A stretch of DNA of 63,847 nucleotides, filler included, from Folioceros fuciformis (Eukaryota), in assembly GCA_049999805.1 (NCBI GenBank). It is 3 parts of 2 records of this genome, joined end to end, with 100 filler letters (N's around TTAATTAATTAA, not from the genome) between each part and the next. Parts side by side here need not be neighbours in the genome. Positions count along the whole stretch, not along the records: positions 29,257 to 61,130 come from JBNGIO010006249.1; 2 more parts are not named here. One strand, written 5' to 3'. Below the pieces are notes generated by a model that saw only the letters and a list, made by a program, of their open reading frames with translations, searched no databases and was not told the origin of the DNA. Positions 1-63,847 of this stretch are shown one piece after another. The translations under genes were made by a program, and so were the position numbers. Numbering within the stretch: position 1 is the stretch's first letter; each line of letters opens with the position of its first letter.

Positions 1-102
1 ACCCTAGGGTGAAAGAGGGTGAAAACTGACACTAAAGAGCACGGAGTTAGACCTAGGTAGAAAGGGGATGAGTTGGAAACCGGGTGAAACAAGATTCACT
101 CA

Positions 103-595
103 CCATACGGCAGCTTGCCTAACCTAAGTTGCACGGTGGGACCGCTCCGGTAGGTGGCTTTGTGCCGAGGGCAGCGGCGGGAGTAGGTTACGGGAGGCAG
201 GGGGATGGTCATGCCAGGCTTGGCTTCGCCGAGGCTCTAACCTGTTGCGCCCGCACCTGCCATGGTGCCAGCCACGGATCCATGGCAATGGCGTCTTGCT
301 CGTCCGCCTCTCTCTGCTTGTCGTTCAAATTTTCAAACGCTCCCGCCTTCGCAGTGGCGATCTGATCCAACACAGCGGGCTGGCTGGATGTGAGGCCGGG
401 TTGATCCCAGCGCTCTCCCGTCATCGCCGCATTTCTGTGCTCGTCGCGCTCTGCAGGACTCTGATTTGCAGTCTTTCCGAGGTCCGGCTCGAGTCGGATT
501 CGACGGGAGCGATTCGCATTCCAGGCGGGAGCAGGAGGAGCCAGGAGGAGAGGGGAAGAGCTTCCGGAAAGGCCCCGATCTTCACAGCTTTGCAT
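103..595 (-). CDS. possible 5' exons of an unidentified gene running off the left edge
   Basis: ATG-initiated hydrophilic ORF (595 to about 257) ending at a CAG|GTGCGG donor-like site. A possible micro-exon VRQAAVW ends at a TG|GTGAGT donor near 103. It is divergent from the next gene, and no homology was recognised. Confidence 0.3.
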
Positions 596-794
596 ATGGG
601 GTGTAGGCGCCGGGCTGGAGTTAGGGAAGTGGCATGCTTCGTGGCGATCGTGTGTCTTGTGCAGAGGGATACTTCGGCGGTGCAGTTAGCTCTGTTGTGC
701 GCACCTAGGGCCATAGATCAGACTTAGGGATTAGGGTTGGAAGGCAGGCGTCGTGGATTATTCGGGCTTCCGGCTAGGAGGCCAGGGTCCCGGG

Positions 795-3518
795 ATGGCG
801 GGACGCCATGTCCCGCAAGTGAGCCACTATAATTTAAATGCTCAGAACACGGGCGGTGCGTATGTCACTAGCGCATTGCACGACCTCAACACCGTGGACA
901 ACAGGAACGGGGACATCGAGGGGCTCGGGGAGGCGGACGGGGATGGTGCGGGGGCGGACAGTTTGGACAATGAGGAGGAGGAGTCCAATTCAGGGGTGAG
1001 TGAGTGCGTTTTCTTTGGCTTGGCTATGGGTGGAGTGGGATGTCTCAAGGCCAGGTCTCGTCTCACCGTGGTGCTCATTCTTGGGACTGGCAGGACGATG
1101 GTGTCCCTGGTCCGTTTGGGAATTCCATGGCTTTGCAAGCTATTGGGCCTGACCCTAGTCACCTTCATCTTCAGAGCCACGAGCCGGCTCGTGCACCATA
1201 TGGCTCCATATCTTTGAGTGGTAGGTTCGGCTCGTCCTGGTCTGCTGATTGTTGTGCCAAGTTAGCTCTAGCCATGCCATGTGCATCTTGTTTCATACTG
1301 TACGGATGTGGGTGGTGCCGCTGTCTCCTTGACATTTGCTGGCGCCCCGCATTCTTGCCTCATGCTTCCCTTGCTCTCCGTACCGTCTCCTTTTCCAGAA
1401 AGGCACCCCGTGTGGAGAGTTTATGGGTAACTGTTGCTTCTGGGAACAGATGTGAATCCTATGGAGACAGCTAAAGCTCGGTTTTTGAATCTGCTCATCG
1501 AACATTTTATCACGCAGCACATTGTGCCTGCCATGGATTCTCCTGAAATGTTGTACAATAATAGCAACTCCAAAGAGAAGTCTAGGAAACGGAAGCCAAG
1601 AGATAATCAGTGGGAAGGAGACCCAAATTATCTGCTACCTTTGACATTCGTTGCAAATTTGTATGAGACCCTTATAGCAGAAATCAACCAGCGGTTGGCC
1701 ACTGTTGATCACATTCCCGAGAAGACAATGATGGTTGCACTTGAAGCTGCTGGAGGGCTTTACAGGAGGTTGATCAGGCAATATCCAAAATCAGGTATTG
1801 CATGGTGTGCTCAGCAGTGTAGCACATGTTCATTTCCTCAGCAACTCCCTGCAACTTCTTCCCTTACCTTCATGTCTATGCCATCTGCTGTCCCATTGCA
1901 TGAGCGACATCCATCTTTCTAAAGGTTCCAGTTTGGCAGGGGCTTCTACAACTTTCAAAAGGCGAGAGATGGCATCCGCTTTGGAGGCGCGTAACAAGTT
2001 TCCTCATCTCGTTACAGGAGAAGAGAAGCGTGTCCGGTTTGTTGTTGTACATGGATTGGAGCTGGTTGAGCGCCCTGACACGCTCTCCCCTGAAGATGCC
2101 GAGTGGTACAGCTTGAGTGATTCTCCTCTGAAAGAACCACGTTTGGCCTCTGGAGTGCATGACAATGACTGTTTCTGAACCCCCCCTCAGGTTTAAGCGG
2201 CTTACTGGAAGGCATGAGGCAGCCATAGAACGAAAAGATTATGACTTCTTCGCTGCCCGAGTGAAACATCGGCGGTCTTTGGTGGGCTCGTTGGGATCTA
2301 TCCCTTCTTTACCTCCGGTAATGGCCTGACCTAAGTGTAACTCCATTGGTATCATATTGATCTCTGTTGGACGTTTGGTATACGCCTGAATTTATGGTTT
2401 AGGTAGGGGCAATGGTGACTTTTGCGGGACTGGGGAAGCTCACTCATAGAACATGGTGAGGTCGGCGCTCTGGCTAACATTGTGTTCGCTGGGCATTTGT
2501 GCAGCCTTTTGGGGGCAGTGAAAGTTTGCAAGGTCTACCTCCAGCGGGTCATGGACATCTCCGGCCTCCGGTGCGTTGCATTCTAGTGTGAGACATAATT
2601 GCCGTCAGATGTGGGCAGTGAGGGAATGGCATTCCTCCGTCCCACGTAGAGGCTATGCCTTTGGATCGATTAAATTTGTGTACATGTTGGCAACCTGTGA
2701 TATATGATTTCTGAAAGGGTGTCGACTTTCTGCTTCTTTTTTTTCTCTGACGGACAGCATTTCACAACTGGAGAGTCTGCAAGTGTGCCAGCCCGATCAC
2801 CGGTATGTTGCAGGCAATATTTTTCTGTGGACTCTGTTTCGCAGGCAGAGGCATCCTGTATCTCATGCATTTTTTATCGTCTGATTACGTTTGTGGCTGT
2901 GAATTTCAGCAGTTTGGTATGGTGGAGACTTCATGCGCTGAAGGCCAATCTCCGGTTTGTTACTTGCTCCTCCGGAAAGATGGAAACTTTTTAGTTGAAC
3001 ACTGTGCTGCTCAGCTCACAGCAGCACTCTGCAGGTGGTTCTGGACTGTTGTCCCTGACTCCTTGCACTGATGTGGACTTCTCGCTTGTTCAACAGACGA
3101 GGCATGCACCTGGTGTGCAACACACTCCACCTCCACATCCGGGACTCGTACCGATTGCTCCACGACCTCAAAGTACTCAAATTCATGCCCCGCACTCACA
3201 CGTTTCGAATCATGGGATGCACTTATCACATCTACAACATGGAGCAGGACCTCACGCCCAAACCTCTCAGAAGAGGGAGAACCGTGCTCTCGCCCTCGCT
3301 AATCTGGTTCGTTTCCTTATGTTTCTTTCAGCTTTGTGAGCTTGAGTACTCTCTTTTACTGCTCATGCTGACGGGGACTGTCAATGCAGACACCTGGGCC
3401 AGCAAAGTATTGTGACGAGTGCGGCGCACAGTACCTTCGAGATGCCTCAAAATTCTGCTCCGAATGCGGAACCAAGCGTCTTGGAATATGTACAGTTTCC
3501 TCCAACCAGACAGTTTGA
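795..3518 (+). CDS. uncharacterised plant protein of the At2g02148 family with a C-terminal double-CxxC zinc ribbon (multi-exon)
   Basis: Spliced segments read MAGRHVPQVSHYNL..., ARFLNLLIEHFI...GDPNYLLPLTFVANLYETL...ALEAAGGLYRRL, FKRREMASALEARNKFPHLVTGEEKRVRFVVVHGLELVERP...WFKRLTGRHE and AKYCDECGAQYLRDASKFCSECGTKRLGI. These match recalled family motifs and are bounded by GT-AG introns. Confidence 0.85.
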
Positions 3519-5384
3519 TCAAACTTGTGCAGATAGATACCATCAGTGAAGCAGGTGCATGCCCCTTTACATCCACCCTGATGCGCTTTGCATTTCCTTG
3601 CAAGTAGGAACGGGCGTGCTTGGGGAAGGAGACTGCGGAGATGGTCTCTCACCGGTTGCGTCCGTGCTCGTCCTCTTTGTAACTTGTAACAAAGTTTTGT
3701 GCAGGCATGGAAGTCCATGCAAACCATAGAAAATCTGGTACCAGATTTATGAGATGCAGCGCTGCCCTGCCAGCCTGAGCTTTTAGTTTGAAGAAGTCTA
3801 CGAAGCAGAAAATCACTGTCCTAGGTTGTACTAGTTGGCTGAATCTTTAACACGTAGGAGCACTGTACTGATGTAGATCCTGGTGTTTGCTAATTGTAGC
3901 CGTAGGTGATTTGTGGACCGTGATCATGATTGATCAGCGATCAAGTCCTCAGGTGCTGCCACCTGTTTTCTGTTACTGCTCTGGGTAGATCAGATTGTCC
4001 TTGCACGCTACCCTGACGTTCTGTAACAAATCCAACACTCAGCTTTGATGTGTCCAAGCATGAAAAAGTGGGCGTACTCCGCATGCTGAGTCCAGGCTCC
4101 CTCCAGACTCCCTTGTGCCTTTCCTCCTGCCCTGCCCGGTCCTCTTCGCGCAAAATAGGCAGCAGTTATCAGTCAATTAATTAGCAGTATTGATGAACGT
4201 TGTCTTGTATGGCGCTTGTGAAGCCTGGCATGTTGTCCCTGAACAGTCATTCTTTTCTCAGAAGTGATAACATGAAAAATAAATCTTAGCACAATTGACC
4301 TACCACCGGCGCCGGAGGACTAAACATGGATGCGCTAGAAGTAATACAAAAACCTTTGCATGCGAAGAACTCTCTTCAAAGGATGCTCTTATTGAAGCCC
4401 CAGGTGTGGGTGTTCTTATGGACCATAACTTGATGACTCCGTCGTGTGAACATGAAATGAGAAACTGAGTCTACATGGCTACACCAGTATCGTGTGCCTC
4501 AAATTCTCAAATTCTCCTTGAAGTACATTGCAATCCTCATCCCACACCTAGAGATGGTGATCAAATGATGCCGAGTAGAGCGTGTTGTGTCTTGTCACAA
4601 GTTTGGTGATCTGACTTCTATTGAACATGTAACTCGGTGCTTGTTGAAAGAAGTTCGTTATTTCATCTTACCTCTAGCTTAGAATCATCGCCATCGAGGG
4701 GTTGTTAGTGCAAGCAAATACCCTTACTAGGTTTTCCAATATTGCCATTGATACGAAGGAGTGGGGGCTATTTGCATGCCTCGAGTGGGGGCTATTTGCA
4801 TGCCTCGTCGTATCTTGGTAGTCTAGATATAGTGCTTCAGTTTTTGCTTTGTCACATGCTTGCACATAGAGGTCGCCATGCTCACAAGAATAATTAGGTA
4901 ATTTGGTAGAATGAATGAAATTGTCAGAATCAACTAGTACCATGGTTCTATAGAACATACATTAACCAATGCATGTCTCATCAAAATATTTTCATTGGAC
5001 AACACAGTACCTGGATGTTATGGCTTTCCATTATAAATAACCATGTACTTACACTTGTCAAGACACTTGTCAAAAGTAATTACACTTGTCAAGACACTTG
5101 TCATATAGAAGATGACCTAATAGAGAAGTAAGCACATCCTAGCAACTATAGCCCCCATTCAGTAAAAATACATACCAGGCCTTCTTTGTAGCTTTGGCAG
5201 GTAAGGCAATAAGTGAAGACTCAATTTCTTACATCATTGGTATATTCTTCTACAAACCATACATCTCTCAACACTTCTCAATAAACTTGTCAAATAGATC
5301 TGAAGACGACTTGTTAGAAAAGTAAGTACAACCTAGCATCCACAACCTAGCCTTAATTCACTCGTCTAGCCTCCGCCCTAGAAC

Positions 5385-6325
5385 ATAAGACCATAAGCAG
5401 AGAGGTTTCTGGCTAAGGCCATAAGCAGAGAGAGGTTTCTAGCTAAGACCATAAGACCGGGCGTATTCCACAAAGCCCGTTTTGCACTCTTTGAATTTGG
5501 TTTGATCCACACTCCATATCCACATTTTATCTTTTTTCCTAAACAAGAAGGCTTATATTACAAAAACTATTTAGTCCTTGCAACTATTGAATATGGTGTG
5601 CTGATCTACCGGCACATGACCTATTCAAATAACACCATGTTCATGTTTAGGACGATAGGTTCACACAAAAACATGGTCACACAAAAGCGGAATCCACTCA
5701 GTCTGGTAACCTCTAAGCAGCTAAGACCAAAAGTAAAGAGAGGTTTCTAGCTAAGACCATAAGCAAAGAGGTTCTTATAGTTAAGACCATAAGCAAGAGA
5801 GAGGTTTCTAGCTAAGACTATAAACAGACAGGAGGTTCTTACAGCTAAGACTATATAAAAAAGGGGTTATTACAGTTAAGACCATAAGGATAGAGGTTTC
5901 TTGCAGCTAAGACCATAAGCAAGGAGGTTCTTGTAACTAAGACCATAAGCAAGAGAGAGGTTTCTAGCTAAGACTATAAACAGACATGTTCTTACAGCTA
6001 AGACCATAAGCAAAGAGGTTATTACAGTTAAGACCATAAGGATAGAGGTTTCTTGCAGCTAAGACCATAAGCAAAGAGGTTCTTACAGTTAAGACCATAA
6101 GCATAGAGGTTTCTTGCAGCTAAGACCACAAGCAACGAGGTTCTTGCGACTAAGACCATAAGCATAGAGGTTTCTTGTAGCTAAGACCATAAGCAAAGAG
6201 GTTTCCAACTAAGACCATAAGCAGGGAGAGGTTTCTAGCTAAGACCATAAGTAAAGAGGTTCTTACAGCTAATACCATGAGCATAGAGGTTTCTTGTAGC
6301 TAAGACCATAAGCAAAGAGGTTTTC
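5385..6325. repeat. ~30-bp minisatellite (consensus about GCTAAGACCATAAGCAAAGAGGTTTCTTGCA)
   Basis: About 20 contiguous 29-32 bp copies at 5720-6325, plus about 3 copies at 5385-5455. Confidence 0.95.
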
Positions 6326-7840
6326 AGCACATTTTGTTCATTCTCTTTATACAAACAACAAACTCTAAGTCTTCATATGGATTTTCACATTCTTTTCCCT
6401 TCATTACAAACTCTAAACCAAATGTCTGAAGCTACACATATATCTAGACATATGAAACCCCAATAATGCAAACTAGAAGAGTGGTAACCCAATCATTATT
6501 GAACTTATGTACATAACTACAATTCTTGACATCATTCTAAAGAATTCCAAGCACTTGGTTCACCAAGTGAGTTAACGTGCTTAAAAAATTGTGCGATGAT
6601 ATCTATAATTAAAGGAATTTAAGTCTTAGTTTGTTATCTTTGTAAGCCATCTCTTTAACACAAATATCTAAATAACATTTATTTTAGAAGAATATAGTAT
6701 GATATGAAATAATTTAAGTTGTTGGAAACTGTAAAAATATATATTACATAAACTTCAAAAATTATGTTTACATAATATTAGATAAGCCCTCCCTACAAAA
6801 GTGAAGTCATTCTACATGTGGTTCTATTGGAACAAGGTGATCAATAAAAAATACTTGTAAGTTTCTAACGTACATGATATATTATTACCTAATGTGTACT
6901 CACACTTTTTCTCTAGCTAATGTTTACTCACACTCTTTCTCCTTAAGTACCTTTCCTTATCATTATAAACTTCATCCATTGACATGCAACATTAAAATCT
7001 CAATAGTCTAACCCACTAATTTTTCTTACAAGCAAAATTTTAAGAAATAAAATGTAGAGTAAGGAGGTAAAGTGTTAGCTAGAATCGAAACACTTAACTG
7101 CCACTATGCATCGATAAAATAAAATAGTAACTATAATTTTCTTAGGTTATATAAAGTAAATTAAATAATAAAAGTTTTATAACATTTATTCTCTAAGTGA
7201 AAGTGAAAAGTAACTTTATAAAGTGAAACATAAAGAATAATTAATATTCATTATTCATATATATTTCTAAAATAATAAAATATACAAACTCATCATTCTC
7301 ACTCTCTCACAATAGGACCATTTCTACTTTGTCAAATGGTACAAAAGTATGCATATAATTAGGGTTTAAAGACAACTTGTAACCTATAATTAATTTTTCA
7401 TGACAACTTAAGAGTTCAAAGCTTAATTGGATGACTAACAAGAAAGAGACATCACTTAGATCAAGTCACTTAATTGCCTTCTAAAAATTGGTCACAATCC
7501 TTTCTTTCTCTGAGGAGGTCACTTGATTGGATATGAAAACATTTCATTACCCTCTCTCTAAGAAGCAAGCTGCTTGAGTTTCCAAAACATGTTATGCATT
7601 ATACGAAGGTGTGCTAAAACCAAGTTGGGAACTCTAATTGTGACAATAAAATTCAAACCTATGCCCTCGTTTACATCATTATTCAAATATAGAAATATTA
7701 TATGTGCTATAAGGAGAACAACATACAACTGAATCGTGTAGATTTTATCCTTTTGAAGGGTTGAGGTGAATCCATGATTTATGGCTAATGGGAGGATTAT
7801 TGCTCATATCTTCTAATTTAAAAGACTCACATCCACATAA

Positions 7841-9616
7841 TTATGCACTAGTAGCTACATTCTTTATCGGTACATCGTTGCATGGTGTGTGGGAAATGGG
7901 CAACTTGTTTTTTTTTTCCCTTCGATGTGAATGCATTTTTGGTGGATTGACTAAAGGCTTAGAGGCTCCATTGTCAAGATCACTTTCATTGTGATCCTCC
8001 TCTTCCTTGTCACTAGCATTAGTATCAGTCATATCATAACTCTCACTTGAAGAGCCTGAGTCACTTTCTGATGAGGATTGATCATCGTACTTTATGACTA
8101 CAAGTACATCATTTAATCCTACTTGGGAGGTAGACCCATCTGTCCATGCAACTTCAAAATCCCCACTATCCGATAGTTGCCCAATGATAAAACCAAACCA
8201 TGCTATTGTAGATTGCAAATTAAGACCATCACAAGTCATAGGCAATCTAACCACAACATCTTTGATGTTGTAATCGTATTGTGTATGTTTGTGAAGCTTA
8301 GACACACTTACAACTTGTTCTTTGAAATTCACATCTCTATTGGGAGGACATCCCAACCACCTTATAGTTGCAGTGCCTTGCTTTGCATCTACTCGTTGTA
8401 TGATGCCAACTTGGTCATGCTCCATTCTGTTGGAATCTTCTTCCTTATTCACATTTCGAAGAGTTACACATTGCCTTGGCCAAAAATTATGCTCTTCATT
8501 AAGCATATTAACGTGAATGAGTTGGCAAGAGTTCACAAGCTTGCTTGTTGTTCCATCTTGCCAAAGCACATCAACTGTAGTTTTGATGCCTACAACTTTA
8601 TGACAACCTTGAACAACATCACCCTTCTCTTCACATTTTTGGCGTTTGGGTTGAGATTCTAAAGTAGGGCGTCGACCTTTAGATTTTTGCTTCTTGTTTT
8701 CACATACGTCATTACTACCCTCAAAGCTAGAGCCTTCAACAACCCATGCTTCATTGTAATTTTTCATGCTACCATCCAACAAACATCGGTCACCTAGCTC
8801 CCAATCCGCATAAGCAAATTGGTTCATCACAATCAAATCTTTAGGCTTCTGTTGCCTCTTGGGCTTCCTCCAAATCCCAGATACATTGGCATAAGTAGCA
8901 ATCCATTCAACAACAACCATATTAGTATCAATTCGTGAAACGGTCCCACGTTTTCTTCCCTTATTGTACCTTCCAACTAACCATTTTGCCTTTCCTAAAG
9001 TTTTTGCATGACTTGCTACAACTTTTTGGCCAACAAACAATGGCATACCTTCCTCATTCTTATTTTGACATGTGAGGCGATTAGGGTTTGTTAGCTTTAT
9101 CTCACACTTGGCTCCATCATTAAACACCAATGTCACAAGCTCAACGACGGAGTGCACTTTTCCCACCCATCTAGCACCAATAACAAAGTCACCCACTTGA
9201 AATGAGGTCATCGTTCTTAATCCTTTAGTATCTACGTCCTCCATAAGTACACCACTTGCAAGTTCCAGGTCCACTTTGATCATAACGTTTATCACAATAC
9301 CCATTTGTCCTAATGGGTCCAGGGCACGTGCTACTACATCGTTATGTCTTAGATTTCTATCCACAATTTGGAGATGGTTTGGATCGATATTGGTCTCCCT
9401 TAAGTCCATCCACAAAACCCTTGTTTGCTTGCTAGTTTCTTCCTCTGGCTCCTTACCACTATCAGATTCGGAGTTCGAACCTGGATCTCCAAATGTTCTT
9501 TGAACAATACCTAACCGAGAAGGATTAGATTTTATGCAAACCACATCATCACGAAACACTTGATGAGTTCTACAGCCCATTTCCATTTTCTCTTTCCTTT
9601 CCCCTTCTCCTACCAT
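7841..9616 (-). CDS. UBC23/UBE2O-like protein, N-terminal SH3-like region only, no UBC catalytic domain; intronless
   Basis: Motifs DRNLRHNDVVARALDPLGQMGIVINV, FQVGDFVIGARWVGKV, FAYADWELGDRCLL, KTTVDVLWQDGT, VGIIQRVDAKQGTATIRWL, YDYNIKDVVVRL and FEVAWTDGSTSQVG parallel the UBC23/PHO2 N-terminal region. The ORF ends in an acidic Ser tail. ATG at 9616 (the ORF track starts at an upstream TTG). Confidence 0.75.
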   Translation of the reverse strand: MVGEGERKEKMEMGCRTHQVFRDDVVCIKSNPSRLGIVQRTFGDPGSNSESDSGKEPEEETSKQTRVLWMDLRETNIDPNHLQIVDRNLRHNDVVARALDPLGQMGIVINVMIKVDLELASGVLMEDVDTKGLRTMTSFQVGDFVIGARWVGKVHSVVELVTLVFNDGAKCEIKLTNPNRLTCQNKNEEGMPLFVGQKVVASHAKTLGKAKWLVGRYNKGRKRGTVSRIDTNMVVVEWIATYANVSGIWRKPKRQQKPKDLIVMNQFAYADWELGDRCLLDGSMKNYNEAWVVEGSSFEGSNDVCENKKQKSKGRRPTLESQPKRQKCEEKGDVVQGCHKVVGIKTTVDVLWQDGTTSKLVNSCQLIHVNMLNEEHNFWPRQCVTLRNVNKEEDSNRMEHDQVGIIQRVDAKQGTATIRWLGCPPNRDVNFKEQVVSVSKLHKHTQYDYNIKDVVVRLPMTCDGLNLQSTIAWFGFIIGQLSDSGDFEVAWTDGSTSQVGLNDVLVVIKYDDQSSSESDSGSSSESYDMTDTNASDKEEEDHNESDLDNGASKPLVNPPKMHSHRREKKNKLPISHTPCNDVPIKNVATSA

Positions 9617-9844
9617 CTTGATATGCTTTGTAGAACTTGCAAAAATTAACAATAGAGAACAACAAACCTCTAAACTAGCTCTTCCACCTAGAAGAACTAT
9701 CTCACTAAAATTTTAGATAAATATGGCCCAATTCAATTGTATCCACAATATTTAAATTGTGGTTAACCTACTTATCTTAAAACAAGGTTTGCAGGATTAT
9801 GGTATTTAAGTAGGTTGTTCACAGTATTGCAAAGGACAATTATT

Positions 9845-9960
9845 ATGAACAACCAGAAGACGCTTATTTTAAGAGTTTATATTTGAATAATCAAAGGACA
9901 CCTATTTTGAGATGTTTACATTTGAACAATCAAAGGACACTTAGTGTAAGAGTTCGTATG
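9845..9960. repeat. degenerate ~38-bp tandem repeat, about 3 copies (TTTGAAyAATCAAAGGACACyTA...)
   Basis: Directly visible repeated units upstream of the UBC23-like ORF. Confidence 0.7.
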
Positions 9961-10114
9961 CCTACGTCAAAGAACAAAATAGAATTCCAAAGGGCATAGA
10001 CTAGAGATAATAATAATTATTGAATAGAAATGGTGTTGCAAAATCCATAATCCTAAACCCTAAGCCCTAAACTGCGATTATTTTTTTTAAATTGAAATTA
10101 TATACATAAACATA

Positions 10115-13100
10115 TTACAGGATGCTGCTATTCTCCTGTTGGTGCTCTGGGTGGATCAGATTCTCCCGGCACGCTGAGCTGATCTTTCGAAGCATGTCAA
10201 AGACCTCCTGGTCCTGCGAATGCTTGCAATTTCCAACCATGAAAAAGCGGGCCTGCTGGCCATGCTCGATCCAGCTGAGGCCAGGCTCTTTGCAGGCACC
10301 TTCCTCCTTCATCCTTCTCTCCACCCTCTTTGCGCAATCCAGAAGGCCGGCATCGGCATAGATGTGTAGCATCAATTTGTATGCTGCAGCGTGCTTTGGC
10401 TGTAGTTGAATGGCAGAAGCAAAGGCCCGCTCTCCTAACGCAGTGTTGCCGTGCTTCCGACAGGCACCCAGCACGCACAACCACGTAGCCAGATTGGGCT
10501 GCATTGGCATCGACCACAACAAAGCTTCCAGCTGGGTGAAGTATCCTGCACGTCCGAAGAGGTCCAGCATGCTTACGTAATGCTCAAGCTCTGGACGGAT
10601 GCCATGGTCTCGATTCATTGCTTTGAAGTACTCCACTCCCTTGTCCACCAGGCCGGCGTGGCTACACGCAGCGAGGATTGATAGAAATGTAACTCCATCC
10701 GGATCGAATCCCTCGAGCTGCATTCTGTCGAAGCATTGCAAGGCTTCATGGACGAGTCCGTGCTGAGCATATGCAGCTATCATGGCATTCCAGGTCACCA
10801 CGTCTCTTGTGCCTAGGCTCATGAACGCGCCGTGTGCAGCATCTAAGCTTCCGCATTTAGCATACATGTCCACCAGGCAGCTCCCCACACCGGTGTCAGA
10901 TTCCAATCCCCTCTCCTGAATCTGGAGATGCAGTTGCTGTCCTTCATCTAGTGATGCAATGCTTGCACATGCCTTCAAGAGGCTCAGAAATGTGACATTG
11001 TCAGCACAAGCCATTCCTTCCTGCTTCATACCTGAATATAGGACAAGGGCCTTCTGCCCGAGCCTGTGCTTAGCGTACGCTGCCAGTATGGTGTTCCATG
11101 TCACGGTGTCTTTTGTTACCATATTGTCGAACACCTTGCTGGCCTCATCCAAGATCCCGCATTTTGCATACATATCCACTATGCAGTTGCCCACAGCTAC
11201 ATCAGATTCCAGACCCAGCTCCACGGCGTGGCTGTGCAGAATCTTGCCTTCACGTAGAGCTCCAATGCTGGCACAAGCTTTGAGGAGGCACACGAGAGTA
11301 ATGCGGTCGGCTGGAATGATGCCCTCTTCAGACATGCTCGTGTAAAGAGCAAGGGCTTCTCGCCCGTGACCCTGCTGGGCATATCCTGCAAGCATGACAT
11401 TCCAGGTTGCGCCGTCCTTTGCAGGCATCCTGTCGAACACTCGTCTTGCCTCACGTAAGCTCCCACATTTGGCATACATGTCAATCACGGAGTTGCAAAC
11501 CGTCACATCGGGTTCCAGTCCTGCTTCCTGTGCCGAAGTGTGGAGTTGCCTTCCCTGATCTAAGGCTCCAATTGTGGCACAAGCTTTGAGGAGGCAGACG
11601 AATGTTACGTCACCCGCTGGCGTTACGCCCTCCAGCTGCATCCTTGCGTAAAGAGCAAGGGCTTCCTTGCCCAGCCCATGCTGAGCATAGCCTGCCAGCA
11701 TGGCATTCCAAGTTCTTTCATCTCTCGTGGCCAACTTATCGAAGAGCCTGCGAGCGTCGTCCAGACTCCCACATTTCGCATACAGATCCACCAAGCAGTT
11801 GCCAATAACCACATCTGATTCCAGCCCTCTCTCTTTTACCTGTGCATGGAGCTGCTTTCCCTGGTCTAGGGCTCCAATGCTAGCACATGCTTTCAGGAGG
11901 CTCACAAAAGTCACAGGAGTAATGGCTACCTGCTGTTCCATGGTTGCGTACAAAGCAAGGGCCTCTTCTCCAAGTCCATGCTGAGCATATCCGGACAGCA
12001 TGGCATTCCATGTAACCACGTTCCTGCTGGACATGCTTTCAAACACACTGCGCGCATCAGCCAAACTCCCGCATTTTGCATACATGTCCACCAAGCAGTT
12101 GCTCACAATGACATCAGTTTCTAGGCCCCTTTCCTGGATGTGAGAATGAATCCGCTTGCCCTCATGCGATGCTCCAATGCTTGCACATGCTTTTAAGAGG
12201 CAGACAAATGTAACATGATTAGGTGAAGGTATCCCCTTTTGTTGCATGTTGGCATACAGAGACAGGGATTCTAGCGCAAACCCAAGGTGAGCATATCCGG
12301 CAATCATGGTATTCCATGTGACGACATCTTTCACAGCCAGCGTGTCAAACACCTGGCGGGCATCATCTAGTCTTCCACATTTTGCATACATGTCCACCAG
12401 ACAATTTCCAATGACCACGTCGTTTTCATGTCCTGTTTGCTGCGTATGCATATGGAGGTGCCTCCCATGATCTAATGCTCCCACAGACGCACAAGCCCGC
12501 AGGAGGATCACAAATGTGACCTCACCAGGGATGATGCCCGTCTGCAGCATACCGGAGTAAAGAGCCAGGGCTTCCTCATGGAGCTCTTCACGTGCATATC
12601 CTGAGAGCATGGCATTCCACGTAACTACATCTCTTTCGACCAGGTTGCTGAACAGCCTGCGGGCCTCCTCCAAGCTCCCGCACTTGACATACATGTCCAC
12701 CAGGCAGTTACCCACAAACAGGTCCGGCCCTACCACACTCTGCAAAACATCAGCATGAACTTGCCTGCCTGATTTCAGGTGTGCTGCAGCAGAGCACGCC
12801 TTCAGGACTGCAACGAATGTATGGTTGTCCGGCACCACTTCTGACTTTTGCAGCTGCCAGTACAGGTTAATGGCCTGAATAGGGTGTCCATGTTCAGCAT
12901 GGGCCGAAATGATGGAGGACCAAGAATAGGCATCTGGAGCAACCAGTCTGCTGAACACCTGTGAAGCTAATTGCAACCTCCCATGAGAGCTGTACATGCG
13001 GATGATGTGGTTACCGAAGTAAGTATGGGACTCATACCCACTTTTGACAAGAAGAGCGTGAATGCCCCTGCCCACAGCCAGACTCTTCTTTGCCACTCGC

Positions 13101-13270
13101 GTCGTGAGAATCTGGCAAAATAAAGCTGTGCACACGAACAACCCTCGCTGCACCAGCAAATCCAAAGTTTGGACTGTCTCGGTAAGCTGTCCGCTGTCAC
13201 ATGATTTGCTCCAGGTTCCAACCTCCGAGTCTGCTTCCAGACCTGCCCCCCTGGAAAATGCAGGAAACAT
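10115..13270 (-). CDS. PLS-class PPR protein with E1-E2 and truncated DYW (E+ type) organellar RNA-editing factor
   Basis: Intronless ORF of about 1050 aa made of repeated P-L-S triplets (DVVTWNAMLSGYA, VTFVCLLKAC, VGNCLVDMYAKCG). It is followed by P2-L2-S2, E1/E2 and a PG box KEPGLSWIE, then stops with no HxE/CxxC. The 5' start is uncertain. Confidence 0.95.
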   Translation of the reverse strand: MFPAFSRGAGLEADSEVGTWSKSCDSGQLTETVQTLDLLVQRGLFVCTALFCQILTTRVAKKSLAVGRGIHALLVKSGYESHTYFGNHIIRMYSSHGRLQLASQVFSRLVAPDAYSWSSIISAHAEHGHPIQAINLYWQLQKSEVVPDNHTFVAVLKACSAAAHLKSGRQVHADVLQSVVGPDLFVGNCLVDMYVKCGSLEEARRLFSNLVERDVVTWNAMLSGYAREELHEEALALYSGMLQTGIIPGEVTFVILLRACASVGALDHGRHLHMHTQQTGHENDVVIGNCLVDMYAKCGRLDDARQVFDTLAVKDVVTWNTMIAGYAHLGFALESLSLYANMQQKGIPSPNHVTFVCLLKACASIGASHEGKRIHSHIQERGLETDVIVSNCLVDMYAKCGSLADARSVFESMSSRNVVTWNAMLSGYAQHGLGEEALALYATMEQQVAITPVTFVSLLKACASIGALDQGKQLHAQVKERGLESDVVIGNCLVDLYAKCGSLDDARRLFDKLATRDERTWNAMLAGYAQHGLGKEALALYARMQLEGVTPAGDVTFVCLLKACATIGALDQGRQLHTSAQEAGLEPDVTVCNSVIDMYAKCGSLREARRVFDRMPAKDGATWNVMLAGYAQQGHGREALALYTSMSEEGIIPADRITLVCLLKACASIGALREGKILHSHAVELGLESDVAVGNCIVDMYAKCGILDEASKVFDNMVTKDTVTWNTILAAYAKHRLGQKALVLYSGMKQEGMACADNVTFLSLLKACASIASLDEGQQLHLQIQERGLESDTGVGSCLVDMYAKCGSLDAAHGAFMSLGTRDVVTWNAMIAAYAQHGLVHEALQCFDRMQLEGFDPDGVTFLSILAACSHAGLVDKGVEYFKAMNRDHGIRPELEHYVSMLDLFGRAGYFTQLEALLWSMPMQPNLATWLCVLGACRKHGNTALGERAFASAIQLQPKHAAAYKLMLHIYADAGLLDCAKRVERRMKEEGACKEPGLSWIEHGQQARFFMVGNCKHSQDQEVFDMLRKISSACRENLIHPEHQQENSSIL

Positions 13271-15022
13271 GCTCCGCAACGGGTCCAGTCTGCCTCACAG
13301 TCTTCAAAACTGGAAAGAAACCTCTGAGCAGAATCCCAAGTTCTCGACATGACGGGTACCGCCGTAGTAACATAAGAAGGGCATGCCGCTGTAAGAGAGC
13401 AGGCAGAAACAAGGCCAATACATGCAGCTAATATCGCATGTGCAACCCTGAGACGCATCACAAGTGCAGAATTATGTTCACTTGTTGATTCAAAAACTCG
13501 ACCATCCAGAACTGTTGCGACGCTACACGCCAATTCAATGGCAAACATGGCAAACCCTCGAAGTCCGCAAGTGCCACAAGAGCTCGCACTTGTCCAAGTC
13601 ACACAACACTGGCGTCAGAGGCTGAGGCATGTGGTGCGCAAGCAACAATTCTGTCGAGATACTCTACACAGTGAACGTTCCCAGACCGTGATAGTCCGCA
13701 GAACGCTGTTCGCTCACAAATCTATCCCAGTCCTACGCCAGGTCAGTTTCCTAATCTGAGTCCTGTGTGTAAAGTACATCAGCCTGCATTAGCAAGCTCA
13801 GACTCCCAAACTCAGATTCTGTAACATATGCGTGACACTGCATTGACAAGTTGCTCTGCGAAATAGCCTTTCCCAGAGTTGCCATGAATGTGGTCGTCGA
13901 CGGGAGACTACTTCAACAAGATGTCTAGATTCGTCTAGATGAAGCAATGGACCCAGGGTTGACGAGAGGGGGGTCTATGTACAAATGTACGAGTGCATAC
14001 AAAAGCTACGTTGCCAGAGCTGTCAGGAGTCTCAAAGTCACTGTGGGATCACACGGTATCGATGATTCGTCATTGGTCCAGCCATTTTGGCAGAAAAGCA
14101 AGAGGGATCGAAACCGCGGCTGTTAGCAGGCGTTTTTATTAGAGCTCGTTGATGGAGGCCCTGGGTTCCTCGGGTTGAGCGGAGGGCGGCTGGTGGAGTC
14201 TGCCTGTGCCGTATACAGATTTCTGTCTGCCGCCTCATGTCACGTGTCTGACAGCTCTTGCCTTTTCCTCCACTCAGGATTCCACCGCTCTGTTGCTGTC
14301 TGCTGGGCTCTGCTCTTGAGCCTGCACCGATCTTGACGCACAGCCAGGAAGGTGTGCCGGGGTCTCATCAGCACGCCTGCCGCCACAGGCTCTGTACCAT
14401 CACTTTCGGATCGCAAGTCTAGCGCACCCGCCCACCGGGCTGACTGAATTTGCAGCCAGGTGCCTAAGGTTTATGCGAGGTTCTTGCCCACGGCCCGACG
14501 AAGATCTGTCTGGCATTTGCTGAATCGGGTTGAGTGTGCATCCGCCGCCCGATTTGTGCGCGCATTCCAGCTGCCTCAGTTGGGTCTTCCTCAGCGAGCT
14601 GTGAGTGCGCCGCGGGGTGCAGATTGGTCCTGCATGGTTTCCTCTGCGGAGCAATCTCAGCAGTGGGCTGCTGCGTGTGCAAATGCTGGTCAAAGGTAGT
14701 TCTTTGCAGTGCACGGCGGACAAGCTCAAGATTGTGCCTATTTCCCTCATTGATTTCGGGGGAGACTTGGAAGCAGAGGGAATAGCAGGCACGTGTTGGA
14801 AATGTTGGGTCCCAGCGTTGTGTCGTTTCGGCGCCAGCAATCTGGATTCCGATCAATGTGATAGGCATTAGAGAGCAGGAAGCTTGTGGGCTTCACTCGA
14901 TCTCTGCGAGAGCTGAAGGGGTCTGGCGTTCGCTCCTTAGGGATTCTGTGCCCAAGAATTTCGGGAAGGCTCAGCAGCTGTGGGATGCATAGCTGCCGCA
15001 CTTCATCAGGTGCTCGTAATGT

Positions 15023-18000
15023 ATGGCCTTGCACAGACAAGGCAGTGCCAGTCAGCAGCCCAGATCTGTTCCAGAGATGAATGGAGATCACTGGCCGTCC
15101 GGTTCTCAGCGGACGGTCCACATGTTGAGACATGAAGGAAAGGTGGAGCATAAGGCCGCGGTTGGATCTAGACTAGGGAGGCAAGCAGATGCTGGGTATG
15201 ATTATGACGGTGCCAAAACTTCACAGAGAAAGGACACTGCCAAGGGGAAGAGGGCTCTGCGGACTGTAAAGACACGGAAATGCTCGCTGGGTCTCTTCAC
15301 AGTGTTGCTGCTCTTTTTGTTGGGCGTTACCATTTTATTTGGAGACTATTTCTTCGTATTTGGCCGTCCCTCAGGAGGTGAGGAGGCAGTCTCATTGCGC
15401 CTTGTCATTTGCGGGGCAGGTCTTTGTAGGGTGCGCGGGGTAGCCATGCTGTCATGGATTTATGTCTGTCTTGTAGGTGTTGATCTGCTCAAGTGGGTGC
15501 CGTGCCTAATGTGTGTGTAGGTGGCAACAATTCTGGATTCTCAAGTCTTTCGGACCAGGAGGTGAAACCTGAAGCATGTTCTGCGAACTAGTTGTCTGCA
15601 TCTGTAGTTTACAAGCACACGTGTATTCGGTCACCTTAGTGTACCTGTTGACGCTGGGGTTTCTACTCTCCACTCATCCGCATCCGATGTCCATGTGATA
15701 GGTTCAAGCTGATCATCCACATGAAGAAGATGTTGCGCATGACAGCAGGACCACAGTCGAACAAAGGACTCAAGAAGTTTCAGGAGGCCGTTCAGCTGAA
15801 AGTACTTTTGTGTGCCATTAATGCTTGGTGCTGGTCAGTTCAGTTGGAACTATGGGATTCTGATTCTCTGTTCTCTAATGCGGCAGGTGTGCACTTGCTA
15901 CGGGGGCATTCTGAGAAGCGTCTGAGTTTTGGGCAGAATGTCAAGGGACAAGAAGATCTAGGTCAAGATTCTCGGGCTTGGGACTCTGATGACAGGGATA
16001 GGTCTTCTCTCACCTCTATTATTGAGCGGAATGACAAGCTTCGAACAGTTGATAAGGACCAGGTGAAGCGTGATCGTCAGACGAGTGGTGACAAGCACAG
16101 CAGTGGTGGGAATGAACAGGAGCAAGAGGAGGTCGAGGTGGAGTCTTTGCAACAGTCACAGGATTCTGTTGGCAGCCTAAACTCAGGACTGTATAATGAG
16201 AAAGGTAGGAAAGAGCTCCGGATGTATGAAAAGCAGTTTGAGGCTGCATTGAAAAAGGAGTTGAGTCTGCGTTCAGGTGCCAATGCTAGAACGGAATGGA
16301 ATGGGGACACGTCGGGGGTGGACAAAGAACTTCCTGAACCTAGAGAAGTGACAGAAGGTGTCGACCCGAAAAGTTTGAAACAGACTGGACACACTGCAAA
16401 TGATCGGAATACATCTGGGTCCAAATCCTCTGCCAGTGAGGAAGATGAATATGATGATTATGGTGGGGAGGCCGGAACCGTTACTAGGAAGGATATCGAT
16501 GATGACTCGGAAGAGGAAGAGAAAAGTGAAATTGATGCAGAGAAAGGTGAAGAGATCAGCGGAGGCGATACACTGTTCGCAGGTTATCTCAACAAAAGCG
16601 TGAACTTGGAGTCTGTGAACGTGAAGGTACCATCCAGTGCCGAACTGCAAGGATGCTTTTATGTTGGAGATGCCTGTTGCGATGGGTTTGTGCCATCTCA
16701 ATCTACCAAGCACATGCTGTAGCTAGAGGTGAGCTGATACAGTTTTATGTGTTTCCAGGCGGAGCGCTTAGGACACAGTAAGATCATTACTGACAAGCCA
16801 CTGAAGCCAAAGAAGCGGCGAGTCGGTATTTATCTGACCAGCATCATCTCTGGATATACGTGTGGAAACCTGTCTAGAGGCTGACCAACACCATCAGCGC
16901 AAGTAATGTCCAGTGTTTTTTTTGCAGTGCCTTGCGAGATTCCGTTTGCCAATATAACTTTGGATATCAACGAGCCTGAGGATACTTCAAAGTTTGCAAA
17001 TTTCAGCCTCCAGTATATCCAAAGAGAGGAACGTCCGGTAGATGAGCCAGATTGGGAGCCAAGATTTGCCGGGCATCAGAGTATGGGTGAGAGGGAGAAG
17101 TCCTTCTTCGCATCTAGTCAAACCCTCCATTGTGGGTTCGTCCAAGGGCCGAAAGGATATCCAACCACTGGATACGAAATAAGTGAAGCCGACAAGGAAT
17201 ATCTGAATTCATGTCGGTATGCAGTCTCATCAGGCATCTTCAACAATTCAGACCACATTAGATCACCCACCATGAAGAAAGTAAGTATGGAATTTTCACT
17301 CATTGGCTGCATTTTCTTCTTTTGCTGCATTTCTGAAGCATGTCCACCTCTGCGTGGCAGGTATCCCCGTACTCAAAGAACAACGTATGCTTTGTTATGT
17401 TCGTGGATCAAAGTACTCTAGATGTCATGATAGAGGAGAAGCAAGGTCCGAACTTGAAAGGCAGAGTTGGCTTATGGAGGGTTGTGTTGGTGAAAAATAT
17501 GCCATTTAACGATGGGCGGAGGACGGGCAAGGTGCCAAAGCTTCTAACTCACAGACTATTTCCATCTGCAAGGTTTGGAGTCTCACTCATGTACTTGCTT
17601 TACACAGAGGGAGATTTTACACTGCTCAGCTGCATGCTTGATGCTTACCAGATACGATGTGCCCGTGCCTAAATTTCTTTTCTGTCCAACGGCAGATATT
17701 CTATTTGGCTGGATAGCAAGTTGCGGCTCCAAACGGACCCAATTCTCATCTTTGAGTATTTTCTGTGGCGGAAAGGAGCTGAGTATGCAATATCGAATCA
17801 CTACGATCGGCACGACGTCGGTGAAGAAGTCTTGCAAAACAAGAAGCTCAACAAGTTCAACCACACCATCATAGATGAACAGTATCGGTTCTACCAACAA
17901 GATGGACTCACCAAATTCAATGCGTCGGATCCGAAGAGGCTCTTACCAAGTTGTAAGCACTTTCTCAGATGTGTTGCCAGTGAAGGCGGCCCTTGTTCAA

Positions 18001-18423
18001 CTGCAGCTCACCATAATGATGTGTTGTGCCAGATGTTCCAGAAGGATCCTTCATTGTAAGGGCACACACTCCCATGTCCAACCTTTTTTCCTGCCTTTGG
18101 TTCAATGAAGTGGACCGGTTCACGCCCAGAGACCAGCTGAGTTTTGCGTACACCTATTTGAAGCTCGTGAGGATGAACCCACAAGTCCCATTCGCTTTCC
18201 ACATGTTTAAGGTAAGAAACCTCGCCATGCCCAGCTAATTTACCTCAGGTTGCATTGTTCAATCGGTGCCTGTCAAGGGCCTTCCACTGATCCATCCTAC
18301 CGCTCCTTCCTTCTATCACAGGATTGCGAAAGAAAGTCCCTGGCCAAACTCTTCCGCCACAGACACGAGGACAAACCAACAGAGGTGACTGCAGCTACAG
18401 AAACCTCCTCCCAATTGCGGTAA
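15023..18423 (+). CDS. DUF616 (TOD1/MUCI70 family) type-II membrane glycosyltransferase-like protein, multi-exon
   Basis: N-terminal TM helix and acidic stem, then LHCGFV, RRTGKVPKLLTHRLFPSARYSIWLDSKL, YAISNHYDRH, VPEGSFIVRAHTPMSNLFSCLWFNEVDRFTPRDQLSF and DCERKSLAKLFRHR. Confidence 0.9.
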
Positions 18424-19656
18424 TCTATTAAGCCTGAGAAGCTTCAGATCCCATGGGTCTCGGCACAACAAATCATTTTTGGGTTTTGTGGAAAAAACGC
18501 ACCCACCCATGCAGCATAATGTCTTGATGCTGGCTGCTGGACCACCCATGTTCGGCAGTCGGCAGTATCTACTGTAACTGACTGTGGTTAGGTTGGTGTG
18601 GTGGGGGAAGGAGACGCAGTGCAGGACTGATCAGGAGTGTGGTGTGTGGACGAGTTCTAGCTAGTACCTCCATGTTCCTCATAATGCGTGCCCATGGGGG
18701 GCTCAGGATGTGGCAGGGTCCGTCAGATCTGGTAGGAATGCATTTCCACTTCGTGCGTCTCTGTCAGACAAGGAATCACGTGATCCCTCCTCATTAATCA
18801 GGAGCATGTGGTGCTTAGGGTTCAAATTCTTCATGGCCTCGCAACCGTAGATGTACGAATGAAGCTCTTGTTTTCTCTAAATCTCGGCACGCCACGTCCA
18901 GCCAAGGAATGTCCTCATGAAAAGCGACCGGGATAGACCTGGAGTGTGCTGGACGCATCATGTCTGTGCCAGTTCGACCGCCTAGCATGCTATCTCCCGT
19001 CTCGGTGGCCTGCCTTGGCCTCGACGAAAGCTTGGAGAAGCTCGCTCTTGTTTCTTCAATCAGACGACTTGACACAAAGTGTCCTGCGCCGTAGTTTCGT
19101 GTCCCGTTTGGCAAACCACAGCGCGTTACTGGGTTGTGTGCTACAGGAAGCCGGGCCCCTTCGAACACTTCAACGCGGATCGGAGTTTGGGTCCCGCGGT
19201 TGGCTCGAGTCTGGCCAAGCCCACTCCAGAGCACCCCCGCTCTCCCGATCCATGCACTTTCCGGTTCTGGGTCTTGCCCGATTTGGCATGCTGTGGGCAG
19301 AGGAACTCGCGCATGTTGAAGCGGATTTTCCCGAAAGCAGGGTGCAGGCTCGCAGTGGAGCGTGACGTTTTCCCACACGGATTTCCTTGATGCAGTAGGT
19401 TGCATCTTGCTGTGTGCCGTGCTGGGAATTTCGTTTGGAGGATACTGGGTGTTGAGGATCTTGCTGCCGACCAGCTTTGCTCTATTTGTGTTGCGTGTTG
19501 CCAGTAAAGTCGCCCACAGCCCAGGAAAGTAAGTGGGGGGGGGGGTACCTCGGCGCTCTCCGCTTTCATTTAGAGATCCTCCTGCTGTGTTCGATCTCTG
19601 GGTGGGTTCGAATCCCGCTAACTGTTGGTGTTGGGCATGTAGAGCCTTCAATTACG

Positions 19657-22598
19657 ATGGGAGCGGGGCCATCGAAGGACGAGCAGCTGTACAATGCCGT
19701 GCAGAGTAATAATCACAACGCAGTTAAGGCGTTGCACCGGGAGGGAGCTTCGTTGGAGGTGGGTGTGTCTCGCTCAGCATGGCCTGGTCCTGGGCCTAGG
19801 TGCATGTTTTCTTTTCTTTCAGGGAATATGAAAAACTGTTGAATTCCCTCGCCTCTGCATGATGCGCAGTGGGTGGATAAGGAAGGAAGAACACCGCTGA
19901 TTCTGGCGTGCACACGAGGAGACTTGTTCGATATGGTCATACTTCTCCTCAGCTTGGGTGCGAATTCGAATGTGTACAGACCTGGTAGGGATCCTTCCTA
20001 CGCTTCCCGTGTCCACATAATTCATGCCGCCGCATTTGCGTCAAGTTGAATGTGATGGGAGTGCCCTGTGAGTATGCAGGGGCGCATGGAGGCCTTCCTC
20101 TCCATCATGCTGCTAAAAGGGGCCTAGACAAGACTGTGTTGCTTCTTCTGAGGAATGGAGGTGAGGAGTTTTTGGTTATGCCTTCTTGCGCCAGCTGTTT
20201 GCCTCTTTGTTGCAGGAAATGGCAGGCTTCGGCACCACATGCCCTGTCGTAATCAGATTTATCCCTCCTACCTCCTAAATGGTTTTGGTCTTGTGCACAG
20301 CTGACCCGTTGGCAATCAATGACGATGGATTAAGTCCCTTGGATATGGCAAGGGCTAGAGAGCATGTGACTATTGTGCGAAGAATAGAGGTACGCCTTTG
20401 AATTTCGAAAGACGGGAGGGAGGAGAGCTGAGAGTTGCGGTACTTATGCTTGTTGCGCACAGAAGTGATGTCTGCTCTGCTCGTGGTAGCAAGCTGACAA
20501 ACCCCGTGCTCCTCAGGACAAAATTTGCTTGTTCAGTGGTTTTGTGCGAGAGCAATCGGGTCCTGGATTTCTGGAAGTCATAGCCCCTCAGTGGGTCACT
20601 AAGAAAGTGTGAGACGCCGATATATCAGGCCTCCTTCTCAATGGATTTTACCAAATTGGCATCTTCTAGTCCGGCTTCAAAGAAGCGTATATGCTGGCAG
20701 TTATGAGTAGCTGAAGTTGGTGCTTGGCTGCAATGCAGTTGGGCTGTTGTGCTACCAGCTGAAACCCCCGACCCAAGAAGGCCGCCCAAGTTTGATCTTG
20801 TCATCTACCAGTCGCCAAAGGTTGGTTCATAGTTTTGGACCTTAAGCACATCTGTGGGTTTGGTACAGCTGAATCTGCATTCTTGAAGTCAATACAGTCC
20901 ATTTCCAGTTTACCATCTTAGAAGTTGGGGAGCTTGTGCTGGTGTTTTCTGTGGGGCTTGATGTATATACTGTGCATTTGTGCTAGTTCAGGTGAGCCTA
21001 TGGAATGGAGTGAATGCTACACCTTCGTCTCATCCTGCTGGCCCCTGCAATGTTAGTATGTTATTACCGCTTCTGTCTCATAAATCATGTCGTATCACAA
21101 TATGTGTACTCCTGATTGTACTTCTGCTTGAGGAAATGGATTTGTTTCTTGGAATGGCCGCTAGTTCAGCATGTTATGGGGACTCATCTTGCAACTCTCT
21201 CGTTTGCCAGGTTGCTGTTCCAAGAACAGTCTTGCACCTTTCAAAGTGTGAAATTGAGGAACCAAAGTTCAGCACGGCATCACCACAGCTGCTGATCACT
21301 GAAAGGAGCACAAGTATGGTTGCAATGCTACCTGCCAAGTTTTGGTTTACCTCATCTCTGGTTCCGGAATTGTTGTGCCTTGCCGCTGGCTTTGCATGCC
21401 CTATTGTCTAACATTGTGGCCATTTCTGTGGCCATTGCTAGCAGAAACAAAGCACAAGTTTCTTTCAGAGATGGAAGGTGACAAAGCTCAGCTGGAAAGA
21501 TTCTGGATGGCATGCAAGGGTATACAGCAGGTATATTGTAAAACTGCGGTGGTTTTGACAGTTCGGGCTCCGACCCTTACTTTAGCCTAGGCGTTCATCC
21601 TTTCTACTTTGTACAATGTGTAATTATCTGTGAAATGTTTTGACCAGGCAAGGATTCCAGGGCACTCCCAGCATCCTCCACCTCCTGCAGCCTCCGTGCA
21701 AGGGCCACCACAGATACAGGGTCCCAGGATTCCCTCGAATACAGCGAGGCCAGTTCCAGCTCCAGTTAAACCTTCTGGACAAACGAGTGCAGGGCCAGGA
21801 TTAGGAGTCAAGCTAGCCCCTGATCCGCAGAGTCAGATGACAGAGGATGTTGCTTTGTCCATGGCAATCGATGCATCGCTTCGCACGGCCTCAGAAGAGG
21901 GGTTTCCCCTTTCTCCAAGTGCATTCCGCCAGTCTCTTGACTCTAATGGATGGGGTGATACTGCAGAAAGCAGCTATTCCGGATGGGGACCTCCGGAAAG
22001 CAAGAAAGCAAGCCCCCCTTCCAGGACCAGCTACGGTGGTTGGGAGGCTGAAAAGCAGAGTGCATACAACGGCTGGGCATCTCCGGAAGAAACAGGGCCA
22101 GGCAGAAGAGGTTCTGGAGATGCACTGCCCCATGTTCCAGAAACGGTGCAAGAGGCGCTGCCTCATGTTCCTGGAACGGTACAAGAGGCCCATCACGTGG
22201 ATAGCTCAGGAACCAGGATTCACAGCTCTGCAGCAAGTCCTCCAGCTCCCGTATCCTCTCCATCGGCTCCACCTCTTCCTTCACACTATATGCCTCCTGC
22301 AGAGTATGATGGTCCAATTCATTATCCGTCCATTGACACCTCTCCAGTGAAGGTCGACTACACTCCGATAGTGGGTGCTGTTGACAAGGTTCCCGATGAG
22401 AGTGCGAAGAAAATCGAGCAGGAGAAGGCTGGAGGGCTGTGCGTCGTATGCTGGGATTTGCCAGCTGTTGGTGTTTGTATCCCTTGTGGTCACCTTGCAG
22501 GCTGTATGGATTGCCTCTCTGAGATTAAAGAGAAGAATTGGGGATGTCCTGTTTGTCGAGCTCCAATCGATCAGATAGTGAGGGTATTTCAGGTTTGA
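19657..22598 (+). CDS. XBAT34/35-like ankyrin-repeat RING-HC E3 ubiquitin ligase, multi-exon
   Basis: MGAGPSKDEQLY start (myristoylation-like MG), ankyrin repeats (WVDKEGRTPLILAC, GGLPLHHAAKRGLD), EDVALSMAIDASL, PSAPP, GPIHYPSID, and a C-terminal RING CVVCWD...CIPCGHLAGCMDCL...CPVCR. Confidence 0.9.
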
Positions 22599-22886
22599 GC
22601 TTGGGCTTAGGTTTCGGGAGGCAACTCTACTGGGCTTCTCCAAGAAGAGTGTGATTGCCTATCCTCACAGATCAGACGGCCTCCTCGTGGAGTTTGCCCA
22701 GTGTCGCTCAGTAGCTTGTGTTTTGTAATTATGTATCTAAGGCAAAAGTACAGGGGTAACGATTCCTCCAGTAGTGTTGCCAACAGACCTTCTAGAATCT
22801 GGGGGCCGATGCCTCTTACAAGAGGCTGATACTCTCTGACATTGTTCCTGATTGGCAAGGCTTGCCCCAGCCTCCTCACTCTGCGT

Positions 22887-23500
22887 TCACATAGCATCAA
22901 TCATTCGTCTCATTTCCTTCCTTTTCTGCTTGTCCGGCTCTAGCATTACTCTTTCTGTTAGAACTTGCTTAATGCGGCACATCGATTTCCGGACCTGCAC
23001 GAAAAGGACAGGACCATCGCATTGGTATCCTGTCGAACTTCCAAACACCACTCCACTTCCGACAAGGCAGAGGCACAACGCAAACCTTCGGCATTCGTTC
23101 CGGATTCGGCATGCGGCGTTCAGCTTGGATGAAGAATCGGCGTTGAGTGAGCAGAACATTTTTCTCCTTCAGCAGCACGTACCATAATTTTTGCAAGTCA
23201 TCCCACGACTTCAATCTCAACTCTGACGCCTTCCAGCCCCTTCCTGACCACGGGCAAGACTAGGCTCGGTCATCATGTCAGGCTACCATTTCCACCACAA
23301 GGAAAGGGCTCATGGACAACTCTGGACAACTCACCATAAGTTGCTGGCGTAGACTTATCATGCAGCTCCTCAGATTCGAAAAACTCGGCCAGGCCAGCCA
23401 AGCCTCGAACAGAGCTCTCACAACCTAGCCTGGAGGAAGCTGTTGCCGGAACTGTAGTATTCCTCAGCAGAAGGCGTTGTATTGCCCGCACAGCCATCAT
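22887..23500 (-). CDS. MRPL47: mitochondrial ribosomal protein L47 (uL29m), 3 exons
   Basis: Presequence [13 protein letters not shown]..., then [34 protein letters not shown]...[22 protein letters not shown]. Confidence 0.92.
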
Positions 23501-23859
23501 TTTCACCAATTGAGCTCATAAATCTGTCGCCGATCTCCAAAACAGCTGCAACAATTGCATCAACAACAAAAATCTTGGTGAGCTGCCTCTGCTTGACGAA
23601 ACAAAGGCCATGCACTCGAATCAGAGGGTGCGAGGACATACTTCCACCTGGTAAGCCAAGCTCCGGAAGTTAATCAGGATTCCACAGAACGAGACTATCC
23701 ACGTTCTGGGCGTACTGACTCCCTGAACCCTAATTCAGACGCTTACCTGATTAAACTGTCTACATCCGCTTTAGCCATTAAATTCTTACAGAAAGTCCGA
23801 CGACTTTCAAGCATGTCCTACTCGCTACCGGATTTGAAATCAGCTATTACAAGAACAGG
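23501..23859. promoter_or_regulatory. short bidirectional promoter/UTR region with a telo-box-like AACCCTAA near 23726
   Basis: About 360 bp between the divergent start codons of MRPL47 and the zinc-knuckle gene. Telo-boxes are typical of plant translation-related promoters. Confidence 0.4.
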
Positions 23860-25903
23860 ATGACAAGACGTTCGAGCAATCTGTCTCGCAGCCCTACACC
23901 AACTTCTGAGGATGACCAAGACGAGGGAAATGCCGATCTCAGTCTCCACATTGTGAATGACGCACTGCACGGCAGGTTTTTTGTGAACCGAGAAGCAGCC
24001 GTGGGACTGGTGGAATCTCATTTGGCTGGCTACTCTGGGAAGTGGCAGGATCTCTACTCCTCTGCGTCAGGGTCGGTGGGCGTTGGGCAAGCCTTACCAG
24101 CTCACAGCGGTCATTCTGATCCAGGACGTGGAGATGGGGCACGGGCTTGTAGCCCTGGTAGTCCGTTGCAAACCACAGAGCCTACCAAAGGCAAAGACGT
24201 GAAGGGCAGCGTGAATCATTCGAAGAGGTACTCTGTGCGGAAAGGGCTGAGTTCAAAGGAGGGGCAGTTCGTGGATGACGAGAGGGGAAGGGGGATGCTG
24301 CAGGTTGGTTTCTTCTGAGGCAAAATCTAGTTGCTCTAGAAGTTCCGTTGTTGGGTCCTTGGAAGCTTGGCAGCCCATGAAATTACGAATTACATCAATT
24401 GTATTTGTTGTATAGGAATGTGAGGGTCCGTCTGCAGAGGTGAATGATGACGCTACGGCACTCCATATCATGGCCGATACTGTGGTTGAACGTTTGGCCA
24501 CTCACGAGGTTGCCAATGCTGTGGGCACTAAAGAAACGGAGCAATCTATGACCCAGGACGTGGTGGTGGAAGACAATGCCGTCATGCGCAAGTTACTGGT
24601 GAGTCTGTTTGCATCTTAGCAGCGGTGACTGAAAACTGACGGCTAACCATCCAGACTTTTTTTTTGTTCAGCGTGGGCGTCGCTACTTTGACCCCCCAGA
24701 TGAGCACGAAGCAACTTGCTTTAACTGTGGTAAACCTGGACACCAAGAGGCCGAGTGCCGTGAAGAACGTAGGATACGTCCATGCTATATATGTGGTGAT
24801 TTGCAACATGAAGGATGGCATTGTCCTCAGGTATACGTAGTGAAGATATCCGGGAGATTTTTCACTGGAGTGTGCAGCGGGTGATTCTATCCAATCGTAC
24901 AAGCTCGGTTTTGACTGTGCAGAAAATAAAATGCTTTGCTTGTGGAGGGTTTGGGCACATTGCAAGGGCTTGTAATGTGGGACGTGGTAGGGCGATGTGC
25001 CTGAAATGTGGAGACTACGATCATCTTTTACCAAGATGTCGCAATCACTATAGCAGAGAAGATTTGCGGGTTGGTGCCTAGCTTATCCTAAGACTTCCTG
25101 AACTGGGACAAAAGATCTTTCCAGAAGGCCTCTTAATGTGTTCCTGATGGCTGCAGCAAGTTAGGTGCTATATTTGCAATGCTTATGGTCATTTGTCCTG
25201 CAAGACTGTCTTGGATGACCAACCGACAAGGTTGTCATGTTATAACTGCGGTGAAGTGGGACACGCTGGCCATGTAAGTTTGTCTTGTCAGTACCTAGGT
25301 GCTGTTTGCATTTGCTGCCTCAGGTCCCTTCCGAGGAGCTGGCTAAGCGGAAAGTTATCTCTCTGTTTTCCAGGAATGCAGAGGGAATGGGTCAGGACAT
25401 GGCCGGAGAGAGCTATTGCATGGAACTGAGGACGAAAGGTCTGGACGGGGTGTTAGGAGACGGCATGTACTATTTTCTGAATCCTTATCTTGGCTGCAGT
25501 GGTTCGCTTGTCAAGGATATTATTTTGTGAGAATCAATGTATGCAAGCTTACGAATTTTGACCCGAAACAAATTTCCATGCTTTGGACCTTGCCAAGCTA
25601 CAGATCTCAAGACGTGAGCGGTGGAGGGATGCTGAACGTTCTCGATCTCCTGAAAGGGTTGATCAGTCTCACAGACCATTGCCAGAGACCCAGAACTATT
25701 CCTCAAGATGGGGAGGAACGCAGCCTAACGGAGACCCTGATAAGGATGCTGATGTTGGTCCTTCTAGAAAGCAGAGCCAGCATGAACATAAGAGACAGCG
25801 ACCCCATGAATGGAAGAACGAGCGCCATCATGGACGATCCCCGAGTCGTAAATTTTCAGAGCATGGTGACAGCCACAGGTCCCCAAGGCATGGCCGCCAG
25901 TAG
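23860..25903 (+). CDS. multi-CCHC zinc-knuckle protein, AIR1/AIR2 (ZCCHC7)-like, multi-exon
   Basis: DNAVMRKLLRGRRYFDPPD followed by knuckles CFNCGKPGHQEAEC, CYICGDLQHEGWHC, CFACGGFGHIARAC, CLKCGDYDHLLPRC, CYICNAYGHL and CYNCGEVGH, then an RS/RH-rich tail. The 3' end is uncertain. Confidence 0.8.
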
Positions 25904-27075
25904 TAAGTCGGTTTGGTTGATCCCGATTCAACAGTTTTGTACGTGGAACGGCTCGAACCTCCGTCACGAAACAGGCATCCTATCTTTTATCTTCTCTGGC
26001 CGGATGATCCTCGTAACCTGTCCCAACAAGGAGGCACTATCCGAGCCATCCTATTGCTGGCAAAGACATGTTGAAGGAATATCATAACTTAATTTGTTTT
26101 CGTTCTCCAGAAGTGCCAAATGCCAGGAAGCCCAACGAGTGCACCCGCAGAAAGCATGAAGCCGCCTGGGAGCAAAGTAGCAGGTCATTCACCACAGCTC
26201 CGTATGTACACCACGGTGGGGAGGAATCGCACCATCTTCATCAGAGATGTAGTGGGCTGCACTTTCATAGTGGCCCAATTACGAGCCGGAGGCGCAGAGG
26301 GACCGGCCCATTCAGGTCGGCAATCTGCATCCCGAATCGGGTTCGTCACTGTCTCGGTCGACCGCACCATCTGCTAGCGCACTTCAGTTCCCCTCCGAGT
26401 TACGCTACGTGCCGCGGTTGTCGAAAGGGGGTCGCCAAGCCCAGCGTGTTCAATTGCGATACCGAGGAACGGAATGGGTAACAGTCACCTCGATGTCCAC
26501 CTACCTGCCACGCAATGGTGCCCGGACTAGACTGGGTGAGCATATCCGCGGCGTGCATGGCTTTCTCTACGCCCCGAGCACCAGCGGGATGAGTTCGTCA
26601 CCGAGAACCCTCGTGGGGACGTGATTGTGGGTCAGCCGATCCGAGCATGCAGTTTCCGCGACTCTCGTGACGGGATAAAATTGCCTGTGGATGAAGACTG
26701 GCATCAAGTTGTACATACTGTTCCAGTCCAAACCTGATGAGGTCCCTGCGGGTAGGTACAGTGTGTTTCTGTGGCTTAATTTTATGCCCAGGGATCTGAT
26801 TATACGAAATCGAGCCGCTCGGGTTTGAGCAGCCACTTTCTGCCCTAACTGGGAGCCACGGGCCTGGAATATACTCAGCGAATGCAGAGATCGGGTGTGA
26901 GGTGGGATTGGCGTCTGGGAGTCACGGAGATTTGGGGCTTTGGTCTGGCCTGCTGAGAGGGAGCTTGACGTTGTAGCTGCTGGATGCTCTGGAACTGGAG
27001 ATCACAGTCTCATAAGGTCGGGTTTGATGATGCAGGACTGCTGGAGTTCGGATTAGCTTGGATTGCGACGGCAGG

Positions 27076-27783
27076 ATGGGGACGATGAAGGTGCAAGTCT
27101 GGAAGGCTCTTGTGCGCTCCATGCATAACACGAGCTTTGCGGAGCTCTTTCGCAAGAGCAATTCCAGCTTCAGCCCTATTCGTGGCAAGGCTGTTCAGTG
27201 CACGGTGAGGCCCTTGCCTCAAAATATGGTGGAGGTTGATACAGGGTTGAAGGTGCCGATTGTCTGTTTTCAACATGAGATGGGAACCACAGTGACCGAG
27301 AAGACGAAGGTGGCTTTTGGGGTTGAGAATGTGGAATCGTTTGGAGAACCACTGATGCTGTTGCCTAAGCAACTGCAGAGAAAGAACAGGGCTTTGCTAA
27401 CGTGGGAAGAGCTGGAGAAGACATTTAAAGAACGGGGTGTTGTGAAGGGCTTCTTTATGAACAAGGTGAACGGGGGTTATGCCGTGGCCGTAGCAGGGCA
27501 TGTGGCTTTTGTTCCCCGCACTCTCATGAGGCAGAGACGGATCTATCCTCATAACCCGTGGAGAATGTTCAACGTCATCAACATGAACAAGAAGCTCGGG
27601 AACATTGTTCTAAAGGAGGCATTCAACAGAATGGACGCCTTGAACCCTACTGCAAGAAGGCCATGGATATCTGGTGGGGATGGCAGCCGGGGGCCAGGTT
27701 CAACACCTGGTGTGGGAACTGCTCTGTCGTGGGTCCAAACAAACCCGAACTCTCGACCCGGAAGAAGGTCGAGGACTTACTAA
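27076..27783 (+). CDS. rps1: nuclear-encoded mitochondrial ribosomal protein S1, intronless
   Basis: SFAELFRKSNSSFSPIRGKAVQCTV...VEVDTGLKVPIVCFQHE...FGEPLMLLPK...VKGFFMNKVNGGYAVAVAGHVAFVPR closely parallels recalled bryophyte mtDNA rps1. It has a short N-terminal extension and nuclear-like GC content. Confidence 0.88.
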   Translation: MGTMKVQVWKALVRSMHNTSFAELFRKSNSSFSPIRGKAVQCTVRPLPQNMVEVDTGLKVPIVCFQHEMGTTVTEKTKVAFGVENVESFGEPLMLLPKQLQRKNRALLTWEELEKTFKERGVVKGFFMNKVNGGYAVAVAGHVAFVPRTLMRQRRIYPHNPWRMFNVINMNKKLGNIVLKEAFNRMDALNPTARRPWISGGDGSRGPGSTPGVGTALSWVQTNPNSRPGRRSRTY

Positions 27784-28636
27784 TGTCCGACATTGTGTGT
27801 GTTCTTCCGTGCGCTGTTTATATTTCAATTTGTGATCTTTTCGACAATGTATACACACCTCTCGGTAACACAGCGTGTGAAGGCAAGCAGAGGCCTGTCA
27901 GATTTCAACTTCATGCTAGAAAGCCAGGTACAACTTTACTTTGTGGAATGAAATGCACACAGGCTTGTCATCTCCCGCTGTCAGTGATCACTGGAGAGTG
28001 AAATTGAACGCCTTTTCCCACCGGTTCCGAACACCTTGAATAGGGCTGTTAGAAATGTCGAGCTCTGGCTTGACAACCATTCAAACCTAGATATGACTTG
28101 ACGACGACTCAAAAATTGGTTAGAATTTGGCTGAGAGACTTAAGTTGGAATACAGATGGCAAGAGGTGCACAACCGAGCTTCCATTTCATTTCCCCCGTG
28201 TCCTCCAGTACCTCCATTTGTCCACTGTCCATTACAACCTGTCTTCAGCTTCATCTGAGAGTTGGACTACATCCTCGGGAACACAAGGTCAGCCTTTCAG
28301 CTGCGATTCGAGCATCTTCAAGGAGTATGTTACCCGGCATCCAATGCATCCACGGACCTACGCCAGCTGGCGTTCAGCGGGAGTTATTAGCCACCGTATT
28401 TTACCAGTAGGAGCTTATCACAGGCGTTGATCCTCCGGAATGAGTTTGCAGTGGATTTCCACCTCCGTCAGTCAAAAGTTCCCCTGTAGGACGGCGCGTG
28501 CACTTTGAGCGGTAGGCTACTCAACATTTGCCTCAAGGCTGATCGACGCTGTCCACACTCGAAGGCAGCAGTTGATTCAAACTCACTACAGTAGAATCGG
28601 ACCATCCAATTCCCCGACCAATTTACTCGTAAAAGC

Positions 28637-29156
28637 TCAAATCGGAGAGCTTGATTGCACCAAGTCCAGAGCAGTTTGAGACGGCAAACACAAGTCCATA
28701 GAAGAGGGTTGTTCCTTTTCGAGTTCCTGTCCGGCCTTTGCGGTTTCCTGCTCACCATTCACTGCGTTCTGTTCAGCCTCTTTAAATTTCTGTTTGACCT
28801 CTTCTTCCTGTTCAGCCTGTGTAGTTTCCTGTTCAACGTTCACTGCTTTCTGTTCAGCCTCTTTCGATTTCTGTTTGGCTCCTTCTGCTTTTTGTTCAGC
28901 CATTTCGGGTGCTCGATCAGCCGTTTCCGGTGCCTGTGCAGCCATTTCGACTTCCTTTTCAGCCATTTCGACTGCCTGTTCGGCCATCTCGACTGCCTGT
29001 TCGGCCATCTCGACTGCCTGTTCAGGCGTTTCGACTGGCTGTTCGGCCATCTCGACAGCCTGTTCAGCCATTTCGACTTCCTGTCCAGCCCCTTCAACTA
29101 CATGTTCAGCCTTTTCAGGTCCGTCTTCGGCATTCGCAAGTTCCTGTTCAATTTCT
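28637..29156 (-). repeat. 21-nt tandem repeat encoding a heptad (AEQAVEM)n coiled-coil-like ORF, truncated by a gap
   Basis: Repeated TGTTCrGCCATyTCGACTGCC units at about 28890-29080. The frame is open from the gap to a stop at 28637, and no family was recognised. Confidence 0.6.
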
Positions 29157-29256
29157 NNNNNNNNNNNNNNNNNNNNNNNNNNNNNNNNNNNNNNNNNNNN
29201 TTAATTAATTAANNNNNNNNNNNNNNNNNNNNNNNNNNNNNNNNNNNNNNNNNNNN
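29157..29256. other. artificial contig linker (44 N + TTAATTAATTAA + 44 N)
   Basis: Exactly 100 bp, with a six-frame stop linker in the centre. Confidence 0.97.
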
Positions 29257-29440
29257 CGATAGCAATCACGTCGCGGGCGGTAGGAAGGACTCTGTGGACG
29301 GTAGCAAGCACCAAGCTCCGGCGCGGATTCGGGCGCCTTACCCGGCCCCTCGCCATGGCAGGACCGAATATGGGGGCAGGAACGGACCGGCATTGCGTTT
29401 GATAAAGAATGCGGGTCGCAGGCGAGGAGGAGGAGGAGTG

Positions 29441-32400
29441 ATGGAAAGCACGCTCCCTCGCTCCTCGCATTTGGTGTCCGAGATAGAACTGGTGGACGAG
29501 TCGGGGGCGTCGTCTCAGGTGAATGGCGGGGGCTCACTGGCCTCGTCCACGGGGCCGGATGTGAGAGCGCACGCCGTAGCCTCGTCCAATTCAGCTGCTC
29601 AAAGGAGCTCGGACGCGTCCACTAGCTTCAAGGGAGAGCCGGGTCTGTATAAGAAGGTCTTGTACGTGCCGGGGATCTCGCCCTTTCCACATTTCCCGAC
29701 CGGGAGCAGGGCCACTGCGGAGACAGACGACGGGGCTGGATTTTGCTGCTGCTGCTTGCCCCGGGACGCAGGTCTGGATGGGACGTCGGAGGGGATGTCT
29801 AAGCCGGAAGCAAGTCATACAGGGACAAGGAAATCTGATGGGCAGCAGGACGGGGAGCAGGAGGTGGACATCTTGAGGGGACTTGGGGCGTATTGGAGGG
29901 AGTGGGTGATGGGGTTGCAGAGCAGGACGTTTTATGTGGGTGTGCTCTTGGTGTGGGCTGGGCTTGTGCCTGCTTTGGTTTTCGGGACCTGGATGGGTAG
30001 GAAGACCGGGGGTGCTATTGGGACTGCTGAGGTTTTCATGTCCACCTTGGTCTGCGGGGTTTTGTTTGCGGTTTTCGGAAGGGAGCCTCTGGTGATTGTG
30101 GGTGTGACTGCTCCGTCGGCTGTGTTTGTGGCCGCAGTCGCAAGCACTGCCAACAGGTTGTCTGTGGGGTTTGTCCCCTGGTTGGGCTGGATAGGCATCT
30201 GGTGTGCGGGAAGCTTGATGATTCTGGCAGCGTCTCATGCCAGTCGAGCTGCAGCGCATCTGAGTAGGTTCAGCTGGGAGGTGCTGCAGGCTTTCGTGGG
30301 GCTCACTTTGCTCTGGGATGGGACTCAGCTGGTCGTGGAGCTTTTCAGACCTGGAGTTCCCTTGGACGCTGCCATTCTCTCCCTCTGGCTTGCAACCTGT
30401 ACAGTTGTGTTGGCAACGTTTTTGAGCGGAGCGGCTGGTTGGCAGTACCTTAATAGTTGGTGTCTGGAGGCAATACAGTTTCTTGGTCCGGCATGGACGA
30501 TGATTCTCTTCACTGGTATGTGAGACTGCTTCCCTCTTTCATTCTCCTGTAGGAGCCTTGTTGCCTTTCATCACACGCAGGGATGGGGTCTAACTAAAAT
30601 AGCTGCTTCTGCTGGCATGTGTGGAATGCAGCGCTTCCCCTTCTGCCACTCCTGTCGCAGCCACAGCTGCTGCGGGTGGAGATGCCGGACCTGCCGTATC
30701 ATAACAACAGAGTCTCGAAGTTTGGAGCAGTTGTGAGCTTGAGGGCTCTCCCACTGTGGACCATTTTCCTGGCTTTCATTCCAGGGTCTCTGTTGGCCGG
30801 GTTGATCTTCTTCGACCACAACGCATCTTTCCTTTTAGTACAGGTAGCGGTAGCTATCCAGGGTGCGCATATGTTTTGGATTCACCATATTTGGCTCCTT
30901 CGTCTGAGGGCAGATTCTTGGTGTGATGTTATGGAAAGCAGGATGCAAAAGGGAGGAGAGAGTATGATTACAGGTCCAGAAGCTGGGATGTGTTCGTGAT
31001 CGCTGTATCCGTATTGCTGTGCAGTTTCTTCGGTCTGCCTTTCAGCTATGGACTATCAACACAGGTGAGATCCCGTTCGAGCCCACAGACTGTGAGGCAC
31101 ATGCTTCATCTTTCGTTTGGTTTCTGGTCTTCAGTCCTCTATCCAGAGATGTCTTCACCTTCATCCTTCCGTTTGCAGAGCGTTTCGCATACTCAAGCTC
31201 TTGCTTGTAAGAACGATGCGTGTGATCTGGAGAGCCAGCAAAAACCTGCATGTAGAGCACACTACCAGCGTGTCTCAGCTACCATTGTCGCACTGTCTTC
31301 AGGGATTCTGCTTCTCCCGGGGTTTGTGCATCTTGTACGGAAAATACCACAAGGTGTTATTGCAGGCCTGTGTCTGCAGGTAAGTGATATCCGTGGTTCT
31401 GCTCTCGTTGTTGAAAGCCTGCGAATTTTGGACAGCTCAATCCCGTGGAGGTCGCTGAGGGGCAGTCTTTGTGCAGGTCGCTCTCGTTTGCCTGAAGGAC
31501 CTGACGCTCGTTGAAAGGATCAAATTGTTATTCGTGGACTCCATGAAGAATCCGTCTGCAGCAGAGGGATGCAATCTCACAGTTCGTGTGTACAGTATTG
31601 TGCAAGTGTCCTGCATCGTCACCGTGTTTGCTGTCAGCAAAACTGCCGCTGCTCTCCTCTTCCCTCTGTTCTTGCTGGTCACGGTTTGGTTAAGGCACGA
31701 TGTGTTGCACAACTTCTTCTCCAAGAGAGAGTTCCTCACCATCGACAAGCGGCTACTGGCAACCGACATCTTTGAGGGCACTGCTGCAAGTCATCCCACA
31801 GTCGGCAAGACTTCGAGGCGGCTGCGTAAAGGTGGTCCTCACTCTCTGAGGAAGCTTCTTCGGGACAGAGTGGGTGTGTCGGGCCCGGCCGTAGCCTCCA
31901 AACTACACATGCAACTGGACAGCGAGTCTGCGAGGTCGTGTGAGTCACCAGCTTTGCTTGCCATGGCCAGCAAACGGAGACTGAAGGAGAGATCAAGGAG
32001 GAGGAACAAGAGGAAGATGTCGCACGGGGCATCATCCTTCGAGACCACTTCTTCTTCCACCTTCACACTTCCACTGCAGCCCAGTGACATGATGAAGAAG
32101 AAGCAGAAGAGTTCAGCACAGAATTTCAGGCCCAAGGTCACGCCTCACCATGTAGGTTCCAGGTTTGGCAGACAACAGGCCACCCAGAAGAGCAGACGTC
32201 AACAGGGAAGGGGTGGCATAGTCTCCTTTGTGCCGGGAAGAGACTTGAGTCCGTTCGGGGATAACAGTTATCTCCCATCTTCTCAGGTGCACTTCTCTCC
32301 CAAGTCTAAGCAAATTCAAGAGAAGGCTGATGTCCGTATTCCCAGGAGCAGGCCGATGGTGACTTTCAAGCCTGAGACCAGTAGTCCATTCCATCAGTTT

Positions 32401-33654
32401 TCACCCAAGATGGAGATACCACTGCCGTCCAATATCTCCGTGCTCAGACGGAGCCTTCCCAGCCCATTCAGACAGGTGTCACCAAAGTCACAGATGCTGC
32501 ATGCCAACTCTCTCTTCGATCCTCATTGGAAGGACTCTTCACCTCCGAACAAAAGCATGCAGGTCCATGAGAATTTGGCCTTCTTGACAGGCGAGGGCCC
32601 GGCTGCCAAATTTTCTTCTAGGCCGCAGATAGTTGAAAGAAAGAAGGCGGTTCCATCTCCAAGAAAGTCTCCGCTCACTCTCAGGTTCTCTGCCCCACTC
32701 CTACCAAACCAGCCTATGTTGCAGGATCTACAGCGGCCTTGGGAAATGAGCTCATCTGCTTGGACAAGGTCTGCACTTCCTGATCAACTAAGTGCCAGCA
32801 GCTTCCGACTTTGCGGTGACGCTCTTCCTAGCACAGGGGCCAGTGAGATATTGACCCTGGCATTGGCAACTACCGACATGCTTTCCAATGGAGGCAACGA
32901 ACTCTCCAACACTAAGGACTGGAAAGAGGCCAGCTCTGTGCAGCCAGATGATCAAGGGGTGTCTCCGACTGCTGATCCACTACGCAGGGAAGGTGGAAGG
33001 AGTGAAAGGAGGACTCTGTCAGCCAGCTCTGTGACTAGTGGAGATCATCTGCTGGACCCCGAAGGAAAAAGGAGCACCATGGTTCACGGCTGGGAAGCTG
33101 TGACGCATCCTCCACCGGCGGAGGTCCGACCAAGCCGATTCAAGCTGGCAAGCGAAGTCCTATTCGGAGAGACTTCTGGTAGCAGCTTCCATAGCATGGA
33201 GACTGCCTCCAATGGAGTTCTGAGATTGAGAAGAGAGGATGAAAACCGCGCTCTTCTGTCACGTTCGTGGGAAGAGGTTAATTACTCGCCCCATGAGGAT
33301 TTTGCAGACACCAGTAGCAGTTCCCATCCCCAAGCTGCAGACGAGCCTTGGGTGTCCCAGCCTCCCAAGCCCAAATCTCGACCTAAAAGGAAGTCTGGTT
33401 CAGGCAATGAGTCGCAGCAGCAGGGGACCCAATCATCTATGGGTCTGCAGCAGCAAGACCAGCGGCACCTTTCCAGCTCCAGACCCCTTCCGTGGACTCC
33501 TGAGCGGAGTACCAGGAACACAAGACTGCGTTCATCATCGTCGGAGTTCACAGACCAATTTGAGGAGCTTGGGGCTTCCAAGCAACAAAGCCAGCACAAG
33601 CTGCAGAAGTTGCCAAAGAGCCCGCCGGTAACACATCCTTGTGCAGCCTGCTGA
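29441..33654 (+). CDS. divergent SLC4/BOR (HCO3-/borate transporter family) protein with a very long disordered C-terminal tail, multi-exon
   Basis: LVPALVFG...TGGAIGTAEVFMSTLVCGVLFAVFGREPLVIVGVTAP, WIGIW, SRFSWEV, LIFFDHNAS, HTQALA, YQRVSATIVAL, KIPQGVIAGL and AALLFPLFLLVTVWLRHDVLHNFFSKREFLTID, followed by about 630 S/P/R-rich residues. Confidence 0.85.
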
Positions 33655-33939
33655 TCTCTTGCTGATCCTGTGAAATGGGGGGGTTCTCATTGCTCCTGTC
33701 TGTGACACCACAGGTTTGGAGATAGCGACCCACACACCATTTTTTGTTGGACCTTCTCGTTGCGCTTGTAACAGTCTCCACAGCATTAGCAAATGCATTG
33801 AGAGGTAGAGGAAAGATTCCTTGTCGTGGGTAGGTCAGAATCCACACCTCCATCTTCGGCCTTACTGAACAAGCACACCAACACATCCATTTCTCCGCTA
33901 CTTCTAGACCATGTATGCATTCCTTTCGCATATCTGGAG

Positions 33940-35037
33940 ATGAAGTCATCCTCCTTGCGCAGAGCGCTGGCCATTCTGCACCACATCCATCCTCTCGCTC
34001 CTTCGTCTCCAATTCGTTTTCTGTCACCGACGAGTGCGAGCTCCGCCGATGATGGCAGGTTGTCTGAGTGTGGAGCTGGTGAACAACCTCCACAGCGTGA
34101 CGGTGGCCTTGCAAATGCTGACACACCTGGGAAGCAGGACGAGCAACAGCCGAGGAAGAAAAAGGTGGTGCTGGTGATCGGGGCCGGGGACGCGACTGGC
34201 GGGGCTGTGGCTCGAAGGTTTGCCAGGGAGGGTTTTGTGGCGTGTGTGGTGAGGAGACATGCGGATGCACTGCAAGGGCTTGTGGACGATATCCGGCGTG
34301 AGGGGGGACAGGCTCTTGCATACGGAGTGGATGCTCGCAGAGAAGGTATGTGTGTCGTGCAAGATCTGTTTTGGTGGAGATGGAGGTCCGATGGAGTTCC
34401 GGGAATCACAGCTGTGTTGTCATGGGCTCACCGCAGAGGATGTGGTTGCTTTGGTGGAGGGGATCGAGGCTGAGGTTGGGGAAATACATGTGGCTGTGTT
34501 CAACATCGGAGCTAACGTTAATTTCAGCATTCTGGACACCACTGTTAGAGTCTACTTCAAGGTCAGGATTGCTCTACAATCAAGCAATTCTTCTTGTCCG
34601 GCAACTGAGAGCGCTGGTATTGCATCCAGGTGTGGGAGATGGCTTGCTTTTCAGGCTTTTTGATGGGGCGTGAGGTAGCCAAGCACATGGTGAGGCGAGA
34701 GCAAGGAACCATTATTTTTACAGGTGCAACAGCAAGCTTGCGAGGTGGAACAGGGTATGCTGCATTCGCGGGCGCCAAATTTGCGTTGAGGGCCTTGGCA
34801 CAAAGTATGGCAAGGGAACTAGGACCCAGAGGCATTCACGTTGCTCATGTTGTTGTGGATGCGGCTATTCTCACTTCCTGGACTCTGGAAAACGTCAAGA
34901 ATGCTAAGGCAGCAAATTCCAGGGGAGGGTTGGTGATCCCGCCGGACATCGCTGAAGCGTATTGGCAGCTGCATGTGCAGACCAAGACGGCATGGACCCA
35001 TGAACTCGACCTCAGACCCTGGATCGAACCCTGGTGA
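33940..35037 (+). CDS. short-chain dehydrogenase/reductase (atypical FxxxK subgroup) with an organellar presequence, 3 exons
   Basis: VLVIGAGDATGGAVARRFAREG, FNIGANV, FTGATASLRG, YAAFAGAKFALRALAQSMARELGPRGIHVAHVVVD and WTHELDLRPW. Two GT-AG introns at about 34346-34436 and 34562-34629. Confidence 0.92.
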
Positions 35038-35259
35038 ATTTGGCGCTTTCCATACCTGTTCTGTGTCAGATGTGTATCAAATTGTCGAAAAATGTGTTCA
35101 ATAATGCTTTGATGAACACATAGCCGGGATGTCCACAAGCCTCCACCCGGGGTATTATGACCATCCATGTCCATATCTCGGTTTGGAGGAGGGTGGAGTT
35201 AAGCCAGCACCTTCACAACAAAAAGAAAACAATAGCACTGGCGATTTCTTCCATCGTCC

Positions 35260-38049
35260 TCACGGTCTACCCTTACAACTGCAACAACCAGCTGCAAATC
35301 GATGCACACGGTATCCGTCCCGCACGACAATGTCTCTGTGCTCCAGTCTTGACATGATCTCCGTGGAAGTGTGGCAATCACTGCACATGCGTAGATTCTT
35401 AGTTACCACGAGAGGTGTCCCACTCGGAGTGTTCAAGAGGCCAAAAGCCAGAGCTAGCTTCTCTGCATGCCCACAGAGTGCGTCTTCCTTTTCCTTCTCA
35501 CACATGGGCTTTAACACCAGCTTTGTGTGAGGTACGTGGCCCCCTTCCTGCTTCACACGCGAATTCATGCTCTCTACCTGAAGAGCAATATCCTGTCTCC
35601 TTTCTCCCACCAGAAATTCATGGACCTCCTTATTCACTTCAATGCTCGCCACTGCAGGTTTCTTGTTAGCTCCAGCTGCCAGCCTTTGTGTTTCAATCCT
35701 GTCTACGTCGGCCCATCTACCTGCATCTGCATAGGCATTGGCCATGAGCACGTACGCGGGGGCCTCCTGGGGGTCCAGCCTTACAATGCTTTCAAAACAC
35801 CATATAGCCCTCTCCAAGTCGCCGTGACTTTTGCAGGCATTCAACAACGACGTCAGGCCCACAACATTGCTTTGGTCCTCGCAAGATAGTAGCATCTTCT
35901 CTGCCTCATCCAAATGGCCGGCACGACCGAGAAGATCAATCATACAGGTGTAATGCTCGATACTAGGTTTGATGCCATATTGTTCAGCCATGGAATCAAA
36001 GTGCTTGAAACCCTCGCGTATCAGTCCCTCATGACTGCATGCCACTAAAAGACAGGTAAAGGTGATATCATTAGGCTGGATACCGGCAACTAACATCTCC
36101 TCAAAGCAGGAGATTGCGTTGAGACCTTCATCACAAGTACCATAGCCAGCTATCAGGGCATTCCATGTGACCACATCCTTGGTGGGCATGCCGTCAAAAA
36201 CCTGGCGTGCATCCTCCAGTTCACCGCAGTTTGCATACATGTCCACTAGGCCGTTTCCCAAAATTACGTTATCCAGCAGACCTCTTTCGACAATCTGAGA
36301 GTGCAGCTGCCTGCCCCTCTGTAAGGCACCAGTGCTTGCACAGGCTTTCAAAAGGCAAGCAAATGTAACATGGTCAGCTAAGATAAGGCCCTCCTGCTCC
36401 ATTTGTCCATACAGAACAATTGCCTCATGTCCCAGCCCTTGCTGGGCATACCCAGCTATTAGAGCATTCCATGTCACCACATCCTTTGCGACCATGCTGT
36501 CAAAAACCTGGCGTGCATCCTTCAGTTCACCACGTTTTGCATATCCAGATATCAAGGCATTCCATGCCACCACATCCTTCGTGGCCAAGCTGTCAAGAAC
36601 CCAGCGTGCAGCTTCCAGTTCACCACATTTTGCATACATGTCCACCAGGCAGTTGCCCACGAGCGCGTTATGGTGCAGTCCTCTTTCAACAATCTGTGAG
36701 TGCAGCTGCCTGCCCTTCTGCAAGGCACCAGTGCTTGCACAGGCTTTCAGAAGGCAAGCAAGAGTGACGTAGTCAGCCACAATAAGGCCCTCCTGCTCCA
36801 TTTGTCCATACAGAACAAGGGCCTCCTGTCCGAGCCCCTGGTGGGCATACCCGGCTATCAGGACAGTCCATGTCACCACGTCCTTCGAGTTCATGCTGTC
36901 AAAAATCTGGCGTGCATCTCTCAGTTCACCACATTTTACATACCCGGATATCAGGGCGTTCCACGTCACCACATCCTTTCTGGCCATGCTGTCGAAAACC
37001 TGGCGTGCATCTTTCAGGTCGCAACATTTTGCGTACATGTCAACCAGGCAGTTGCCAACGAACAAGTTCGTGGGAATGCCACTGTGTAACACATCACAGT
37101 GCACTTTTCTGCCGGATTCCAAGTCGGTGGCAAATGCACAAGCTTGAAGGGCAGCTACAAAAACGTGCGCATCCGCCTTCACTCCTGACCTACGCATCTC
37201 ATGGTAGAGTTGTATGGCCTCGTTAGGTTTCCCGTGCTTAGCATATGCAGAGATGATAGAAGACCACGTGAAAACATCTGGCTTGCCCACCCTGGAGAAC
37301 ACATCCATGGCCTCCTTCAGACTACCTCCACATGCATACATGCGCAATAGATGGTTCCCCAAGTATGCATTTGACGCGTACCCAAGTTTGACAGCGAGAT
37401 CATGAACTCGTCGCCCCAAAACCAAATCCTTCTTAACTGTACACAATTTAAGCACAGTGCAAAACAGGGACTGAGAAATACCCTCGTCTGTCTTAGCCAG
37501 AGACTCCAGGGCTCCAACAGCCTGAGAAAGCTTCCCCTGCTGACATAAAGTGCTCACGGCGACGGCCGTAACCACGCCCACTCCGGGTTCTTCACGGCTG
37601 CCAGATTCAGCCTTATTCGAACAAGTCTCCACGGAGTGAGAGGCACCATGACCCGTGTGCATATCCAAGGAAACGAGCTGCTCATCAACCCAAGCTGGCT
37701 TAGACATGTGGTCCAACCACAGCACCTCCCCGGACCCCTTGCGCTGGAAGTCAGGCGAACGGGAGCTCTTCTTATCTCGTCTGTTGTCCCACCACAGGGC
37801 AGGGTCCAGAAAAAATTGTTGCCACAAGTGCTCCTGCTCCTGGCAACGACCATCACTACAAACCTTGTCACCACCCACACACCTTCTGGAAAGTTGGATT
37901 GCGGGGTTGCTTGCACTCTTGCACCTGAAGGCCTTGCTTGCCAGGGTTTGACTCGCTAACATGAGGTGCGCGGGGGGTTCTCTTGCAATCTCTGCGCACA
38001 CACCAGATTGTTGGGCCCACAACGGGCCCCGCTGCCAGACTATGGCCAT
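35260..38049 (-). CDS. PLS-class PPR protein with an N-terminal OSB-type PDF motif and a C-terminal DYW:KP (GRP-ending) domain; candidate U-to-C RNA editor
   Basis: Intronless 929 aa ORF with a PLS array and E1/E2. It has KPAVASIEV instead of the PG box, HAEKLA plus CSDCH zinc ligands, and the C-terminus CSCKGRP. Residues 75-129 read LWQQFFLDPALWWDNRRDKKSSRSPDFQRKGSGEVLWL. Confidence 0.95.
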   Translation of the reverse strand: MAIVWQRGPLWAQQSGVCAEIAREPPAHLMLASQTLASKAFRCKSASNPAIQLSRRCVGGDKVCSDGRCQEQEHLWQQFFLDPALWWDNRRDKKSSRSPDFQRKGSGEVLWLDHMSKPAWVDEQLVSLDMHTGHGASHSVETCSNKAESGSREEPGVGVVTAVAVSTLCQQGKLSQAVGALESLAKTDEGISQSLFCTVLKLCTVKKDLVLGRRVHDLAVKLGYASNAYLGNHLLRMYACGGSLKEAMDVFSRVGKPDVFTWSSIISAYAKHGKPNEAIQLYHEMRRSGVKADAHVFVAALQACAFATDLESGRKVHCDVLHSGIPTNLFVGNCLVDMYAKCCDLKDARQVFDSMARKDVVTWNALISGYVKCGELRDARQIFDSMNSKDVVTWTVLIAGYAHQGLGQEALVLYGQMEQEGLIVADYVTLACLLKACASTGALQKGRQLHSQIVERGLHHNALVGNCLVDMYAKCGELEAARWVLDSLATKDVVAWNALISGYAKRGELKDARQVFDSMVAKDVVTWNALIAGYAQQGLGHEAIVLYGQMEQEGLILADHVTFACLLKACASTGALQRGRQLHSQIVERGLLDNVILGNGLVDMYANCGELEDARQVFDGMPTKDVVTWNALIAGYGTCDEGLNAISCFEEMLVAGIQPNDITFTCLLVACSHEGLIREGFKHFDSMAEQYGIKPSIEHYTCMIDLLGRAGHLDEAEKMLLSCEDQSNVVGLTSLLNACKSHGDLERAIWCFESIVRLDPQEAPAYVLMANAYADAGRWADVDRIETQRLAAGANKKPAVASIEVNKEVHEFLVGERRQDIALQVESMNSRVKQEGGHVPHTKLVLKPMCEKEKEDALCGHAEKLALAFGLLNTPSGTPLVVTKNLRMCSDCHTSTEIMSRLEHRDIVVRDGYRVHRFAAGCCSCKGRP

Positions 38050-38849
38050 CCTTGAGCAAGTGCTGTCGGTGGATGAGTCTACCTACTAACAGACTATGGC
38101 AGAATGCCCAGGTGCAATGCATGAGCACAGCAAACGGGCATCAGAGCTGTAGACCTGGCAAAATGGCGCAGCAAATCAAGGCTGGACTGCACCTGGACAG
38201 AGTAGCATTGAATCCTGGACCTGCATCCCGAGAACGTAGCACTGGCACGTGCAACCTTATTCCACACTTGGTCCTTGTTGATATGGACCTGGGGCTGCTG
38301 AAGTCCGCTTATGAACAATGAAGTGCTTTAAATCAGCTCATTCCAGAGTCTACGAATCGAAGAGACATTTCTCACATTTCGGCCGGCGGATGTCTGTCTG
38401 TACATGATTGGAGGAACATGATCGCCTACATGAGCAGTTGCATGGACGCTGTAGCTTGGTGGCCGATCAAAAACGTTAGTCACGACACAAGACGTGCCAG
38501 CCGAACATTGACAACTATTTCAAGCTCTAATTGAAGATCAAGAGGAAGAATTTTATACATAAAAGACAAAATTCAAAAAACAAAATCTTGAATCACTGAA
38601 CAAGTGTCCATGCCAAGGGCCAACAATTGCTGTGCAACAACTGGATCTCATGTTTCTTGCCAGCAGAATTTGCAGGAGCTGAAGTGCTACTCCCAGAGCA
38701 GACATTTTGTACTTGCTTCAAGCAGCATCCAGCACTTGTGACAAGAACTTTCACTGGATAGTGATAAGCTTAACCTGCCCGGAAGCCCCGCTTTGTGCAC
38801 TGGTCACGAAATCCATCAGACACAATTCACCGTCCCCTCGTGAGGGACT

Positions 38850-40461
38850 GAGTCATCCACAAGACTGGACTGCCTGCTCCTGTGTGCGCATTATCCATCA
38901 CTTGTAACAACAGATTTGTGCCCAAAACAGTGATGCAATTTCATGTCCAGCTTCGCTCACTGCAGTCGATCAGTGTCTGTGAAACACCAAGGAAGCACTT
39001 GCCGCTCAGGTTGAAACCAGAGCATCGTTTTCGCTTTGATATCTTCCGCAAGCTCGTCATCCCTTTCACCAAAAAGACATGTGGCCAGGAATGCTGCTTG
39101 CATTCCTCCACCTGAGACCATGGATTAGAAGAGGCGCTCATCCACCCTTTCTCGCCATTTGCACGACGAGTTCAATGACACGTGCGTGCCCCAGATCAGG
39201 AAGCCCACCGGTGGGCGAGGACAATGCCAGTGCGGCGCTCAGCAACAAGAGTCCAAGCTCCTAAGGAGCCAGCGCTTCCGAAGCCTGTTCGAGCAGGCTG
39301 AGGTTCTGAATCTTTCTGTCCACCAATCTGCCCACGGCTCATTCCGGGACATGCATGCATGTCTTTGTCTGTCCGCAGCAGCAAATGCACCAGGCCTTGA
39401 TTGCCCGGGACTGTCCCCGACCTGTATCCGAGGGCCTTGATGGAGGAATAGAGGAGGTGGGGTGAAGCTAGGGGCGAAGGCCTTGTCCCGGCCTTGGCAG
39501 CCTTGTGGGCACCGTGGATGCCTATGGTGGGCAACTAGGATGTGGGGACAAAGATGTTGGAGACAAAGCTTTTCCTGTGCATGATACAGTTCATACAATG
39601 CCATGTTGGACGGCAGCTTTACCCAGTGCCTGAACCACAATGCAGGAGCTGCTACCCTTCAAGTTGGTGATCTCCTGAAGTTCATCACAGGAATCCCATG
39701 TCTTCATTCCCTTTCCACGTACATGCATGTGCCTCAGATTCCCCCACCTTCTCCACCCTCGAGCTCACCTTCTTGCACACATCAATTGCCATTGCCATGC
39801 CTTCCAGAAAGAGTTGTCCGGTTCTTGTGATGAGGCTCCTTAACCATGGCTACCAACCGTGGACTAGACCATGGCGGTACTCTCCAGGTGCGGTACCCAT
39901 CTGATTAACTGATCACAGTGGGTTGATGGACAAAGGCTTTTCCACTTGCCTGGGAAGGTGTGACAGACATCCTTGCCAGTGCCACGTACATACGTGTGGT
40001 AGCCGAGCCGTGTGATTGGCTGGGGTTTTAGCAGGCTTTTGCACACAGCCTGTGATTCCTGACTACCTGGCACGAGGACTACATGGCCGTCCCCTAGTGT
40101 CGGGATCCGGTCGTGGGAGGTGGAGGTGACAATGTCTTGTTGCGGTTCGCCCCGCATTGTTGGGATGCGCAGTCGCGCATTGTGCTCACTCGCCTGCATG
40201 CGGCTGCGCTGGCGCCAGGGTTTGTTTGCAGCAGCAGACAGTACGACTGGTATCTGCTAGCTCTGCCGCTGTTGCTTGCGAGAAGAGCAAGCCGGGATTT
40301 GTCCACTCTTCCCTGCCTTCCTGCACTTGGACCCATGTCTGAGGAGGGGAGAGCCAAGTGCAGGCAGGAGGGAATGTTACGGGCCCTGGACGGAGGTGGC
40401 AACGGGGAAGGTGCTGGCACAAACCGCAGCAGGTTAGGATTTGAAGCTTGAAGAGCGGCAT
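38850..40461 (-). pseudogene. possible degenerate intron-containing gene of unknown family
   Basis: Exon-like segments bounded by AG/GT read NLSLLEQASEALAP*ELGLLLLSAALALSSPTGGLPDLGHARVIELVVQMARKG, GGMQAAFLATCLFGERDDELAEDIKAKTMLWFQPER and PWLRSLITRTGQLFLEGMAMAIDVCKK. In-frame TAG stops are present. Confidence 0.3.
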
Positions 40462-40611
40462 GTCAGGGAGATGCTCTCGGTGCAGAGTGAGCTCTTGGGC
40501 CTAAAGGAGGATTGAGGGCATGTTCGAGCTCTACGGCTGGCCAAGGCTGCAATTCTGGCAGAGGAAGGAGCTGAAGTGAGCTAGCCCTTGAGAGAATTGC
40601 TGGACGCGGAG

Positions 40612-42560
40612 ATGGCGAGCTTGTTTTTTCCGTTCGGGCAGGCGGCGAATGTCGCACAGCTTGCAGGCGTAGATGCCCTGAAATTGATCGCTCTCATCAT
40701 CACTGCAGCCAAGAATGCACGAATGCACAAGAAGAATTGCCGGCAGTTTGCCCAGCATTTGAAGCTGATCGGTATGCGCCTGCTTGATCTGGTTTCTCTG
40801 GTTCACCGTGTGAGATTCGGAGTGGATTGCTGTGTGGTCTCATGCATGCCGTGTGCTTGTCCCTCAGGAGCTCTGCTGGAACAGCTCCAGCTGTCGGAAT
40901 TGCGAAAGAGACCGGAGACGAGCGAGCCTCTGGCACATTTGGAAGATGCGTTGAAGCGAGCTTTAGTTCTTGTGAGCAGCTGCCAGGATAAGAGCTACTT
41001 GTATCTGCTGGCCATGGGCTGGACAATTGTTCAGCAATTCAAAGAGTGCCAGGCGGAAATCGACAAGTATCTCAAGCTCATTCCTCTGATTGCCCTAGTT
41101 GAGAACAATAGGGTAAGGCGCAAGGTGTCTGCTTTCTGTGCCCGATTTCCTCGGCTTGTGGATGACAGGCTTCGTTAGGGCGGCAAAAGGCAGGCAGCTG
41201 ACGTCGATATTGAGAGGAACATGCTTATGTTGCATGACAGGATCGGATGAAGGCAATTGAGAACATTGAGAAGGATAAACGGGAGTACACTCTGGACGAG
41301 CAGGAATTGAAAGTGCAGAATACCATTCTTAAACCAGAACGGTCTTACAGTGACTCAATCACCCTCTCAAGGGAGCTTTCTAGGAGCTATCCTGGGGTCC
41401 CATTGAATCAAGCCTTGAAAAAGGAGAATGCAAAATTACGAGCCGAGCTCTACCAAATGCAGGCCATGATGGCAACCGACCAGGTTGAGGTGATAGAGCG
41501 CCTCATTGGGATAACGGAAGAAGTGGATCCGAATGCCGTTGAGGAGAAGCTGAAGGAGGCTGAAGGTCTGCCAGTGGCTGCACGGGAGCCGGAAGCCAAA
41601 AAGTACTTTACCTCGGCCACTGGCAACCGCATGCTACTACAGCCTGTGTCAATGAAGTGTCCTGAGGAACGAGTAGTTTTTAACACAAGCGTTGCATATC
41701 CATGTGGCAGACACAGCAAGCTTTCTGAAATGCAGCAGGCGCACATTGAAGAGGGACCAGTAATCCAACACCGTAAGTGGGAGACGTCCTACGTTTCATA
41801 TGAGTGGCGGCATGGCCTGTTCGATTGCTGGACAGCACCTTGTACATGTGGGTCTCTCCCTCATTTGATTCCCCGGTGATTAGCTCCAGCATTTGACATT
41901 AACTGGCAACATCGTGCTTCCCGTCTTGACTACAGGTTTCTCGACTTGTTGCTATCCGTGTGGCACTTTCACCGATATTGCGGCCTTTATATCTGTTGGA
42001 GAAGTCCGTAAGTACACCCTCCTTCGACCGTCTCTATCGTACATCTTCTTGGTCACCATCTTCTTAATTTCACGCCAACTTGCATGTGTGGCATCGTGTG
42101 TCTGCAGCAAAGGAAGCTGCTTGCAACGAGTTCTGCTTCTACACGCTCTTCCTTGGATGTTTCTGTTACACAAGCTGCTTCCGCAGAAAAGTGCGAAAGC
42201 GGTACTTGATTCCGGTTCGTGCATACGTCTCCGCTTGTGACTCATAAAGTTTGTCTTTGAGTGATGGCTCTTATGCGCAAGCCATGCTTGTCCGTGTCCA
42301 GGGAACCATTTGTGATGACTTTTGTGCGCACACATTATGTTTTTGTTGTGCCCTTATACAAGAGTGGCGAGAAATCGAGTTCAGAGAGCTCAAGGGTAAG
42401 CCTAGTTCTTTGGTCGATCACCCAACCCGGCCTGTGTCGAGCATTCCATTTGATCCTCAACACGGACCTCATCATGATTGATGGCGTGCTTTGTTCAGCG
42501 GTGAAACGACGATCGCAACAGTTGCAAGCCCCAGGCGAGGAGGAGATGTCAAGAAGGTGA
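40612..42560 (+). CDS. MCA: MCA1/MCA2 (CNR13)-like mechanosensitive Ca2+ channel, MCAfunc + PLAC8, multi-exon
   Basis: ANVAQLAGVDALKLIALIITAAKNARMHKKNCRQFAQHLKLIG...SCQDKSYLYLLAMGW, then PLAC8 EWRHGLFDC...TCCYPCGTF...DDFCAHTLCFCCALIQEWRE. Confidence 0.93.
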
Positions 42561-43340
42561 CTGGCAGCCAGCCGATGGGTCACTGTTGGGAGTGGTTTTC
42601 AGTCACGGTTACCTCTGGACAGCAGTAAGACTGAACCATACTGATGGAGCTTCTGAGCACTTGGTGCTTATCGTGCACACCACTGGTACTAGTACATTCA
42701 AGGTTGGGTGCTCACTCTATTCGTTGCAGGATGCCGCCGTACTGAAGTGATGGCTCCTGTGTGTTGGCTCTATCCTGTTGTTAGACTCACAGATGATGCT
42801 TCTCTTTCCTGCCAAGCTACCACCATCCGCTTTGTGGCTCTAATTCAAACATGTCCCCTTCTTGCTCCACGCTGTCCTCACAAGACAATGACTTGCCGTT
42901 GGTTGTTCATTCCAGCTAAGGGTCTTTTGAAACCACGGCCATTTCCTCCCTCCTGGACGTTCTGCACAAGGACGCCGAGCTTGCTGGGAGCCCAGGACCA
43001 CAAGGCACCATCTTTGGTGGCTGGTCTGCACTGTTGCTCCTCAACAGACGTGGTTGTTGATGTGGCACAAGTTGCCAATGTGCGCATGTGACCTTGTCGC
43101 CCCGGCCTGGGAGCTCTTATACCAGTTCAGGGCCACAATCTAGCTCCAGACAACCCAAGGGGTGCATGACTCCGTGCCGGCTGCCTGCATGCATTCGTTG
43201 CTGAACTGACACTGCCTCGAGTTTTGTTTGCCATCCCCTCTTCCCGCAAGAGAAAGCATGGCTGATTCCCGCTGAGTGTGTACAGAAACCTTTTGATTTG
43301 CCTCCATCCCCGAGGGCTCCCTTCCAATCAGACGTCCTCC

Positions 43341-46009
43341 ATGGCTCATCTGCCATCCTCCATGCTGCCACTGCTACTGCACTTGTTACCGTTCTTGGCG
43401 GTTGTGACAGCTGCTCCAGGCAGCTGGCAATTGCTGGTCCAAAATGCGGGCATCTCAGCGATGCACGCGGCCGTGACCCACCACAACACCGTCGTCCTCC
43501 TGGACAGAACCAACATCGGAGCTTCCCAGATCGTTCTCCCTAACGGAGTTTGCAGGAACAACCCACTGGACCGAAGACTGAAACACGACTGCACCGCACA
43601 TTCCGTGGTCCTGGACCTGAACGACAACGGAATCCGTCCCCTCTTCATTCAGACCGACACATGGTGCTCTTCAGGTACGCCGCCAGATGGTTTCACTCCA
43701 TCTAGTCTAGCATGTTCGTGAACCTGGTCACTAATCGCCCAACTTCTCAACCGCCCACACTGTCTATCGCCCACAAATTGTGCTCTGCGCAGGCCAGTTC
43801 GGGGCTGACGGCACGCTGGTGCAGACCGGAGGCGACGCCGACGGCATCGACAAAATTCGGCTGTTCCCGACCTGCCCCGGCGGCGGGAGCTGCGATTGGA
43901 TGGAAAGCAGCCGGATGCGGCTTCAGGAGCCGCGCTGGTACGCCACCAACCNNNNNNNNNNNNNNNNNNNNNNNNNNNNNNNNNNNNNNNNNNNNNNNNN
44001 NNNNNNNNNNNNNNNNNNNNNNNNNNNNNNNNNNNNNNNNNNNNNNNNNNNNNNNNNNNNNNNNNNNNNNNNNNNNNNNNNNNNNNNNNNNNNNNNNNNN
44101 NNNNNNNNNNNNNNNNNNNNNNNNNNNNNNNNNNNNNNNNNNNNNNNNNNNNNNNNNNNNNNNNNNNNNNNNNNNNNNNNNNNNNNNNNNNNNNNNNNNN
44201 NNNNNNNNNNNNNNNNNNNNNNNNNNNNNNNNNNNNNNNNNNNNNNNNNNNNNNNNNNNNNNNNNNNNNNNNNNNNNNNNNNNNNNNNNNNNNNNNNNNN
44301 NNNNNNNNNNNNNNNNNNNNNNNNNNNNNNNNNNNNNNNNNNNNNNNNNNNGTCCAACACTGTCCTCCGCCACTACCCCCGCCTCCCGGGCGGCCCTCGC
44401 AACTACCCCTCCGCCGGCTCCTCCGCCATGCTTTCCCTGCTCCCCCAGGCGCCTGCGGGAGAGTATTCCAAGGTGACAGTTTTCCATGTCTTCCATCTGC
44501 TCTCAGTTTTTGGTTCTGTTGCCGTGCGTCTCCTCTGCCCTTCCAGTCTGCGTGTGGGTCTCGTTGATGTGGTGAGTTGTGGATCTCGTTGATGTGGGGA
44601 ATTGTGGGTCGTGCGGACATCTGCGTGTGGGTTATGCTTTCCGCATGTGGGTCTCGTTTTGGCTCGTACAAGTTGTTCTGCTTGTTCTTATGATGCATTT
44701 TTCTTTCTCTTCTCTTGCCTCCAACCTGCTTGTCTGTGCTGCTTTCTTCTCTCCTCTCCTAGTCGTCTTTGCTCCTGTTCTTCAGGTCTGTCTTCTCTGA
44801 TCCTCGCCATCGATCTTGGTCTCCTTGTGTTTCTTCTAATACTCAAGAAGCTGTTTCTACCTGCACTTCCAATCCCCTCTTCTCGTTGTCTTTTGCTCAA
44901 CAAAGCTTCATAGAAGCTTCAACTCGTCTGGCATGAAGAATGCTTCCAACTTCTTGTCTTGCCTTCCGTCTTCTTCTGCAGCTTCATAGCAACTCGTATG
45001 ACATGAATCATGCTTCCATCTTCTTGTCTCGTCTTGTATTTCTTCCTGTCCTAGGCCTCAATTTGCTTCCAACTATTTCTCCTCTGCTGCCCAAAAAAGC
45101 ACCATAGGACCGCTTTCACAGAAACACTTGATTCCAGTTTCCTCACAGACACTCCTTCCTGCACCTTTGCCACATCACCTAACCTCACCAATCTCATCCC
45201 CGGCGCTGCCACTTGCTGCTTCCCTACAGGCTGAAATCTTGATTTGCGGAGGAGCCCAATACGGCGCATACCAAAGAGGCGATCCAACGGCCCCGGCGAC
45301 GAAGACCTGCGGGCGGATGGAGGCCACGGCCGGGGGGGGCGCCGCCTGGGAGATGGAAACAATGCCACTGCGACGAACCATGGGGGACATGGTGCTAGCA
45401 CCCACAGGCGAGGTGGTGATCATCAACGGCGCACAAACAGGATGCCAGGGCTGGGGCAACGCAGCCCAGCCGGCATTGAATCCCGTCCTCTACTCCCCAA
45501 ACAACCCGCCAGGAGCTCGCTTCACGATCCAAACCGCATCTCCCATCCCCCGCATGTACCACAGCACAGCCAACCTGCTCCCGGACGCTCGCATCCTCAT
45601 CGCCGGCTCCAACACCCACGAAATCTACACGTTCGAAGGCCCGTTCCCGACCGAGCTCCGAATCGAGGCCTTCTCTCCCGGCTATCTCAACGGCAAGAGG
45701 CCGGGTATCCGAGCCACGTCCTCAAGCATTGCGTACGGAACGGAGTTCCGGGTCACCGTCGCGTCGCCCACTGCGGGGCTGGAGCTAGCTTTGCTAAGCG
45801 CGCCCTTCGCCACGCATTCCTTGTCCATGGGACAGCGGTCCGTTACGCTAGCCGTCGTTTCCTCCGTTGCGGCTGGCCCCGGATTGTGGGAGCTCGCGGC
45901 CAAGGCCCCGCCAACGCCATCCGTCGCGCCCTCAGGGTACTATATGCTCTTCGCTGTCTCGCGCCCGGAAGGCGTCCCGAGCCGAGGCACCTGGGTCCAT
46001 GTCGCCTGA
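43341..46009 (+). CDS. secreted glyoxal/galactose oxidase-like copper radical oxidase (GLOX, AA5); middle missing in a gap
   Basis: Signal peptide, GISAMH, DCTAHS, TDTWCSSG, RWYATN, RNYPSAGSS, RTMGDMV, PRMYHSTANLLPDARILIAGSN and PFATHSLSMGQR. The Cys, Tyr and His ligands are visible. Confidence 0.93.
43952..44351. other. 400-N assembly gap inside the GLOX exon
   Basis: Run of N flanked by GLOX coding sequence on both sides. Confidence 0.97.
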
Positions 46010-46056
46010 CTCCTCTGCTCAGAGCTAAAAGCTGACTTGCGGCGGGGAGGCAGGAG

Positions 46057-47734
46057 ATGGCGCATTCGTTCGCGCTGCCGGTGCCGAATCTCGGGAGCGC
46101 GCCGTTGTCTGGGAGTAGTAGTAGGGGAAGGAGCAATGTAAGGCTGGTGCATTCTCGGAATTGGAGGAATTTGAAATGCTCGGATCCATCGGTGCGTGTG
46201 CCGTGCAGGGGATGCTGTGGTGTAGGAGGGAAGGAAGTGGGATTGGAGGTGGTGGGCTGTAGGCTAGGGGAGGCAACCGGGCACCCCTTTTGTGGGTTCG
46301 GGCTGTCTGGACGAGAATCGATAGGCCGTGAAGTTGGGTTGTTTCCCCAAGCTCGGGGGATTGATGGGCAGCGAATTGGGGGTGGGATGGTTGTGGAGGT
46401 CTGTAGGCTGGTGGAGCCTGGGATAGTTGTGGTGGATGGAAGGGCTGTTGTGTGTCTGGCGCTCTCCGCAAAAGGCTACACTGTGTTCGTCTGCTTTTTC
46501 TTTGAGGTGTTTCTTATACCGGCACTGGTTGCCTTGGTTGGGCCCTTACTGTTGTTGCCCCTGGTGCTGGTTCTCTTCAGTATTGGGATGTGTGTGCTTG
46601 GTTGGACCTTACGCACATTGGTTGGGGTGGTGCGGTATCTCTGGAAGGCAAGGGCTGGGAGACCCACTGTACTGAAGTTTCAGGTCACTTGCATCTCCGT
46701 GCTGTCTACTCTTTTTGTGTGGTCGTCACAGCGTAGCTTGGATGACCTAGTTGGAGGACAATGCTGTTGGTAGCTAGTTGTTGATTTTTTCTCTGTCGCA
46801 GGTGGGGCTGATGGGGAGAATTGATACTTTAGAGCTCGAAGTGAAACATCTGTTTAATGCATTTGCTGAGCCTCATCACATGCTGACAGGTATTTGGTTT
46901 GGGAGCTGTGTGGTGATGTCGCTTCTCCCATGTGTGCAGAGAGTCCAGAGGGTTTCAGAGGGTTTAAGAAGTTGAAAGTGGTTTCATTTTGGGAGCACCT
47001 GGCTTGTGCTGCAGATGCCATTATTGCGCTTCTTAGGTACTCAGACTACTTCATTGCTGCCGATCATTCGGTACTGATCTGTGCTCCTCTGCTCGTCCCA
47101 AACAATTCCACCAATCTTGCAGGCTATTTCTTTTCAAGCAGGCTCATCTGCTGCCTGCTAGCAGTAAACAAAACTGACCCTTCACCGTCCTGGCAGGTGT
47201 ACAGAAATAAGGATATGGTGGCGGTCGAAGAGAAGTTCACATACTACTCTCTTGAGGAGCGGGGAATGAGGGATGAGTCATGGGAAGAGTTTCGGCCCTC
47301 GGGATTCCGATCAGGATACAGGCCGCCCACCGGCGAGGATGAGAGATTCAGGCATCTGGTGGTAAGCTGTCCTGCAAGAACTCGTTGTCGCTAGCGCTAG
47401 GTCTTGAGTTTTTTCCACCACCATATGTTCACATTATCTTCTGCAGGTGACTGTGGTCGTAGTAGCCAAAGGCAACCGGAAACTTGTTGAGATGAAGGAG
47501 GCCAAAGACATCGAGGAAAACCTGAAGCAGCTAGGATGCATCAAAGCGGATACTATCCAGGTATGCCTGTCTCTTGTTTTTTTTTCCCAGGTCTTAAAGA
47601 CGCCAACACCCATTTGGGTCCTTGCCTAGGTAGCTCATTATTCTCTGTGCATGCAGAATGTGGGTGTGTTCTGCACACCCTTCAGTGATCAATTCAAGAT
47701 GGCCCTGAAGTATCCGAACCTGAAATACTTCTAG
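46057..47734 (+). CDS. divergent DUF1517/FLAP1-like plastid membrane protein, multi-exon
   Basis: Transit-peptide-like N-terminus and a hydrophobic TM segment, then TVLKFQVGLMG, AIIALLRYSDYFI, EEKFTYYSLEERG, HLVVTVVVVAKG, LKQLGCI, VGVFCTP and KYPNLKYF*, paralleling DUF1517. Confidence 0.75.
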
Positions 47735-48186
47735 TGTAACGGTACTATATGTCCATAACAGTTATGTAGTTCCAGTTTAGGATAGACTTTAGACTGACAC
47801 TTGTACAAATCTGTGCCACAAGGTTGTCTAGATTGCTTTCTATTTCTCGTCCATTGGCTATACTTAGTTGTCACTGTACGGTCCGACAGACTGTACGGAA
47901 TAACGTGAAACCCTAGGAATCGTTGCCTACACGTGTTGTAAAGTCTTTGAATGGCGATTTCCAAGTAGGCCTCTGGCCTGGTTAGACGCTACTATTTTCC
48001 TTAGGCGCTTGCATCTTCGTTGTTTCAGTCGAAGAGATACCTATATTCGAGACACAAGCCGAGGGCGATATACATACTGTATGTACATATTTTTCTTTTG
48101 CATTTGAAGTTGGGAAGACCCACAAAAGGCTGGCCATATTTGCATCGCAGGTCTCCTCGAGGAAAAGGAGGTGATGACTTGGTACT

Positions 48187-49600
48187 ATGGCTCACGAAGG
48201 GGGAGGACATGGCAGAAAAGGCAGCAGGCCTAGTGGGTGGTCGGATTTCACCCGCCAGCGTCGCAGAGCAGGAGCAGCAGCAGCAGCGCGAGATGTAGAT
48301 GAGTTTCCATCCCTGGGGAAAGCTGTGGGGGATGGCAGCAGTAGTAGGAGGGAAGGCTCAGTGCAGGAGACTGAGACCTTTGCAGCAGTGGCAGGGAAGG
48401 GGGTCCCTGCTCCGAGACAGAATCAACAAGATTCGAGGACGAGGCAGGACGATAAAGATGCGAGCTTGGAGCAGGAGGCGACAGCCCACGAGGCAGCTCT
48501 CGCGTATTTGAGCTTACGCTACCCCTGGGCGGAGGGCTGCCTTTTGCAAGATGTGTTGGCCAAATTCGGTGGCAATGAAGAGATGGGTGCTGCGTGCCTC
48601 GACTGCATGACGGCGGAATCCCATACCTCGCACTCCGCTCCCGCAGGCACGCACAGCCCAGCAGAGGAAGCAGGGCCCGAGGCATCACAGCGGGAGGATG
48701 TGTACTGGAAGTACCGGAAGGCGGCCATCCGAGCCACCAGGTATGGTGCATCAGCATCCCGCACCCGCACCGGCTGTTTTCGTTTTGTGGGCGCGAGGAT
48801 ACCCGTCCCTTGTGTTGCAGAGAGATTTGACAACCCGCTCCTCCTGTCCCTGTTGTTGAAACCAGGGCGAGCCAGAAGCTGGGTCGAGGAGCAACCAACG
48901 CCTACGCCGCCGGCCAGCATAGTACTGCAAAGCTGCTGTCCGCGGAGACTGGTAAGCAGCGGGCGCTAGCCAAGGAGCTGAACCAGCATGCAGCGGAGTG
49001 CATTTTCCGAGAAGTGAATCCCCAAGGGCAGGCGCAGCTGTGGAGCCTGGATCTCCACGGCTTGCACGCCTCCGAGGCCGTAGCTGCGGTGGAGGCCAGG
49101 TTAGCAGAGATGGAGACGCTGCCGGCCACAAATCCGGCGGCAGCACTGTCTCCCAAGCGCGTGGATTCTGACCACCGCCCTCCTCGCCAGGTGGCCGCCA
49201 AGCCGCGGAGGCTTCCAAGGCAATTAAAGATCATCACAGGTTGGTATTACCTGCCTAATCTGCCATTTCCCTTTCCACTGATGCGGGAAAGGCAGGCCAG
49301 TTTTCATTAACCGACTGCCGTCCACACCGTCCTCTACAGGAGTTGGAGCACACAGCAAGGGCGGCGCTTCCATCCCGTTGGCCGTCAAGAAGTTTCTGCT
49401 AGACAACGAGTGAGCACGACCTGCCCGTCTCTCTTGCTTCCTGTGCTATTCTGAGAATTTTCACGTCACTCCCGTGCCACCCAAGGCCAGCTGCTCTGCT
49501 AGAAGGGACCCAACTGGGCCTGGACGTGTGCAGGTACAGATTCGAGGCACCCCAGGATGGCGTGTTCAGCGTTCGGCCAAAAGTTCGGTACCGATCGTGA
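48187..49600 (+). CDS. CUE-like + DUF1771 + SMR (small MutS-related) domain protein, multi-exon
   Basis: YPWAEGCLLQDVL, EDVYWKYRKAAIRATR...AKELNQHAAECIF, LDLHGLHASEAV, LKIITGVGAHSKG...AVKKFLLDNEYRFEAPQDGVFSVRPK. Confidence 0.88.
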
Positions 49601-50894
49601 CCAAACGGAATAATGTACCATATGTACATGTGGACATCCTTGGACTGCCTCCATGTATCTTCAACTGTACCCAATTCTTTGCCACATTGGCCATGTACAT
49701 ACACTATGGACCTACACGGATTTGCCTTTGCAGAAAAAGTTATTGTACAGCCGTCGGTAATCCATCCCAACAGTAGCATGAAGAATTGATATGAGCTCTT
49801 TCTCTTCTTATTCTTCATCCCACCAAAAGCATAGAGCTTTGATCATCCCACTATTTGGAACATGTGATCGAACTGTGAGAGATTACCAACCTCCTTCAAT
49901 GCCTTGGAATATGTATTTGAACTATGAAAGACTACCACCTCATATATAGCTCTTGAATAAAGATGCCATGACACCAATCTCCCTCATCTTCATTTGCTTC
50001 TTCCTCAACTAGTTTTGTATCCCTTCTACTTTGTTGAGTGGCCCTTTTTTCCATTGTTCTTCGTAACATCTTCTTCCTTATGGAACGTGTACCTATTTTC
50101 TTAATCATCATTCACAATGACACAAGCTTTCTAGAAGTGCTGGGTTGGATATGAACTAGTTCATCAGAATGTTGCACTTACTGCTAGGTAAGGTGGATGT
50201 TTGCCCTCTAATGTGTAGAGGGATCAGCAATCCACCAACAACGGAGCTGCTCAATTTCTGGCCTCATATGTTCATATCACTATCCTTCTTCCGGGTGGAT
50301 ATTAAAAACAAAATCCTTTGTCAGGCCTGATCTTGTTCTCGTACTTATGATTCCTCGAAGAGCCGGGGCTGGGGAGGGATAAGGGTCAACGGTGGAGGTG
50401 GGTAGGGCTGCCCTGTTGCAATCCACGGGGCCCATGTTCCGGGCGAGTTGAATGAAAGAGGCAGTCTATCTCAACCTTGCATGTACTGTACAAACATTTT
50501 CTGTTACGTCTCGGGAGGGCAGGCTAGTTTGAGTGCAGTCTATGGCCCATTGGCCCATTGGGCCGAGGGGCCCGGGATGGACTCAGACCAAGCTGGGCCC
50601 CTCTTCGCTCCAGTCCCAGCCCCGCCCCTGACTTGCAACATAGCTGTCAGAGTAGCTAAATCTGATAGGCTTTCGATGCCATCACGTTCCAACAAGCCAA
50701 GTGGAGGATTCGGAAAGCTTCCCTCTTGCCATTTAAGCCCCCACAGAGTTCCAGACCGGTTCCCTCCTGCTGGTGCTGCGCTGTCTCGCGGGCACGGAAT
50801 GCGCCTCCTGGATTGCGCCCGGTAGCAGCGCCCGCTGCCATTGAGCTTATAGGCTGGTTTGGAATTCCTGGGTTCTTGGGTTTCTGACGTGAAG

Positions 50895-53320
50895 ATGGCG
50901 AGCTGGTGGAAGGGCTGGATCTCGGCATGCGCGCTGCTGGGCTGCATGGTTGTGTTGGTCGCCGGTAGCGAGCTGGGCTGCCTCTCCACCTACGATCCTG
51001 GTACCAATTACTTCAGCTACCTCACGGGGAACGTCACCGGCCAGTCCTTCGTGCTGCCCATCAATCTCACCATCGTTGATACTGCTAACGACTTTGCTGT
51101 CTCCTACGGGCCTTCCTGGAAGATTGCCAGGAACTCCCGCCGCGCCGCCAACTACCTCTTGAGCCAGGTCTTTTTGTGGTGCACCGTGTGGATTCTCTTG
51201 TTTGTGGGTTTTGGATGGCTGTCCGGGATTTCGGAATCTTCCTCGCTTCCGTGCAGTGCGGAGCTCCTACGCCCAACAAGCTGCAGCTTGGGCTCAACAG
51301 CAGCTCGCTGCAGTTCCAGATCCCTGCGGCGAACTACAGCATCGACACCGATATTCCTGGTATTTTCCTTTGCTGAATCTGCTCTGAGTTCAGCCCAGGG
51401 ACGAATGCTGCTGCCCTTTCCCCTTTCGTGACTCTCTGAAATGTTGCGTCTGCTGTGAATCTGGGTGCAGTGGCTTTTTTGGAGGTATGGAATCCATCTT
51501 CTGCCGGTGCTGCGCCTGCCTTTGTGGGAGTCTTCTTTTCGTTGTTGTTGTTGGGTGGCTGGAAGGAGGGACTGACCAGCGCGCTCGCAGCTACTGGGGG
51601 GCTTGAATGTCTTGGCAGGAATCGACAGCAGCGTGCAGATCGTGTCCCCGTGCCTGCAGAAATACGTCTCTCAGAGCCTGGTGCAGTCCATCAACGCCTC
51701 CGACCCTAGCGTGACGGACGCGTACGCTGCGCTCTTCAGCTCCCCTTATGTGGGAGCGCCTGCCGACAATAGGACCAACCTCGTGCTGTTTGATGCCACC
51801 CTCGACCCGGGGCCTTTGAAGGTGTGCAGTCTATCTGCTGCTACCTCAGTGACCAGTTCTGTTGAGAAGAACATTGGGAAGAGACTTTCATCCTGTCTTC
51901 TGCTGTGGATGTCTGTCTTTGTAGCGTGCAGAGTGGATCAAGTTCATCGCCACGTTTCTCAACCTGGAAGAGAGGGGATACCTTGTTTATGAGAATGTGA
52001 ATCTCTTCTTCTCCCTCCTTGCTTGTGCCGATCGTAAGGTTGTCACCATGTAGCTAACTGTTCTTGTCATCGATGCGTCGCGTGCTTGGTGCTCACAGAT
52101 CCGAAACACCTACCAGTGCTATAATGGATCCATGAGCAACTCCTCCGCCAAGCCAACTGTGGCTTGGATGAACTACTTCAGCGTGAGTGTGACCCACCAC
52201 TCTAAGCTGTATTTCCTCCACTCTAAGCCTGCTTAAGAGTTCCTTGCAACTGGTGGATGATTCCAAACATACGTCTTGCTGTGTCAGGATGTGTGGACTC
52301 TGGAAACCCCTGCCTACAAGCTGCAGGTATCCCTCGTTCCGTGCCTCCTCCTGAGCAGCGTCTCTTCGTCGCCAGCTTACTGGATGATCGTCACCCTCTA
52401 ATACTGGTACCTCTTGATCCAGCTTGTCTCGGATGCAGGTGGTTGGAACCTGAACGTCAGCCAGTCTATGTACAACATGACGAACCCAGCAGACGTGATT
52501 GCTTTCCACAACGTGCTCAAGGTACTGCTCTCTTCACGACATTCACACTGTGGAAGCCTGGAACTGCAGCTGCCAAAAACAAAGTGAATCTTCACAGACA
52601 CTCACTTACTCGTGGATGGACTACTTCGATATCACGTCCAGACACTGAACGTCATCCTGGACGACTCGTACGCCATGTACCCGCCGGACTACAAGTTTGC
52701 CAACTTCTGCAGCAACGCCAACATCAGCATCAACGACCCATCGTTCCCTTTCCTTGTCAACCAGAGTGTGTGGCGCAACGACAAGCGACTTGGAGACTCT
52801 CTGGGTCTAGGTGAGCTCGTCGTTTTTCGTCTTCGTGCTCATCCATGTTCCAAAGCGTCTCGTCTGCGCCTGCATCAATTTCTTGATCCTGGTCTCAAAT
52901 GGGTGGTGGGCAGATTGGTTTGAAGGTGCAGTGGCCCAACCACAGATCGTGCTACGCGATCTATTGGGGATATTCTACCCCAGCCTCAAGTACGGAGTGC
53001 CCTACTACTTCCGAAACATAGCCAAGGTGGCTTCCACTTCTGTCAAGCTCAACCTTCGTGACGATGGCTTCATTCTCACTGACGGTGTGACTGACTTGCG
53101 GCCCATTGGCTTCTGCTGTGCCCAGGACGAAGCTGTCGTGATGACATCATCCGAGGGATGCTCAAGGACAAGCAACCAAGCGTTGGACCCAACTGTATTT
53201 GTTTGTCCTTCGTCGTCTTCTCCCACCAAACCGAACAGTGCCTTTTCCACTGCAGCGGTTCCCAGCTTGTTTGGCCTCCTCCTGGCTTCCACGTTGCTCC
53301 TGGGTGTTACGGTTGGATGA
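50895..53320 (+). CDS. secreted, probably GPI- or TM-anchored periplasmic-binding-fold protein of the CBA1 (cobalamin acquisition)-like family, multi-exon
   Basis: Signal peptide, then CLSTYDPGTNYF, DFAVSYGPSWKIARN, YLLSQCG, FLELLG, SPCLQK, DPGPLKRAEWIKFIATFLNLE, KPTVAW, AYKLQLVSDAGG, VWRNDKR, DWFEGAVAQPQIVLRDL and YFRNIAK, ending in a hydrophobic tail. Confidence 0.8.
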
Positions 53321-54042
53321 CATGACTTTCTTCTTGTTCGTCCTTAAAATTACAGAAGGAAAAAAAAAACTACTTCCTTTTTCCTTTTGGTTTTGGCCAT
53401 CTCTTGGGTTGAGAGGTGTCACAATGTGTACGAAGAAGAGCAGGATGACCTCGTGGTGTCTGGCCTTGCATTGTACCCACCTTATAATTGCTTTTGGCCT
53501 GTGTCTTTCCACCACCACGCGAGCTTGTGAAGCACCGGATAGATCGGTCCGGTACTCATATCACTCAAATTTTGGTATTATGCCAAAGATAGTTCGTTAA
53601 GGCGAAGAACCTGCTGTTGTGGCGATTCGATTCGCATCTGTCATAGCTAAGTCGAAGAATCTGCAGATCAGGGCCGGTCACCTTCACCAGACACGCTACA
53701 GAGCAGCATGGCCAACATAAACGGCAAGCCGACGACTCTGGGACAACCTAAAATGGAAAGAGCGTCAGTAGCTTCTGATGCAGCCTCGGAGGGGGAAGAG
53801 AAAGCTGCCACGGACGTAGCATCCGTGGGAGCTGCACAGCAAAATCGAAGGCAAGAGGTAGAAGGCAGCCAAATACTGTCTACCAGAGAAGGGTACTTAG
53901 CGAGCAACTGATTCCGTGAAAGCTAAATTCACCGATTTGTAAGTGATTCCAATGTATGGCTAATTGCCATATGTGTACACATTACAATTAATTGTCGAGA
54001 GATCGTCAAGCTACTCCACCGTTCGTTGTAAGACGCTGGTTC

Positions 54043-54869
54043 TCAGACAGATGGTCGCACTCCCAGTATATCTTGAGCGCTTCTTAGCCTGCCGCGCGTC
54101 TCCTCATTCTCTTCGTGTAAGGCGAGCAGGGTCTGTATCTCTTCCTCCCACTTTTCTTGCTGACTTAAGTACAGTCTGATAAGACTCTTAAGAATGAACT
54201 CACTCTCGCCGGAATCGGGAGCATCGAAATACCTTTCGAGTGTGAGATCGGAAGCATCAAATCAGCGGTCGTGCTCCAACCTTGATAAGGATACAGAAAA
54301 ACTTTTTCCTCGAAATCCCTTGCTACCTGCTGAAGCTGTTCTTTACCAGCGTCTACAAGAATAGACACCTACAGGAAGGAATCCGGTCACAGGGAAGCTC
54401 CGATGCATCGTCATTGATCATCAGGTGTGGAGGCCGTACCTACCTGCTGAGTGAAATTATCCATTTTCTGGCGTATTTGTTGAATAATTGCGTCCATGCC
54501 AGTGTCAGCCTTGGCTTGCAGGGCCTCCTTGTAAGCTCCGTCCGGACTGGCATCATTAGTCTGTGGCTGCTTGTCCATTCCTGCAGTTTGATTGATAGCA
54601 AACTGCGATGTCGGGCTACTGTTTGGCAGCCTGTCATCAGATTGACCGTCACTCTCACTCGAGCCCTGCTGCTGCAACTTTTCAAGTCGCTGCCAATCAG
54701 TACATACGCTATAAAACACCCCTGGCCGCATTACACGCACCCGACCTATGCCTAGGACACCGCATCAAATCATGACAGAGAACGTTGTCAGCAGAAGAAG
54801 CCGTACACGCATTTTCCGCTTCCTCGACAGTGTGAGCCCCGGAGAATCTGATCTGGTAGGACTTTCCAT
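54043..54869 (-). CDS. small coiled-coil nuclear protein, KNOTTED1-binding protein 36 (KNB36)-like, 4 exons
   Basis: Spliced translation: MESPTRSDSPGLTLSRKRKMR|RLEKLQ...MDAIIQQIRQKMDNFTQQ|VSILVDAGKEQLQQVARDFEEKVFL|LYLSQQEKWEEEIQTLLALHEENEETRGRLRSAQDILGVRPSV*. Confidence 0.72.
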
Positions 54870-55516
54870 GTGCACTTGTGCTGCTTGCCATTGCAAACAT
54901 GAGAAGTCAGCCCTGGAAGAAGTGCTAAAATTAGAAGGCCTTGTACACCGAGGAAAGACCTTGCAATCTCATTCTCAGATAGCCAAATTACAGATTGCCT
55001 CCTGAGCCTAAGCCATGCGACTCACAATTTCGTTGATACAATTTCAAAACAGTACAGCTAGTTCCGTTGATTCCGAACTAGTTGTGCGCCTGTCAAGACT
55101 GGAAGAAAGCGCTTGCTCAGAAGTGAGGCCCTGCCGCCGACGATCCCATATGGTAAGAGGCGTTCATAGAGTTCACGGCATACCAGGTAACAAACAGACT
55201 GCATGCAATTAACCTGTCCCCAGAGCTAGATCGGGAGTGAAGGCAAAGAGGAAGGAAGGACACTTGGAATCGCGATTCGCGAGTTGGTCACTTCGACACC
55301 AAAAACCTCATACCCGGTCCCGCCTTATGTTTCCATTGGGGACAGGCCGGGCAGCCCGTGACTTGCTTTGAAAGAAGGCATAGACGATGCTGTGTCGTTC
55401 ATGTCAGCATGGACAGAAGCGGCTACAAGTGGAATAATTCAATTCCCCTGGGAAGAGCACAGCGCGGGCTGATGCAATTTGCGGAGTCTCAGGATGCGCT
55501 CAACGCTGCAGCTCGC

Positions 55517-58500
55517 ATGGCGACGGCTTCCAGGTGATTGTCGCTTGAAATTGGACTGCCAATTGTGCCAGTCCAAATTTCGTCAGTTTTTGTGAATTTT
55601 GTGGGGCGGGGACAGTAATTTCTGCTACTGCATACTTTGCTATGGGACTGGTGGCACCCAGACAATGATGGTGGAATGTTTTCAATGCTGCAGAACATGC
55701 TGGGATGGCTGGCCGGGCTGGCCATTCTGCCACCTTGGTCGGCAAACGAATGTTTGTTTTAGGCGGCCGCAATGGAAAGGAGTATTTGAACGATCTGTGG
55801 GTGTTTGATACGGAGCTGGAAGTGTGGGAGCAGCTGCAGCGTGCTCCTTTTGCACCGCGAGCGTACCATACTGCGACTTTGGTGGCCAACAACGAGGTGT
55901 GGGTGATCGGAGGCACCAGTCAAAAGGATATGCTTGGAGATGTTCATGTCCTCAACACAGACAGCTTGAAGGTAGTTGTCTGAATACACATTCCGTGTGC
56001 TACTAGATCGTGAAGGAATATTGGGAGAAGGTGTTGGTTTGGCAGAGCATTGGGTATTTCGCTTGCCTCCTCCAGTAGCTTATGACGTTGTTCGTGCTAC
56101 AGTGGTCAAGTCCAGAAACCAAAGGCTTGATTGCGAACATGCTTCGTGGAGCTCATGCAGCCGTCGTCCACCCGATTCGCAAAAATGCCATCCTCGTGTT
56201 TGGTGGATATGGTGGCAACAGCGACAACGACCGCACGTGGTTGAAGGACCTTGCAATTCTGCATACCGGTATACTCTCACTGCCTCCTTATTGATGTTGT
56301 GTGAAGTTCGGTTCTCAGAAGGTAGTCTAGCTGAACCTGTTGTTCCACGACTTCAGATTCCCTGGAGTGGGAAGAGGTAACGCCCATAGGGAAAGCTCCA
56401 GGTGAGCGAGGGTATCACACCTTCACTGCTTTTGGCACAAAGGTTGCCCTCTTTGGGGGTAAGGGAGCGACTGGCGATATATCTGCTGGCATTCTGAGGT
56501 TTACTGTTGGATCCATCAAGCATTTGCTGGAGTCAGTCCTTAAGTGTGGTTTTAGGCTTCTCAGAAGATACTGGGCTCTTTGTTTTGTGTGACATGATCG
56601 TACCCACGTCGTCACTTGTGCTCTTCAATCTATTTGCAGTGTCTACGATACGGTGGAGAACAAGTGGACATTCCCCAAGACTAGAGGAGTATCACCGTCA
56701 TCAAGATCTAGCCATAAAGCCACTCTGATGGGAAGCAACCAGATTGTAGTCCACGGTGGAAGAACCTTGGAGAAGAGACTTTTCGACACCCTTGTCCTAC
56801 AGGTGATTGGTCTTCTGTTGAAACGATCTATTGCTCGCCGAATTTTACCAAACAAACACGTCCTTGTTGCTCAGGTTCATACAGCGCAGTCTGCCCGGGC
56901 TTCTGCTTCATACAAGTGTGATGTGTCTGCAATTTCGCGAAGAGCTCAACATTCTGGTCACAAGTCCGTTGGAGAACGCATTGTCAATGCTGCTTTTTCT
57001 CACGACCCTCAAGGACGAGCAGCACACAGCTTGGTGTCAAAAGATAGAAGCCTTTACGTCTTTGGAGGATATGGTGGCAATGGTTAGAAACGAGTCACTT
57101 TGGTTCAGTGTGTGTGTGTCTAAACTCAGCTCTGCTTGAGTGGTGTTTCTCACGTGTTGAGGCGGTGTGCAGGCAAATATTTTTCTGATGCATATGTAGT
57201 GCAAAGTTTCCCTGAACTGCCAGGTCCCCGTAAACTTCTATAAACTCTTTACTGTCAATGAAGATCAGCTATCACATGAGCTGTAAGCCGTACCCACAAG
57301 TTTTGTGGTATGGGTGAACGGACCCTAAACACCGAAATGGTCTTCCTGCTGTTGTAGGTGTTGGAAGAATGAATCGCCTAAATAAAACACCAGTCATTGT
57401 CTCAAAGTTCCAGAGGCTCTTGGAACGAAGAGAGGAGGACCAGGAGCTGGATACTGAGGGTTGGCGTAGCACTAAACGAAGACGAGTGCAGGTGAATGAT
57501 GGTGGGTTTTGTTTTTCGGTCTGACCGCTGCACTGCACTGTTACCCTCTCTAGAGGAATGAATGCATGCGTTCTATCCCTGTTAACGTTTAGACCCTGTT
57601 GACCAACCCATCACCAGGACATCAAGTAACAGAGCAGTTTGAGTCGACGGAAAATGTACAGCCTCCCAACATGGACCATGTGATCCGAGACTGTTCCCGG
57701 ATGCAGCAAGGAAATGATCATGCAGCAGAGGAAGGTGCACCTCTACCTGCTAGTAGGAGGATTGAACAGAGGCTCGATGCCATTCTGGGAAGAAGTAATC
57801 CTCTTCGGCAGGGTCAGTCTGTGTGGATCCCACCAGATCGTGGAGGATTGTCTGATGGCCATGATGTGAGCTAAGATGTATTTGTTCAATTACGTGTCAT
57901 TGGATTTCAGTTTCAAAACTGAGGAACCTGTCATCCGTGGTCCACTTCAGGTTGTAACTGGAGACTTGAAGCTGCGTGCTCTTGAGATGGAGAATCAAAA
58001 GCTCAAAGAGACCGCACACGCAAAAGATCAACGCGTAGTGACCCTAGAAGCTGAAAACTTGAAGCTGAGATCTGGCATTGATCAGCGTGTTCAGGATCTT
58101 GAGGTAGAGATAGAAAGGCTGCACTCGAGACTGCGGGCAACTGAAACTAGAGACGAAGCTTTGGACATAGAAAACAGAAATTTGAAAGCAAATGCTCAGG
58201 TATGTGTATATCATCCGAATCATGCAGGTCAAATAGCTTTATGCTCCTTCCATCAGCTCCAGGATGCTACTAAATCCTATTTCGTTCTCTGCTCAAGCAT
58301 CTTCAAGTCTTCCGACTGTCAGTAATAAGGTTAGTTCAGTTTTGCAGGCGCAGTTGCTGGAGCTACATGAAAAAGAAAGACGGATCATGGAGGCGGGTTC
58401 GAAGATGAGCATATTAGAACAAAAGTTAGAACAAAAGTCTGCAGAGTTTCAAAGGTAAGATGCAGCAACACGTCGCCCCGCAAGTTCTGCTCGTGTCAGA

Positions 58501-60398
58501 AAGTAGTTCCTGTACAAATGATAACCCTGTTGCTCCCCTGGTTTCTTTCTACGTTAACAGTAGATGTAGGTCTGTGTTGGCAGATCCGTGGAAGATCTTA
58601 AAAAGTCCAATTCCTCTCTTGTACAAGAGAAGGAGGAACGTAGGCTGCAAGTATGCACCTGTTTTTACTTCAAGTGAAATCCTCCCTTGGTCTCCTTGGC
58701 TCATTGTAGTAAAATGTTGCAAAAGCAGGTCCAAAGGCTGGAGTTGGAGGTCGAAAGCAAGACGCAGACTCTTCAACAGTCCACAATAACTTATGAGAAA
58801 GAGAAAGCCATTCTGCTGAATGTAAGGTCTCCTTGTCTCCATGGCCTGTCTGTGGCCTGAAATTTGGACCACGATAGAGCGATCCACTTTAGGTTATGTG
58901 GTTGGAGCACTAAGTGTGCATACTGTTTTGTGCAGGAAGTAGTAGAGAGAAAAGGCACAACAGACAGGCTATTTACTGAACTGGGTGCTGCCAAGGTCCG
59001 TCCTTTGTAGGGGTGCTAGTTTGAGTAGTTCGTAGTTCCTGAAGTGAATCGCACTTAGACGGATCTCCGAGCTGCCAACTTTTGGTCAATATTTGGGTCA
59101 ACTTTGGCTTTGGTAGATAGTCAGACCGTTGTTCGAGCCATGTGATTTGTCGTACTCAGTTTGGTGCCCTACTCTGCAGGAATCAGTGCGAAGCTTGCAG
59201 GAAACGTTGGATGTTTTGGGCAAACAGCTTGAGCGGGTGCATCTCAAGACTCCTCACAACCTGCTTAATGCAAGTTCAGTAGTTGTCTGAGCTCAGGTCT
59301 GTTCCATTGAACCTTCACGTGGCGTTCACACTTTTTCAGGAAAGTTCCAAGGTGGATATGCTACAAAAGGAAAATGAAGACCTGGGAAGGTCTAATGCTG
59401 CCCTCTCTGGAGAGTGCAAGCAGGTAATTTTCGTGTTGAAGTTTATGGGCTTTGTGAGAAACTACGAAGGCTGTATTGTTAGTGCTTGAACATGAGCAGG
59501 GCAGGTGCTTCTTCATTACTGTTGGGCTCTCGTTTTGCGTCTCGCAGTTAGCATCATCCAGAGATGCTGCAGAAAGAGCGGTACAGGCCCTACAGGCCGA
59601 TCTATGTGCAGCTCAAGCTGTTAACCGAAACGTTCAGTATCCCAAGAATCTCTGACAGCACTGCTTGAGATTGCATAAAGCTTTGGGAGGATCACTGACG
59701 TTCAAACGTTTTTGCTTTTCTGTTCCCAGAATGAAGTGGAGCTTGCAAAGCTGAAGGACGCAGTCCAGAAGTGCAACGAACATGTCACTTCTCTCCATGC
59801 CTCCAGGAAAAAGGTTCGGCACTACCAGGTGTCCCGTTTGAGACCAACATGAGAGACTGAACCAGACTGACTCATACAGACTTGCAGGACGACGAAACCC
59901 TACAGGCACTGCAAAAGGAGAACGACAAGCTACGGTAAAGCTGTTTTCACACTTTCTTGACAAAAGAAAAGAGGGCCAACTGAATGACTTCTGTTGTTGT
60001 CCAGAACTTTGCTTCGTGAAATCGAAGAGTTCGAACAAGGGCAGGCTCGAAATGTTCAATCCATCTTAGAGAAGGTGAGATGCGCAAGACATTCCTGCCC
60101 TGGTTGACCCACCTGTGTCATTGTTTGTATGTCATTGCTGGATCTTTCCGCTTTGGACACGGGAATTGTGCTGAGCTTTCTTAGCGCCCTTGATCCTAGT
60201 CAGTTACTCTCATTTCCACCGCATATTCGCACTCACGATCGAAATCGGTATCACAGCCACACTCGCTGTAGCCCTCTCTTTCACGGGGCTCCCAGGCCGA
60301 GACGCATCCCTCGCCTTGCACACAGCAGCAGTACGCGCGGCATGCCCTCAGCTCTAGGGCGGCGAGAAGGCACGTTCTGGACAGCCCGGAGCTCGTAG
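55517..60398 (+). CDS. kelch-repeat beta-propeller protein with a long C-terminal coiled coil, many short exons
   Basis: Kelch motifs GRAGHSATLVGKRMFVLGGRNG, PRAYHTATL, RGAHAAV..VFGGYGG, ERGYHTFT, SRSSHKATL and GRAAHSL..VFGGYGG, then heptad exons (LRALEMENQKLKE...). Both ends are approximate. Confidence 0.8.
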
Positions 60399-61130
60399 AC
60401 CGAGACACAGATTCCTCCTCTGGCAAGAGGGGCAATGTGCCCGTGGGTTGCACTGAGACACGTCCTCAGGCTCTTCGACTGCGACACACACGACAGCGGG
60501 ACGGCCTTACATTAAAAACTCTGAGTAAACTTGTTACAAATTCCGAAACCTTTCTACCCCACTCCATAGGGTATTCAGCCTTTCAACAACAGCCGATATT
60601 CATCTTAATTATTCCCCGTAAGAGTTACCGTCTATTGAACGGTTCCTAAACCATGTTCTCATCTCCAGTAATTGCCTTATGCGATGAGAAAGGACCACAA
60701 CCAGCCATGGTGGAATTGGTGTATATCGTGCCATCATTGTAATAAAATTGAGAACGTCTCAATTGAACTAAAAAAAATATAATCCATTCTTCAAAAATAG
60801 CCAGGGCAGCTATGCTCATCTTCGACACCGGGGCGATACTGTTCAAAGAATCCATGAAAGGGTTACTATGGACCAACACAACCAGTAAAACAAATCAGGA
60901 ACCATGATATAAGAAGCAAGAATTAAGAGATGGACGTGATCATAAGCTTGAACTGCAACATTCAGACTAGCTGCAAAATCTCCTATCAGAACCTCAACCA
61001 AAAATCGAACTGAACCCGGCAACAAAACCTCGCAGGGAGCGTGCCGTGTCAAGAAAGATGAACATGATTCAGCGAGAGCTGAAATACCACTCCTCCTCTG
61101 CCCTAACCTAACATGCCTACTCGTCGGGCT

Positions 61131-61230
61131 NNNNNNNNNNNNNNNNNNNNNNNNNNNNNNNNNNNNNNNNNNNNTTAATTAATTAANNNNNNNNNNNNNN
61201 NNNNNNNNNNNNNNNNNNNNNNNNNNNNNN
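61131..61230. other. artificial contig linker (44 N + TTAATTAATTAA + 44 N)
   Basis: Same 100-bp design as the linker at 29157. Confidence 0.97.
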
Positions 61231-61439
61231 GTGCCATCCGCCTTGCCCATGCTCCATGCATACCATGAGGCCATCCGTCCTGCCCAGGCGTGCGCTTCAC
61301 CGTCGCGCACGCCGGCGCGACACCACCGGTGACGGCCTTGTGTATGGCAAGGCGTCCTGTATTCTGTATCTTGTATAGTTGTTGAGTACCGTATCTCAAA
61401 CTCGGTGGCAATGTTTCCAATACTTTCGTCGCCTGCTTT

Positions 61440-61990
61440 TCCTTATGCCTAAGCCTCGAAAGCTTGGAGCCCTTTCCTTGCCCCCGTTCCTCATGCCCAA
61501 GCCTTGAAGCTTCTCCTTTTTCCTCACCCGCNNNNNNNNNNGCGTTCCTCATGCCCAAGCCTTGAAGCTTCTCCTTTTTCCTCACCCGTGTTCTTCATGC
61601 CAAAGCTTTGAAACCTTTATCATCACCCACGTTATTGAGGCGAAAGCTAGAGCTGGACTGTAGTTTGCATGTGCCTCAACTGTAGCAGCTTGGAGCTGAA
61701 CTATAATTTGCAGGTAGAGTTGGAGCTGGACTGTAATTTGCAGCGCTGAAGCTGGATTGTAATTTGCAGGTGCTAAAGCTGGAGATGGACTGTAATTTGT
61801 AGGAGCTGAACTGTAATTTGCAGGAGCTGAACTGTAATTTGCAGGCGCTAGGGCTGTAGTTGGTGTCTAATTTGTAGCAGGCGCTAGGGCTGTAGTTGGT
61901 GTCTAATTTGTAAGCAGCGGAACTGGAGCTGGACTGTAATTTGTAGGCACTGGAGCTGGAATTGAACCTCAACTATAATAATTTACAAGC
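61440..61990. repeat. two degenerate tandem arrays: ~45-bp CTCATGCCCAAGCCTTGAAGCTTCTCC... (61440-61630) and 21-36 bp CTGTAATTTGCAGG-based units (61650-61990)
   Basis: Directly visible repeated units; a 10-N gap lies within the first array. Confidence 0.85.
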
Positions 61991-62468
61991 ACCTACTACT
62001 GTAGCAGTGGTTGTGCCCGCTATCCAGCCATTGTTATACCTCAACAATCGTGAAAACGGATAAGAGTGTGTGGACGCTTGGGTTTGAAATGTGCATCTCA
62101 GTTTATTGTGGTTGGCTTCAATTGCTACCATGCTTGTGCCAAAGTATGATTATCAGCATTGAAACAAATCAAGGTGCTGGTTCGGTGATTGCTGTTGACC
62201 ACGATGCAAATTAAGCCCTCCCAGCAAACCATTGTGCACACTCACCTTCGTAGCAGACAAGTATACTCTTGTGCTACGATCTACCATTGTCTTCCAAATG
62301 TTTGAAGTATTTTGTTGCTACTATGAACGATCTCTTTCTCTCTTCTTATTTCTTTTCTAATGAATTCAGTGTTGCTCAGTTCATAGGTCATGACTTGGTG
62401 ATCTCAGGCGTAGCCATGTGCTGACTTTTCATTTTCAGGAATTCCAAGCATCAACTCTCAACCCAAGA

Positions 62469-63847
62469 ATGGCCAGGTTGGACCCATATGCTGTACTTGA
62501 GGGTTGCTCCTTTCTCATCCAATATCCGCCACCTAGACCATTTGGAAAAGAGTCTTTACAATGGACTGTAAGTACTCATATTGTTCACCAGAAAATGGCT
62601 TCCATTAAGTTGGCATATGTTATGGCAAACAAAACAGATGATTTTTTGCAAGGTGAGTAGGATAACTCCATTTTTCCAACCAAGCTTATGAGAAGAGACC
62701 ATTGGAAAGCTCCCTTGCAAAGCGCGTACAAAGTCACAAACTCTAGCCCCGTAGAATATGCAAAGTAAGAGTGTGCTTACGCGCTTAAGGACAAAAGGCT
62801 GACTAGTAAGGAGCCCTTGCTGGATATGTCAACACGACCTAAAGTGAGAAAAGGTAGTAAAAAAGCCCAGGTAAATGCTGGTGAAAGCATGAAACGGGGT
62901 TGTCAATTTAATTTTTTCATTAGTCGTTTGGTTTATTGGCCTGTTGTTGCTCAAATTCATGTACATGGTTGGTTCCATGTTGATAGTGATAATAACTTTG
63001 TCATAGGCTCTTAGATTTTGATAGGCCAACTAAGTTTTAATTAGCACCTTTCCTAAGCAACACTAAAAGAGAGTGGGTAAAGCATAAGTTGCTTTGCAAA
63101 TTAAGTCCACAAGATATCCTTGGAGACCATGTGGCTCAGGTTTATGGCAAGAGGAAAGCTAATCCTAATTATCAACTTCGACGAGATGATTATTTGGTAT
63201 TGAAGGACATTTGGAATCTTCAAATTGAGTTGCAAACAAGGTCTTGGAAGCTACAAAGTAATAACACAAATAGTGTGCATTTGTGGAAGGACCTCCATTC
63301 GGACTGTGTTTTCCATTGTACTATAAGGTATCAAGGTACATCTCAAAAGTTTATTCTTGGCATACAAACTCCATTTTAACATAGTATGATGCTAAAGTGG
63401 GGTCATAAGTCCTTAATCGCCATGGACGCTACTTTTGGAACAAACAAATGAAAGATAATAACACCACGCTTTAGTTTACGTGTTCATAATTTAAGTTAAG
63501 TTTTTTATTATTATTTAAACTCATTAGTTCAATTATTTTATTAAGTTGGTAAGTTAATAAACTAACCTAATGTTTGGCTTGCATGGTTTGTAGTTTCAAT
63601 TATTCACTTGTCTGATGTTGGACAACCACATGAATGGCATTCATGCGACTTGGATTATCACTAACTCAACAGCTATTTTGGACATTAGTACTTGGCTTTG
63701 GACCTAAAGCTGTCTATGCTTTAAAGCAAGGGTTGGCTTTGGACCTAAAGCTGTCTATGCTTTAAAGCAAGGGTGAGTGGACACCTAATGCCTTTTTAGT
63801 TGATGATTGCCAAGCTGAGATTAATGTCATTTAACTTACATTTGGGT
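62469..63847 (+). mobile_element. decayed MULE/SWIM-type transposase (pseudogene), running off the right edge
   Basis: KRGCQFNFFISRL...HVD, RDDYL, FILGIQTPF*HSMMLKWGHKSLIAMDATFGTNK, LFTCLMLDNHMNGIHATWII and FLVDDCQAEINVI. It has several premature stops, a frameshifting 41-bp duplication (63692-63773) and an AT-rich context. Confidence 0.8.

Follow-up and report, generated by a model that had tools for sequence, protein, structure and literature searches.

An OSB-type PDF motif N-terminal to the PPR tract of a Folioceros fuciformis DYW:KP protein, very probably one instance of an old accessory module of PLS-class PPR proteins in non-seed plants

[quoted passage not shown] In plant organelles, PPR-DYW proteins supply both the specificity and the catalysis of RNA editing, and programmable editors for C-to-U and U-to-C conversion have been built on them. 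The 63,847-nucleotide stretch of Folioceros fuciformis DNA analysed here (the window; assembly GCA_049999805.1) holds one such gene, which an initial annotation had described as an intronless PPR open reading frame (ORF) of 929 residues with an OSB-type PDF motif placed in frame between the presequence and the first PPR repeat. Translation bears out the gene structure, as the minus-strand frame stays open over all 929 amino acids up to a stop codon. The interval proposed for the motif, 37663..37827, does encode residues 75-129 on the minus strand; the peptide string quoted for it covers residues 75-121, and the plus-strand frame of the same interval yields an unrelated peptide. The parts of the protein, from N-terminus to C-terminus, are as follows.

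35260..38049, minus strand: whole ORF, comprising presequence, PDF motif, linker, PLS-class PPR tract, E motif and DYW:KP domain (GRP)
37852..38049, minus strand: variable presequence, residues 1-66, unconserved among PDF-PPR relatives, residues 30-61 with pLDDT below 50
37675..37836, minus strand: PDF motif, residues 72-125, from the non-PPR PDF profile, a six-frame scan and the AF2 model
37654-37851, minus strand: modelled PDF mini-domain, residues 67-132 (AF2)
37588..37650, minus strand: predicted flexible linker between PDF and PPR solenoid, residues 134-154, pLDDT below 50 and unconserved
35827..37566, minus strand: PLS-class PPR tract, residues ~162-741, from Pfam PPR, PPR_1, PPR_2 and PPR_3, with modelled helix pairs from residue 162
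35638..35826, minus strand: E motif, residues 742-804 (PF20431, 51.1 bits)
35263..35670, minus strand: DYW domain of the KP/GRP kind, the last 136 residues, 794-929 (PF14432, 109.3 bits)

By domain criteria, the product is a PLS-class PPR-E-DYW editing factor, for which Pfam recovered 12 PPR stretches (293.8 bits), the E_motif and a DYW_deaminase match at residues 837-927, with HAE as its HxE and the CxxC within CSDCH. The C-terminus had been taken for a DYW:KP domain of the GRP type, and the class marks agree with this: KKPAVAS at residue 796 replaces the PG box, HAE occupies residues 861-863, K884 is followed by M888 immediately ahead of CSDCH at 889, and the protein ends in GRP (927-929). 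K884 lies four residues ahead of M888, which by a manual count matches Lys88 and Met92 in KP numbering. On these sequence marks, the protein is a member of the GRP subgroup of DYW:KP, a hornwort class of candidate U-to-C editors reportedly described by Gerke and colleagues and by Gutmann and colleagues in 2020, and it shares with that subgroup the PLS tract, the E motif, a 136-residue DYW domain, KP in place of PG, HAE, a methionine before CxxCH and the GRP end. The same marks, namely KP for the PG box, an alanine in HxE and a terminal GRP, define the subgroup in the portion of Ichinose et al. 2022 (PMC9478123) available to us. According to that portion, GRP-based designer proteins KP2 and KP3 converted U to C at ~26% and 22% in Escherichia coli, activity in this direction was shown for designer KP2, KP3 and KP6 only, and the designer proteins, unlike the protein in the window, carry a thioredoxin tag and no PDF-like module at their N-terminus; an N-terminal PDF goes unmentioned there for the DYW:KP class.

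Pfam returned no match within the first 150 residues, because it lacks a PDF model that scores there. The identity of the motif instead comes from a phmmer search of residues 70-130 against 1,835,955,588 representative proteins, which gave 606 matches at E<=1e-3, of which 140 reached E<=1e-10 and 15 reached E<=1e-30. Among these are Amborella P0013 (E 2.4e-39), named "protein OSB3, chloroplastic/mitochondrial", and Populus P0033 (E 2.1e-22), named "protein OSB1, mitochondrial-like". Searches of a protein word index with residues 60-135 turned up no match among near-length or shorter proteins, whereas the full HMMER scan succeeded. Further, when 385 motif copies from the 141 non-PPR matches were made into a 54-position profile, the 929-aa protein scored 72.5 bits against it, with residues 72-125 aligned nearly end to end (profile positions 1-53); because matches to the window motif seeded the profile, this score retains some dependence on the query. 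The six-frame scan placed the motif at 37675-37836 (67.7 bits), its sole copy in the window. In an alignment of 74 proteins, eight columns are invariant, and all of them are kept (W76, D88, R90, K93, P99, D100, F101 and P118), as are 10 of 11 nearly invariant columns, the exception being a histidine replaced by R103. Specifically, P99-D100-F101 occupy the invariant columns of the Pro-Asp-Phe signature by which this motif of ~50 residues is defined, according to part of a review (PMC6963530). Together with the named OSB1 and OSB3 matches, the profile score upholds the original assignment to the OSB type, and sequence comparison makes homology of residues 72-125 to the OSB PDF all but certain. 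A chance resemblance or gene-model artefact was rejected on the 606 matches, the profile score and the N-terminal alignment of PDF-PPR relatives, in which the motif alone is conserved and its flanks vary.

The PDF motif of OSB1-4 was reportedly described by Zaegel and colleagues in 2006, and the likeness to it extends to the length of ~50 residues, the P-D-F triad, the same conserved W, F, D, R and K columns, organellar targeting and the possibility of one to three tandem copies. The arrangement differs: in OSBs the PDF lies C-terminal to an SSB-like OB fold, as in 42 of the first 100 non-PPR matches (E<=0.01), where an SSB OB fold is found upstream of the PDF copies, whereas here it precedes a PPR tract in a protein in which no OB fold was detected. 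SSB (PF00436) is absent from the 929-aa protein at E<=1 in Pfam, so that, despite the shared motif, the protein is not an OSB. The PPR-linked copies also differ from the OSB PDFs in forming a tighter subgroup with extra conserved consensus letters (FF and WWD).

Structure prediction portrays the motif as a small independent fold. AF2 modelled residues 66-135 with a mean pLDDT of 88.8 and a pTM of 0.74, as a helix, a beta hairpin with a short third strand, and a second helix. In a model of residues 30-330, the PDF reached a pLDDT of 90-97, residues 30-61 and 134-154 fell below 50 and PPR helical pairs began at residue 162; the prediction is thus of a disordered presequence N-terminal to the PDF and, C-terminal to it, a flexible linker of ~20 residues leading to the PPR helices. 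Together with the N-terminal alignment, this supports the placement first proposed, between presequence and first PPR. A second in-frame methionine at residue 30 opens what is by composition a more typical, S/A/R/K-rich targeting peptide, and the PDF would begin at residue 43 rather than 72 if translation started there. Searches for structural relatives gave little: the best PDB match by sequence was a short, chance-level one to CP29 (E 0.37), Foldseek of the PDF model against PDB returned no match at E<=1e-3, the ESM Atlas held no usable match, and a wide VIA-align search peaked at Z 3.9 with none standing out, which is no proof of a new fold. Neither Foldseek nor VIA-align offers a relative that would support a particular binding mode.

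Is the fusion peculiar to reverse editors, as had been suggested? PPR proteins account for 9 of the best 150 motif matches, from Diphasiastrum, Selaginella, Ceratopteris, Adiantum, Pteridium and one unnamed record, and among the 120 closest full-length PPR relatives, 39 carry a PDF at E<=1e-3. By lineage within those 120, the motif occurs in 31 of 44 proteins of the lycophyte Diphasiastrum, in both from the liverwort Calypogeia and in the single one from Sphagnum. When the 59 of these relatives with a complete DYW domain were sorted by class, the PDF was found in 16 of 38 of the HSE/PG type, the C-to-U kind, in 2 of 13 HAE/KP-like and in none of 8 of the HCE type. The specific association with KP was therefore rejected. 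Nor does the companion claim, that typical PLS-DYW editors lack the motif, survive the 39 of 120; it may hold for seed plants, as the sampled gymnosperm PPR proteins were without it (0 of 12). Absence is itself common, since 81 of the 120, including 11 of the 13 KP-like, showed no PDF, some of these absences possibly reflecting truncated gene models, and the second PPR gene in the window has none. Many relatives without a PDF imply that it is dispensable for many editors.

Across liverwort, Sphagnum moss, lycophytes and ferns, the PDF-PPR proteins share one layout, namely a variable presequence, one to three PDF copies (two or three in tandem in some relatives), a linker and the PPR tract, ahead of C-termini that are PG-type, KP-type or DYW-less. 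Database examples with this same order as the window protein are KAJ7558666.1 of Diphasiastrum complanatum (P0138), XP_024517303.1 of Selaginella moellendorffii (P0128), KAH7429238.1 of Ceratopteris richardii (P0145) and KAI5076972.1 of Adiantum capillus-veneris (P0111). Unlike the window protein, most database entries are PG-type, ending in DYW, or DYW-less, and identity to it is at most 54%. One match with a second PDF at residues 680-732 (P0197) looks like two adjacent genes fused in one model. Taken together, we consider it very probable that the PDF is an accessory module of long standing at the N-terminus of PLS PPR proteins in non-seed plants, general rather than specific to KP editors.

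As to its origin, the label "PPR" required 5 changes on the PDF tree, as opposed to 20.4 when labels were shuffled, and none of 500 shuffles reached 5. The tree rests on 53 columns and has few supported branches; keeping all 23 PPR-linked PDFs together gave a likelihood 11.2 log units better than that of the free quick tree (AU p 0.664). A single origin of the PPR-linked PDFs is not rejected by these sequence data, though an AU p of 0.66 does not prove one. We infer that the fusion may go back to a single event early in the history of land plants and have been propagated with the multiplication of PLS PPR genes.

The explanation that we favour as a whole, and regard as somewhat probable, is that of an old PDF module on PLS PPR editors that most likely binds single-stranded nucleic acid. 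Its components differ in strength. The PDF is likely to be kept on the mature organellar protein, where it would lend a sequence-unspecific affinity for single-stranded nucleic acid, a putative role that we advance tentatively, at a little under an even chance. PPR tracts lie on RNA with the N-terminus toward the 5' end, so a tethered PDF would be placed on the 5' side of the sequence that the tract recognises, where it could increase the on-rate or dwell time on single-stranded RNA. Specificity would be left to the PPR code and catalysis to the DYW domain, making the PDF a general helper for PLS PPR proteins, not a device for U-to-C editing.

The ligand could alternatively be DNA, as the initial annotation had suggested, with the PDF keeping editors at the nucleoid by binding organellar single-stranded DNA at transcription bubbles, R-loops, or replication and recombination intermediates and so coupling editing to transcription. 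Sections of two reviews, in which ssDNA binding is recorded for AtOSB1 and AtOSB2 only, report that the PDF alone is enough for AtOSB1 to bind ssDNA (PMC6963530) and that OSB1 and OSB2 prefer ssDNA over dsDNA or RNA (PMC4166229), a preference that an RNA-affinity helper fits less well than a DNA tether does; in addition, the PPR-linked copies keep every aromatic and basic residue that is invariant or nearly so in the motif. However, these copies are a subgroup of their own with extra conserved letters, suggesting that the ligand may have shifted, and a DNA tether leaves the lack of the motif in sampled seed-plant editors (0 of 12) unexplained. We consider such a tether unlikely.

A further reading, which we judge rather improbable, is that the PDF acts here on proteins without binding nucleic acid, self-associating or recruiting an OSB, another editor or a helper. 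A small, compact, tryptophan-rich domain on a predicted flexible linker would suit docking as well as it suits a nucleic-acid clamp, and AtOSB2 is reported as a tetramer in the consulted part of PMC6963530; oligomerisation of OSBs may equally well depend on the OB fold rather than the PDF, however, and the reviews, in the parts available, attribute ssDNA binding to the motif.

In seed plants, trans-acting helpers of the MORF/RIP type aid RNA binding in editing. By analogy, the PDF could be an in-built helper of organellar editing in non-seed plants, acquired once from an OSB-like gene, that either couples editors to ssDNA at transcribing or recombining nucleoids or gives MORF/RIP-like help with RNA binding in cis. 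We regard this broader proposal as doubtful. If true, it would explain why editors of bryophytes, lycophytes and ferns often have the PDF whereas the sampled seed-plant ones showed none, and adding or removing the PDF should tune both natural and designer C-to-U and U-to-C editors.

That the motif merely forms part of an import signal, removed from or idle in the mature protein, is very unlikely. It does begin near the N-terminus (residue 72, or 43 from Met30). Presequences, however, are poorly conserved in general, and here the flanks vary, yet eight motif columns never vary in a set of 74 proteins ranging from bryophytes to angiosperm OSBs. OSBs carry the motif C-terminally, distant from any presequence; here it is predicted to be folded where residues 30-61 are predicted to be disordered, and some relatives have it in two or three tandem copies. 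Lastly, steering of the deaminase-like DYW:KP domain onto single-stranded DNA, for which the sole support is the ssDNA preference of OSB PDFs reported in part of PMC4166229, is exceedingly improbable, as PDF and DYW sit at opposite ends of the protein with ~580 residues of sequence-reading PPR tract between them, and the PDF is at least as frequent on ordinary PG-type editors and DYW-less PPRs.

Accessory domains on PPR proteins are not new in themselves: RRM (maize PPR4), SMR, LAGLIDADG, NYN, CBS and SAP domains are listed in the accessible part of a Physcomitrium review (PMC9459714). A parallel is maize PPR4, likewise a helical-repeat RNA reader with a small second domain, in that case an N-terminal, nucleic-acid-binding RRM. 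Unlike those fusions, which are mainly of the P class, the PDF occurs on PLS-class editing factors, and it is missing from the list in that part of the review. The database PDF-PPR entries are named "hypothetical" or plainly "pentatricopeptide repeat-containing", with the motif in no source name. Our literature search found no paper that connects PPR proteins with the PDF motif or with OSB, and Zaegel 2006, Gerke 2020 and Gutmann 2020 or their supplements may note the fusion; the link goes unmentioned in the available portions of PMC13393729, PMC13386178, PMC9459714, PMC3858439 and PMC6963530. With neither the source names nor Pfam picking it out, a conserved, foldable accessory domain appears to have gone unannotated on a large share of non-seed-plant PPR editors, making the PDF a candidate new part of the editing machinery. 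Beyond the OSB family, the motif also gains a second and far larger protein setting, one that bears on its ligand and on the early land-plant exchange of parts between the OSB and PPR families.

The PDF-coding stretch is present in many copies in the source organism. At position 37797, inside that stretch, each run had between 42 and 111 distinct contigs with the same variant at >=90% identity. The flanks were represented by one or two contigs; from position 37882 upward, one or two per run hold the summed depth, as opposed to dozens downstream. In run X3, guessed to be RNA, contigs extend over the downstream flank of the gene, as they do in the DNA runs.

The protein under study is an uninterrupted reading frame whose closest database relative in a full-length search is 54% identical. 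Pfam recognizes 12 PPR stretches (293.8 bits), followed by an E motif and a DYW deaminase domain, and gives zero matches in residues 1-150. The final 136 residues carry the marks of DYW:KP domains, the candidate U-to-C class, with KKPAVAS standing where PG-type domains have their PG box:

35260..38049, minus strand: PPR reading frame, 929 aa, uninterrupted
residues 742-804: E motif (Pfam)
residues 837-927: DYW deaminase domain (Pfam, 109.3 bits)
residues 861-863: HAE
K884 and M888: before CSDCH at 889
final three residues: GRP

These C-terminal marks are those described for DYW:KP domains by Ichinose et al. 2022 (PMC9478123), who name two hornwort subgroups, GRP and DRH, and report U-to-C editing in E. 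coli at ~26% and ~22% for GRP-based designer proteins. Lys88 is named as essential in PMC11845758, and K884 appears to match it by count from Met92 rather than by alignment. Together with a best database identity no higher than 54%, the GRP end would point to a hornwort as the source.

The initial annotation had placed an OSB-type PDF motif, the Pro-Asp-Phe motif of plant organellar ssDNA-binding proteins, ahead of the PPR tract, and this identification is confirmed by phmmer matches to named OSBs, by a profile score and by the retention of invariant columns. The stretch 37663-37827 on the minus strand encodes residues 75-129 (the peptide originally quoted spans residues 75-121), and on the plus strand it reads as an unrelated peptide. 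With residues 70-130 as the query against 1,835,955,588 cluster representatives, phmmer returned 606 proteins at E≤1e-3, 140 at E≤1e-10 and 15 at E≤1e-30, many with several matched stretches. Exact look-up named the match P0013 as 'protein OSB3, chloroplastic/mitochondrial' of Amborella (E 2.4e-39, 4 stretches) and P0033 as 'protein OSB1, mitochondrial-like' of Populus (E 2.1e-22). An SSB-type OB fold (E≤0.01) is present in 42 among the first 100 non-PPR matches, and in the non-PPR matches inspected it lies upstream of the matched stretch, which is the OSB architecture. A PDF profile built on 385 copies from 141 non-PPR matches, not fully independent in that the search was seeded by the window motif, scored residues 72-125 at 72.5 bits over profile positions 1-53 of 54. 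Of the columns that are invariant among 74 aligned single-copy proteins, the window protein keeps all eight (W76, D88, R90, K93, P99, D100, F101, P118), and of the 11 nearly invariant ones it keeps 10. Because a Pfam scan of the full 929 aa detected no SSB fold, the protein is not itself an OSB; a six-frame scan of the whole window found this one PDF copy only.

AlphaFold2, given a 74-row alignment, models residues 66-135 (mean pLDDT 88.8, pTM 0.74) as two helices with three strands between them, the third strand being short. When residues 30-330 were modelled with 36 PDF-PPR rows, residues 30-61 and 134-154 fell below pLDDT 50, the PDF domain reached 90-97 and the first PPR helix pairs began at residue 162. 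This pattern suggests that the presequence is disordered and the PDF domain folded, and that a flexible linker of ~20 residues leads into the PPR solenoid. A targeting peptide starting at the in-frame Met30 is more typical than one starting at Met1. No solved structure like the PDF domain was found in the PDB by sequence (top match E 0.37), and with the domain model Foldseek gave zero matches at E≤1e-3 and VIA-align no resembling structure (top Z 3.9).

PPR proteins make up 9 of the best 150 of the 606 motif matches, from Diphasiastrum complanatum, Selaginella moellendorffii, Ceratopteris richardii, Adiantum capillus-veneris, Pteridium aquilinum and one nameless record; a tenth PPR-linked case, P0090, is a 147-aa fragment in which a PPR repeat follows the PDF. 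When the best 120 full-length relatives of the window protein were scanned with the PDF profile (E≤1e-3), 39 carried the motif, near the N-terminus in all but one apparent merged gene model:

Diphasiastrum: PDF in 31 of 44 relatives
Adiantum: 2 of 15, both weak and partial
Ceratopteris: 0 of 6
Cryptomeria: 0 of 5
Ginkgo: 0 of 7
Calypogeia (liverwort): 2 of 2
Sphagnum: 1 of 1
JGI record: 1 of 1, partial
EukProt transcript: 0 of 1
records without a name: 2 of 38

Among PLS PPR proteins of non-seed plants, the PDF seems to be an N-terminal module of long standing that is often present. Conservation is confined to the motif, the presequence and linker varying freely in an N-terminal alignment of eleven proteins. 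Some relatives bear two or three tandem copies; three stand at the N-terminus of the PPR proteins P0009 (1371 aa) and P0184, P0199 and P0298 (Diphasiastrum), which resemble the multi-PDF OSB3/OSB4 group of seed plants. The motif also occurs in two long angiosperm models, P0044 (Coptis chinensis, 1526 aa) and P0055 (Striga hermonthica, 1063 aa), one with a kinesin motor and the other named after a ROP interactor yet containing an SSB fold; neighbouring genes may have been merged in these models, which would then not be true fusions.

A specific co-occurrence of the PDF with DYW:KP domains had also been envisaged, and here the profile scan, broken down by DYW type, does not point to enrichment among KP proteins. 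A complete DYW domain is present in 59 of the 120 relatives, a count in which N-terminally truncated assembled ORFs may hide copies:

HSE with PG box (ordinary C-to-U type): PDF in 16 of 38
HAE with KP-like box: 2 of 13
HCE: 0 of 8

The KP-like carriers are P0189 (GRP end) and P0272 (DRH end), and many PDF carriers lack a DYW domain altogether. The PDF does not mark reverse editors, and the interest of the motif lies elsewhere.

Beyond the general motif, PPR-linked copies have in common the extra consensus letters FF and WWD. In a 276-copy tree, 10 changes account for the PPR label, compared with 39.7 for shuffled labels, and 0 of 500 shuffles came down to that number; against SSB-positive OSB copies only (23 PPR and 61 OSB rows after thinning), 5 changes account for it, compared with 20.4, and again 0 of 500 shuffles reached so few. 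The nearest tree group of the window copy comprises P0189, P0272 and a 162-aa fragment. A tree constrained to hold all PPR copies together beats the free quick tree by 11.2 log-likelihood units (AU p 0.664). A single early fusion would fit these trees, whose 53 columns cannot prove one origin. Streptophyte algae have OSB genes, according to a 2026 survey (PMC13393729), so a PPR gene is likelier to have acquired the motif from an OSB-like gene than the other way round.

The OSB homology, the position and the predicted fold of the PDF are established, as is its recurrence across land-plant lineages and PPR classes. By analogy with OSBs, we tentatively favour a role in sequence-unspecific binding of single-stranded nucleic acid. 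PPR tracts read RNA with the N-terminus toward the 5' end, so that, on a leash of ~20 residues, the PDF would come within range of the strand immediately 5' to the element being recognised and would bind it without sequence preference. The AtOSB1 PDF alone is enough for ssDNA binding, according to one review (PMC6963530), and OSB1 and OSB2 prefer ssDNA over dsDNA or RNA, according to another (PMC4166229). A tether to nucleoids or ssDNA is an unlikely alternative, and a protein docking role seems slightly less probable again. The domain is probably retained on the mature protein, since it is conserved and foldable, unlike presequences, and since OSBs carry this motif at their C-terminal end; that it is a cleaved targeting element is highly improbable. 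DNA editing is barely credible.

Full-text search found no literature linking PDF or OSB to PPR proteins, an earlier mention, for example in supplements, being possible. The sole paper with both 'PDF motif' and 'pentatricopeptide' (PMC6963530) uses the latter word, where it occurs in the accessible text, for RNA polymerases. The extra domains listed for Physcomitrium PPR proteins in PMC9459714 are RRM, LAGLIDADG, SMR, NYN, CBS and SAP, a list from which PDF is absent, and neither PDF nor OSB occurs in the main text, as available, of a 2026 domain-fusion survey of editing factors (PMC13386178). The 2026 OSB survey (PMC13393729) demanded both OB and PDF domains and would therefore have missed PDF-PPR proteins. 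The motif and the enzyme family are each known, but database names do not record their combination.

Contigs from four public runs were aligned to window positions 34800-38800, their summed depth not being a copy number. Across ~35200-37880, including the PDF-coding part, each run yielded dozens of distinct contigs at no less than 90% identity, and at 37797 the four runs share one variant, present in 42, 52, 53 and 111 contigs respectively; 34800-35200 and 37882-38800 are covered by one or two contigs only. We take from this only that these data sets hold many near-copies of the PDF-coding sequence, with similarity ending at the presequence start. A 3-base insertion (CTG) at 37833, just upstream of the PDF motif, is found in one contig in each of three runs that bear the same organism label, and comes from an allele or paralogue. 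Elsewhere in the window lie:

7841-9616, minus strand: 591-aa ORF with UBE2O-type tandem SH3-B and SH3-C domains (Pfam)
10115..13270, minus strand: second intronless PLS PPR gene, 1051 aa, with E motif and PG box (KEPGLSW)
21837-22598, plus strand: 253-aa ORF with C-terminal C3HC4 RING finger (Pfam)
29441-30523 and 31543-33654, plus strand: ORFs matching the start and end of the HCO3- transporter membrane domain (PF00955; Pfam)

The second PPR gene has neither a complete DYW domain nor a PDF (Pfam, profile scan), so that PDF-bearing and PDF-less PPR genes stand ~22 kb apart, counted along the window, in one genome. The 591-aa ORF is probably one exon of a larger gene for an E2/E3 hybrid ubiquitin-conjugating enzyme, and the two transporter ORFs are likely exons of a single boron or bicarbonate transporter gene. 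G+C makes up 49% of the whole window, in which 586 positions are N.
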